A stretch of 64,000 nucleotides of DNA, taken from the NCBI GenBank assembly GCA_964016885.1, contig OZ024743.1, forward strand, positions 363,196,001 through 363,260,000. The letters run 5' to 3'. The notes under the pieces were generated by a model. It was not told where the DNA came from. It saw only the letters and a program-made list of their open reading frames with translations, and did no database searches. Below, piece by piece: positions 1-64,000 of this stretch (positions within the stretch are counted from its first letter, which is position 1; every line of letters starts with the position of its first letter). This DNA is from Eledone cirrhosa. Lineage: Eukaryota. The translations under genes were made by a program, and so were the position numbers.

Positions 1-225
1 CATATACCTATATACAGGGTGTATTAAAAAGGTTATGTTCCAAAAGGTTATATTTTTGAAACAAATGACTATAATCATGCAGATGTACAATACATGTCCA
101 AATATAAAGACTTATTCTTTGTTTTATAACTTTTATCAATTATTTTAAAGTTATTTACATAGTGATCATTTGTAAAAATTGTAAATAAAATCAGATGATT
201 CATTTTAATACACGCTGTATAAACA

Positions 226-288
<63 letters not shown>

Positions 289-1310
289 ATTTGTATATAT
301 ATGTATGTATATATATATATACGTGTGTGTGTGTGCGTGTGGATATATATTTGTATATATCAATCAATGTTTGTTGCTCAGCCAAATGTAACTGCCATAC
401 AATATCATGTACCAACACTTCATTTTCAACAAGTCTCTTCTCAATCTTTTTAATCGATCATATAAATTTGTTTATTGATGTAAATTAATAATTTAAATAA
501 TTAAAACATTATTCTTCATCGTTTTCTTTTTATTTTATATCCTTCTTTCTATTCATTCTATCTTCATGTAATTCTCTTAGACATAGCTGTGTGGTTAAGA
601 AGTTCATTTTACAACTACGATATTAGGTTCGATCCTACTCTGTTTGACAATAGCTTCTCAGAAAATGTTTAAGTTAGACATGACCTGGGCCAATACTAAC
701 CGAAACCTATCAAAGTTATATCTAAGACTAGAAACCAGAGAAAGGAAGAGGTATTGGAAAAATGTTTGTGCATTTTGCTAAAATTTAACTTTCGGGCCCT
801 GTGCGCCAAAGTTTAAAAACAACAAAAACATTCAGATCTTCTTATTGTCTTTTAAAACGAAATATGTGTTCTTTAACACTCCTTGTTTACAATTAATAAA
901 GAATTGTTTGAATGATAATCAAATAATAGATCTCATGCTGATCTAAATGTTTTAAATCGAACTTCAGTGAGAAAATACATCGCTGCCAAGCTATTTTACC
1001 TATCCCATTATGAAGCTGAGAGTTGCCTCCCTTATAAACGCATCATACATGCTTACATTCATGCATACACGTATACATACATTCATACATACATACATAC
1101 ATACATACATACATACATACATACATACATACATTCCCACGCAGACATACACTCGCGCACACACACACACACACGCACGCACACATGTATTCTTATGTAT
1201 CTCAGTGTAGAATATTTATAAATTATAGATTTAGCATTTATCTAGAATCCTAGCTCATAATAATCAATTTCTTATATTAGGAAACAACTGTATATTTAAA
1301 TTGATTGAGT

Positions 1311-2010
1311 TTAAATTAATTCCGATTTAGCACTATTTATCCGAACACAAATACTCGGGCATTCGTATAGAGACATCAGCGTAGCAAGAAGCTGACCATC
1401 GATCCCATACTCCTGCAGAACCTTCCACAGCAGGTTCCGAGGGACATGGTCATACGCCTTTTCGAGGTCGACAAAGCAACAATACACCTCTAACGATTCC
1501 TCGAAGACCGGCTGTGTTGTGAATATTTGGTCGGCTGTGCTGCGTCCGATGCGAAAACAGCACTGTTCATCTGTTAGTTTGGACTCGACAATCTCCCTGC
1601 ATCGCTCTGCCAGACATTTAGCATAGACTTTACTGGGGAGGCTTAACAAGGAGATCCCTCTGTAATTAGAACAATTTCTCTTATCTCCCTTTTTTGAAAA
1701 TTGGGATTATCACTCCCGATTGTCATTGCTTTCCAGAGATCCAAGCCACCCGGCACACATGAGTCAGCCAGAGAATACCTTCTCTATTTAAGTCTTTTAA
1801 CATCTTGGGTCGAATTTGATCTTCCCCAGCGGCCTTGCCACATATGTGATCTTTAACTGCTTTTGTGACCTTAGTCTCTGAGAGATTAGTCATGGCTCCC
1901 AAATGCACCTCGTGTGCATCCGAAAATGCTGTTTTGATCGGGTTTAGGAGATCAACAAAGTATTCTCCATCTCGCCAGGATGGACCTCTCTGGAGAGAGG
2001 AGAACCCCAT
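1311..2010 (-). mobile_element. RTE-type LINE RT fragment
   Basis: GKAAGEDQIRP, LSLPSKVYAK, EQCCFRIGRSTADQIF, CFVDLEKAYDHVPR. Confidence 0.85.
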
Positions 2011-2810
2011 ACACGTTCTTGATAGCAGGTGTGGAGGAGGGATTCTTGGTGTAGTAATGCGTCAGTTTCAGAATTCAGTAATCAGAAGAAGGGATGCATT
2101 TTCTTTCGAAGTTCAAGGTAGGTATTTTCTATATTTCTCTTGCTTGTACAAAGTGTGTCTTCATGCATAAATAAATATAAAAAAAAATAAATAAAAAACA
2201 TTACACAGGGAGACAACTCAGTAGATATTACTTTGTTGATTGCCAGTTAGACATTGCATTCCTGTGACGACTACTTATATTCCATCTGTGTCATCAAGGC
2301 CAAACACAGAGAAAAGTACCCACTATATGCCCTGTTTTATTTATTTAATCAATTTAAGCGTCTGTGTAAAGCTGGTAATATATGACAGGCTGAGAAAAGT
2401 ATCTCATATCACTTATATATAAGAAGAAACGAAAACGAGAGAGAAAAAACTAAACTAAAAAGAAGAGAAAATGAAATGGCTCACATGCCCTCCTCTTCGT
2501 GCATAGGTCGCAATATAAAGAACTGGTGTCAAGCAAAAGTTACTGCCCCTCCAATCCCTCAGAGTCGATTTCGTTATGAGATACCCGACGAATACAAGTT
2601 CCTTGATAGTGGCGAACTTTAAAAAGCATGTTTGTCTATTTTGCCGGGACCTGCTACGTAGCCTATTCAAACTCTTTAAATAAACAACCGAATGGATGAC
2701 TGAAATGATACTTTCAGTTAACTGAATTACTCTGTTAATAAAAAAAACGAATAATGATGAATTTTAACGTTTTATTTTTTTCTAACATTAGGAGTAAATG
2801 GGAGTAAATA

Positions 2811-3188
2811 ATTGTTTCTACTTTTGGCACAAGGCCAGCAATAATCCCAGTGTATTACTGGTATTTTATTTTATCGACCCCGTAAGGATGAAAGGCAAAG
2901 TTAACCTCGGCGGGATTTGAACTCAGAATGGCAAAGGCCGTAACTCTTTGCTGCAAAGCATGGCGTCAGACCCTCTACCGATACTGCCATCCACCGGGAG
3001 TAAATATTTGTTTCTACTTTTGGCACAAGGCCAGCAATTACCCAGTGTATTACTGGGACTTTATTTTATTGACCCTGTAAGGATGAAAGGCAAAGTCAAC
3101 CTCGGCGGGATTTGAACTCAGATCGTAAAGGGACGTAACTATGCTGGAAAGAACTGGCGTCCGACCCTCTACTGATACTGCCAATCCG
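2811..3188 (-). mobile_element. Two tandem tRNA-derived SINEs (MetaSINE/Sauria-like central domain)
   Basis: A box TGGCAGTATCGG, B box GAGTTCAAATCC, body GCCTTTCATCCTTACGGGGTCGATAAAATAAAGTACCAG, tail GGCCTTGTGCCAAAAGTAGAAACAATT. Further copies at 4279-4440 and 13386-13577. Confidence 0.85.
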
Positions 3189-5084
3189 TAAATAATGATA
3201 ATAATAATATGATGATGAATTTCAACGTTTTGGGAGTTTTTTTTCTAATAGCGGGAGTGAAATTGACCGGCAGTCAAATTACCGGAATCAAATTACCGGA
3301 GTCAAAATACCGGAGTCAAATTACTGGCTACCAAAATTGATATACCTGATAAATTGCTAAATGTCATCATTTCCTTTCATGTAGGAACGAAAGCATCAGT
3401 TTTATCAGATAGTCGACTTTAAGATTCTTTCAAAATTTTGAACGCACAAAACAAGGTTGTGTCATGGTTCCAGTTCCTTTTGCACTTTTCTTTCTAGTCA
3501 TGTTACACTATGCTTATGACGACTTCGATTCAGGTGTTCAATAAATTCCAATGACTTATTAATCAGAGCATCTTCAATTACCAGCACTCATAAGCCAAAG
3601 CATTTGTCCGAATGGCAATGATGGATGATCCCTTGTTTATTTATGATGCTACACTTGTTGCAACACCTGTCAAAGAAGCATCATGGTGTGTTAATCTTAT
3701 CTGTAATGTAAATAAAGCTTTCGGTCTCACCATTAACATGAAAAAGACTGAAGGTGTCCATCAGCCAAGGCCCACATTCAAGCAAATCAGAGGTTACAAC
3801 TAGTTCAACAGTTCCTAGCTATTCCCATCCTCATCGATGCCCAAAACCTCAAATATGTAATGGCACTCACATATATGAGAAGCAGAGTAACCCCAGGTGC
3901 TTCTCTAATGATGAAGTTATCAACCGTATGGTAAAGATGACAAATGCTTTCGGGAAATTTTTTCATCGACTGAAACCAGTTTTCAGAAACGATGTCTCCT
4001 TTTTGGATACAGCTCATTTGACAAAATTTCGAACATTGACTTGTTCTCTAAATGTAAAATCGGTGGCATTGAATCCTTTATTTTTCAATCCCAATGAGTA
4101 ACAATAGAATTCCAAATGTCCTCATGTATAGTCAGTTCCACGAAGGAAGGAGAAATGTTGGAAGATTATGGCTGAAGTATAAGGACAAGTTAACCTGAAA
4201 GTTAACAAAGATTCAGAAATATTTGAAAAAAACTGGTTTTATAATAAAGGAAATCAAGGATTTACCGCCCTTATAATTGGCCAGCAATTACCCAGAGCAT
4301 TACTGGTACTTTATTTTATCGACCCCGTAGGGATGAAAGACAAAGTCAACCTCGGCGGGATTTGAACTCAGATCGTAAAGGGACGTAACTATGCTTGAAA
4401 GCATGGCGTCTGACCCTCTACCGATACTGCCAAACCTCCCTTATAATGAAAGGTAATCTTCGAAAGTTACCTCCTTTTATCTCATTTATCTCTAAAATTA
4501 TTTAATATGCCTACACACACACATGTGCATACACACACATGCACACTCACACGTGCATACACACGTGCACACACGTGCACGCACACACACACACACAAAC
4601 ACACATATATATATACATTGATTATAACGAGCCAGACAATTAGATTTCGCCTAGGATCGCCGGTGGATAAACGGATTTGTATAAGAACACAAAGAATGCT
4701 TCCGAAATGTACAGCTTCATCGCTACATCCTATGCACAATTGATGCATTAGCAAAACATCACGCACAGAAGTCACGATTTATTTCCGAAAAAAAAAATTC
4801 ACGAATGTCTGCGTTGTCAGGACAGACGGGGCGAATTTCCAACAGAGTTCAGTCCTAAATTCTAGCGAAGGAATGCGTCCGGGATACCAGCAGAGAACAA
4901 ACTTAACTCCACTAATGCGTTGGTTGTAGTTTTACACGTGAATGCTACAGAGGAAGACAGTCAAATTCCATCATTAGAACAAAGCACGCTATGGGCGGTT
5001 AAATTCAAAGAGTCGAAAAGAGGGCCGTATTTTTCAACCAATATATATATATTGGTTGAGAAATACGGCGCACTTTTCTACTCT

Positions 5085-5137
<53 letters not shown>

Positions 5138-5299
5138 CATACATACATTTTCCAAACTTCATAAAATTTATTTATTTGAATTCCTCAGAAGATATGCAGT
5201 ATGAAATAATCGATTATCTAAACTCTAGATTTCACAGGCCTATGCTTGAATATATTACACAATGTATCGAAACAGGTGTCAGAGTCACTAATAATAAAT

Positions 5300-5930
5300 G
5301 AAATACTGAATATCAACATATCTCAGTGATTTTTCTATAGCCTTGACATTATTGTGTAAAGGTCTTCATGGATGTCAATGTGATGGTTTGGTTTGTGTAC
5401 CTGCTCATTTGTGATATGGTCTGCATATGAGATGCTTAAGATGTTATGGTAACATCTAATTTCTAATGTCTGTATTTTTCTCTGTATCTCAGCAGTGAGG
5501 GTCCATGTCTCGCATACGTACAGGAATACGGAGAGCATCACTTCAAGCACGAGTTTGGTCTTGTTCTTTATGGTGATGCTCTTATCTTTCCATATTGGTT
5601 TGAACTCTATTAGTGCAGCCATTGCCTGTTTGGTTCTTCTAAGGATTTCTAGTCTTGATCTTTTATCATTAATGATCACCCCAGGTATTTAAACTACTGC
5701 ACTGTCTATAGTTTTTTCTCTTTATAAAGATACGTGTATGTCTGTAGTGATGAGACCATGGCGTTTGTCATGAGTATTTTTGTTTTTGGCACTTGTTTCC
5801 CTTCTAAATTTGATTGAGGCTTTATCAAGGTAGTTAATCAGGGCGCCCAATGCATCCGCTTTTTCTGCCAGGCCATCAATATCGCATGCAAATCTTAGGT
5901 TTGTGATGACCCTCCTATAATATCAAACTG
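5300..5930 (-). mobile_element. RTE-type LINE C-terminal fragment
   Basis: NLRFACDID, YLG, SVFLYVCETWTL, LEIRCYHNILSISY. Another RTE remnant lies at about 3400-3970 (+). Confidence 0.75.
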
Positions 5931-5944
5931 TGTGAATTTGTTCC

Positions 5945-6970
5945 TGATCTTAAAGTGAACCAGGATATGACAAATGTATTATTCCACAGTGAGAGATTGG
6001 TATTTTTAATAATACAAATGTTGATGTCTCTTAATTTGTTTTTTGCTAGCAAGTCCTAACTCTGTCTTTACGGGATTTATTAATCTGCAGCTAGGCCTGT
6101 TTGTGAAAATCAGGATTGTGATCCTTCAAAGTAATGAAGGCATCGTGTTCCGCTAAGCGTTCTACTTTATTATCTGTTTTAAATTTGTGGCAATAACCTT
6201 GGCCTCATCATTAATTTTATTATTATTATTATAGGTGTTAGGCTTTGCTTGCTGGTATTTATGTGTTATGCTATAAAGTATTAGATTGTTATATTTTTTT
6301 CCTTTTCCAATTCATACAAATCTTTTGTTTTGTCTGAAAATACAAAAACATTCTTAGTAGATTCGAATATTTTAATGTCATTTACAAGTGTATGCTGGAA
6401 GGGTTTATGGTACTTACGAAACTTGATGGTTGGGAATATATCTAATAGGTCAGCTTCGGACGGGGCCAAGTCCTTAACTCTGGAGGGGGGGGGGGGGCAT
6501 TTAACGATATTCGTGTTAAATTTCTCGAAACCTACATAACACAGTACGCCTTCTATACTACTCTACCCCATACCTTAATAAATATTACCATCCCTATATT
6601 ACATACCACCACATAATACCATACAGCTGCTATGGTCCACAAATAATAACACCATTTCGCTATTTCAAATCTTGGAGTTATTTCCCTTTGTTATAACACG
6701 TGTTTCGTAAAGAGCGTTTGGTACGCCTTAATTTTAACAGTATCTTATAAGTTCATATAAGCGCCTGAGGATTGGGTCACAATTTTGATTCCTCTTACAT
6801 TCTGGAGATATGATCAATATTGGGCCTTGAAACCTTAGGTAGCGTTTTTGTTCCGAGTATGAACATTAATAAATAATATAATATTTGAGGTCTCTTCCTG
6901 GTTGAGCACTGTCTTCCTTTTTCCTTTTTCATACCTACGGATAATATTATATACATATAGCTATATAAAT
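5945..6970 (-). mobile_element. Penelope-like element N-terminal fragment with pLTR-like sequence
   Basis: DLAPSEADLLDIFPTIKFRK...VFVFSDKTKDLYEL and FITLKDH match the PLE at 61856 onward; hammerhead motifs at 6692-6847; (TA)n flank. Confidence 0.75.
6759..6847 (+). ncRNA. Type I hammerhead ribozyme with long stem II
   Basis: AAGCGC | CTGAGGA | TTGGGTCACAATTTTGATT...GATCAATATTGGGCCTT | GAA ACC TTA GGT A | GCGTTT. GUA site at 6839-6841. Confidence 0.75.
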
Positions 6971-6983
6971 ATAAATGAGTGTG

Positions 6984-7052
<69 letters not shown>

Positions 7053-7056
<4 letters not shown>

Positions 7057-7246
7057 AACAAGTATGACCCCGACGGCAGAGCTCAAGCCGTTTCAACGGC
7101 TAATTCTGGACTGAGTCCAGAATTAGCCATCGAAACGGCTTGAGCTCTGGGTCATAGTTTTTCCTATTACCCACTCTACTACCCTAAGTATTGAGTACTT
7201 TAGTGCATTATGGTCCATCTGGTTCCTTACCGCATTTCCTTCGTTA
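7053..7246 (+). mobile_element. ~200-bp (TA)n-flanked palindromic element, copy A
   Basis: Terminal palindrome of ~115 nt plus an ~80-nt tail (attacccactctact...ttccttcgtta) shared with 18313-18507 and 42755-42958. Confidence 0.85.
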
Positions 7247-7274
7247 TATATATATATAACTGAATTATATATAT

Positions 7275-7891
7275 ATATAACTGAATATATATATATAACT
7301 GAATTCTGAATTTGTTTAGCAAGATTCTTTATCTGAATACGTGTGTTGAAACCGATATTGTTATACTTTGGGATGGTCATGTTGTCAATAAGAAACACAC
7401 GCACCAGTTGCTTTCACTCCAATTTATTATATTATAACTTAAATTATAAATTTTAAAAAAAATTATAAATTTCCGGTTGGTTGGTTGCTTTCACTCCAAT
7501 TTATTATAACTTAAATTATAAATTTAAAAAAAAATTATAAATTTCCGGTTGGTTGGTTGGTTCCACAACCGGATTCTTTTCTTTGTTTTGTGCATCTCCT
7601 TTGTTCTGTTCCACGCCATCTTGTGACAACACACACAAAAACAAGATGGCGTAGGACAGAACAAAGGAGAGGTACAAAACAAAGAAAATAATCCCCGGTC
7701 ACTGATGAGGTCACAGAATGTGCGACAAAAGAACTTTGACAATATATGAACAACCGTTCGGTTGTGGAACCAACCAACCAACCAACCGGAAATTTATAAA
7801 TTTTGTTTAATTTATAATTTAATTTATAATAAATTGGAGTGAAGCAACTGGTGCTGTGTTTCTTATTGGCAACATGACCCTCCCAAAGTAT

Positions 7892-7899
<8 letters not shown>
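7275..7899. mobile_element. Fold-back element in (TA)n with a decayed hammerhead (7698-7740) in one arm only
   Basis: 7355-7624 is inversely complementary to 7641-7899, apart from an internal duplication on the left and a ~65-nt insert on the right: GTCA CTGATGA GGTCACAGAATGTGCGAC AAAA GAACTT TGAC. Confidence 0.75.
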
Positions 7900-7982
<83 letters not shown>

Positions 7983-8529
7983 AGAGAGGGGGAGAGATAG
8001 ATAAACATAAAGAATGTAAGGATGGTGGAAGAATATCTTGACAGGACAAAAATGAATACCTTTGATACAAGGTATCCATCAATCATCCATCAAATCTAGG
8101 AATGGATCAGACCCCATGAAGGCTTTTGGGTCCAGGGTTGCTTACTCTCTTGGTAACCCATGTTTCCTGTTGTCTCCCTTAGACGTACTTGGTTTGCCTT
8201 TCCTCTGATCTAAGGAGATCTGGGTAATAGGCGCCTCTTCATAAGTGTGAGAACCGCATAGTGTAGCTTGGTTAGAGCTATCTTCATTTTATTTTCACTG
8301 AAAATCATTACTCTTGTATAAGTGCTGCGCTAGCATTGTGTCATTCCGCTTGCTATAAGTTTTAGGTTTTTTGTTCTGTTCTGTTATTTGTACGTATATC
8401 ATGCTCACTACGTGCACATCCATATACCTATAAACACGCATAAACATTTATTTAGCACTAGTTACTAAATTACTTAACGAGCATTGGAAATTGGGCCTAC
8501 ATTTCACATCTGATCTGTGTCTATAGCTA

Positions 8530-10455
8530 GTATGGCGAGAAGGCTATATTTTATATCTGGCCTGGGCTTATTACCAACATGGTGAGAAGGTTATATTTTA
8601 TATCTGACCTGGGCTTAATACCAGCATGGTGAGAAGGTTATATTTTATATCTGACCTGGGCTTAATACCAGCATGGTGAGAAGGTTATATTTTATATCTG
8701 ACCTGGGCTTAATACCAGCATGGTGAGAAGGTTATATTTTATATCTGACCTGGGCTTAATACCAGCATGGTGAGAAGGTTATATTTTATATCTAACCTTG
8801 GCTTAATACCAGCATGGCGAGAAGGTTATATTTTATATCTGACCTGGGCTTAATACCAGCATGGTGAGAAGGTTATATTTTATATCTGACCTGGGCTTAA
8901 TACCAGCATGGTGAGAAGGTTATATTTTATATCTAACCTTGGCTTAATACCAGCATGGCGAGAAGGCTATATATTATATCTGACCTGGGCTTAATACCAG
9001 CATGGTGAGAAGGTTATATTTTATATCTGACCTGGGCTTAATACCAGCATGGTGAGAAGGTTATATTTTATATCTGACCTGGGCTTAATACCAGCATGGT
9101 GAGAAGGTTATATTTTATATCTGACCTGGGCTTAATACCAGCATGGTGAGAAGGTTATATTTTATATCTGACCTGGGCTTAATACCAGCATGGCGAGAAG
9201 GTTATATTTTATATCTGACCTGGACTTAATACCAGCATGGCGAGAAGGTTATATTTTATATCTGACCTGGGCTTAATACCAGCATGGTGAGAAGGTTATA
9301 TTTTATATCTGACCTGGGCTTAATACCAGCATGGTGAGAAGGTTATATTTTATATCTGACCTGGGCTTAATACCAGCATGGCGAGAAGGTTATATTTTAT
9401 ATCTGACCTGGGCTTAATACCAGCATGGTGAGAAGGTTATATTTTATATCTGACCTGGGCTTAATACCAGCATGGTGAGAAGGTTATATTTTATATCTGA
9501 CCTGGGCTTAATACCAGCATGGTGAGAAGGTTATATTTTATATCTGACCTGGGCTTAATACCAGCATGGTGAGAAGGTTATATTTTATATCTGACCTGGG
9601 CTTAATACCAGCATGGCGAGAAGGTTATATTTTATATCTGACCTGGGCTTAATACCAGCATGGTGAGAAGGTTATATTTTATATCTGACCTGGGCTTAAT
9701 ACCAGCATGGTGAGAAGGTTATATTTTATATCTGACCTGGGCTTAATACCAGCATGGCGAGAAGGTTATATTTTATATCTGACCTGGGCTTAATACCAGC
9801 ATGGTGAGAAGGTTATATTTTATATCTGACCTGGGCTTAATACCAGCATGGTGAGAAGGTTATATTTTATATCTGACCTGGGCTTAATACCAGCATGGCG
9901 AGAAGGTTATATTTTATATCTGACCTGGGCTTAATACCAGCATGGTGAGAAGGTTATATTTTATATCTGACCTGGGCTTAATACCAGCATGGTGAGAAGG
10001 TTATATTTTATATCTGACCTGGGCTTAATACCAGCATGGTGAGAAGGTTATATTTTATATCTGACCTGGGCTTAATACCAGCATGGTGAGAAGGTTATAT
10101 TTTATATCTGCCCTCGGCTTGATACCAACATGGTGGAAGATTATTTAAAATCTAACCTGGGCTTATTACCGCATGGTGAGAAGACTATATTTTATATCTG
10201 ACCTGGGCTTAATACCAGCATGGTGAGAAGGTTATATTTTATATCTAACATCGGCTTGATACCAACATGGTGGAATATTATTTAAAATCTAACCTGGGCT
10301 TACTACCCGCATGGTGAGAAGGCTATATTTTATTTTTGGCCTGGGCTTATTACCAACATGGGGAGAAGGCTATATTTTATATTTTATATCTGGCCTGGGC
10401 TTAATACCAGCATGGTGAGAAGGCCATATTTTATATCAAGCCTGAGCCTATTACC
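8530..10455. repeat. 47-bp minisatellite, about 41 units
   Basis: Unit CATGGTGAGAAGGTTATATTTTATATCTGACCTGGGCTTAATACCAG; homogeneous centre, diverged edges, no unique spacers. Confidence 0.97.
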
Positions 10456-10599
10456 ATTTTTGCAAGGGCCTTCCATTTTTAACCATCTCATCTTTCTTTC
10501 GTGAGACTATATATGACCATATTATCCAAAGCATCATATTTTATGATAATAGGTCTGTGATATAAGGGAGGTTTAGCTATACTCTATACCATAATCAGT

Positions 10600-11540
10600 G
10601 ACTATGTGGAGGTAACATGGACGACATCAAATGCAGGTCTTTTTTCAAGCGGATCGAGTCTGGCTTGGACCAACACCAACTCGCAAGCCTCCGCTCCACT
10701 TCACAGCCAAACAGCGGTGCGTGGTTCAATTCGGTGCCCCCCTCATCAACCGATATCCTTCTTGATGGCGATTGTACTCAAATCGGAGTGGCCCAACGCC
10801 TCGGCCTCCGCATATGTGAGCCACATAAATGCCATTGTGGAACGGTTGTTGACAAGTTCGGCCTGCACTCACTGTCTTGTCGCCAGAGAGCAGGCCGGTT
10901 CCTCCGACATACCGCTCTCAACGACATATTTAGAAAGAGCCTGGTCGCAGCTGGCTTCCCATCACAACTAGACCCAGTGGGCCTTGATCGCGAAGACGGC
11001 AAGCGCTCCGATGGAATCACCCTCTTCCCATTCGAAGGAGGTAGATCCCTCACCTGGGATGCCACACGTTATGACACATTCTCCAACTTAGTCGCTTTGG
11101 CCACAAATCCCGGTACTGCAGCCCGCCATGCAGTGGAAAGGAATATAAAAATGTACCGGGGATTGTCCGGCCGCTTATTCTTCGCACCGGTCGCCGAGGA
11201 GACCTCAGGCGTACTTGGACCCCGTACTACCGAGCTTCTCCGCAAGATAGGAACGTCTGAGGAAGGAGCCCCGCGAGTTGGGGTGGCTGTTGCAGCGGTT
11301 TGTCGTTGGCGCAGTGGTTTGTCGTCCGCGGGGCGCAGCCCCATTACCGCCGCGCCCTAAGCCCAGAGGCCAATCCCCCTCCCAATTCTTCTCTGATACT
11401 AGCCCTTGCCTTTCCCTTCCTTTTCTGTTTGTTTTTCATATTTTTTATTTCACATTCCATTCTTTCTTCTCAATCTAAATCTTTTTATTTTTATTTTTCT
11501 ATTAAATTGTATTTACATGATATATTTTGTAATTCGGAAG
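10600..11540 (+). mobile_element. CRE-clade non-LTR retrotransposon 3' fragment
   Basis: SGAWFNSVP, CHC...HSLSC...RHTALND, DGKRSDGI, LTWDAT, FAPVAEETSG: CCHC plus restriction-like endonuclease. Confidence 0.8.
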
Positions 11541-11710
11541 TATTTTATGTGATGATGACGAATGGGCAATTTCACCAAGTGAAATAGCTAGGCGTGTGTG
11601 TGAATATATCTACGAATCCATGTATATGTATCAATGCACACAAACACATGTCTATATAAACTGTAATCTGCTGCATTGCTTTTCTCCCTAATAATTTCCT
11701 TTCCTCTTTG

Positions 11711-11741
<31 letters not shown>

Positions 11742-12719
11742 CTTCTTCTTCTCCCCTCCTCCTCCTCCTTCTCCTCTTCCTCCTCCACATATTGTTCGTC
11801 TGTCATACATAGACGATTTAGAGGGATGAAGGATAATCATTTAAAAAACAGTAATAGGAAAAAAGCAGAATCAAGAATGAAAAAAATAAAAAAATAAAAA
11901 AATGGTTCCAGAATGAGGTAAGACGCGCGCGCGCTCAACTCGTTCGCACGCGCACACACACTAACACATACACACACACATACACACACACACACACATA
12001 CACACATACACACACACACACACACACACATACACATACATACATACAAAAAAGAAGACGAAAAAGAAGAAGAAGAAGAAGAAGAAGAAGAAGAAGAAGA
12101 AGAAGAAGAAGAAGAAGCAGCAGCAGCAGAAGAAGAAGAAGAAGAAGAAGAAAAAGGACAAGAAGAAGAAGAAGAAGAAGAAGAAGAAGAAGAAGAAGAA
12201 GAAGAAGAAGAAGAAGAACAACAACAACAACAAGAAAACAGTTAGTAAAGTGAACAAAGCGAGTTCGATAGCCAAGCTGTCCCATTCAGCTTGGTAGAGG
12301 GGTTGGGGTGAACCATGGGGAGCAGGAAGTGACGTTAAGTGTCGGGGCCAAAACATGAATACGTTCCCCCACAATAACATACTCAACCACAGATGAGAAT
12401 ACAGCCAAACACACTTGAAACACAACATAGTCTTTTGTGCAATCGTCGTTTGGGCATATGTGTGTAAGTGTATGTGTGTGTGTGTATGTGTGTGTGTGCG
12501 TGTGTGTGTGTGAGTGTGCGTGTGTGTCTGGTTAAGTGTGTATATACACGCATATGCGTACACATTTATGTATGTGTGTGTGTGTGTGTGTGTGTACGTA
12601 TGTATGTGTGCATGTATGTAGGTATGTGTGTATGTAGGTATGTATGTATGTTTGTATGTATGTATATATGTATGCGTGTATGTATGTAAGTATGTAAGTA
12701 TGTAAGTATGTATATATGG

Positions 12720-12757
<38 letters not shown>

Positions 12758-12824
12758 GCACAGCAATGCACAACATATGCACATGTTTGTGTTTGCTAAT
12801 ATTTCTCTATGTGTGTGTATATAA

Positions 12825-12860
<36 letters not shown>

Positions 12861-12914
12861 ATGTAAATATCTATCTTTTTATCTCTCTATACACATTTGT
12901 ATATACATAACTAA

Positions 12915-12978
<64 letters not shown>

Positions 12979-13605
12979 GTGTGCGTGCGTGATCGGGAAA
13001 GACACTGATCGCCATTTTTAATTATTATAAGATGATGGGACAAGCTCACAAGTAGGACTAGTATATAACGGAAAGGAAGGATGGGCGCCTGTGTCAAAGT
13101 GTGCCACTATCTCTACCTGTGTGTGCGTGTGTACGCGTGTGTGTGCGTGTGTACGCGTGTGTTGCGTATGCAGAATGCGTGAAACAACAGTAATTGTGAA
13201 CATAACCACAAAAAAGCATATTATCAATGATTGAGCAGACTGATTTAGAGGAGGTGACGTTGTGATGTATGGGTGTGATGGCGACCGTGACAATAGAAGT
13301 GATGAAGATGGGTATGGAGTGAATAATGATGATGATGATGATGATGATGATGATAAGGGAGAGGAAGAGAAGAAGGAAGATAAATAATTGTTTCTACTTT
13401 TGGCACAAGGCCAGGAATTATCCCAGTGTATTACTGGTACTTTATTTTATCGACCCCGTAAGAATGAAAGGCAAAGTTAACCTCAGCGGGATTTGAACTC
13501 AGATCGTAAAGGACCGTAACTCTATGATGTAAAGCATGCCGCCTGACCCTCTACCGAAACTGCCAATCCACCGCCCTTAATAACAACAACAACAACAACA
13601 ACAAC

Positions 13606-13649
<44 letters not shown>

Positions 13650-13650
<1 letters not shown>

Positions 13651-13993
13651 TGATTACTTATCGCAAATCCCAGGAAACCCGCGTATAGGAGAAATACAAA
13701 AGATAGTACTAATGGAATCTGCCCATATACTAAGGAAGATTCTGTCAATATAAGTGCATCACAAGTCTAAACACTAAAGATGCATGTGTGAGTATGTATG
13801 TTCTTTCTTGAACATGGCGGACCTTGTTGTCTCTTGAGGTCACTGGTTGTGACTTGGTGATAACTCGTATGAACATAAAGCAAGATAAATGTAACTGTAA
13901 TAATAATAATAATAATAGTAATTATAATAATAATAATAATAATAATAACAAACTTTCCAGTTAACTAACATCAATGACTGAGACTCAAAGAAC

Positions 13994-14025
<32 letters not shown>

Positions 14026-14560
14026 GATCGTGCCTGATTGTGGATGTGGCCTGCCCATTCGACACGAGAGTGCAAGAGAAGGAGAGGGAGAAAATTAACC
14101 GATACCAGGACTTAAAGTGGGGGGTAAAAAGGATTTGGAACTGCCATGAAGTCAAAGTGATCCCGATTATCATAGGCGCACTAGGGACTATCTCAAAAAG
14201 TTTCCAGAGATGGTTAAAGAAAATTGGCCCCTTCACGCTTTTTGGAACACTTCAAAAGGCATGCTTGCTGGGAACAGCAAGAACCCTCCGATACGTCCTG
14301 AATATCTGAGGCTGCAGGTAGTGGCTTGATATTCATTTCAACAAACTTTCCAGTTAACTAACATCAATGACTGAGACTCAAAGAGTAATAACAACAATAA
14401 TAATAATAATGTCGAATGGGCAGGCCACATCCACAATCAGGCACGATCTTTTTTCTTTGTCCACAACCACCAGGTCAGGTCTATTGTGTTCAAGTTTCTT
14501 GTCCGTCTGTATCCTAAAATCCCACAGCACCTTCACCTGATCGTTTTCTATCACCGTATG
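13650..14560. mobile_element. Cluster of R4/Dong 3'-end fragments separated by (AAT)n, including one inverted piece
   Basis: 13650-13890 is another family's end (IQKIVLMESAHILRK); 13947-13995 tail only; 14022-14385 RLE end on +; 14411-14557 RLE segment on -. Confidence 0.85.
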
Positions 14561-14581
14561 AGCATAATAATAATAATAATA

Positions 14582-17128
14582 ATACGCATTGTAGCAAAGA
14601 GTGCAAAAATTAGGCGATACGAGAGCAGAGTCAGTCAGTATAGACAGAACCGCACGTTTGACAACAACCAGAAGATGCTGTTTGGACAGCTTGAAGGGAA
14701 AGAAAGAGGCAACGACTTGATCCCTGAGGCGGAACAAACTAAGACATTCTGGAGAGGAATATGGGAGCAGGATGTTAAACATAATGACCAGGCAGTGTGG
14801 ATTGAGACAGTACAAAAGGAGATTAGTGAACAGGCACACCAACAAACTGATTTGAGTATCACAGTTGAAACTCTTAAGGGGCAGGCCAAAAAACTAACCA
14901 ACTGGAAATCACCAGGCCCAGATGGTGTGCAGGGGTATTGGATTAAAAATATAACATCCCTCCACCCGAAACTGACAACCATGTTCAATGACTGCTTGAT
15001 GTCAGGTGAGGTACCAGAGTGGTTGACAAAAGGTACTACAGTTCTGGTAATGAAAGACCGAATCAAGAGTAATGATGTTACCAACTATAGACCTATCACA
15101 TGTCTGTCCGTAATGTGGAAACTGTTGACAAGCATTATGTCTGAGGAAATCTACCATCACCTCCACACAAACAACTTGTTACCGGACGAACAGAAAGGAT
15201 GCCGAAAGAAGTCCCGTGGTACAAAGGACTAGTTACTTATTGATAAGATGGTAATGAGGAATTGCAAGAGGAGAGACACTGTTCTTGCCATGGGATGGAT
15301 AGACTACAAAAAGGCATTTGACATGGTACCTCATTCTTGGATCACCAAAGGCCTAGAGATCTTCAAGGTAGCAGATAACATCAGACAGTTGTTGGGCAAA
15401 AGTATGAAGTCCTGGAAAACAGAGTTAACATCGGCTGGAGAATCCTTGGGAGGCGTGAAGATCAAGAGAGGTATCTTCCAGGGAGATAGTCTGTCCCCTC
15501 TGTTGTTTGTTCTTGCCCTGATGCCCCTGACCATTATACTGCGAAAGGTGAGAGCAGGATACAAGTTGGGAAAGGAAGACCTTACCATCAATCACCTCCT
15601 CTTCATGGACGATCTTAAGCTCTTCGGGAAGAGTGAGAAGGTGTTAGATGTGCTTGTTGACACTGTCCATATTTTCAGCAATGATATATGTATGCAATTT
15701 GGTATTAGTAAGTGTGGAGTCCTTGTGATGAAGAGGGTAAATTGAGCAGAAGCAACGGAATCCAGGGACCAACAGGTGAGATGATAAAGGAAATAGACAC
15801 TGAAGAAGGATACAAGTATTTGGGTGTTCTGGAGGCTGATGACATCAAGAACAAAAGAATGAAGGAATTGATAAGATCTGAATACATTCGGAGAGTAAGG
15901 AGCGTATTAAAGTCACATCTGAACAGTAGGAATGCCATAAGTGCAGTAAATTCCCGAGCTGTGTCTATTATTAGGTACAGTGCGGGAATTCTGAGATGGA
16001 ATATTGCTGAACAAAAAGAAATGGATAGGAAGACTAGGAAGCTATTGACTATCTACAACATGTTCCACAAGAGGAATGATGTCGATAGACTCTACTTAAG
16101 GAGATCTGAAGGTGGAAGAGGTCTTATCAGCATAGAGGACTGTGTTCAGATGGAGAAAAACAACCTACACAAATACGTGACTGATAGTAAGGAGCCAATG
16201 CTCAGAACTGTACTGAAGGAGAGGACAATAGACCAGAGGATGTCCAAGGAGGAAATAACAACAAGGAGAAAGAGCAGTCTTCATGAAAAATCCCTTCATA
16301 GTACCTTCTTTGAGAAAACTGAATTCAGAGATCCACAGACATGGAACTGGTTGAAAAGAGGAGACCTTAAAAAGGCTACAGAAGGAATGTTAATGGCTGC
16401 GCAAGAGCAGGCCCTCAAAACGAAGTGGTTGAAACACCATATTTACAAGGAGGAGGCTAGCCCACTGTGCAGGATCTGTGGCTCACATTGTATCCGAGTG
16501 TAAACACCTAGCCCAGACTCACTATAAGGGCTGGAGACATGATGTGATGGGCAGGGTGATCCACTGGCACCTATGCAAAGTAAACAATTTACCACATTCT
16601 GAGAAGTGGTATGAGCATAAGCCAGAGTCGGTGATAGAAAACGATCAGGTGAAGGTGCTATGGGATTTTAGGATACAGACGAATAAGAAACTGGAACATA
16701 ATAGGCTTGACCTGGTGGTTTTGGACAAGAAAAAAAGATCGTACCTGATTGTAGATATAGCCTGCCCATTTCACACGAGAGTGCAAGAAAAAGAGAAGGA
16801 GAAAATTAACCGATACCAGGACTTAAAGTGAGAGGTAAAAAGGATTTGGAGCTGCCATGAAGTCAGAGTCGTCCCGATTGTCATAGGCGCACTAGGTACT
16901 ATCTCAAAGAGTTTACAAGGATGGTTAAAGAAAGTTAGTCCAGCCCGCTTTTGGAACACTTCAAAAGGCATGCTTGCTGGGAACAGCAAGAACCCTCCGA
17001 TACGTCCTGAATATCTGAGGCTGCAGGTAGTGGCTTGATATTCATTTCAACAAACTTTCCAGTTAACTAACTGTTAACTTTCCAGTTAACTAACAGTTAA
17101 CTATCAATGACTGAGACTCAAAGAACAA
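14582..17128 (+). mobile_element. R4/Dong-type non-LTR retrotransposon (RT plus restriction-like endonuclease), 5'-truncated, in (TAA)n
   Basis: IDYKKAFDMVPH, IFQGDSLSP, HLLFMDDLKL, CRICG..HIVSEC..RHD, KVLWDF, HNRLDLVV, DIACP. A few stops and frameshifts; ends gagactcaaagaac(AAT)n. Confidence 0.9.
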
Positions 17129-17136
17129 TAATAATA

Positions 17137-18054
17137 ATTGTTTCTACTTTAGGCATGAGGCCAGCAATTACCCAGTGCATTACTGGTACTTTATTTTATC
17201 GACCCCGTAAGGATGAAAGGCAAAGTCAACCTCGGCGGGATTTGAGCTCAGATCATAAAGAGCCGTAACTCTATGCTGCAAAGCATGGCGTCCGACCCTC
17301 TACCGATACTGCCAATCCACCACCCTCAATTCACCGCAAGTAATATTGGTCTCTGATATAAGCATAAGGTCAACAATTTGGGAGAGGGGAGAGTCAATTA
17401 AACCAATTGCAATGCATTACTGGTGCTTTATTTTATCGACCCGGTAAGGATGAAAGGCAAAGCTAGCCTCGTTGCGATTTGAACTCAGAACGTAAAAGGC
17501 CGTCACTCTTTGCTGCAAAGCATGTTGCGTGATACTATCAATCCACTCATAATAATAATTGTTTCTACTTTTGGCACAAGGCCAGCAATTATACCAGTGC
17601 ATTACTGGTACTTATTTTATGGACCCCCATAAGGATGAAAGGCAAAGTTAACCTCGGTGGGATTTGAACTCAGATCGGAAAGGGGCGTAACTCTATGCTG
17701 CAAAGTATGGCATCTGACCCTCTACCGATACTGCTAAATAGGCCTCAGCTTTTTCATTTACTTATTGACATTTTTTCGTAGCACTTCAAATCTTTTTTTA
17801 GATCGACCCCAGTTCTTGACTGGTAGGAGGAAAGGCAGTTGACTTCGGTTGGATTTGAACTGAAAGGATCGAGAGCGCGAACAAGAAACACAACAGACTC
17901 CATTCGACGTTCTAACGACGCTGCCTATTAGTCACATTAAATTAAAATAATTGTTTCTACATTTGGCACAAGGCCAGCAATTTCCCAGTGTATTACTGGT
18001 ACTTTATTTTATCGACCCCGTAAGGATGAAAGGCAAAGTCAACCTCGGCGGGAT
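17137..18054 (-). mobile_element. Cluster of four or five SINE copies of the same family
   Basis: Copies at 17137-17325, about 17345-17545 (diverged), 17557-17737 and 17950-18054 (partial). Confidence 0.85.
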
Positions 18055-18144
18055 TAAATTAAAATAATAAATACTCATACATTTCGTAATCGTCTTTAGT
18101 ATATTATAATTTATTTTTCAATAATTTGTGCAATGAACTGTAAT

Positions 18145-18230
<86 letters not shown>

Positions 18231-18255
18231 CATATATATATACATATATATATAT

Positions 18256-18312
<57 letters not shown>

Positions 18313-18315
<3 letters not shown>

Positions 18316-18507
18316 CAAAGGAATTGTGGTAAGGAACCAGATGGACCATAACGCACCAGAGTACTCAATACTTAGGGTAGTAAAGTGGGAAATAGGAAAA
18401 AGTATGACCCCGACGGCAGAGCTCAAGCCGTTTCGACGGCTATTTCAGTCCAGAAATAGCCGTCGAAACGGCTTGAGCTCTGCCGTCGGGGTCATACTTT
18501 TTTCCTA
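18313..18507 (-). mobile_element. ~200-bp (TA)n-flanked palindromic element, copy B
   Basis: Same element in the opposite orientation, (TA)n on both sides. Confidence 0.85.
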
Positions 18508-18664
18508 TATATATATATATATATTTTTCCTATATATATATTTATATTTATATATATATATATACATGCATGTATATACATACTATATGTATATACACAC
18601 ATACTATAAATATAAACATATATATATATATATACATGTTTATATATATATATATATATATATG

Positions 18665-18761
<97 letters not shown>

Positions 18762-19006
18762 TTATAAATCCGGCACTCCATTTTGAATTTGCCATTAATA
18801 GTTTGTTGATCAACCACCTGGTTAGTGCTATTAGCAGACTGAACCGCCAAATTATTATTACCGAAGCCAAGCACTTTATTTTTTAAATATTATTTGAATT
18901 TTAGCCCTTCGGGATGTCATCGAAGAGACTAAGATTTTGGCTTTAATCTTAACATTACATGAAACCATAAAGAACATGTTTGGAAAAATTCGTTCTAACT
19001 TTGATA

Positions 19007-19119
<113 letters not shown>

Positions 19120-19217
19120 TACATATATATGTATATATATATGTATATATAGAGTGCTTCCAATCTACTGTAAAACTCATTCTTTGACATACTCATTGAA
19201 TATTGTTTAACACTTTA

Positions 19218-19281
<64 letters not shown>

Positions 19282-19294
19282 CTCTCTCTCTATA

Positions 19295-19459
<165 letters not shown>

Positions 19460-19563
19460 CTGTGCGTGCGCATGTTTGAATATGTCTTGGAGATTCTTTG
19501 TCTGTCCAAGTATACATGTGTGTGTATATGCGTATAAGTTCCAGAATCCCACAGAAGCATCCT

Positions 19564-20258
19564 TCACATCTTGGAGGTTAGTGAAGTTGGTGACCGCACT
19601 GAATGTTTAGTCAACATCTGAGGTTGTCTTTCAGATATTGCTACTGTGGCCGATGGAAGCTTGTTAGGGTCTGTAATTGCTGGTATCACTTCACTGTTAG
19701 TGGTAAACAGGAAACTCGGTAGATTCGTATTGTTTGACAAAGCTGTGCTCAGCAATGGTTTGTGTGTGTTCTGTAGAGGAAACGGTGACGGGTTCATATG
19801 CGAGTTACGACCGAAGAACGCAGTATTGGTACAATTGGTTGAGTTGTTGCTGATTCGACTGGGGCACGACGTTGCAGGTGTTACAACTGCGGTTGGTGAT
19901 GCAACATTCAAGTAAGAAGTACCGTGAGTACCCTGAGCTACGTATGGATTATATCGGTGAAGACTTCGTATTGATGTTCCAGTGGCACACGTCAGGTTTG
20001 ACCCAGTTCCATACTGCATGCGTGTAACTTGTGATGCAACCCGACTGATTGTGTCACGATAGACAGTGCCGGTGTTGATAGAGGCATCAGGTCGGAATCT
20101 GGTCTGAAGGTAAGACATGATGCGGATACAGCGACTGTCGTTTGTGTCAATACCCTCCACATCAGTCATGTAACGAACTACTTCCTGCATACATTCATTG
20201 TATCCAACCTGGTAGTGGTGCATAAAATCAGCCCATACATCAGACGTGAACCAGTCAC
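19564..20258 (-). CDS. HELT: HELT terminal coding exon (Orange domain plus S/T/N-rich tail)
   Basis: Acceptor atctacag|GT completes the split Gly codon (phase 1). It continues [51 protein letters not shown] (Orange domain, cf. HELT YFHYGYHECMKNLVHYLTTVE) and is open to the stop at 19564. There is no WRPW/YRPW end, as expected for HELT. Confidence 0.93.
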
Positions 20259-20269
20259 CTGTAGATAAA

Positions 20270-20900
<631 letters not shown>

Positions 20901-21205
20901 ATTGAGAAGTAGTACAGTAATCCCACGATCTCAACACGTAAAAACAGTTGTTTCAGCAAAGCAAATAAACGAGTTTGCTATCTATCTATCTATCTATCTA
21001 TCTTGATAGAGTAAGACACGCTTCGCATCGGCTCCGCTATTCCATCGGGATTTACCCTTACTATTGTAAGTACCGGATAAATTTTTTAGTGCAACACATT
21101 TGGAACACTAACCCCTGTTATTTAGGGAAACATTTTTGCATTTACCCCCTTTTTAGGGGGTAAAATAAATATCTATTTTTGCCGAAAAATTTCTTTCTTG
21201 GCAGC

Positions 21206-23041
21206 ATGGCGGAAAAGATGGCAGACATGTCTGCCATTAGCTCTGCCACGCCCCCCAAGTCTGAAGAACAAAAAATAATTACAACAAAATTAGACATTGA
21301 AACAAACAAACAAAATGAAAAAACAAATGTTAAGGAAAATGAGCAAACAGAAAACAAACAAACAGAAAATAATACAAATAACGACAGGGCAACTTTCGCC
21401 CAGAAAACAAAGCAATCCATTACATACACACCAATTGACCTAACTGCCGCCAGAGAAAAACTGGCCGAAGCAAAGAAACATATTGTTTTGGGGGAGAATG
21501 GAATGTTTTCCATTAACTCCCCCCCAGAATTCAAGAAAGCCAGAGCAGAAAACACAGTTATATACAGAACTATACTAAACCAGTCAAGAAAGCCAGCACA
21601 GCCCAGCCAAATGGAAATAGAGTTAGTCCTAAAAGACTATATGAAGAATATTCTCTTCATACGAAAGGACCGACTCTATGGCAGCATTTCGGTCCTAACA
21701 AGAGACAAAGAAACGGCGGTTCAGCTTTCCCTAAGCCCACTCTCGTCGACAACATATAGCTTCTATCCCTCCTACATGGGTAGAAGAACACAGAGAATAA
21801 AAGTAAAAACAATGCTGCCCACAATGGACTTCTGGTGGGCTATTGCTGGCTTCATTGATATGGGCGAAGACACTATGCTGTCAATGGGGAAGGCAACTGG
21901 AGATGCGTTCCTGGGAATGGGCCTCGACATACTAGTCCAAATGAGGCCCGAAAGAATAGCACAAATCCCGGATCGCATCTGGCTGGATGACCTTACCCCA
22001 ATAGACATAATTGTAGAGGGGAGAAGACCAGCATGCTATTTATGCATGGAAAGGGGACACGTTAAGGCTAACTGCCCGAAACGTATCCCCCAAAAAGGAC
22101 TATTGCCCACACCCACCACAAACAGTACACCAGCACCACCCACCTCCAAAAATACACTAATACCACACACAGCAAACAAAATACAGACACCACCAACCAC
22201 AAACACAACACAAACATCACCACCACCAGCACCAAACACAAGCACGACACAAAAATCACCACCACCAACCACAACACAAACATCACCACCACCATTACCA
22301 ACCACAAGCACGACACAAACATTACCACCACCACCACCACAAAACCCATTCCAAACAAATAATAAAAAAAACAGTAACAAATCTACCCCTCCCGCAAAAA
22401 AAAAACAACCACACAACACGTCCCTCCCACCTAGCGCTGAAGAGTTTCCCCCAACTTCTGAAGAAGAAGGAGGAGAAGCCTTCAGACAAGTTAAAAGAAA
22501 AAAAAGAAAACACACACCCAGCACACCACAAATAACCCACACACAAACACCAACTCCAATCAAAAACACCCCACCCTCAACAAACAAAAATAAATCTGCG
22601 CCTCCCCTCTCCGAAACATTGACAGCATCACAAAAAAAGACGTTGCAATACACATATATAAATAAAGAAAACAAAAAACTGGTTAAATTAATAAACAATA
22701 ACCCTATGGTGCAGACCGAAGGGCCAAACTTTATCTCAACAGAGAACTTCACCCATTTAAAAATGATAAAGGTCCCTCTGGACCTTTATCGTTCCTTAAA
22801 AGAACAATTTAGACGGGACGTGAGCCCCCCCTGTTTAAAACCGTTGAATCGCGTCCTCTTGAAAGATTTCCCCATAACCGCCCCTCTCCCTGACACAACT
22901 CCAAATACCCCAACCCCACCACACACGTGTACCCCCACACCACCACAAAACATCCCTCCACCCAACACACCTGATGCCATGGAAATTACGCAACCCGGAG
23001 AGGTAAGTGCTTTTCTTTCTTCACTTTCAACACCAAAATAG
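21206..23041 (+). CDS. Tx1 ORF1 (gag-like, CCHC zinc knuckle, long Pro/Thr-rich tail)
   Basis: Open frame of about 610 aa from the first ATG; contains CYLCMERGHVKANC. Confidence 0.85.
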   Translation: MAEKMADMSAISSATPPKSEEQKIITTKLDIETNKQNEKTNVKENEQTENKQTENNTNNDRATFAQKTKQSITYTPIDLTAAREKLAEAKKHIVLGENGMFSINSPPEFKKARAENTVIYRTILNQSRKPAQPSQMEIELVLKDYMKNILFIRKDRLYGSISVLTRDKETAVQLSLSPLSSTTYSFYPSYMGRRTQRIKVKTMLPTMDFWWAIAGFIDMGEDTMLSMGKATGDAFLGMGLDILVQMRPERIAQIPDRIWLDDLTPIDIIVEGRRPACYLCMERGHVKANCPKRIPQKGLLPTPTTNSTPAPPTSKNTLIPHTANKIQTPPTTNTTQTSPPPAPNTSTTQKSPPPTTTQTSPPPLPTTSTTQTLPPPPPQNPFQTNNKKNSNKSTPPAKKKQPHNTSLPPSAEEFPPTSEEEGGEAFRQVKRKKRKHTPSTPQITHTQTPTPIKNTPPSTNKNKSAPPLSETLTASQKKTLQYTYINKENKKLVKLINNNPMVQTEGPNFISTENFTHLKMIKVPLDLYRSLKEQFRRDVSPPCLKPLNRVLLKDFPITAPLPDTTPNTPTPPHTCTPTPPQNIPPPNTPDAMEITQPGEVSAFLSSLSTPK

Positions 23042-23046
23042 ATCAA

Positions 23047-26000
23047 TTGAGAGTTGGCTGTTTGAACGCGCGTGGCCTGAGCTCAGCTTGGAAGCAAGCA
23101 AAGCTTCTAAGTGACCTCAGGTCACAAAGTATAGATGTGATGGTTGTTTGCGAGAGTCGGATCAGCAGCGTGAGACAGCTGGCGCCCGCCTTCGATGACT
23201 TTGAGATGCACGCATCTCTCTGTCAACCCGGAGGCGGGGGGGGGGGGAGTTGCCGTACTGCTGGATAAACGTCTGACTCTCGACGTACAGATTGTTCACT
23301 CGGACCCGGGGGGTCGATTACTGGTGCTGGACGTCGGAGGTGGTGAAGGCGGGGCTTTCAGACTGGTCGGTCTTTATGCTCCCTTCGGGGCGGAGAGAGC
23401 CGACTTCTTCCAACGTCTGGAGACTTTTCTAGGAACGTCGCGTTCCCTGCTTTTAGTGGGGGACTGGAATGGAATCCTAGATGCGCGTTGGGACTATGCA
23501 GGGGCATGTCCCGATAGAGGGGGGTGTAGCAGCCTCAAGGGGTTACTCGATCGATTCGACCTGGTCGATAGATTTCGACTAGATTGTCCAACTGCGCCAA
23601 CCTGGACCTGGGCAAACCGCAGTGGACAATCTAGATCGTACCTAGATAGGTTTTTGGTTAGGAGTAAGGATAGGGACGTATTTAGTTGTCCAGAACTGAT
23701 CATGGTTGGCTATTCAGATCACAAATTAGTGACCTGCGTGGTCAACCTTGATAGAACGCATAGACAGGGTCCCGGTTACTGGAAGATGAACTTGTCCTTA
23801 CCGACAAAGAAAGATTACAGAAACCGGATTAGTAGCTTAGTTAAGATGCGGTTGACGGGAGCGATCGTCAACAGTAGGTGGTGGATATCTCTAAAGAGAG
23901 AGATTAGAGTAAGTTCGATAGGTTACAGTAAGGAACTAGCGGCGAATAGAAATAGGAGGGAAAGGGAGTTAACAGATAAACTAGAAGAGGCGATTAGGAG
24001 CGGAGACGTAGCCAGAGTGTTAGCGACGAGAACGGCATTGAGCCAGTTCTTTGACGCGAAGCACGAAGGCTGCGTTGTCCGAAGTAAAATACGTGCTTTA
24101 GGAAACGAGGGGACCAAAGCTGTTAGCTGGGCCCGCGTGACAGAAGCCAAGAGTGGGATTAAATCCACCATTCGGTCTTTGCGAGACCAGGATGGACGGG
24201 TGATCCTTGAACCTGAGCGAATGTGCGAGACCTTTCAAAGGCACTTTGCTCGACTGTTCGGAGGTGGCGGGGGGCCGGACGGAGATGTGGACTTCGGTCC
24301 ATACCTCGACGGTCTACCGCGTCTTTCGAGCGGCGAAGCGGAGTGCTGCGAAGGGCCAATCACAGCCACTGAAATCGGGGAAGCGCTCAGCCAATGCAGC
24401 AGACGCAAATCCCCGGGTCTCGATGGTCTACCATACGAACTTTATTTAGCTATGCCGGTCTTGTTCTCCGAACTCCTCGAGGCTGTCTATTGCAACTGGC
24501 AACAGAACGGGAGAATTCCCTGTTCTGTGACCAAGGGCGTGGTCACGCTAGTGAGGAAGGACGAGAGCAAGGGGGACGACTTAAGTAACTTTAGGCCCAT
24601 AACTCTGCTGAATGCAGAGTTACAGATTTTGGCCAAGGTGTTGGCGAAGAGGTTGGCGCTTGTGGTAGGTGGTTTGGTGGGAGACGCGCAGACATGCGCT
24701 ATCCCGTCCAGGTCCATTCACGACAACCTCCACCTCATGCGATACATCATAGAGAGGGTTGGCTACGAACCCGGCTTTGGTGGGGCCCTGATCAACTTGG
24801 ATCAATCTAAGGCGTTCGATAGGGTCGACCATGGTTACCTGGATGCGGTGCTAGCGGCGGCGGGCTTCGGACCCGTTTTCAGGGGCTGGATTTCTGCCAT
24901 GCACAGTGGCAACATCTACTCTAGGATTAAAGTAAACGGCTACCTCTCGGAGCCGTTTCAAATCACCCGATCCATCAGACAGGGGTGCCCCCTCTCCTCC
25001 CTTCTGTACGTATTGACTCTCGAGCCACTGCTGCGGAAGTTGGAGTTGCTGCGGGGCATACCCCTGGAACCGGGATTGCACAAAGCGGTCTCGGCCTATG
25101 CCGACGACGTAACAGTAATGGTGGCGGACGCCTCGGAAATCGGGGCGATCGCTATCCTACTGGAGGAATACGAAAGGCTGACGGGGGCTAAGCTGAACCA
25201 GGACAAGTCAGTCGGTTTGCAACTCGGAACGTGGAGGGGCAAACCGATGCCGTTAGACGGTGTCGTCGGGCGGTGGACGGAGGGCCCGGTGAAGCTGCTC
25301 GGGGTCTGGTTCGGACCGGACCTCCAGGTGGAGAAGAATTGGGGCGAGGTGACGAGCAGGGTGTTTGCGCTGACCCAGAAGTGGGCCAAGTGCAAACTAT
25401 CACTGAAAGGTCGGGCGGAGGTGACGAACGCTTACATAGCGTCCGTCATCTACTACCGCCTGACCGTCGTGCCTTGCCCCAAGGAAAAGCTCACCATCAT
25501 GGAACGCATGCTCTTCCAGTTCCTCTGGAAGAAGCGGCCTCCAATGGTGAGGAGATCCATCTGCTGCCAGCACCCTTCGAAAGGAGGGCTGGGTATGCCG
25601 TGGCTGTTGATGCGTAGGCACGCATTGAGGCTACGGCATCTACAGGTATTCCTCAACGGTCAGCCGGTGTGGGCCCCGTTTGTGAGGCGAGCCTTCCCAC
25701 AGCTCGTCTCGCTCACCGAACTGCAATCCTGGGTGAAGCAAAGACCGAGAAAACTGGGCAACTGGCACACTGAGTGTGCCCAGGCGCTCACGGCTATCTG
25801 GCAAGCGGACCCGACTGTCAGTGGAGAATCCACCTCGACATTCTATAGAGGGTTGGTGGCTAGCAGGGGCGACGACACCCTTGGAGAGTCGCTAGGCATG
25901 GAGGAGGACGAACTGGCCAGCCTGTTCGGTAGAACTTTCGGCCCGGGACCCATGGACAACTTCCAGAGGTCCCTAGCCTGGCAGTGTTACCGGGGGGCTC

Positions 26001-26479
26001 TGCCCGTTCGAGAAAAGCTCTACAGACACGGGCGCCCGGGCAGGGATCCCGCGAAAAAGATCTGTCCCAGATGCGTGCGCGACGAGGAAACCGTTGCGCA
26101 TGCACTGGTACACTGCCCGGGCGTTGCCGATCTGTGGGGCTACGTCGAACGACTGCTGTCGCGTGTGGCACCGATTCGATTAACCGCCGAGTCTGTGGTG
26201 AACATCAAGCCGCCTCCCCCCTTCAGAAATGAAGCAGAGGCGGTCTTTCTGTGCGTAATAGCCATGATGAAAGAGGTTGTGTGGTGGACGCGCCTGAAAG
26301 GTCTGAGGTCGGGTGACTTTCTCTCCGGCCATCACCTGGTTTACTTCTTCCGATACCACTTCGGAAGAAGAATCAGGATGGAGAGAGAAGTGCTTGGTCC
26401 CAGACAGTTTTATGAAAGGTGGGTGAAAGAAGCGAGAATGGCCCGTGTAAATGGGCCTTCTCTCTACATTGTTCTGTAG
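23047..26479 (+). CDS. Tx1 ORF2 (APE endonuclease, reverse transcriptase, C-terminal CCHC) with one frameshift in a G12 run
   Basis: APE motifs RVGCLNARGL, VGDWN, SYLDRF, SDHKLV; RT motifs LDQSKAFDRVDH, RQGCPLS, YADDV; CPRC...HALVHC. The frame switches at G12, 23236-23247. Confidence 0.9.
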
Positions 26480-26710
26480 GTGAAGAAGTGAAGAGGAAAG
26501 GGGGAGCGCCTCCTCTCTGGGCTTCCCCCGCGAAAAGAGTTGCACACTTTTCGGGGGTATGTGCAATCCCCAACACGCCCCCTCCCTTTTGAGGACTTTT
26601 TATTGTTATATTATTATTGTTATTCCTTTTTTCTTTACTCGATTTATGTAAACTCCCCCACTGTGTAAATGTCCCCTTCTTTTGTGCCCTCGTGGCAAAT
26701 AAATAGAAAT

Positions 26711-26774
<64 letters not shown>

Positions 26775-26775
26775 G

Positions 26776-27505
26776 TCAGACACCTTTCTCTCCGGCCAAC
26801 AACTGATTCTTTTTTTCAAATACCACTTTGGAAGAAGAATCAGGATGGAGAGAGAGGTGCTGTACCCCAGCAAGTTTTATGAAAGGTGGGTGAAAGTGGC
26901 GAGAATGGCCCGAGTGAATGGGCCTTCTCTCTATATCAGCCTGTAGGTTGAGGAAAAGGAGGAGGAGAGGAAAGGAGTACAAACTCTTCGTACTCCTGGA
27001 GATGAGGGTTGCACATTTTTTTTCGGGGGTATGTGTTACCCATATAAACTGTCTCCCTCTATTGGGGAAAATCGACTAACTTTTAAATTCCATCTGTGAT
27101 AACATTTTACACGTTTTTATTGTATGTAAACTTCCCCCTTTGTATTTGTCCCCTTCTTTTGTGCCCCTGTGGCTAATAAAGAAATATATCTATCTATTTA
27201 TGAAAGGTGGGTGAAAGTGGCGAGAATGGCCCGAGTGAATGGGCCTTCTCTCTATATCAGCCTGTAGGTTGAGGAAAAGGAGGAGGAGAGGAAAGGAGTA
27301 CAAGCTCTTCGTACTCCTGGAGATGAGGGTTGCACATTTTTTTCGGGGGTCTGTGTTACCCATATAAACTGTCTCCCTCTATTGGGGAAAATCGACTAAC
27401 TTTTAAATTCCATCTGTGATAACATTTTACACGTTTTTATTGTATGTAAACTTCCCCCTTTGTATTTGTCCCCTTCTTTTGTGCCCCTGTGGCTAATAAA
27501 GAAAT
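26776..27505 (+). mobile_element. Two tandem 3'-end fragments of a related Tx1 subfamily, each ending in TATC repeats
   Basis: 26776-27190 and 27196-27505 repeat the ORF2 end (FYERWVKVARMARVNGPSLY) and 3' UTR almost identically. Confidence 0.85.
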
Positions 27506-27569
27506 CTATCTATCTATCTATCTATCCATCTATCTAATCTGTCAGTGAATCTATCTATCTATCTCATCA

Positions 27570-29553
27570 TCCAAACAGAAGGGAAAATTTTCCCAAACAA
27601 TGGCCCACCTACAAACCATGAGACAGAACTTCCCACATGATGTGGGGCCCCCTGTCAAAAAACCCTTCACCGTGTCTTGCTAAAAGGATTCCCTCTCTCC
27701 CCAGGCACCCCCAATCTGGACATCGAGATCGAGCAACCCGACCTCCAGGAGACAAAAAGGTAAGTGTTCCTTTTTCTCTCCCAACTCTTTTTCATCTGAC
27801 ATGGCAAATTCACGAGTATGATGTCTGAATATGCGTTGCCTGGGGGTGCTCTGGAAACAGGGCCACCTTTTAAATGACCTCAGGTCACACCTTATGGATG
27901 TGATAGCCGTCGGCGAGTCCACGATTCACGACAAACGGCAGTCAATCCCCATACTTGACAACTTTGAGATCTATGTATCTTTGTCAGCCGGGAGGTGGAG
28001 AGGGAGTTGCTGTACTGTTTCGGAAAAACCTGGACCTCGAAATATGGACAATATTCTTGAACCCGGAGGGCAGGTTAGTGGTACTAGACGTGAATAGTAG
28101 AGAAAGTGGAGCTTTCAGACTGGTGGCCGTCTATGCCCCGACTGGGACATCAAGGCTGGAGTTCTTTAAGCGCCTAGAGTCTTTCCTGGGAACGTCTCGC
28201 TCTTTACTGTTAGCGGGGAACTGGAATGGTATCTTGGACGCACGTTGGGATTACGTAGGGGCATGTGATAGTAGGGTGGGGTGTAACAGCCTAAACATTC
28301 TTATCAGTCAGTTCCAAGAGGCTGATAGATATCGACTAGAATTCCCAAGTGCACCACTGTGGACGTGGAGCAACCGCACTGGGTCTTCTAGATCGTATTT
28401 AGATAGATTTCTAATTCGACAAAACGATAGGGAAACATTAAGCTGTCCACAAATGCACATGGTTGCCTATTCAGACCACAAATTAGTGGCCTGCATAGTA
28501 AACCTTGATAGAACACATAAACAGGGACCCGGATACTGGAAGCTAAAAATGTCGCTCCCGACACGTAAAGCTTACAGTAAACAGATTAGCACTTTAGTTA
28601 AACGCCAGTTGACGGGGCCATCGTCAACAACACGTGGTGGTGCTCTCTTAAGAGAGCAATTAGAGTAGAATCAATAGCCTTTACCAAGGAAGTAGCTTCA
28701 GAGAAGGAATTGGTAGCCAAAGCAGAAGAAGCACTTAGGAGTGGCAGTACAGTTGACGTGCTAGCAGCGAGAACGGCACTAGACCAGTTCTGCAACGTGA
28801 AACACGAAGGTTGTATTGTCAGAACGAGAACACGTGCTCCGAGAAACGAAGGAGCAAAAGCTGTTAGCTGGGCCCGAGTGGCAGAGGTGAAAAGTGGCAA
28901 CAAATCAACAATTCGGTCTTTGGAAAACCAAGACGGACGCATACTACTTGATTCCAAGCAGATGTGCATGGCTTTCCAGCAGCACTTTGCACAACTGTTC
29001 GGACAGAGCGGTGTGTCGAGCGGGATGACGGACTTCAGTTCCAGCTTGACGGCCTACCGCGACTCTCGAACACAGTTGCGAAAGGCCGATCACAGCGGGC
29101 AAAATAGAAGACGCTCTAGGCCACCGTGGGAAACGTAAATCACCCAGTTTAGATGGTCCAATGAGTTTTACATAGGCATGCCAGACTTGTTCTCTGACAT
29201 CCGCGAAACGGTCTACTGCAACTGACAGCAGAATGGGAGAATTCCCAGTTCTGTAAGCAGAGGCGTTATCCCCTTTGTTCTGATCAGGAAAGATCAGAAC
29301 AAAGGGGATAACATAAACAATTTCAGGCCCATAACCCTGCTCAACACAGAGTTGAAGATTTTGGCTAAGGTGTTAGCAACGAGGCTGGCACTCGTCGTCG
29401 AGGTAGTAAGAGAAATGTTTCACCCACTAGGTAGTGGGGGAAACACAAACGTGTACAATCCTTACCAGGTCCATACACGATAACCTCCACCTCATGCGAT
29501 ACATCATAGAAAGGGTAGGGTGTAAACCTGGCTTCGGTGGGGCTCTGATCAAT
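27570..29553 (+). mobile_element. Degenerate Tx1 copy (ORF1 end, APE, start of RT), truncated by an RTE element
   Basis: ORFs at 27955-28668, 28710-29138 and 29434 onward are colinear with ORF2 of the intact copy, with stops and frameshifts. Confidence 0.85.
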
Positions 29554-32220
29554 TCAGATGTGGCCCCTCCAGTGGATCCGTCTGTGACACATCTGATGGA
29601 AACGCTCCAATTGCTTTAGGTGGTGTCGATATCTGACCCAGGCCTCGCAGGCAAAAAGAAGAGAAGAGAGCACAAGCCTTGTACACCTTTACCTTTGTCT
29701 TCTTGCATATGTCTCGCCGACCCCAGAGTCGCCTTTCTAGCTTTCCGAAAGCATCATTTGCTTTCCTAATCCTGAGTGGGGTTTCATTATCAAGGTTGCT
29801 GTATCGATTGACAGTTCTTCCCAGGTAGACAAACTGATCAACCACTCCAAGTCGTTTACCATACACATAGATATTTGGTTTACTGTACTGCTTACCAGGG
29901 ACAGGTTGGTACATGACGACGGTTTTCTTGAGACTGAGAGTCAATCCTAGGGCAGTGCAAGCATCAGAAAATGCATTCAAAATGTGCTGCATATCACTCT
30001 CTGTGTGCACTACAAGATCGCAATCATCAGCATACAAGAGGTCTCTTATGATTGATGTAAATACTTTTGTTTTTGCAGCAAAGCGCCTGATGTTAAATAT
30101 GCTGCCTGAGGTTCGAACTCGGATGTAAACACCATGCTCGCAATTCTTGAATGCAATATAGAAAATCATTACAAAGTATATGGCAAACAGGGTCGGTGCT
30201 GGAATATCCCTCTGTTTCACTCCATCTTTTACTGAGATAGGCTCCGACATGTTACCTCCGACATTAACCCAAGCCTTCATGTCGTCATGGAAAGACCTAA
30301 CTAAAGCAAGGAACTTATCAGGGCAACCAAGTTTCTGGAGAACCTTCCATAATGCATTTCTGTTAACAGTATCGAAAGCTTTTGTCAGATCGACAAAAAC
30401 CTGATACAGATCCAAACCTTGTTCCATGCATTTCACCGGGAGCTGTCTAGCTGAGAAGATCATATCTGTAGTGCCGCGTCCAGCACGAAAACCAGATTGA
30501 CTTTCAGGAAGAACACAATCTGCAATGTGTGTCAGCAGACGGTCCAGAAGCACCCTACATAAAACTTTCCCTAAAACAGAAAGCAATGATATACCTCTGT
30601 AGTACCCACAATCATGTGAAGATTTTGCAGGAGTCTCTCACCACGATATTGTAGGAGCTCTGCACGTATGCCATCCATACCTGGAGACCTTCCACTGTTC
30701 AGCTTCGAGATAGCCACTGCAACCTCCACAAGCGTCGGAGGTTCTGCGAGAGCTACTTTCACAGGATTTTCTGGAATGAGATTGAGGAAATTTTCATTGA
30801 CGACAGACGGCGGATTCAAAAGCTCATTAAAGTGCTCTCGCCACCTTCGTAGATTCCTTGTGAGTCACGAAGAAGTTCTTTGCTATCCTTGCTGCGAAGC
30901 GGTGTCGCCAGAGCAGAAGACGGTCCATAAACTTCAAGCAAGAGACTGTACAACAGCTTTCTGTTATTGGAATCTGACGCAGTTTGTATCTCATCAACCT
31001 TCTCACTCCACCACTGATCCTTCATCTGAGAAAGACTCCGCCTAACACGTGATTTCACATCCTTGAGTTCCTTATGCAACATATTCTTCTCCTGTGGTTT
31101 TGCCGTCAAGTAGCCTGACAGAGCACGCCTCTTATCAGCCAACAAGTCTTCTATATATTCATCATTCTCATTAAACTAGTCTTGATGTTTTCTCTGCACC
31201 AATCCCAGAACACGCCTGCCTACATCATAAACCGACTTTTTAAGGGTCGGCCAATCCTCACTAAGATCTGCAACCTGCATCTCTTCTCGCAATGTCCTCT
31301 TCACATTTTTATCCCTAAGACGAGCAGCATTCAATCTTCTGGGCAGGGCAACACCAGGAGCCCGGATTTTACGCTTAGTGATTAGTTTCACTTTTGCACG
31401 TACCAGGCGGTGGTCTGTCCAGCACTCAGCTCCACGAAGAGCACGAACACACTGCACATCCCGTCTGTCACGCATCCTGACTAGGACGTAGTCCAAAAGA
31501 TGCCATTCCTTAGATGCAGGATGCATCCATGTAGTCTTGAATTTGTTCTTTTGTTGGAACATGGTGTTGGTAACACACAGATCCAGCTTCTCACGCATCT
31601 TCAGCAGGAGCATACCATTGTTGTTACACTTTCCCACCCCATGCCTTCCGATTACATTCCATGTGTTAAAATCCCTACCCACTCTAGCATTAAAGTCACC
31701 AACCACGATGACTTTGTCTGCCTGAGGGATATTTCTTAAAACACCTTTCAAGGCATGGTAAAAGACACTTTTTCTTCATCGACAGAATTCATAGTTGGAG
31801 CATACACACTCACCAGGGTAGCATACCTCCTTTGTCCAGCGGAATTCTCATGGACATAAGACGCTCACTAATCCCTACTGGGAATTCTTCTAATTTATTC
31901 ACAAGAACAGTCTTAACAGCAAATGCTACCCCAGCCTCTCTTCATCTCTTCATTTCCAGAAGAATGTATATTCTTCACAAAATTCTGTAAGATGACCATC
32001 TCCAGCTAACCTCGTCTCAGATAAAGCTACGATGTCAAGATCGTAACGTCGAAGCGCCTTTGCAACAAGAGTGGTCCTTCGTACAGGACGTTCCAAGGAT
32101 TCCCTGTCAAGCAGCGTCCGTACGGTTCAGCAGCCAAGACTAAATGCCTTGTTTGGCTCTATTACAGTGGCACGATGACGAGCGGGCCCAGGCTGTGATA
32201 ACCTGGGGCCCCTGCCCTTA
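29554..32220 (-). mobile_element. RTE-clade (BovB-like) LINE, 3'-truncated
   Basis: APE (VALSETR, VGDFNARVG, WHLLDYVLVR, WTDHRLV) and RT (LPESQSGFRAGRGTTDMIF, FVDLTKAFDTVNR, LLYADD) in broken frames. Confidence 0.9.
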
Positions 32221-32346
32221 TTGGCAATTATCTCTTTTGTTCCAGAACCTAAATTGCCAATTATCTCTTTCATAATGTTTTGGAACATCATTGAATTTGG
32301 TAAAAAAAAAAAAAAATAATAATAATAGTAACAATAATAAAAATAC

Positions 32347-32528
32347 TTGTTTCTACTTTTGGCACAAGGCCAGCAATTACCCAGTACATTACTGGTACTT
32401 TATTTTATCGACCCCGTAAGGATGAAAGGCAAAGTTAACCTCGGTGGGATTTGAACTCAGACCGTAAAGGGACGTAACTATGATGGAAAGCATTACGTCC
32501 GACTCTCTACCGATACAGCCAATCCTCC
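32347..32528 (-). mobile_element. SINE, same family
   Basis: Full consensus match. Further minus-strand copies at 34563-34700, 34793-34967, about 36347-36500 and 41393-41580. Confidence 0.85.
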
Positions 32529-32955
32529 AATAATAATCCATTATTAATAATTATTAATTAATGCAATCGTGCAATGCCTGTGCATGAAGAATATTTTTTA
32601 AATGAGGAAAGACTGTGCACTGAGCCAATCCCACTCTCTGAGCGACAGTAGCTATAACCCGAAATGAAGAAAAGATCAACATCATCGGTAACTACTGTGC
32701 CGCAGGTTTTATTTCGGAGTTAACCCAGTTTCTTGAGATGCCTTCTCCTAGAAGAATGGCCTGACAAAGGCTAGGGGTCCTTCACTCCCAGTGGTTTAAC
32801 TGCGAGATCGGGTATCCAGCCCGACTATTTCTATGTCCCCGCGCATAAAGAAGAAAAAAAAACTCACTTATTGACACTCATACGTACGACATACACACAC
32901 GCGCACACACACCAACACTCATGCATACAAACAAACACACACATGCTACTCACTT

Positions 32956-32989
<34 letters not shown>

Positions 32990-33124
32990 TACCGTCATTA
33001 CTGATACAAGATTACAAGATTATGTCAACTGTTGACTTTCGAAAGAGTTCGTATAGTTGAAGCCGTTCGTGTTACATTCATACATACATACATACATACA
33101 TACATACATACATACATACATACA

Positions 33125-33155
<31 letters not shown>

Positions 33156-33159
33156 TTAC

Positions 33160-33208
<49 letters not shown>

Positions 33209-33273
33209 ATTACGTATATATACATATACATTCACGCGCATATTCCGCCATCGCACACATGCATTGAAAAAAA

Positions 33274-33404
<131 letters not shown>

Positions 33405-33955
33405 ATACACTCACTGTATATATACATGTATAGGCACGCACATGAACACAAGCATCAGTGGAAAGATAATTACTTACCTATTATAACAATAAAAAAAATT
33501 ACGATGACAATCTCAGAAATAAAATTATAAAGGTTAACAACAAAATAGACGAAATAATAGTTTGATATAGTATGGTGTTGGTGACTGTAGCGCCCTCTTG
33601 TCTGAAAATCTTATTCTTCTTTGCCGGAAGTGTAAATGAATTTTTAAGTATAAGCGGCCATGTTATATTATTTTTTCATATAAGAAGAAAACAACCAAAG
33701 AAGTCTATACAGAAGTGTAGTACTGAAGAAAAAAAAAAAATATATATATTATTATTATTTACTTGTTTTCTTGTGTTTATACAATCGATTCTGTTTAAAG
33801 AAACCCTCGTCCCACAGGTTTTGTATTCATTTTTGGCCCCTCATCCGTCGCCCATGCGGCAAATAATGAAATTTAAGACATTATTATTAATATTATTATT
33901 GTTGTTGTTAGCAGTGGTGGTGGTGGTGGTGCTAGTGATAGTGATACAGACACTG

Positions 33956-34078
<123 letters not shown>

Positions 34079-34500
34079 AGTTATATGTATGTATGCATAT
34101 ATGTATGTATATACGTATATATATGTGTGTATGTATGTATGTATAAATGTATTTATGTATGCATGTATCTATTTGTGTACGTATGTATATATGTATGAAT
34201 GTATATATGTATGTATGTATGCATGTATGTATGTATGTATGTGTGTGTATATATATTTCGGTATATTATATATTTGTATATTTCTTGTTAGTTCTGCTGA
34301 CTTTTAGAGAAAAAAGTAATTGTGCCGTAGGTGGAATCTCAACGAGACTTAGCTCAGATTAACTTATCAATTACAGAAGGTGGCATGATTCTTTGTTAAT
34401 TTATGTATTGATAATGGAGTTTGAATAGCAAACAACAACAGCAAAAACAACAACGACAAAACCAACAACAGCGATCTCAACAATAAAAACCACCACCACC

Positions 34501-34561
<61 letters not shown>

Positions 34562-34979
34562 CTGTTTCTACTTTCGGCACAAGGCCAGCAATTATCCCAG
34601 TGTATTACTGCTACTTTATATTTTTATCGACCCCGTAAGGATGAAAGGCAAAGTTAACCTCGGCGGGATTTGAACTCAGACCGTAAAGGGACGTAACTAT
34701 GCAAATAATAGCAGCAAAAACGACAACAGTAATAACATCAACAGTAACAGCAATAATAACGACGTCAATAATGTTAGTGTGAATACTAAATAATTGTTTC
34801 TACTTTTGGCACAAGGCCAGAAATTACTCAGTACATTACTGGTACTTTATTTTATCCACCCTGTAAGGATGAAAGGCAAAGTTAACCTCAGTGGGATTCG
34901 AACTCAGATAATAAAGGGCCGTAACTCTATGCTGAAAAGTATGGTGTCCGACCCTCTGCAGATACTGCAGTGCAGATAT

Positions 34980-36330
34980 CATGAAAAAGGCGGAAGAATA
35001 CAAGGACGGCACTAGACGAAGCAAAGTGGTTTTTTCGTGTAAAAAGATGGTAACAAGAAAATAACACGTAAAAAAATAATAATTTTCGAAGAGGAGTAAG
35101 ACTTCTTTGTGTCACTGAGGGAGAAAGCCCACAAAAAGCCACGGTCACTTTGACCGCTAGAGCAAATACCCCTCCCATCTGTCTTGCTCAATCTACATGC
35201 ACATATTCAAAGCAGGCTCATTCAATCTTCTGGGCAGAGCAACACAAGGAGCCCGGATTTTACGCTTAGTGATTAGTTTCACTTTTGCGCGTACCAGGCG
35301 GTGGTCCGTCCAGCACTCAGCTCCACGAAGAGCCTACACGCCACACTCGTCCACTTTTCAACGTATTAGTTAGAAGGCAGTACATTCTTCTCCACTCTTG
35401 TTCTCAAGTTCTCACGTGGTGCGTGCACCATATTACCGTTTTCGCCGTGGCCCCCAGGCAAATAAAAACTGCCTGCCCTTCTTTCCTAAAGGAAGACTCC
35501 GGAGCGATCTTCGCGGTGGACTCAGCGGATCCGTTCTACACGTGAAAACATGTGTTCGACATAAATCCACAAGCCAGTAATATTCAGACTCTGAATGAGT
35601 GCATGTACGATGGTTTTGTCGCCCTGTGCGGATCTCGGACGGAAATTCCATGCCTGGAGAGTTTATCTTGAACTGGCAATGCTTCCCGCTAGCACTGCCA
35701 GGCCAGGGATTTCAGGAAATTATCCATGGGACCTGGATCAAAAGTACACCGAAAAAGAGTGGCTAGTCGACGCCTAGTGTCTCCTGAAGAACATTGTCAC
35801 TTTTTTCTGCCACTAGCTATAGAACGCCAAAGTGGAGTTTCCCCCGATTCTACTGTCCGATTAGTAGGAAACTGAGCACTTGAAGACATTCCAGTTCTCA
35901 AGTGTTCCCTTTCAGTCTTCGCTTGAACCTGGGGTACAACTCTGCCAGGGAGACGAGCTGTGAGAAAACGCCTCAAGCAAACGACGACCACACCTGTTCA
36001 CTGTCAATGAAAAGCTGGAGAACTCGTATACTCGGAGCATGTATACGCACCATCAGCCAAGCAGTGGGGGTTGGCAGCCGATGGACGAGGGGGCCACCCT
36101 GCTCCTTACCTTGTTCTAATGTTTCTCCATTTGAAGATCTAGACCAAACCATACTCCAAGCAATTCAACTCGTCCGTCGGTCGCGCACCACACAGCGCTG
36201 TTTGAAGGCATGAACATGCCTCACTGGGTGCTGTGCTGCAGGTCCACCTACTTTTCCTGGTTAATTTCCCATCCCCGACCAGACCATTGTCGACAAACGC
36301 CAACCTCGTTGATAACACTTGGCTAAATTT
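34980..36330 (-). mobile_element. Degenerate Tx1 3' region containing a ~120-bp RTE insert (35215-35335)
   Basis: KFSQVLSTRLAFVDNGLVGDG at 36240-36330; 3' UTR similar to 54100-54160; the insert matches 31325-31445. Confidence 0.6.
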
Positions 36331-38379
36331 TCTAATAATGATAATGGTTTTTAATTTAGGCACAAGGCCAACGATGTCGGTGGGGAGCGGAAAGGCGTTT
36401 AAATTGATGCCTGCCAGTTCATTATTGGTGTTTTATTTTATCATATGGATGAAAGGCAAAGTTAATCTCGACGGGATTTGAACTCAGAACGTGAAGAGTC
36501 ATACATAAATTAGTGCATCAGGAACACAGATAACTATAACAGTAATTGAAATTACACTAGTAATAACAAACACAGTGTAAAAAACCGCATCAGTGACAGA
36601 TGTAAGATCTAAAACAACATCAATAATAACAATAACAGCACTATTAATACCAGCAACAAAAAAAAATATCAAACATCAACAGCAACAACAGTAATAACAA
36701 TCACAACAAGAACGACAACGACTGCGGCAACAACAAAAAATCACCTACTGCAACAGAAATAAGAAAAACAGCAATAACAACAACAGCAACAACATCAGCT
36801 GTTTCGAGAACGATGCAGCAAAAATAGCTATAAGAAAAACAACAACAGCAGCAGCAACTATAAAACTGTTGGTTTTGACATATGTTGTCAGCTAACAAAA
36901 GTGTAATATTCCACCAATAGTTTTGCTCTAAATTCTGTGAACAATTCTGATTGGTTGGCATGTCATTTCATGGAAAGTACTTCGCTTTTTGAGGAGATTA
37001 CAAGTGCCAAAAAATCGAAGCTGCTGCATTTCTGCGATCATTTTTGGCCTTAGGGTTTAAAAAAATATTCTTATTTTTAATGAAAGGACCTGTGTTGTTG
37101 TTTTTCCTGGTGGTGGTAGTGGTGCTGGTAAGTGGTGGTTGTGGTAGTGATAGTGGTTAAAATGCCATTTTTCTTAAAGGGATGCTCAGGTAGTGATTCT
37201 GACAGGCACTGATGAGCAGTTCTTGAACAGAAAAACCACACCACTCATCCCATTCCAAAAGTCAATGCAGAAGTTAGTTGTGGTCATATATGTGCAAATC
37301 ACCCAAATTTCATTCTACGCCAAGCATATGTTGTTGTTTTTTAAACTATTAACCATTTTGATACCAAACCGCCTGAAACCATTCCTGGTTCTATGGTACT
37401 GAGCTGTTTATATTTAAAAACATTCTATCATAATTTTATGTAGTAACCTTTGTTATGTTATGTCCCAAACATCATATTTCTGATAGAAAACATTTACTCT
37501 GATTTTCAAACACTTTTCATTCATCATCATCATCATCATTTAACGTTCGTTTTCACTGCTAGCAAAGGTTGGTCGATGCGTCATAGACCAAGTCAGTACT
37601 CAATCTAAGTCACTGATCCCACACTCTACACAGTGCACTGTGTATTTTATCGTGTACCAGCAATAGGAAGATCGTCATGTATTTTATTGACACCAACACA
37701 GGGAGGTCCACAACTGAAGAATTCTCTCAACCCTTTGTTAAAAAAGTTCTCTGTGGCTCAATGTTCTTTCTACCACCAAACACTTTACATGGTGTCTGGG
37801 TTTGTTTTATCGTGACACCAATACGTTGGAATAGTTTTTACAGCTGGATACCTTTCTTAACACCAACCACTATATATAGTGTACTGAGTGCATTTTCCAT
37901 GGCACCAGAACTAGAGATGTTGTCATATCCCTTCCTCACACCAACCACTTTACAGGTCTAGTGTGTGCATTTTATTTAGCACCACCTTAGCACTAAGGAG
38001 GTCGTCCGCCATTGACTCGACTGAAGAGTTCTATCTAGTCTATGAAGGTATAGGATGTGGATGGCAGTATAATATTGGGGCTATGTATAAAGTCGTGGAT
38101 ATGTGAAAACCAGTAATATAGAGTCTAGAGCTTTTGGTACATGTGATCTCCTCAACAAGTAAATAGGGGAGAGAAGAATGGAGGGGGATGGGGTGGAAAA
38201 TGACAATTCCATGGGTCTCACCCACTGAGACCTCTTCGCACGTCCCTATACAGCTCTCATCCTCCATATGCCCCACCAGTCTATGTCATCGCAGTTTTCC
38301 TCCTTGCACACTCCATTGGATTTCTCCCATAATGAGTCCTTCTCTCACTTCGTCCAGGCCATACACCACAGTTTAGTTT

Positions 38380-41050
38380 TCAGAGTTGCATGTCTTTCTC
38401 TATTATGGCATATCGCCATTGAGCTCGATCTTATGTCATGTTCTTCATAAGGTTCAGGGTTTTTAGATCACTCTTCAGAACTTTGTCCCATGTCATCCTT
38501 GGTCTCCATTTTCCACAGGTTACATTCACTTCAAGTGCTCGGCACTTTTTTATACAATTCTCATATTACATAACCATTCCAGCACAATAGATTTTCTTGC
38601 AAACTACATTCAATTTCTCCTATTCTCAGTATTTCTCCCAACTCAATTGTACTCTGTCGTTTATATACAGTAACAGTAAACATCAAGCGAAACATACACA
38701 CCCTATTTCTTTTTAGCTACCACATATCCTCAGCAGCCAGGCCGCATGCCTCACTGCATGGCAGTGAGACACAAACATCATATAGCATACCCTTCACTAT
38801 GAGAGAGAATTTTTTTGTTACCCGCAGAAATTATTGTTCTCAGAACTTCTTCCACCCTGTTCTCACTCTGACTATATTTTCGGCACACCCACCTCCAATG
38901 CTAATAAGGTCAGCTATATAGAAAAAGTCATCTATTACGTCTAGCGAGCCTTTCTAACATGTGAGGGAGTTTATTTTCCGAATACTCTTGCTTTTGACGC
39001 CAGGCACATATAAAGTCTACCTTATCTGCCAGCCTACCTATGATCTCGCTACATTACTTGTGCATCCACTGTCCACATGGGGTACGCTTTATAGAGTTTC
39101 TACCAACTCCTTTTCGGCATATTTAGCATGGCCATTTACCTGAAGGTATCGGAATTCTATTATTTTTTCTACTTAATAAAATGTTACTGTTTACTAAGTT
39201 TATTTTGAAGTCTCTTAATTCCAGATTATTTTTCTATGTCTGCACTAATTCTAGTTATTGCTAGGAGGACTATAATGAATAGAAGAGGCTGAAAACTGAT
39301 CCTTGATCAACTGCCACATGCACGCTAAATCCATTGCTGTAATCATTTTTAACCACCTCCTTGCTGACTAAACCACTCTATATGGCTTGTACAACTCTCA
39401 CAAGCCATTCACCTATCCATAGCTTCCTGAGAGTACAAAGCGCGGGATTCTATTAAAAGTCTTTTCCGGGTCAACACATCCCAAACATGGGGGCTGATTC
39501 TTAGTTAAGTACTTCTTTTGGATTTGCTAAACTGCATCTCTTGAAGATTAGTCCTATCCTTAATAAACTTTATGACTCTTTCTGTAACTTTCATAACCTG
39601 ATATAACAATATGATGACCCTGTAACTACCTAACTCTGGTGCATATCCTTTACTCTTGTAGCAGTTGATATTGATGCTACTACACCTTCCTAGTCTACCT
39701 GGTTTATTATACCTCTGACTAGTCTCTCTCCTGCTCCACCAGATAGTTTAACCATCTCAGCGACAATCCCCGAAGTGCTAGTTGCCTTCCCTAACTATAT
39801 TTCCTTAATCCCCTAATCTACTATACTACTGGCCATTCAGTTGGGTCTATTTGGTATAAACCCTTCCTCTCCTATGAATAATCCACGTTCACCAATCTCT
39901 CATAGTAACACTCTCAAGCTTCTTTCTTTTCGGTTTCAGTAAATATAAAGGAGCCACTGTTGATTCTTGCACCCTTCTCTCTTACGATATCCTGGTTCTC
40001 TTATGTACACTTCACGCTTCTGATCCTCTCGCAGCACAATATTGGCAAAACTTCTTGATTTCAGCTTCTCCTTTTATTATATAAATAGCTACATCGCATT
40101 GTTCCTTTTTAAACACCAGGCAACCTCCTCCCCTATAGTCTTTCCAATCTTGTCTCTTAGCCGTTATAGTCCTCTCTACAGTACTGTTTCACCACCATGT
40201 AACCTTCCGTCTGGCTGATACCTGTCGCCCTCCACAGATCTCGTCTGTGACCCTTAGTAGGTTGTCTCGTGGGAGTTCCCAGTTGTCCTCTATACCAGAG
40301 GGTCCCGACCACCGGGCCGCGGATCGGTACTGATCCGTGGATCATTTGCTACCGGGCCGCAAAGAAATAATTAACTTGTTTAAAATTATATTATAGATAA
40401 ATTGAATATTGGACTTTAATTTAAAAAGATTTGTTTAAATATTCAATATTCATCTACTCAATACTATTTATCATAACTGTAAGTCATTTTATAATTAATG
40501 TATATTTTTATAATTAATGAATATTTTACGTCTACCTCTAAGTGCAATTACCGGTCTACGGAAAGATTGTCGGGCATGAAGCCGGTCCGTGGTATAACAA
40601 ATGTTAGAGACCACTGCTCTATACCACATGTTTCTAATTCCTCCTCCTTATGTCTCTAAACTTCTGGTTGTTTGAAAGCTCTTTAAGCTTCCATGTCCTA
40701 CTTCTCCAGATTCTCTTAGATTTCTGTGTGGTCACCTCACGCTCTAAAGTCAATAATTACTAAACTATTGGGTGATGCATTCTTCGCCAGGGAAACTTTT
40801 AGCATTTACGACCATCTGCCTAACGAGTTTCCTAGTGAGCTCAAAATCAATCTAACGTGTATGTTCGCCTACTAAGTGATCAAATAGCTGGCTGGTTTCC
40901 TGAAGTTTGTGTAACAGATTGTCAAGTCATTTGCATTATAAAACTCTAGGAGCAATGTTCTTTCTTCATTTCTAACCCAAAGTCCATAACCACCATGCAC
41001 ACCATAGAATCCAGCCTGAAGTTGCTCGATATTAATGTTAGTTGCTTTTA
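38380..41050 (-). mobile_element. Old, heavily decayed RTE-like LINE interrupted by the hAT MITE
   Basis: Residual motifs on minus (HVAVDQGSVFSLFYFI, NYRVIILLYQVMKV, VDPEKTFNRIPR, MLYDVCVS); no long ORF. Confidence 0.55.
40296..40616. mobile_element. hAT (Charlie-like) MITE
   Basis: Termini CAGAGGGTCCC and GAGACCACTG; 8-bp TSD CTCTATAC (40288-40295, 40617-40624); subterminal CCGGTCCG/CCGGGCCGC motifs. Confidence 0.85.
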
Positions 41051-42311
41051 AGTCAGTGATTCTGAACGTGAAGCACGTGATCCACAGGGGAGCAATTTGA
41101 AACTCATTTCATCACCAAACTTGTTATTATATTATATTATGTTTTGCGGTATCGTGGTGGAACATAAAGTAGAAATGGTGAAGAACCACTACTCTACATG
41201 GTGTCTCGACTTGCCTGAAATAGGAATCACATCTCTTGCAAACACACACACCACTATAAAAAATGAGAAGGAGTATCTGGAAGAAATAGATGAAATGGTC
41301 ACTGCTGGAACATCATTGTCTCTTGGATCAGTTCTGAATTGGGGCTAAACAACAACGTTTTAGTATTATGCCTTTCTGGTGGCATTCTTATAATTGTTTC
41401 TACTATTGGCACAAGGCCAACAATTACCCAGTACATTACTGGTACTTTATTTTATCGACCTCGTAAGGATGAAAAGCAAAGTTAACCTCGGCGGGATTTG
41501 AACTCAGAATGGCAAGGGCCGTAACTCTATGCGTCAAAGCATGGCGTCCGACCCTCTACCGATACTGCCAATCCACCGCCAATCCACCGTGGCATTCTTA
41601 TAATATTGTTAAAAGTTGCATGTTATACACTGGGGTCGATGCAATTGACTATCACTCTCCTCCTACATTGCATGCCTTGTGTCTAAATTGAGGATCGATA
41701 TTCTTGACATTTGTGAAACTAACATCAAATGGAATTTAACTTGCCTCCATGTCAGGTGGCGAATTAACTATCATTAGAGTCTCGGATTAAATACTTTGTA
41801 GCATTTGCTTCGGGGTTCTGTGCTTTGAGTTCAAATCCTGCCGTGGTTAATGTTTCCTTTCATCCTTTTGGGATTGATAAATAAAGTGCCAAATCAAGGG
41901 TCGTTGATGGAGCGACGCACGTAATGTTTTGAGGAATATGTTCTGGCTCTTTGCGATCGGTGTCAAAATTCCGGGCGAATAAAAGAACTAAAATTTGAGG
42001 TGAGTAGATCACGTCAAAATAATAGACCCATGCCAACTGACCCCAACCAGCCCTCACCTATTGAAGAAGTGTTTGGTCTGTTGTATATTGGTAGTTGAAC
42101 TGACACGGGCAGGAGGACGCGTAGCTGTGTTAAGTAAGAACAGTATTAAATAGCATTATTTGTTACGCATTATTTGCCTTTCATCCTTACGGGGTCGATA
42201 AAATAAAGTACCAGTAATACACTGGGATAATTGCTGCCCTTGTGCCTAAAGTAGAAACAATTATTTGTTACGCAGAGAAGACACATGATTTACGTTGTTG
42301 TTATTGGTAGT

Positions 42312-42328
42312 GATAATGATGAAGACGT

Positions 42329-42370
<42 letters not shown>

Positions 42371-42471
42371 CGACGACGATGATAATGACGACGATGATGA
42401 TGATGACGATGATGATGATGACGACGATGATGGTGATGACGACGACGACGACGATGATGATGATGATGACG

Positions 42472-42502
<31 letters not shown>

Positions 42503-42540
42503 TTATGATGATGACGATGATGATGATAGTGATGCTGATA
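42312..42540. repeat. (GAT/GAC)n compound microsatellite, one of dozens of (TA)n, (CA)n, (GA)n, (TACA)n, (AAG)n, (AAC)n and (AAT)n tracts
   Basis: Seen directly; these tracts explain most short ORFs in the track. Confidence 0.95.
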
Positions 42541-42754
42541 TTGAAATTGGTAATGGCGGCGATGGTGGTAGTGGCAGAAGGAAACTGGTGATTGTTGATA
42601 GTGGCTAAGTAGTAGTGGTATTGTTGACAACAGATAGTGCTGGTTATGGTGGTCATGGCGGTAGTATTGGTGGTGGTGCTGGTGTATTGGTCATAGTGGA
42701 TTTCGTTGGTATTGAAGAAATAGATGTGTTTGTATATATATATATATATATATA

Positions 42755-42955
42755 TAGCAACGAGTAGGACCCCGACGGCTGAGATCAAGGTGTTTCGACG
42801 GCTAATTCTGGACTAAAATGTCCAGAATTAGCCGTCGAAACGGCTTGAGCTCAGCCGTCGGGGTCCTACTCGTTCCTATTACCCACTCTACTACCCTAAG
42901 TATTGAGTACTTTGGTGCGTTATGGTCCACCTGGTTCCTTACCACATTTCCTTCG

Positions 42956-42958
<3 letters not shown>
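42755..42958 (+). mobile_element. ~200-bp (TA)n-flanked palindromic element, copy C
   Basis: Same element with the same end points, (TA)n on both sides. Confidence 0.85.
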
Positions 42959-43045
<87 letters not shown>

Positions 43046-43601
43046 GCGTGTGTGTATGTGCGTGTTTGTGTACGTGTGTGTGTACGTGCATGTGTGCCAT
43101 GTGTGGGTAAAGTGGGAGTCAGCACACACCCGTAATTTAGCAAATTAAAGTCTACCACTGTCCTAATTATCACATTTGGTATCAACTCACACCTTCATTC
43201 ACTGACTACCAATATCTTCAGTACCGTGCAAGATTTGAAGATAATTTGATTGGAGAGTATGTCATGTGGCACTCGTATGTAACGTGGATGGCACAAACTG
43301 TGCACGTGCCGCCATCTTGTGGCGTTCGCAGAAATAATGACACCCGGCCAAACGAACACACTTCGTTATGTAGATAATTACGATAATTACATGTTAAGTC
43401 TACAACATCACGGTCACCTCCGCCCCCCCCCCCTATCACAGCCATCAAAACCACTGCTATCATCATCACCACAGCCATCATCTTCACCAACACAAACTAC
43501 CATCAGCAGAAACGTTAAAATGATGACCAGTAGGTGTCAATTTGGTGTACAATACCCCTATTTCACAAATATGTAAATATATAACATCTCATATATATAT
43601 T

Positions 43602-43650
<49 letters not shown>

Positions 43651-43893
43651 CTCTCTCTTTGGAATGTTATTGCTCATGGGTAAGTACAATCAATGCTGAC
43701 CTGGGACTAAACAATAACAAAAACAGTACATAAGGGGATGATAGCATAGGTAAAAGGGTTGTTGTAAATAAAATGACAGGAAGATTACATTGGTATCATA
43801 TAATGATATATATTTCCATACTTTCTTATGCGTCGATCGTTTTTCATGCCAAGTCAAAAATTGAAACTAAGTATAGAATCAGGATTTTCTTAC

Positions 43894-43990
43894 CATTTTC
43901 AAACCTCATTCCAATTTCTGTGGCTTGGACAGCTCTCAAATATTCAACTGTCATTTCTAGAATTTCTGCCTTTTCAAGTTTTCCCGATGA
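43894..43990 (-). CDS. HELT: HELT loop/helix-2 exon
   Basis: Encodes SSGKLEKAEILEMTVEYLRAVQATEIGMRFEN+G (HELT: SSGKLEKAEILEMTVQYLRA). Acceptor tttatttcag|TCA, donor G|gtaaga; 97 nt, phase 0/1. Confidence 0.95.
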
Positions 43991-43991
43991 C

Positions 43992-44379
43992 TGAAATAAA
44001 GACAAATAATAGTTAAGTAGGATAAGCTGATAATTGATATAATTTTGGTGACGAATATTTTGTAACAATTGTCTGTGACGTTTCGGGTATTCACCATTCA
44101 TTTTAATGCCAGATTTTATATTTAAAAGTTAACATAATTTAGTGTTGTTTTAGTCTTGTTTTGATAATTATATAGATTGGATATTACATGTTGAAATAGA
44201 AGCAAATAATAATTAAGTAAAATAAACTGATAATTGATATAATTTTGTTGACGAATATTTTATAACAATTGTGTTGTGATGTTTCGGGAATCTACCATTC
44301 ATTTTACATTTATGAGAACACAATTTAGAGTTCTTTTAGTCTTATTTTTATAATTATATAGATTGCATATTAGATGTTG
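43992..44379. repeat. 200-bp tandem duplication abutting the HELT splice acceptor
   Basis: 43992-44191 and 44192-44379 align along their length. Confidence 0.85.
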
Positions 44380-44956
44380 CTTACAAATGAATTAATTGCA
44401 TCAAATTGTATGTAGGTTTGTTAGTTGTTGAAGGCTGTCCCAGATTATGCCAGCTTAGGCAAACCTACGCGGTCGGTGATGGCACCAAAAAATACTCCTC
44501 GCCAGTATTGACTGAAAAACTATCTAGGCCATGGAAAACTCAATATTTATGTATATACATTTTTCGTGGTGCGTGTATAAGTACCCAGGTTTGTGTTTGG
44601 GCGTGCAATAAAACCTTTTGGAGAGGAAAAACCTTTAAAATTGAAACCTTAATGATATTTCATTAAAAGTCTAGAAGAAGGTCCTCTGAAATAGAGCCTG
44701 CGGCTGAACTAGTTACCGATCATCTTGCTCTAGTTCGTCATTGGTTATTTAACTACGTATATTTAGAGAGCGACATGTATCTTACAAGCATATGTCACTG
44801 TAATTCAGTGATGTACATATGTCCTATCACTTGACCTTGTACATTTTTTTCTTGTTTCAAAAGCACTGCGACAACGGAGAAGTGGCAACATGTGCAGACT
44901 GGAAATATATAGTCACGCATCTGAACAATGACTAATGAGACAGTTATCACCTGAGC

Positions 44957-45175
<219 letters not shown>

Positions 45176-45181
45176 TATATA

Positions 45182-45212
<31 letters not shown>

Positions 45213-45614
45213 TTATGTACGTATTTTTTGTGGAGCGAGAGACTCCTAGTCTTCATTAAGACATCTCTCTAGGAGAAGGTCACTCTAATATAAAACCTGC
45301 GACTTCGTTTGCATTCAATGATGTAGACAAGTTCCTCTTTTAGGGCAACTGCATTCGATGTTCAGAGATTGGGATTAGCCACGTGCATGGCTTCTCTTCA
45401 CCTAAAAAAGCTTAAAGCATATCATCGCTTGATATGTGACATGTTTTGCGATGCATGGTATTGCTGGCCATAGGCAAGTCCCTAGCAGGACTACAAAGCC
45501 ACGGCCGTGATGCTCATGCTTAAGTATCAAGCGATGGCATTACTCGAAATGGAGTTTGCGAGCATAATTTATGTATGTATATATAGGGAAATCCTGTTGA
45601 GAACGAGGTAAGGC

Positions 45615-45645
<31 letters not shown>

Positions 45646-45686
45646 CGATATTAAACAAATGGAAACTATATTTATAAAACCATATT

Positions 45687-45752
45687 TATTTCATTATATA
45701 TATTTCAGGGATATCATATTAAAAATATGGTATGCCTTCCTCAGACAAAATA
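45687..45752 (-). ncRNA. Minimal type I hammerhead, diverged relative of the 46.2-kb family
   Basis: TATTTTGT | CTGAGGA | AGGCATACCATATT TTT AATATGATATCCCT | GAAATATATATA | ATGAAATA. Confidence 0.7.
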
Positions 45753-45868
45753 CAATATATAAACCGTTTTATTTAATATCGTAAACCTACTCCAAAACCT
45801 GTTGAGTGCTTTTATATCAGTTATAAAATATTTACTCGTTGTAACCCAACAATTTTAAATAAAACTTT

Positions 45869-45934
<66 letters not shown>

Positions 45935-46081
45935 TAGATAGATATATATATCGGTCTTACCTCGTTCTCTTTGGATTTTAGTCTTCAAATTTATTATTAT
46001 TACTATATATATATATATATTACTATATATATATATATTACTATATATATATATATATATAAAATCAAACTTCTCATCATT

Positions 46082-46118
<37 letters not shown>

Positions 46119-46165
46119 CTCAATGATATAAATAAATGGAAACTATATTTATAAAACCATATTTA

Positions 46166-46222
46166 CTCTATTATATATATTTCAAGGGTACCAACACTTT
46201 GGTACGCTGTCATCAGATAAAA
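46166..46222 (-). ncRNA. Minimal type I hammerhead, left arm of palindrome
   Basis: Mirror copy of 46338-46394: TTTTAT CTGATGA CAGCGTACCAA..TTGGTACCCTT GAAATATATATA ATAGAG. Confidence 0.7.
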
Positions 46223-46337
46223 TACAAAGCTTGGTTTATAAATATTGACATATCCAGGAATGAGACCTTAATGGTTCGAGTTTTACCGTTAAGGTCTCAT
46301 TCCTGGATATGTCAATATTTATAAAATAAGCTTTGTA

Positions 46338-46394
46338 TTTTATCTGATGACAGCGTACCAAAGTTTTGGTGCCCTTGAAATATATATAATAGAA
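46338..46394 (+). ncRNA. Minimal type I hammerhead, right arm of palindrome
   Basis: TTTTAT | CTGATGA | CAGCGTACCAA..TTGGTGCCCTT | GAA AT ATAT AT A | ATAGAA. AUA site, palindromic loop III. Confidence 0.7.
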
Positions 46395-46667
46395 CAAATA
46401 TGGTTTTATAAATATAGTTTCCATTTATTAATATCATTGATATTATACTCCAGAAAAACTGTCGAGTGCTTCGAATCTGTTATAAATATATATATTTGTT
46501 GAATTACCAACAAATTAAATATCCCTTTGCTTATATATATATTGTATATACCCATGTATAAGTCACGAATCACGACGGCAGAAAAAAGTATGCTGTATTT
46601 TCAAGTCGTATTTTCATGGAAACATGTACAAGTTATACACCAGTACATATGGTGTATGTCACACACG

Positions 46668-46715
<48 letters not shown>

Positions 46716-46718
<3 letters not shown>

Positions 46719-46793
46719 TTAATATAGATGAGATTCTACAGGACTAGAACTGTTTCATTCATTAGAAATCATCAGGAATCCTGATATTAAAAC
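46716..46793 (-). ncRNA. Type I hammerhead ribozyme, complete
   Basis: Minus strand reads GTTTTAATAT-CA-GGATTC | CTGATGA | T TTC TAAT GAA T | GAA ACAG TTCTAGTC CTGT A | GAATCT-CATCT-ATATTAAAAC. GUA cleavage site, 4-bp stem III, stem I of 6 bp plus internal loop plus 10 bp. Confidence 0.85.
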
Positions 46794-46861
46794 TTTTATA
46801 CTCTGCAATGTATTGAGTACCTTACTTACTGTGGTTACCTCCGATTCAACCCGGAATAACG

Positions 46862-46896
<35 letters not shown>

Positions 46897-46905
46897 ATAT
46901 ATATA

Positions 46906-47075
<170 letters not shown>

Positions 47076-47631
47076 GTGTTGGAGAGGCGGAGATAGACGG
47101 ACAGAAAGACAAATAGTTAGCTAGGCGTTTTAAGTCAGCAGATTGATGAAGGACCAGAACCGGCGTTACCATCAAGGTCAACTAGACGGATGCCTATGAC
47201 TCAGATCACACAGAGGTGCATTACTGGACCTTAAAGGATCAGTGTTTTAAGCAAATTTGTTTGATTAAATTGAATATATGATAATTATATGTGATGAATA
47301 AACAAATACTCGTTATAGATTGCCTTGTAGCAGTGTGGTTGTAATATCCAAAGCGATATAGATGGCCATATAGTGTTATGACTTATCACATGAGTTGGCG
47401 TGGTAGAATGTCGTCTTGTATAGTAGAAAATGCAGGTGTAATAATTTTCTCAGTGTGGTCCGAACAAGACGTGTGGAAAACCAGGGTAATCCAAACTGTA
47501 CATTGAAAGTATTTTATTTGTAAGAATGTAATTGTTATACTGGTCTAGGGTGCTAAATATTTAGATGTTAGTTGATGCATGGGACCCGTGGATATTAGTT
47601 GATACATAGTTAAATAGTTGTAGAAACTGAC

Positions 47632-47733
47632 CTGTTTAGCGAAAGCTGCGGGAACTGTTTGACTAAGTTCAGCTAGGCAATTGTTGATCCGATCACGACG
47701 TCTTTTTTCAATTACCTTATGGGAAGTTTGGTC
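47632..47733 (-). CDS. HELT: HELT bHLH-Orange transcription factor, basic/helix-1 exon
   Basis: Encodes DQTSHKVIEKRRRDRINNCLAELSQTVPAAFAKQ, very close to vertebrate HELT SHKVIEKRRRDRINRCLNELGKTVPMALAKQ. Acceptor ttttttttcag|GAC, donor CAG|gtcagt; 102 nt, phase 0/0. Confidence 0.95.
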
Positions 47734-48259
47734 CTGAAAAAAAAAGCAGAATACCATAAAACATCAACAACAGCAACAACAACAGTAATAACAATAATAC
47801 AACAGATTTAGAAAGATTGTGTTAAATTTAGGAACAAACTGCAAGAAATCATACAAATAAATAGGAAAAAAAACTTTAACTAGAACACAATTCTATTTTC
47901 AATAAAATACACGCATACACAAGTACACACACAGACACACATACAGACCCCTCCCCCCCATATATATATATATATATATATATATACAAAGTACACGTTT
48001 ACTTGTGCATGAGTGTTGACACGTCATCTGATCCATTTAGATCTGAAAATCAATGAAAGGTATTTATCATTTTCTCAATTTACAGGAAATTTTGTATTTT
48101 CTGGCATGTTTACATAGATATATGTATATATCTATATACAGTTATTATTATGTTCATACATGTTGGTGCAGTCTCGGTTAAACACTGTATTTATACAGAT
48201 ATAACTTTATGATACAATATATATCTCAATGTATATCTTAATTAATTACTAAAACGAGC

Positions 48260-49779
48260 GCTAATTATATGCAGTTTGTCTTGTCACGCTACCCTCCAGG
48301 TGCTTGCTTTTGTCAGTTTATTAGACACGTCCTCCGTTGTCATGTCTTCCCACAGTTGTTAAGGAGCTTTATTCGTTGTTTTACCTAGTCCTATGTGTGC
48401 TGATTCTCCTACTTCCCACAAGCCTTTCCAGAACTTTTCCACTTCTTTTACTCTCTTATTCTAAATTACGTTACATTTACCTTATTTTGCTTATCCTAAG
48501 TTTCTGGTAGAATCGTATCAGGTTGGAATGAAATTATTGGTTTTGTTCAAATAATTTGGCATTTTTCATATTTCCGAATTTTTTGTACTTTTGCAAGTAT
48601 TTGTTTTTTAGGCATTCCTTAATTTCAGTGATTTCTTATTGTTATATTGTGTTTCTTTAATATTTATATTTTCTTCCTTTTTCTTAGTAGCGTTGTTTCT
48701 TCCCTGTTTCATTTAAGATTGAGAGGTCTTTTAATTTATTTTCTATCTTTTTTCGTATCTTTGATTTCCATGTTTGTATGAGTTTTTGATTTTTTTGTTT
48801 AAGGGGATATCTACTTGCGTTTGTAGCAGCAGTGGCTTCTATTTAATTAAGCCTAAGATAGTCAATTTAGCGTTTTAAAAAAAATATAATTGTTGCTATT
48901 TCACCATTAATTTTTATCTTTGAGGAGTGTATTCTTGAATCATTTCCATCTTTATCCCTAATTCTGTCTTTAGTGTTTCTTTTACCTACATCTTCCTCCA
49001 CACATTTTCTTTCATTTGTATATTTTACTGTGTTGTCTAAATCAGTTTTGGAGATTTACTGTGTTTTGTTGTTTACTTTATCTGCATTGGATATATTGAG
49101 TCTATCTTCATGGTTTAAATTTTCAATATGTTTATGTTCGTTGGTTGTTTTGTGTTCATTATTTTTGTTTCGGTGAATTGGCAGTATCGGTAGAGCGTCA
49201 GAGACCATGCTTTGCAGCATAAAGTTATGGCCCTTTACGTTCTGAGTTAAAATCCCGCCGAGATTAACTTTGCCTTTCATCCTTACGGGGGTCAATAAAA
49301 TAAAGTACCAGTAATGCATTGGGTAATTGCTGGCTTTGTGGCAAAAGTAGAAAGAATTATTTTTGCTTTCGTAGTGTATTCGTTCTTTTTGATTCTATAT
49401 TTCTGATATTCTTTTCATTTTTAATATATATGTTCTTAGGTTTTCTAGTTTGTTGGAGTTGTGTTTTGTGGTGAACCTTGGGTAATTACCAAAAGAATTC
49501 GATTGCGAATACAAGCGAAATGGGGATCCTCTGAATGGTCTTTGGAGTAACGATACTCGAAAAGGGCTGTGTTATTTCCGAGTCAAAACTCCGCCAGGAA
49601 AGAAACGCTGGGCAAATTTTATGGAAATGGCCAACTCGTAAAAGACACAGGGGTAGACCGCGAGCGAGATGATTAGATAATATCCATCTGGATCAATTGG
49701 TAATGGTTGCTTCACATAGGACCCTGTGGAAGGTGGGTTTGAGGACTCGACCCATGACCCTCTGAGGAATATGTAGACC
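48260..49779 (-). mobile_element. Decayed 5' half of an R4/Dong-type element with a nested SINE
   Basis: Minus-strand QN..FHSNLIRFYQKL and VEKFWKGLW resemble QNRTFDNNQKMLF and TKTFWRGIW of the 14.6-kb element; abuts (AGA)n. Confidence 0.5.
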
Positions 49780-50616
49780 AAGAAGAAGAAGAAGAAGAAA
49801 AAGAAGAAGAAGAAGAAGAAGAAGAAGAAGAAGAAGGTTCAGGCTGAATAACATAATGGATAACTATAACGAAAATTTGAAAGAAATCGCACAATACCGC
49901 CAAAAAATAAGTGAATCGAAGAAGAAAACGAGAAAGAATATGCTAGAAGAACCAACGAACCTTTACAAAAATACATTTCATATATGGATTTTTTCTCTAG
50001 CATCTAAACCCCTTTGTTATCATTGAAGCACGTACAAATAATACAACAGGTTGAAAAAGTCATAACACCTTGCGTTTGCAAGCCCCAATTAATAATGACT
50101 AAAACAACAATAAATCGAAAGGGAAAAGGCAACGAAAATAGATGCATCTAAGTAACACTCACAAAATGTATTGATTGTTGATATATTACAAGTGTTCATA
50201 TTATGAAAACACGTGCGTAACGAAAGACAGATAAATAGACGAACGTATGCTTGCGAAAAACGTACCAACTTAGAAACAAGAACCGCGGTACCCGACAAAA
50301 ATGATGGTATTGTAGCAAGAGTTGCCTCCCTTGTTATGACGATCACATCACCAGTAGCGCTCTCTAGACAGGAAGTAGCTGGAGTTACTTCCCGTTGAGG
50401 TGGCAGAACCTTCTTTGTAACTTCCGTCAAGGGACCCTATAAAGGAGAGAGCTGAAAGCTATCTCCCTCTATTTTAAACTGCCTGGCCCTTCGGCCAGGC
50501 TCGTTGCGCCGAGAGTATACTCTCTGGCAACCTGAACATGGTAATGTAAAGACCTCTTGGTCTAATACGCGATGACTTCAAAACGGTAAACGACTCACTT
50601 TAATTCATTCTTTCAC

Positions 50617-50628
50617 CTCTCTTGGCAT
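50617..50628 (-). CDS. Candidate HELT first coding micro-exon (MPRE)
   Basis: ATG CCA AGA GAG|gtgaaa would splice in phase 0 onto DQTSHK. HELT genes have a very short first coding exon, but the donor is weak and the site lies in probable retroelement sequence. Confidence 0.2.
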
Positions 50629-52029
50629 GTCAACTATTCTGCTCTACACATAACTCAACCTTGTTAAATAAATATTGTACATACAACCCAGTGTCTTGTT
50701 ATATTCATACTACCCAGTGTCGCTGTTATAGTATTCTAAATAAAGGGCCAGATTTTACTCTTCCAATGCCACAAATAAAATCGAAAATACATAAATGGAC
50801 ACAAGAGGACTATCTTTCTATTCTATATGCATATTTTACAGCAACACTGTCCCTTTTCAATGAAAATACAACAGTATGCACATGAAATCCGGGAGAAAAT
50901 TAACCCACGCTCTCATGCAAATCTCTTGCTGCTGCTGCTGTAGTTCTTCTTCTGATGCTGCTGCTGCGCGTGGAATTGAACTCATCTGATTTTATCCTGC
51001 ATAAAAGGCCAACGATTTAATCCGATGCTCTAACGACTCAACTAACTTGACAATTTGATTTTCTATTCAATTCCCACCGAGCCAGCCGCTTCCCTCGGGT
51101 GAACGACAAAAACATTTTAGAGAAAATAATTCTTAGAGAGGAGGAAGTAAAGGAGGCAAAGCAAATAGTCGAAAAAAGGATCACATAGTTAGACTCAAAC
51201 CTTCGTCCGACGTGATAGTAAATATACTTCCTTATACCGTGAGGAAGCTATCCCTGAAATGACGAGCAGAGGTGGTGAACGCTTACATCACGTCCTTCAT
51301 CTATTACCGTCTGACTGCACTAGAATTTCTACTCTTTTGCTTTTTGAGGAAAATTTCCGCTGGTTAGACGGAAGGCATGGCTGGTGGTGTGCAGATATGC
51401 GCTGAGACTACGACAGATTCAGCTTTTTCTCGACGGTGAACAGGCGTGGTCATTATTTGCTTCGCACGTGTTTCGCCAGCTCGACTCCTTGACAGAGCTG
51501 CATTCTTGGTTAAAGTGAAGACTGAGAGATCGTTTGGAAACTGGAATATCTTCAACCGCTCACAGCCTTTTTTATTTTTTCGTGCGTACATACGAAAAGT
51601 ATGGATGAGATACGCCCCTCCGCTTTGATCCAGCTCTCACGTGACAGTGACTCAAAGATACACTCTAGCGTCATCGCCTCCACAACCACCACCACCGACG
51701 TCACCAATGTTACCACTACCATCATTACAGACACCAACAACAACAGCAGCAACAACGTCAACGACAACATAAACAGCATAAGCAACAACAACGGCAACGA
51801 AGGTAACGATAATAAAAACAGTAGCAGCGATAACAACAACAAAAGCACTAGCAGCGATAATAACTACAATAAGAACAACAATGACAACAACAACAACAAC
51901 AACAACAATAGCAGCAGCAGCAGCAACAGCAACGGCAACAGCAACAACAATAACAACAAGAGCAACGACAATAACCACAACTCAACAACAACAACAAAAA
52001 CAATAACGAAACCATATTCACATCAATGA

Positions 52030-55000
52030 CAACGAAAGTCACTGAAGTATTTGTACTGGATATTTAAAAAAAAGGGAAGACTTGTTAATACAAGTCGCCC
52101 AATTAATTAAGCGCCGAAACACAAAAGAAGCAGAAATAGCCACCCCGCTCGATATTGGCAGCAAAAGAAAAATGGGATACTTTCGAGACGGTCAGAAGTA
52201 GTACTCAAAGTGGGTGCGAAAGAGCATTGAAAGGTTCTTACGTCCAATATATTGCCAGATCCAAGCAATACGTGGCCATTACAGTGCTCTTCAAAATCGA
52301 AGAGCTGGCTGTCAATCATTCTGTGGTCCTCGTTCTGGAAGACCAATACGTCTTATACCCTTCGTGGATCCTGACCTGTGTGGCACGAGAGGGTAACGAA
52401 ATACTATTAAAAGTCAGGTGCACCCGGAGGGAACACTGAATGGACAACATCCCTGATCTCGGGGGTGTCATGATGCTAAACGTGATAATTGAAGGCAAAA
52501 AACTCCGTTGTCATCTCTGCGGAGAAATCGGACACATAAGAGCTTTTTGCCCTCCACTGAAGACGGGGAACCTCAGAACCCCCTTGCTTCCAACACCAGG
52601 GCCTCAACAGCCACAACAACAAAAATAACAGCGAAGAGCATCAACTGTAGTACCAACAACATCACCATCACCAGCAACAACAAAAACAAGAACACAATCG
52701 ACAGCAACAACAAACTCCAACGGGGTTCCCTAAAAAGAGATCTCCCTGTCCCCTTCTCTCTCCGTCTCCTCTAAACACAAGAACGCACATAGGCACACGA
52801 AAACACAAATAAACTTCCACTAACATCCGAAACGGACACCAGGACTTCCTTGGTGACTGATGCGAAGTGCTGCGAAAAGTCGATAATAGCTCTCGAGATT
52901 CGGGAAGCCCTCGCCAACTGTATGAGGCGCAAATCACCCGGGTTGGATGGTCTGCCCTGAAGCCGCCTACGGCAACTGGCAACAGAACTGGAGTGTTCCC
53001 AGTTATGTGAGTTGGGGCGTAGTGACGTTGATAAGGAAAGACGAGAACACATGGGATACTTTAGATAATATCCGCCCCATACCTCTGCTAAACAGAGTTT
53101 AGGAGTTGGGCCAAGATGTTAGCAACGAGGTCGGCACTTGTCGTCGAGAGCCTGGTAGGAGAGGTGCAGACCAGCCCGACCCCGACCAGCTCCATACACG
53201 ACAACCTCCATCTCATCATAGAGAGAGTAGAGAGTAAACTTGGCTTCTGTGGGGCTCTGATCAATTTGAATTAATCGAAAGTTTTTACTAGGGTCGACTA
53301 CCGATACCTGGACGCTGTCTTCAATGCAGCCGCCTTCGGAACCGTCTTCAGAGGTTGGATCGCTGCAATGCATAGCGACATCTTCTCCGTGGTCAAAGTT
53401 AATGAGCACCTATCGCAACCGCTCCAGATCACGCTCTCGTTCATGGGTACCCTCCCTCCTCCCTTCGGTACGTATTGTCTCTTGAGTCAATACTGTGGAA
53501 GCTGGAGCTATTGCAGGGCATCCCGCTTGAACTAGCACGTGAAGGGCTGCGTCGGCATATGCGGACGACGTCACCGTGATGGTATCGAATACCTCAGAAA
53601 TTGATGTGGTCGGCAACCTAGAGAAATATGAAAGGTTGACGGAAGCAAAAATCAACCTGGAAAATTCGATGCGTTTGCAGCTGGGCACCTGGAAAGGCAT
53701 CTTCAGCAGAGTAATATCTTGTTTGGAGCTATATGAATCATAAAACACGTCTTGGTTTATACAAACCATTACTGCTGAGTGATGAAGTCTCGACACATGT
53801 GATTTCTCTCCCTTAGCTTTGGGTCCGTTGTGTTGCATTGTGGGAATAGTTATCGCTGCAATCACACTTAACGTTCGTCTTAAAGTCGTACTGCGCATGT
53901 CCTACATAGCTACCCACAGAACTGTTGATCGTTACTAGAACCGATATGGTACTCTCACTACGCTTCCTGTGCATGTAGCCAACTGGTAGCAGGATGAGAG
54001 AGTCTGTGGATAACGTCAAAAACTTAGCGGTGCTAGGCCGGTGGGACCGACAGGGACTTAGCTCGAAGGAAGTCGGCTCTGATAATAGACTAATGAATAT
54101 CCGCCTGGCGGTCAGGGTGACCGTGGCTTTTGTGGGCTTTCTCCACGAATAACCTCGTTGGTCTTCACCCTATTGTTTCCGTTTGTTTGTTACATTTTTT
54201 GTTTTTGTTTCCATTTGTTTTGTTTTTACACGCAGAAAACCATATTTTTATCGTCCTGTACCGTCCTTAATGTATTTTTTGTAAACGCTTTTGTGGTTAA
54301 TGGCCACCTTTCGGAACCGTTCCAGATCTCCAGATCGGTCCGTCAAGAAGGCCCTCTTTTCTCCTTTCTGTACGTATTGACTCTCGAGCATTTACTGCGA
54401 AAGCTGGAGCTGTTGCAGAGCATTTCGCTCAAACCTGGACGCGGAAAGGCTGTGTTGGTATATGCGGACGACATCACCGTGATGGTGTCGAACACCTCGG
54501 AAATCGAGGTAGTCGGCACCTTTTTGGAGGAATATGAAAGGTTGACGGAAGCGAAACGTACCCCGGAAAAGTCGGTGTACTTGCAGCTCAGCACCTGGAG
54601 AGGCAAGTCCATGCCCTCCAACAGCGTCGTTGGGCGCTGGACGGACGGGGCGATAAAATTGCTTGGGATTTGATTCGGACCAGGTGGATAAGAATTGGGA
54701 CGAGATTACCATAAAGGTAGCCACTCTCACCCAGAAATCGGCCGAGAGGAAGCTGTCTCTGAAAGGTTGGTGGAGGTGGCGAACGCGTACATCACGTCCG
54801 TCATCTACTACCGCCTAACCGTTCGCGCCTCGCCAGGTTCTTGTGGAGAGGACAGGTTCCGTTGGGGAGGTGGTCCATCTGCTGCCAATACCCTCTACGT
54901 TGAGGGCTGGGCATGCCATGACTAATGATGCACAAACATGCGCTGAGGCTGCGGCATCTCCAGATATTCTACCAAAACGGTGAACGGGTGTGGTCGCCAT

Positions 55001-55473
55001 TTGTCAGACGGGCCTTTCCGCAGCTCGTCTCTTTGAGTGAGTTGCAGTCTTGGGTCAAGAAGAGACTGAGACTGGGTGCCTGGCATCTGGAATGTTGCCA
55101 AGCACTCACGGCTCTCTACCAATGCAGTCAGTGGAACATCCAGTCTTGAGTTCTATAGAAGAACTGACCAGTCTGTTCTGGAGGACTTTCGAGCCGGCCG
55201 GGGACGATGGATAACTTCCAGAAATCCCTCGCTTGTCAGTGCTACCGGAGGGCACTGCCGGTTCGAGATAAACTTTACAGGCACGGAAGTTCTGTCAGAC
55301 GAACCTACCTGAGATGCACGCAGAGCGACGAAACCGTTCTGCACGCCCTCGTCCAGTGTCCGTGAATTGCTGACTTGTGAAGTTATGTTGAACAGCTGTT
55401 ATCGTGTGTGGGACGGATCCGACTATCGGCCGAGTCCATAGTGAAGATCGACCCGCCGCCTTCTTTTGACCAG
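52030..55473 (+). mobile_element. Mosaic of degenerate Tx1 copies (ORF1 knuckle, RT, C-terminus)
   Basis: CHLCGEIGHIRAFC; AYADDVTV and VYADDITV (RT present twice); LRLRHLQIF...FPQLVSLSELQSW. Smaller pieces at 51050-51650. Confidence 0.8.
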
Positions 55474-55862
55474 GATTGGCAGTATCGGTAGAGGGTCGAA
55501 CATGCTTTCCATCATAGCTACGTCCCTTTACGATCTGAGTTCAAATCCCGCCGAGTTTAACTTTGCCTTTCATCCTTACGGGGTCGATAAAATAAAGTAC
55601 CAGTAATGTACTGGGTAATTGCTGGCCTTGTGCCAAAAGTAGAACCAATTATTATTATTCAGAAGGGCGATAGAATGACAGTATCGGTAGAGCGTCGGAC
55701 AACATGCTTTGTGGCATAAAGTTACGGCCCTTTACGCTCAAATCCCACCGAGGTTAGCTTTGCTTTTCATCCTTACGGGGTGGATAAAATAAAGTACCAG
55801 TAACCCACTGAGGTTGACTTAATCGACTTTCCTTTCCCTGAAAATTGTTGGCCTTGTGCCTA
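55474..55862 (+). mobile_element. Two adjacent SINEs, same family
   Basis: Consensus match. Further plus-strand copies at 42174-42262, 49171-49357 and 58643-58832. Confidence 0.85.
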
Positions 55863-57287
55863 AATCATAAACAGTTATAATTCAGAATATAAGAATGTTC
55901 GTCGCCGTTTTCCGGAGTGTGGGAAGCGGTTTCGCTTAAATACTCGTAAGACAAGACGTCACGTGACTGGCGCATAACGAACTGTTAAGGAGGGCACATG
56001 AGACATGCAGGTGTCTACATATGTTTCTTGAGACTCTCATGTGTGCACGTGTGAGGGGGGCTTGCCTTCGTTACACAGGAACAGCATGCATGCACAAGGA
56101 GGCGTGTGTACGCTGGTGGTGCGACGTATGCGCCGACTGAGCGCGTGTGTGAAAGTGATTGTGTGCGTGTGTGTACGTGTGCAATTTTGTGGAGGTGGTG
56201 CATTTTTCTTTCGTCGCTTTTGTTGTTTGTGTTGTTTTATAAGTTGACGATAAAGACGATGACTCTTGGTTGGTGTAGTGGAGTGGTGTTCATGTGTGTG
56301 TGTGTGTTTATGTGTGTCTACATGGGCACCAAGTACATCGTTTGCAAACCGAACACGTGCCTCTCTGTTGCAGTGTATACTGTCATAGTATAACGGTCCC
56401 TACCCTCATCCTCCTTTTCTACCTCCATCACTATATCCAAGATGCTCGCGGCTGACCGCCCAAATTCTACACCCAACTTTCCTACCGTAGCTAACTAAAC
56501 ACTACCAACCACTACCACCGCCACTACCACCACCGCCACTACCATAACCACTACTAATATCACCAGAAGCATTATCACCAACAAAACCACTATGTTCGCC
56601 TCCGCCGCCGTCGCCATTTGCGTAATTTTGTCTCATTTCGACGTAGTTAGTACTCATTAAATAGACAGACATTTCCTTTAGAAATTGAAGACACGCGCAT
56701 AAACCTAGGGAAATGCATATACGTATATACACATTTAAAAGTAAACAGTTGTACACTAACAAAAATGCGCATAAACATACAGATTCACACACACCCTTAC
56801 ATACATCCACACAAATGTATTTACATATAAATGTTCAAGAGTATACTGAAAGGCGAAATTACACATTAACATACACATACGAACACGTTGTAACTATTCA
56901 CATATAAACACAAAAACACACACACATGTATATATGTACATGAACACTCTCACCCCTACAGACATATAAACATACATGCATGACTAAATTATTCGCCTTT
57001 TACGACCTTACCTCCCTTCACTTTTTTCACCTTGGACTTTGTTTCTCTTTCTCCCTCCTGCATATAACACTTTCCCGTCACACTCTCTTAGTCGGTTTCT
57101 CTATCTCTCTCTATTTCCCCCTATCTCTGTCTTCTTAGCAAAGCCAAAACCTCTCGGTGTCTGTCTATCTCTTTTTTTCCCTCGCTTTTCTCTACTTCTT
57201 ATTAACACTCTCTCTAATCAGTTTATGTGTTTTGCATATCTATCTATCTCTGTATATACCTGTCTGCTTTCTCTCTCCCCATCTCTC

Positions 57288-57429
<142 letters not shown>

Positions 57430-57835
57430 GAGAGAGCAGACAGTTATATATATATATATATATATATATGAATAAACATTTATATCTCTGATCGAGACGA
57501 AGCGAGAGTATATTTGAATTCATAGAAAAATGAGAAAACTCATCGCCTTGTACATCGCCTTTCTTTATTTTCTTCCCGTCACTTCTCTGCGTCAACACAC
57601 TTCTCCTTGTCTTCCTCCTCTCTCAATATTTTCTATAGTTCATCTGCCTGTTACCCACATCGTGGATTGCCTCTCTGCTGAGCACTGGCCGCTGGTCGCT
57701 GTCCTCTGAGGTATTTTTACCCAGCGCTGTCATTCATAGTATTTGGCTGATTTAACAGCTGTTCTAGCGATGAGTTTTTTTATTTTCTATGATTTCGTAC
57801 ACACACACACACACACGCACACACACACACACGCA

Positions 57836-57917
<82 letters not shown>

Positions 57918-58858
57918 ATAAGAGGTTAACGGAACTAACATAAGGTTTCCCTGCTAGTACCAGTGACCTCTCAGCGTACTTATTAGGTAAGGTTATGTAA
58001 AGATCCCAGAGTAAACAAAGTCATTTGCCTTGATACAACACACATAAATGGGTACCATAAATTTATACCCATACTCGAGTTTCTGCCACACTTCATGCAG
58101 TAAGAGAGCGTATATCATCAATTGTCTGCATTTAGTATGCAATAATGCACAATCGGCGCATCTGGCTTCATCGGCGGGTCTTGCCTAGTCAATAACCAAT
58201 CGATCGACGGGATTCGATTTCAGTCTGTGTTGGATATGGCAGTAAATGTGATAGGCGACACAGTAGTACAGGGGTAACTAAAATCCTACCACGTCATCAA
58301 AATACCGTCAACCGATTGGCTACGGGTTCAGAAATTTACGTGATGGCCAGGAGTCGAGATTCTATGCTTCGACCCTTCCATAATTCCTCAACCAACATAT
58401 CTCAGTCAAACACAAATTAAAATCGGTTATTAGAGAAAAATCTGTCTTGAATCGCTGTACAATAGAATGGTAGCATTCGGTTCTAGTCTCCAAGTACCAT
58501 AGCAAATGTGGTGCGACAGTAAAACAATGGTAGTATCTAAAATCTTTCCATATACATGCCAACACAAGAGCAAGAATGACGAGTTCATGCTACTGACATG
58601 GCTTGAAAGAGGCTGCTTGCATAATTGCAAACGAATCAAATATGGCGGTGGATTGGCGGTATCGGTAGAGGATCGGACGCCATGCTTTGACGCATAGAGT
58701 TACGGCCCTTGCCATTCTGAGTTCAAATCCCGCGGAGGTTAACTTTGCCTTTCATCCTTACGGGGTCGATAAAATAAAGTATCAGTAATGCACTGGTTAA
58801 TTGCTGGCCGTGTGCCAAAAGTAGAAACAATTATTAATATTCGAAAAACTCTGATTAA

Positions 58859-58917
<59 letters not shown>

Positions 58918-58988
58918 CAAGGTTTAGCAAATAAGAAAAAAAGTTTCAAAATAAATTTCAAAAAATTCACTGTACTTACTATGGCTAC

Positions 58989-59071
58989 CTTTACCGAATC
59001 GGTTTCGAGTCTCAAAAATAAATGGATAGTCCTCGCGGGCCTCCATTGAAAAGATAAACTCTCGTCAGAAG
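58989..59071 (-). ncRNA. Type I hammerhead ribozyme
   Basis: CTT | CTGACGA | GAGTTT...AATGGA...TCCATT...AGACTC | GAA ACCG ATT CGGT A | AAG. Canonical G10.1-C11.1 pair, GUA site, short (3-bp) stem I. Confidence 0.75.
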
Positions 59072-59550
59072 TTTCTTTTCACTCGGAGAATATAAAATTC
59101 CCGAGTTCGAATTACGAACTGGCGCTATTCAAAATTGTTCCCGAGATGAGAATGAATGATGTGGAAGCAATTGTGTCCAGTGCCGTGTGCAAAGATAGAA
59201 GGCAGAGGCAGGGAGGTCAATCTACTACCGCTATAAATAGCAGTAGTCAAAACGACCAAATTTTATCTCGACCAGGGGGAGATTAATAATAATAAAGTAT
59301 ACATCCCTACACGCAAAAAAACGTATAGGGACACATGTATTATCCAATCATATGTCAATGTGGTTATATATATATATATATATATATTTACATATATATA
59401 CAGAAACATATGTTAAGGAACGAATTCTAATTAAATTTTCTTTTTCTCCCTTCACCCATTACTTCTTGTCTGGTCATTCCTTTTTTCCCTGGTACTATAC
59501 CTATTAATATTATATATATATAAATAAATTTGTTTTGAAACCGTGAAGGA

Positions 59551-59596
<46 letters not shown>

Positions 59597-61185
59597 GATA
59601 ACACAATATCGTTATAGGTAATCCAATTAAAGGTTGTGAAAACTTATTATTATTTTTAGCGTACGGCGTTGCTTGACTAAAAACGAGGTTTACGTAGATG
59701 ACGAGTTTATGATTTCACTTGTATTCCTATGTAAGTTTTTATCTTGGAGTAATAAAATTGAAAAAGTGGAGAATAACATGGTCAACAGTACAAAAACTGT
59801 TAAAAAAATATATATGTAACCAGCAAAATTACAAATTCAAATTACATCATTAATAATAATATTAATAATAAAGATATAGAAAGAAAAGGAGGAATACAGG
59901 GAGATAGATACAGTAAAGAAAGAAAGGAAAGGAAGGAGAAAGAAGAAGAAGGAAAAAGAAAAAGAGAAAGAAGAAAAGGAGAAATTATTATAGATAGAAA
60001 TATAAAGAGAGGAAGATATATAGAAGATGATGGCAAATAGAGGAGAGACAAACATAAGTAAAATAACGTAGAATAGAGGGACAAATAGATGAATAAACGT
60101 TAATAATGAATAAATGTAAATAAAAATAAAAATAGATATATAAAAAGTATATGAAAAATAGGGAAAATATGATAATGTTAAATATATTTATGTGTGTATT
60201 GGTTATTTTAATAAATAAATAAATTAATTAGTTTTAAGTTATATTATATGATAAAATAAAATGACAGAGATGAAATAAATTTAGGGCGAGAAATATTAAG
60301 ATAAAGAGTGAAAAATAGAGATATATAAAATAAGAATGTAAATATAAGAGGTTTTGATGTTGTTCTTTGATAGATGATGACAATTATAATTATAATTATA
60401 ATTATAATGATGATGATGTTGATAATGTGATATCATAATAGATCCAAGTGGTACAATCTGGGTTGTGGAATAGATAAGATGGAATTAAGCTGGTCTAAAG
60501 TTCTCAAATTTAGTCGCCGATTTATGTCGACAAAAAATTCTTTTTTCAATTTTACTGTTAAGAAGAATTTTGTTGTAATTTAAAATTTGGAAAAGCTCCA
60601 TATTACAGAGACCACAGTGGGACATACCAATTTGATAGGCCTTTGCTTTTGATAGCTTTGCCCAGCTGATTTTATATTCCATGTCTGCATCTTTGAGTTG
60701 CCAGATTTTATTGGCGAGAGTCGTTGTCTTTGAGAGATTCCTGTTAGTCATAGAGTGTCTGTGTACGTACCACCTTTTCTTAAACTCCCCAGCTGTGGAA
60801 TCAATGTAATGCCATGCTAAGCTACCTGAATTTATAGTACATAGGTATACTATATTTGTCTCTAGGCATCTATTTTGTAAAGGGCATTTGTCAGGTAGAT
60901 GGCAGTTACATTTAGATGCTTTTCTATGCGCCGGTTATTCTATATTGTTTTGTAGGTTGCTATGTATGGGCTGAGAATTGGGTTTGTTGATGTATTGTGG
61001 TGATGTGTTCTGACGTGTGTTTGGTTGTGATGATGTTATATGCTTATGTTTTGTATTAGGTGCTATGGTACTTATTTGTGGGCCACTTGTATTATAAATT
61101 CTTTTATAGTTAATTTTATGTATGTGCGATTCAATGTTGTTGGCAGTGGAGTATATCTTTATTATTAATATTATTATTGAAGATG

Positions 61186-61357
61186 GATTGGTAGAGGGTC
61201 GGACGCCATGCTTTGACGCATAGAGTTACGTCCCTTGCCATTCTGAGTTCAAAGCCCGCCAAGGTTAACTTTTCCTTTCATCCTCATGGGGTCGATGAAA
61301 TAAAGTACCAGTAATGCACTGGGTAATTGCTGGCCTTGTGCCAAAAGTAGAAACAAT
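61186..61357 (+). mobile_element. SINE nested in the PLE inverted pLTR, with a 12-bp target-site duplication
   Basis: TTATTGAAGATG on both sides (61174-61185 and 61358-61369); the mirror pLTR near 59845 has the empty site. Confidence 0.85.
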
Positions 61358-61413
61358 TATTGAAGATGTAATTTGAATTTGTAATTTTGCCGGTTACATA
61401 TATATTTTTTTAA

Positions 61414-61517
61414 CAGTTTCTGACGATCTAATAGTGTTAAGTTCGTATTTAAAATTGAGTGGTTTTAGTGTTCAGCAATTTTTAGACATCTCTATCAGAG
61501 AAACAATTGTTAGACTG
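61414..61517 (+). ncRNA. Type I hammerhead ribozyme in a PLE pLTR
   Basis: CAGTTT | CTGACGA | TCTAATAG...CTATCAGA | GAA AC AATT GT T | AGACTG. Palindromic stem III (ACAATTGT), GUU site. Confidence 0.8.
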
Positions 61518-61569
61518 CAAATAAATCCCCCTTTTTGTACTGTTGACCATGTTATTCTCCACTTTTTCA

Positions 61570-61643
<74 letters not shown>

Positions 61644-61649
61644 GATATA

Positions 61650-63384
61650 TAAGGATGCAATTTACTTCTAGCACTCAACGTCATATTACTTCCTGAAACA
61701 AGGATGGCGGAGTATATTTATAAAGAGGAAAATGCGAAGTTGAAGATGTATAACGTTAAAATATATATTGTTTCTCAAATATTATATGTTATATATAAGT
61801 ACAAAATACTATATATTTCTGTAATGATATATGGCTCTATTGACTTATATTCAACATGCAGAAAGAACACCTGAATATTTCTGCAAAGAACATACCCGTA
61901 CCTAGCAGGAAGACATATTTAAAACTTCTTATACAAAAAACGGATTCGTTCCTTAAAAGGTTGCGTTGGCGCGCCTTTCATTTCGATAACCAGGATAAAG
62001 CGGACAATAAACAGGATAAATTTGGGTTTAAAACTTATAATAACCCTCCGAGTAACCCAGCTTTGTTACCTTTCGAAAACGATGTCTTTGAACTCATACG
62101 GAGTATCAAATTTAGGAACAGGAGCAATTCCTTCCAAGAATAGAATTCGTTCTATTAAGGATTCTAATGTCGTGCACGTCCACTCCGACAAAACTGGTAA
62201 TCTATATCAAGTGGAGCGCAGTACTTACCATCAACTGTTACATAATGCTGTAACCAAGGATTACCGGAAAACTGATCAGAGTGTTATCAATGACATCAAC
62301 GATGCTGGGTTTAAAATCACTTCAGAACTCAACATCCAGGACCGGACCGAACCTCTGGACCCTAAGTATCCCCACGTTACCCTGAAGGGTAAAACCCAAT
62401 TTCGCTAACAACTCTTCTATTCTGCTAATTAACCCTACGAAGTCTGATTTAGGTAGACTTAGTAAAAGAATTTTAGATAGAATTATACCTGAAATTAGAA
62501 ACTTGGCCCCCCTTGCACTATGGAATAATTCTTTCGCGGTGATAGATTGGTTCAATGGCATATGCAACAAGGAACATTGCCGTTTTATCCAATTCGACAT
62601 CAACAACTACTACTCCTTCATCACTTTACCACTTCTTCTTACAGCTATCAATTTCGCTAAAACGCGCACGGTGGTTAAGGATTTCGAAGTTGATGTCATT
62701 TCCAAAGCCTGTAAGTCGGTGATTAATTTCGACGACTCTATTTGGATAAACAAATCTAATAGTACCCCATTCCAAGTGAGTATGGGCGCCAGCGATTCGG
62801 CGGAGGTTACTAATCTTATCGGCCTTTTCCTTCTTTTATCTATCAAGGTAGAATTCTTTAACGTAGGCGGCGGCCTGTACCGCGATGACGGTCTTTTGAC
62901 CATGACAAAGTGCTGTCCACGCGCTTGCGACCGGTTTAGAAAAGAACTTACAGCTTTCTTTAAAGGTTTCAACCTCTCTATACAGGTTGAGGCCAACGTT
63001 TCGGTCGTAAATTACCTCAACGTTACCCTCAATTTATCGAATGGCTTGCACTACCCGTATAGAAAGCCGAATGATTCGCTTAATTACATCAGTATGCATT
63101 CTAACCATCCTGCCAGCATAACCAAGAACCTGGTAAGAAACGTTTCTTTGAGGCTTTCTCGTCTATCTACAAACGAGCATATTTTCACCGACCATTCCAC
63201 ATATTACAATGAAGCTCTTGCTCGGAGTGGATTTGTCGATAAGGTAGCATATACTAAGTATGAGCATAAACCTAGGAAAAATAGATCCCGACGCATTATA
63301 TGGTATAATATGGATGTGGCCACACCATTAGCTAAAATCTTTCTTTCCCTTATTAAGAAGCATTTCCCCTCAGCACATAAATAT
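61650..63384 (+). mobile_element. Penelope-like element (Naiad-type) RT region, degenerate, interrupted by CRE
   Basis: SAKNIPVP..KRLRWRAFHF..FGFKT N-terminus; QFDINNYY, MGASDSAEV, GLYRDDGL, YRKPN...SNHP, RRIIWYN. Begins next to (TA)n. Confidence 0.85.
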
Positions 63385-64000
63385 GTATTTACAATGTGCA
63401 ATTGTGGCACTCACCAATAGGCTTATGCATGGTGCCCTGGATCCTCACATCCGAGGCTTCTTTTTTTCAGCTAGCCTGACCGCTGTCAGGAAGAAAGAGG
63501 GTAGCATACGCCCCATCGCTGTGGACAATGTCTTCCGGAGGCTGGCTGCTAAGGTGGTCTGCAGGTCCATAACACCTGAACTGGATGAGGAGTTCAGTCC
63601 GGTGCATAACACCTGAACTGGGTGTCGGCGTGTCCGGTGGCTGTGAGTGGGTCGCACATGCAACCAGGCAGTTCTTCAATAGCTGCCCACCGGAACCGGT
63701 ATCCAGGGACTCCAGATACGCTTGTCAAGCTTGACATGAGGAATGCCTTTAACTGCATACGCCAGGTCAATCTGCTCGATGCCTGCAACAGCTGAGCCCC
63801 CTACGCCTACCCGCTGGTCTACTTGTCATATCGAGCCCCGAACACGCTCCTTGCTGCTGATACGGTCACCTTTGGCCACTGCGGTTCAACAGGGAAACCC
63901 TTTAGGCCTCCTCCTGTTTGCCCTTGGTATAGACCACAATGCCGGGAGTATCACGGCCCCTCTCAACGTTTGAGACCTGGATGATGCTACGCTGGGCGGG
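63385..64000 (+). mobile_element. CRE-clade RT fragment running off the window end
   Basis: LTAVRKKEGSIRPIAVDNVFRRLAAK, VKLDMRNAFN, VQQGNPLGLLLF, LDDATLGG. Confidence 0.8.

What the first reader, a model, noticed from the sequence alone, without database searches (positions are those of the whole stretch)
42755..42958. Palindromic elements built from a mirrored half-hammerhead (3 copies: 7053-7246, 18313-18507, 42755-42958)
Seen: each ~200-bp (TA)n-flanked element has a terminal palindrome. Its arm reads GCCGTC-GAAACGGC-TTGAGCTC(T/A)-GCCGTC-GGGGTC, i.e. the stem II 3' strand, GAAA, a 5-6 bp stem III with a palindromic AGCT loop, a GUC triplet and a stem I 3' strand. The palindrome axis is the stem II hairpin. 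Where CTGANGA should be, there is instead the inverted copy of the 3' half. Copy-specific variants are mirrored in both arms (GTAGGACC/GGTCCTAC and GGCTGAG/CTCAGCC in copy C; GTATGACC/GGTCATAC and GGCAGAG/CTCTGCC in copy B), while the end points are the same in all copies. Known: Penelope-like elements carry pLTR hammerheads and make 5' inversions. Inference: cDNA snaps back on the ribozyme's own stem II, giving a family with only the substrate half on both strands. It might be cleaved in trans by a CUGANGA-bearing parent RNA, and it would also yield hairpin dsRNA.
Basis: partly seen in the sequence, partly recalled or inferred. Interest (0 to 1): 0.8.

Follow-up and report, generated by a model that had tools for sequence, protein, structure and literature searches.

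The report
Run-off stubs of a Penelope retrotransposon
These 200-base palindromes are the shortest insertions of a Penelope-like jumping gene, and they carry only the back half of its hammerhead-type RNA motif; each was likely made when two DNA copies were started on the element's RNA and both ran off its front end, so tens of thousands of them would record where that RNA begins and, more rarely, where it likely cuts itself.

Summary
The three palindromes are stubs of a Hydra-clade Penelope-like element: an intact 719-aa RT + GIY-YIG copy was found, and the arm 19-mer has 62,608 exact hits. The parent has the missing hammerhead half, mostly as UUGANAA (U3-A8; 1,999 hits). CUGANGA gave only 10 hits.

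Counting from the predicted cut, one arm ends at +20 and the other at +100 (57 of 60 pairs). This is the known PLE 'tail'. Inner ends pile up at about -41, in helix II (127 of 155 arms end by -49).

Snap-back is not supported: the tail-less arm is often the longer one. The same -37..-45 boundary also appears in 13 direct, non-palindromic junctions. A second class starts exactly at the predicted cut (about 600 vs about 110 at a control position).

Best reading: both target strands prime on one RNA species, both cDNAs run off its 5' end, and they are joined. That end is probably a promoter start inside helix II, or rarely the ribozyme cut. Trans-cleavage of the palindromic RNA is energetically excluded. 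No RNA data were available, so the start site and cleavage are inferred.

The parts
42754..42818 (-). Copy C, tail-less arm: parent positions -45..+20 (predicted cut after -1), i.e. 3' strand of helix II, GAAA, helix III, GUC, 3' strand of helix I
42819..42819 (.). Copy C junction: one base between the two arms
42820..42879 (+). Copy C, tailed arm: parent positions -40..+20; predicted cleavage site after 42859
42880..42959 (+). Copy C, 80-bp tail (+21..+100); in tandem full-length copies this is the start of the 5' UTR and runs on to the ATG at +191
18447..18508 (+). Copy B, tail-less arm (-41..+20)
18392..18446 (-). Copy B, tailed arm (-35..+20); the recurrent 35|41 junction
18312..18391 (-). 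Copy B, 80-bp tail
7052..7112 (-). Copy A, tail-less arm (-41..+20)
7113..7167 (+). Copy A, one junction base plus tailed arm (-41..+20) with a 7-base deletion across the GUC site
7168..7247 (+). Copy A, 80-bp tail
42734..42756 (.). (TA)n target tract left of copy C; a second tract follows the tail. Both element ends share TAT with the tract, so no TSD can be read

Best explanation
The palindromes are the shortest insertions of a Hydra-clade Penelope-like retrotransposon, and each was likely formed when both cut strands of a (TA)n target primed reverse transcription on the element's RNA, at +20 and at +100, and both cDNAs ran off a fixed 5' end of that RNA at about -41 and were joined head to head. 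SHOWN: the parent and its ORF; the two outer ends; the pile-up of inner ends; both arms short together or long together; direct junctions that restart at the same boundary; a minor class starting exactly at the predicted cut. KNOWN from PMC11167929 (another PLE, in vitro): the protein nicks and extends both strands, starts at two internal sites that delimit the tail, and does not need ribozyme cleavage. INFERRED: the boundary is an RNA 5' end; it is most likely a Pol II start on an initiator-like motif inside helix II, so the transcript has only the substrate half; the RT can jump from that end to an RNA 3' end; the +1 class comes from RNA already cut by the ribozyme.
For: [quoted passage not shown] Tail rule: 57 of 60 pairs are one tailed plus one tail-less arm. 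Boundary: 127 of 155 arms end by -49, 4 at -50..-99, 24 beyond; in 47 jointly split pairs 78 of 94 ends fall at -33..-47 and 1 beyond. Genome-wide 19-mer counts fall 62,608 (to -23), 38,283 (to -40), 8,247 (to -50). Made anew each time: 42 distinct junctions in 47 pairs, mostly 0-1 nt microhomology. One template: subfamily tags agree in 44 of 48 pairs vs 11.4 by shuffling. Coupling: of the 23 elements in the first 30 core hits, 14 show an inverted partner and all 14 partners cross helix II (my tally), where independent stopping would leave most at the boundary. Direct jumps: 13 junctions in 12 loci, among 53 copies that run into the 5' UTR, join +162..+918 to an arm starting at about -37..-45; 2 more in 20 loci. 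Cut-site class: 951 vs 257 hits; 19 of 30 vs 13 of 30 are junctions, about 600 vs about 110, including mini-palindromes with both arms ending at +1. Sister family 2 stops at -36..-43 in 8 of the 10 arms not classed as parent; the other 2 are parent copies missed by the filter.
Against: No RNA evidence for a start at -41 or for cleavage. The cap-copy test was inconclusive (first extra base C 9, G 9, T 2; P=0.19), and extra G also occurs at +1 ends. None of the full-length copies I traced starts at -41; they start further upstream, or at +1..+123. The TATA-like word 28 nt upstream is absent in family 2. Short arms are slightly more symmetric than independent draws (P=0.009), and one junction (35|41) recurs in 5 of 47 pairs, both unexplained. 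About 40% of family-1 parents have a non-Watson-Crick 3-8 pair, so cleavage cannot be essential in all subfamilies. The survey covers only the first 12-19 Mb of one contig plus the window.
Confidence: 0.66

Rival explanations
1. Same double priming, but the boundary is a reverse-transcriptase stall at helix II (structure or bound protein) on a full-length RNA, not an RNA end. The direct junctions would be template switches from the stall.
For: Ends lie in the 3' strand of helix II, up to its apical stem, and spread from -16 to -47. No full-length copy starts at -41. The cap test is inconclusive.
Against: Most ends fall in the weak AU-rich apical stem, not in the GC-rich helices. Long arms pair only with long arms (14 of 14), which needs an RNA-level state. 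The +1 class shows the same double-ended pattern at a site where an RNA end is expected.
Confidence: 0.17
2. First reader's model, close to the self-priming idea of PMC3846280: one cDNA snaps back on stem II and copies itself.
For: Arms share subfamily tags (44 of 48), 19 of 47 pairs are symmetric within 2 nt, and symmetry is slightly above chance. Self-priming was proposed in print for PLE palindromes.
Against: A copy of the tailed cDNA cannot be longer than it, yet the tail-less arm is longer in 16 of 47 short and 8 of 21 long pairs, in some by over 2 kb. Several copies join a tail-less arm to a tailed arm that ends inside the tail. The parent loop is missing from nearly all junctions, and some centres have no spacer. 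The boundary recurs without any inversion.
Confidence: 0.07
3. The short palindromes are a self-propagating non-autonomous family: stubs are transcribed and re-copied by the parent's enzyme, so many are second-generation.
For: Very high copy number. Some junction insertions look like pieces of other junctions. The 35|41 junction recurs. The initiator-like word is kept in arms that reach -41.
Against: 42 distinct junctions in 47 pairs, and the recurrent junction carries different subfamily tags. All tags examined match or resemble parent subfamilies. The boundary must still first arise from the parent. This can add to the best explanation rather than replace it.
Confidence: 0.08
4. DNA-transposon MITE with TA target duplication and GGAA..TTCC terminal repeats.
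For: The palindrome alone reads TA-GGAA...TTCC-TA in (TA)n.
Against: The arms are the 3' end of an RT + GIY-YIG element and grade into kb-long inverted copies. TTCC is the 3' strand of the ribozyme's outer helix I. The tail is on one side only, and centres differ per copy.
Confidence: 0.01

Closest known systems
Hydra clade of C-terminal EN+ Penelope-like elements (Craig et al. 2021, PMC8557442; section 11 read whole, other passages)
   Same: Single ORF, unit about 3 kb, DKT, RWK-like (RWR), CxCX5C linker, C-terminal GIY-YIG with CxxC and CxH, (TA)n targets, hammerhead, inverted 5'-truncated copy, tail on one end.
   Different: Tail is 80 bp rather than 30-40. The hammerhead core is mostly U3-A8. 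Most copies are stubs ending at one boundary inside helix II.
Poseidon element PAc in vitro (Frangieh et al. 2024, PMC11167929; parts 1-2 of 4 read)
   Same: Both target strands are extended, two internal RT start sites delimit the tail, AT-rich targets, cleavage not required.
   Different: Here the start sites share TAT with the target and lie in the 5' UTR. Genomic copies mark fixed 5' ends, end-to-end jumps and a class starting at the cut site; that paper found no reads beginning or ending at the cut site.
PLE hammerheads (Cervera and de la Pena 2014, PMC4209133; parts 1-2 of 4 read)
   Same: Type I hammerhead in the pLTR, long helix II, palindromic loop 3, U3-A8 variant already reported in Schistosoma, opposite-strand pairs 100-700 bp apart.
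   Different: Helix III here is 5-6 bp, so it could fold as a monomer. The stubs lack the core. The circular-RNA model of that paper does not predict a boundary at -41.
Palindromes at inverted pLTR junctions of Adineta vaga Penelope elements (Arkhipova et al. 2013, PMC3846280; passages read)
   Same: Head-to-head arms with a palindromic junction, optional tail, TATA and initiator-like words in the pLTR.
   Different: They were read as self-priming. The arm-length polarity and the direct junctions here argue for two primed cDNAs.
Animal non-LTR retrozymes (bioRxiv 10.64898/2026.07.22.740005; part 1 of 5 read)
   Same: Short, non-coding, PLE-derived.
   Different: Retrozymes are direct tandem repeats with complete hammerheads; these are inverted and lack the core.
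L1 twin priming, and minus-strand strong-stop DNA of LTR elements (recalled, no call)
   Same: Two primers on one RNA give an inversion; run-off at the RNA 5' end is followed by a jump to a 3' end.
   Different: Here the two arms overlap in sequence, priming is internal and target-primed, and there is no poly(A) or tRNA primer.

Membership tests
Penelope-like element, Hydra clade (parent) | Single ORF with RT and C-terminal GIY-YIG endonuclease | tested here: met
   719-aa intact ORF; motifs read by eye; Atlas neighbours with HTH_animal/GIY-YIG. Pfam and PDB sequence scans gave nothing.
Penelope-like element, Hydra clade (parent) | DKT, RWK-like motif, CxCX5C linker, CxxC and CxH | tested here: met
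   HSDKTG, RLRWR, CNCPDRSIC, CNLC, CKH, against section 11 of PMC8557442.
Penelope-like element, Hydra clade (parent) | Placement in an RT phylogeny with reference Hydra elements | not tested
   No reference sequences were held.
Penelope-like element (insertion anatomy) | Partial tandems (pLTR), inverted 5'-truncated copy, tail on one end, (TA)n target | tested here: met
   (57 of 60).
Type I hammerhead ribozyme (parent) | Core C3UGANG8A...GAAA...UH with three helices | tested here: met
   Met as the U3-A8 variant; N7 varies. In 31 hand-picked copies 89% of cells pair and 4 pairs change on both sides, three of them probably one event between two families. About 40% of family-1 parents lack a Watson-Crick 3-8 pair.
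Type I hammerhead ribozyme (parent) | Self-cleavage | not testable with these tools
   Indirect only: excess of arms starting at +1. The hammerhead fold is within 0-1.6 kcal/mol of the best fold in 5 of 5 U3-A8 copies, but 6.8 worse or impossible in 2 of 2 C3-G8 copies.
Hammerhead ribozyme (the stubs themselves) | Catalytic 5' strand present | tested here: not met
Non-LTR retrozyme | Direct tandem units, each with a complete hammerhead | tested here: not met
   Inverted, core-less, dispersed.
DNA MITE | TIRs at both ends, fixed internal structure, transposase partner | tested here: not met
   One-sided tail, 42 junctions in 47 pairs, RT-encoding parent.

The most novel reading that the evidence does not exclude
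Penelope-like elements replicate with an LTR-like strand transfer. A promoter inside helix II of the hammerhead sets the RNA 5' end at -41 and ribozyme cleavage sets the 3' end, giving a 41-nt terminal repeat. The RT is primed twice in the 5' UTR, runs off the 5' end and jumps to the 3' end. This would explain tails, pseudo-LTRs, tandems and inversions at once. The stubs would be fossil double strong-stop cDNAs, and the +1 class would be genomic evidence that the ribozyme cuts in the germ line.
Probability: 0.35. Interest if true: 0.78.

Novelty: new variant of a known kind. Interest (0 to 1): 0.55.

Why it matters
How Penelope-like elements make pseudo-LTRs, tandems and head-to-head inversions, and whether their hammerheads cut in vivo, are stated open questions (PMC2377424, PMC8557442, PMC11167929). 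This family leaves tens of thousands of natural reaction products with single-base ends. They give exact predictions: two priming sites, two RNA 5' ends and end-to-end jumps. An intact ORF is available to test them in the published in vitro assay. If transcribed, the stubs would also be a large source of about 55-bp perfect hairpins. The anatomy itself (inverted truncated copy plus tail) is already known.

Tried and rejected
Rfam: no match. Pfam: nothing for 3 of 3 proteins. PDB sequence search: nothing.

Sequencing runs: no RNA holder listed. Contigs of 3 runs were laid, but contigs cannot show RNA ends, so they were not used as evidence.

Cap-derived G at -42: inconclusive. A splice branch point at A-45 as the barrier was dropped, because family 2 lacks that A yet has the same boundary. 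RNA dimerisation through the GAGCTC loop: the palindrome is kept in both families, but I had no test; left open. Trans-cleavage of whole stubs was rejected on energy. The canonical CUGANGA parent is rare. A genome-wide count of short palindromes by spacer length was not obtained; spacing comes from fetched loci.

Look-ups of earlier findings by sequence, by place and with a long word list were empty.

Literature searches listed no paper whose title or abstract describes a fixed 5' boundary in helix II or run-off palindromes of PLEs. Subscription papers, Repbase and Dfam were not searchable, and no supplements were read; file S2 of PMC8557442 may hold related hammerheads. PMC5625713 (passages) gave only context on palindromic repeats and RNA editing. 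PMC7229834 was seen only as a listing.

Full report
Numbering: -1 is the C of the GUC triplet and +1 the next base. The host is an unnamed animal genome of 3.0 Gb.

1. Observation. The three copies are present as described, are 85-86% identical and sit in (TA)n tracts. Each is a palindrome plus an 80-bp tail; copy C folds far better than 200 shuffles. The arms reach -41/-41 (A), -35/-41 (B) and -40/-45 (C). No other family member was found in the window.

2. The parent. A tail 21-mer has 35,058 exact hits, some of them in satellite arrays; an arm 19-mer has 62,608. In several loci the arm is preceded by a long 3' UTR and an ORF, not by a mirror image. Fetched copies give a 710-aa frame and an intact 719-aa ORF in a 3,118-nt unit. 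It has RWR, DKT, CxCX5C, a C-terminal GIY-YIG-type domain, CxxC and CxH. These are the marks of the Hydra clade in PMC8557442 (section read whole), which also inserts in (TA)n. Pfam and PDB scans were blank; the Atlas neighbours carry HTH_animal and GIY-YIG. No phylogeny was run. In tandem copies the tail continues into the 5' UTR and an ATG at +191.

3. The ribozyme. The parent reads ACCCC-UUGANAA-G, a long helix II, GAAA, a 5-6-bp helix III with a GAGCUC loop, GUC, GGGGU. An outer helix I (GGAA/UUCC) ends at the tail-less terminus. Counts: UUGANAA 1,999 with N free; all four 3-8 combinations 3,491; CUGANGA 10. So about 1,480 are non-Watson-Crick, mostly C3.A8 in the first 100 listed. A sister family has 237 hits, mostly U3-A8. 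In 31 copies that I chose for diversity, 89% of cells pair and 4 pairs change on both sides; three of these are probably one event between the families. The hammerhead fold is the best fold, or within 1.6 kcal/mol of it, in 5 of 5 U3-A8 copies. It competes with a local hairpin that hides GAAA, and it loses in 2 of 2 C3-G8 copies. One copy folds at z -2.6. The U3-A8 variant and opposite-strand pairs are in print (PMC4209133).

4. Outer ends. 57 of 60 inverted pairs have one arm ending at +20 and one at +100; both ends share TAT with the target. PMC11167929 (parts 1-2 of 4) shows for another PLE that the protein extends both target strands from two internal RNA sites that delimit the tail, and that cleavage is not needed. 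The constant end points are therefore explained by known chemistry.

5. Inner ends. In loci from the first 12.4 Mb of one contig plus the window, 127 of 155 arms end by -49, 4 between -50 and -99, and 24 beyond. Family-2 arms were filtered out, one satellite locus was left out, and arms under about 13 nt are invisible to this count. Joint splitting of 47 short tailed/tail-less pairs puts 78 of 94 ends at -33..-47 and one beyond. Genome-wide counts drop 4.6-fold between -40 and -50; that pattern covers only the variants I listed. In 40 further loci, 52 of 55 arms reaching -40 are truncated, most at -40..-42. Family 2 behaves alike (small n). Junctions are diverse (42 in 47), with 0-1 nt microhomology in 24 of the 31 without insertion, and tags agree between arms in 44 of 48 pairs.

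6. Snap-back tested. A self-copy of the tailed cDNA cannot be longer than it. The tail-less arm is longer by 3 nt or more in 16 of 47 short pairs (tailed longer 12, equal 19). In long pairs it is longer in 8 of 21 (tailed longer 10, near-equal 3, my tally; 9 of these loci were picked because both arms had the core). In some it is longer by over 2 kb or a whole unit. Several copies join a tail-less arm to a tailed arm that ends inside the tail. In favour of snap-back: a slight excess of symmetry (P=0.009) and the precedent in PMC3846280 (passages).

7. The boundary belongs to the template. Of the 23 elements among the first 30 core hits, 14 show an inverted partner, and all 14 partners reach -74 or further (my tally). 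335 copies run from the tail on into the 5' UTR. Of 53 distinct ones examined, 26 have the core upstream and 27 do not. In 12 loci, 13 direct junctions join +162..+918 to an arm starting at about -37..-45 (counting up to 5 inserted bases; one has a 28-nt insertion), and the upstream unit often begins with the same short palindrome. One locus has the unit twice, which may be a later duplication. Twenty longer fetches (12 repeats, 8 new) add two such junctions and four that restart at +1. These junctions are not inverted, so palindrome decay or fold-back cannot explain them. Against: no full-length copy traced starts at -41; one starts at +1.

8. A second end at the cut site. A purine before +1 has 951 hits, against 257 for a control three bases upstream. 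19 of 30 and 13 of 30 inspected are junctions, giving about 600 and about 110 (three subfamilies only). Several are mini-palindromes with both arms ending at +1 and one or two extra bases between them. This is the pattern expected from run-off at a ribozyme-cut end. It is indirect, and the class is about 1% of the main one. An earlier AI note on another genome (e1-9822609) reports the same; another (e1-9850483) found only a mild preference. I checked neither.

9. What makes the -41 end. Both families keep a YYANWYY word with its A at -41, and family 1 has a second such word at -45 (consensus recalled). Some subfamilies have a TATA-like word 28 nt upstream. PLE promoters lie in the pLTR (PMC2377424; PMC3846280; passages). 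The cap test failed to decide. I put a promoter start first and a nuclease cut in loop II second; a stall remains the main rival.

10. Trans-cleavage and dsRNA. Binding the parent's 5' half to a whole stub costs +66 kcal/mol; binding to a lone arm gains 4 (rough nearest-neighbour sums). Hairpin RNA needs transcription, which I could not examine.

11. Verdict. A real feature and a member of a known kind of insertion, with a new, sharply bounded variant that carries mechanistic information. Identity as PLE stubs is about 0.97 likely, double priming with run-off 0.66, and the full promoter-plus-strand-transfer model 0.35. Interest 0.55.

Noticed in passing
window 61880-63420 (+): Broken copy of a second Hydra-type Penelope ORF, 51% identical to the parent over 342 aa; its 3' end is replaced by another retroelement, and no hammerhead core was found nearby.
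   Followed up: partly
L070 (G000:C1:14,234,900-14,243,000): A satellite with a 58-bp unit built from part of the 80-bp tail; such arrays inflate the tail count.
   Followed up: partly
genome-wide; L009, L127, L206: A large subfamily carries a C3.A8 mismatch in the hammerhead core, between rare C3-G8 and common U3-A8 forms: a possible compensatory path caught mid-way.
   Followed up: partly
window 18446/18447; L082, L086, L114, L119, L146: One junction (tailed arm -35, tail-less arm -41) recurs with the same polarity in different subfamilies; 11 of 24 blunt joins after -41 start at -35. Unexplained.
   Followed up: partly
L253, L271, L294: Direct junctions with a short A run plus G before an arm starting at -40, as if the RT jumped onto oligo-adenylated RNA ends; three other upstream units end in one T run at +314..+317.
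   Followed up: no
parent ribozyme, e.g. L043:1489-1611: The repeated GCCGUC allows an alternative fold that hides GAAA in a hairpin, within 2 kcal/mol of the hammerhead fold: a possible on/off switch.
   Followed up: partly
L155-L182, L133, L138: An older sister family with the same tail, ends and boundary and with compensatory changes in helix II.
   Followed up: partly
window 21164-26479 and 14375-16503 (+): Long LINE-type ORFs (625 aa and 1,101 aa; a second, fragmented one); family not tested.
   Followed up: no
window 19564-20286 (-): A 240-aa frame whose start resembles the Orange domain of a Hes/Hey-type factor (resemblance recalled, not tested), perhaps a host exon.
   Followed up: no
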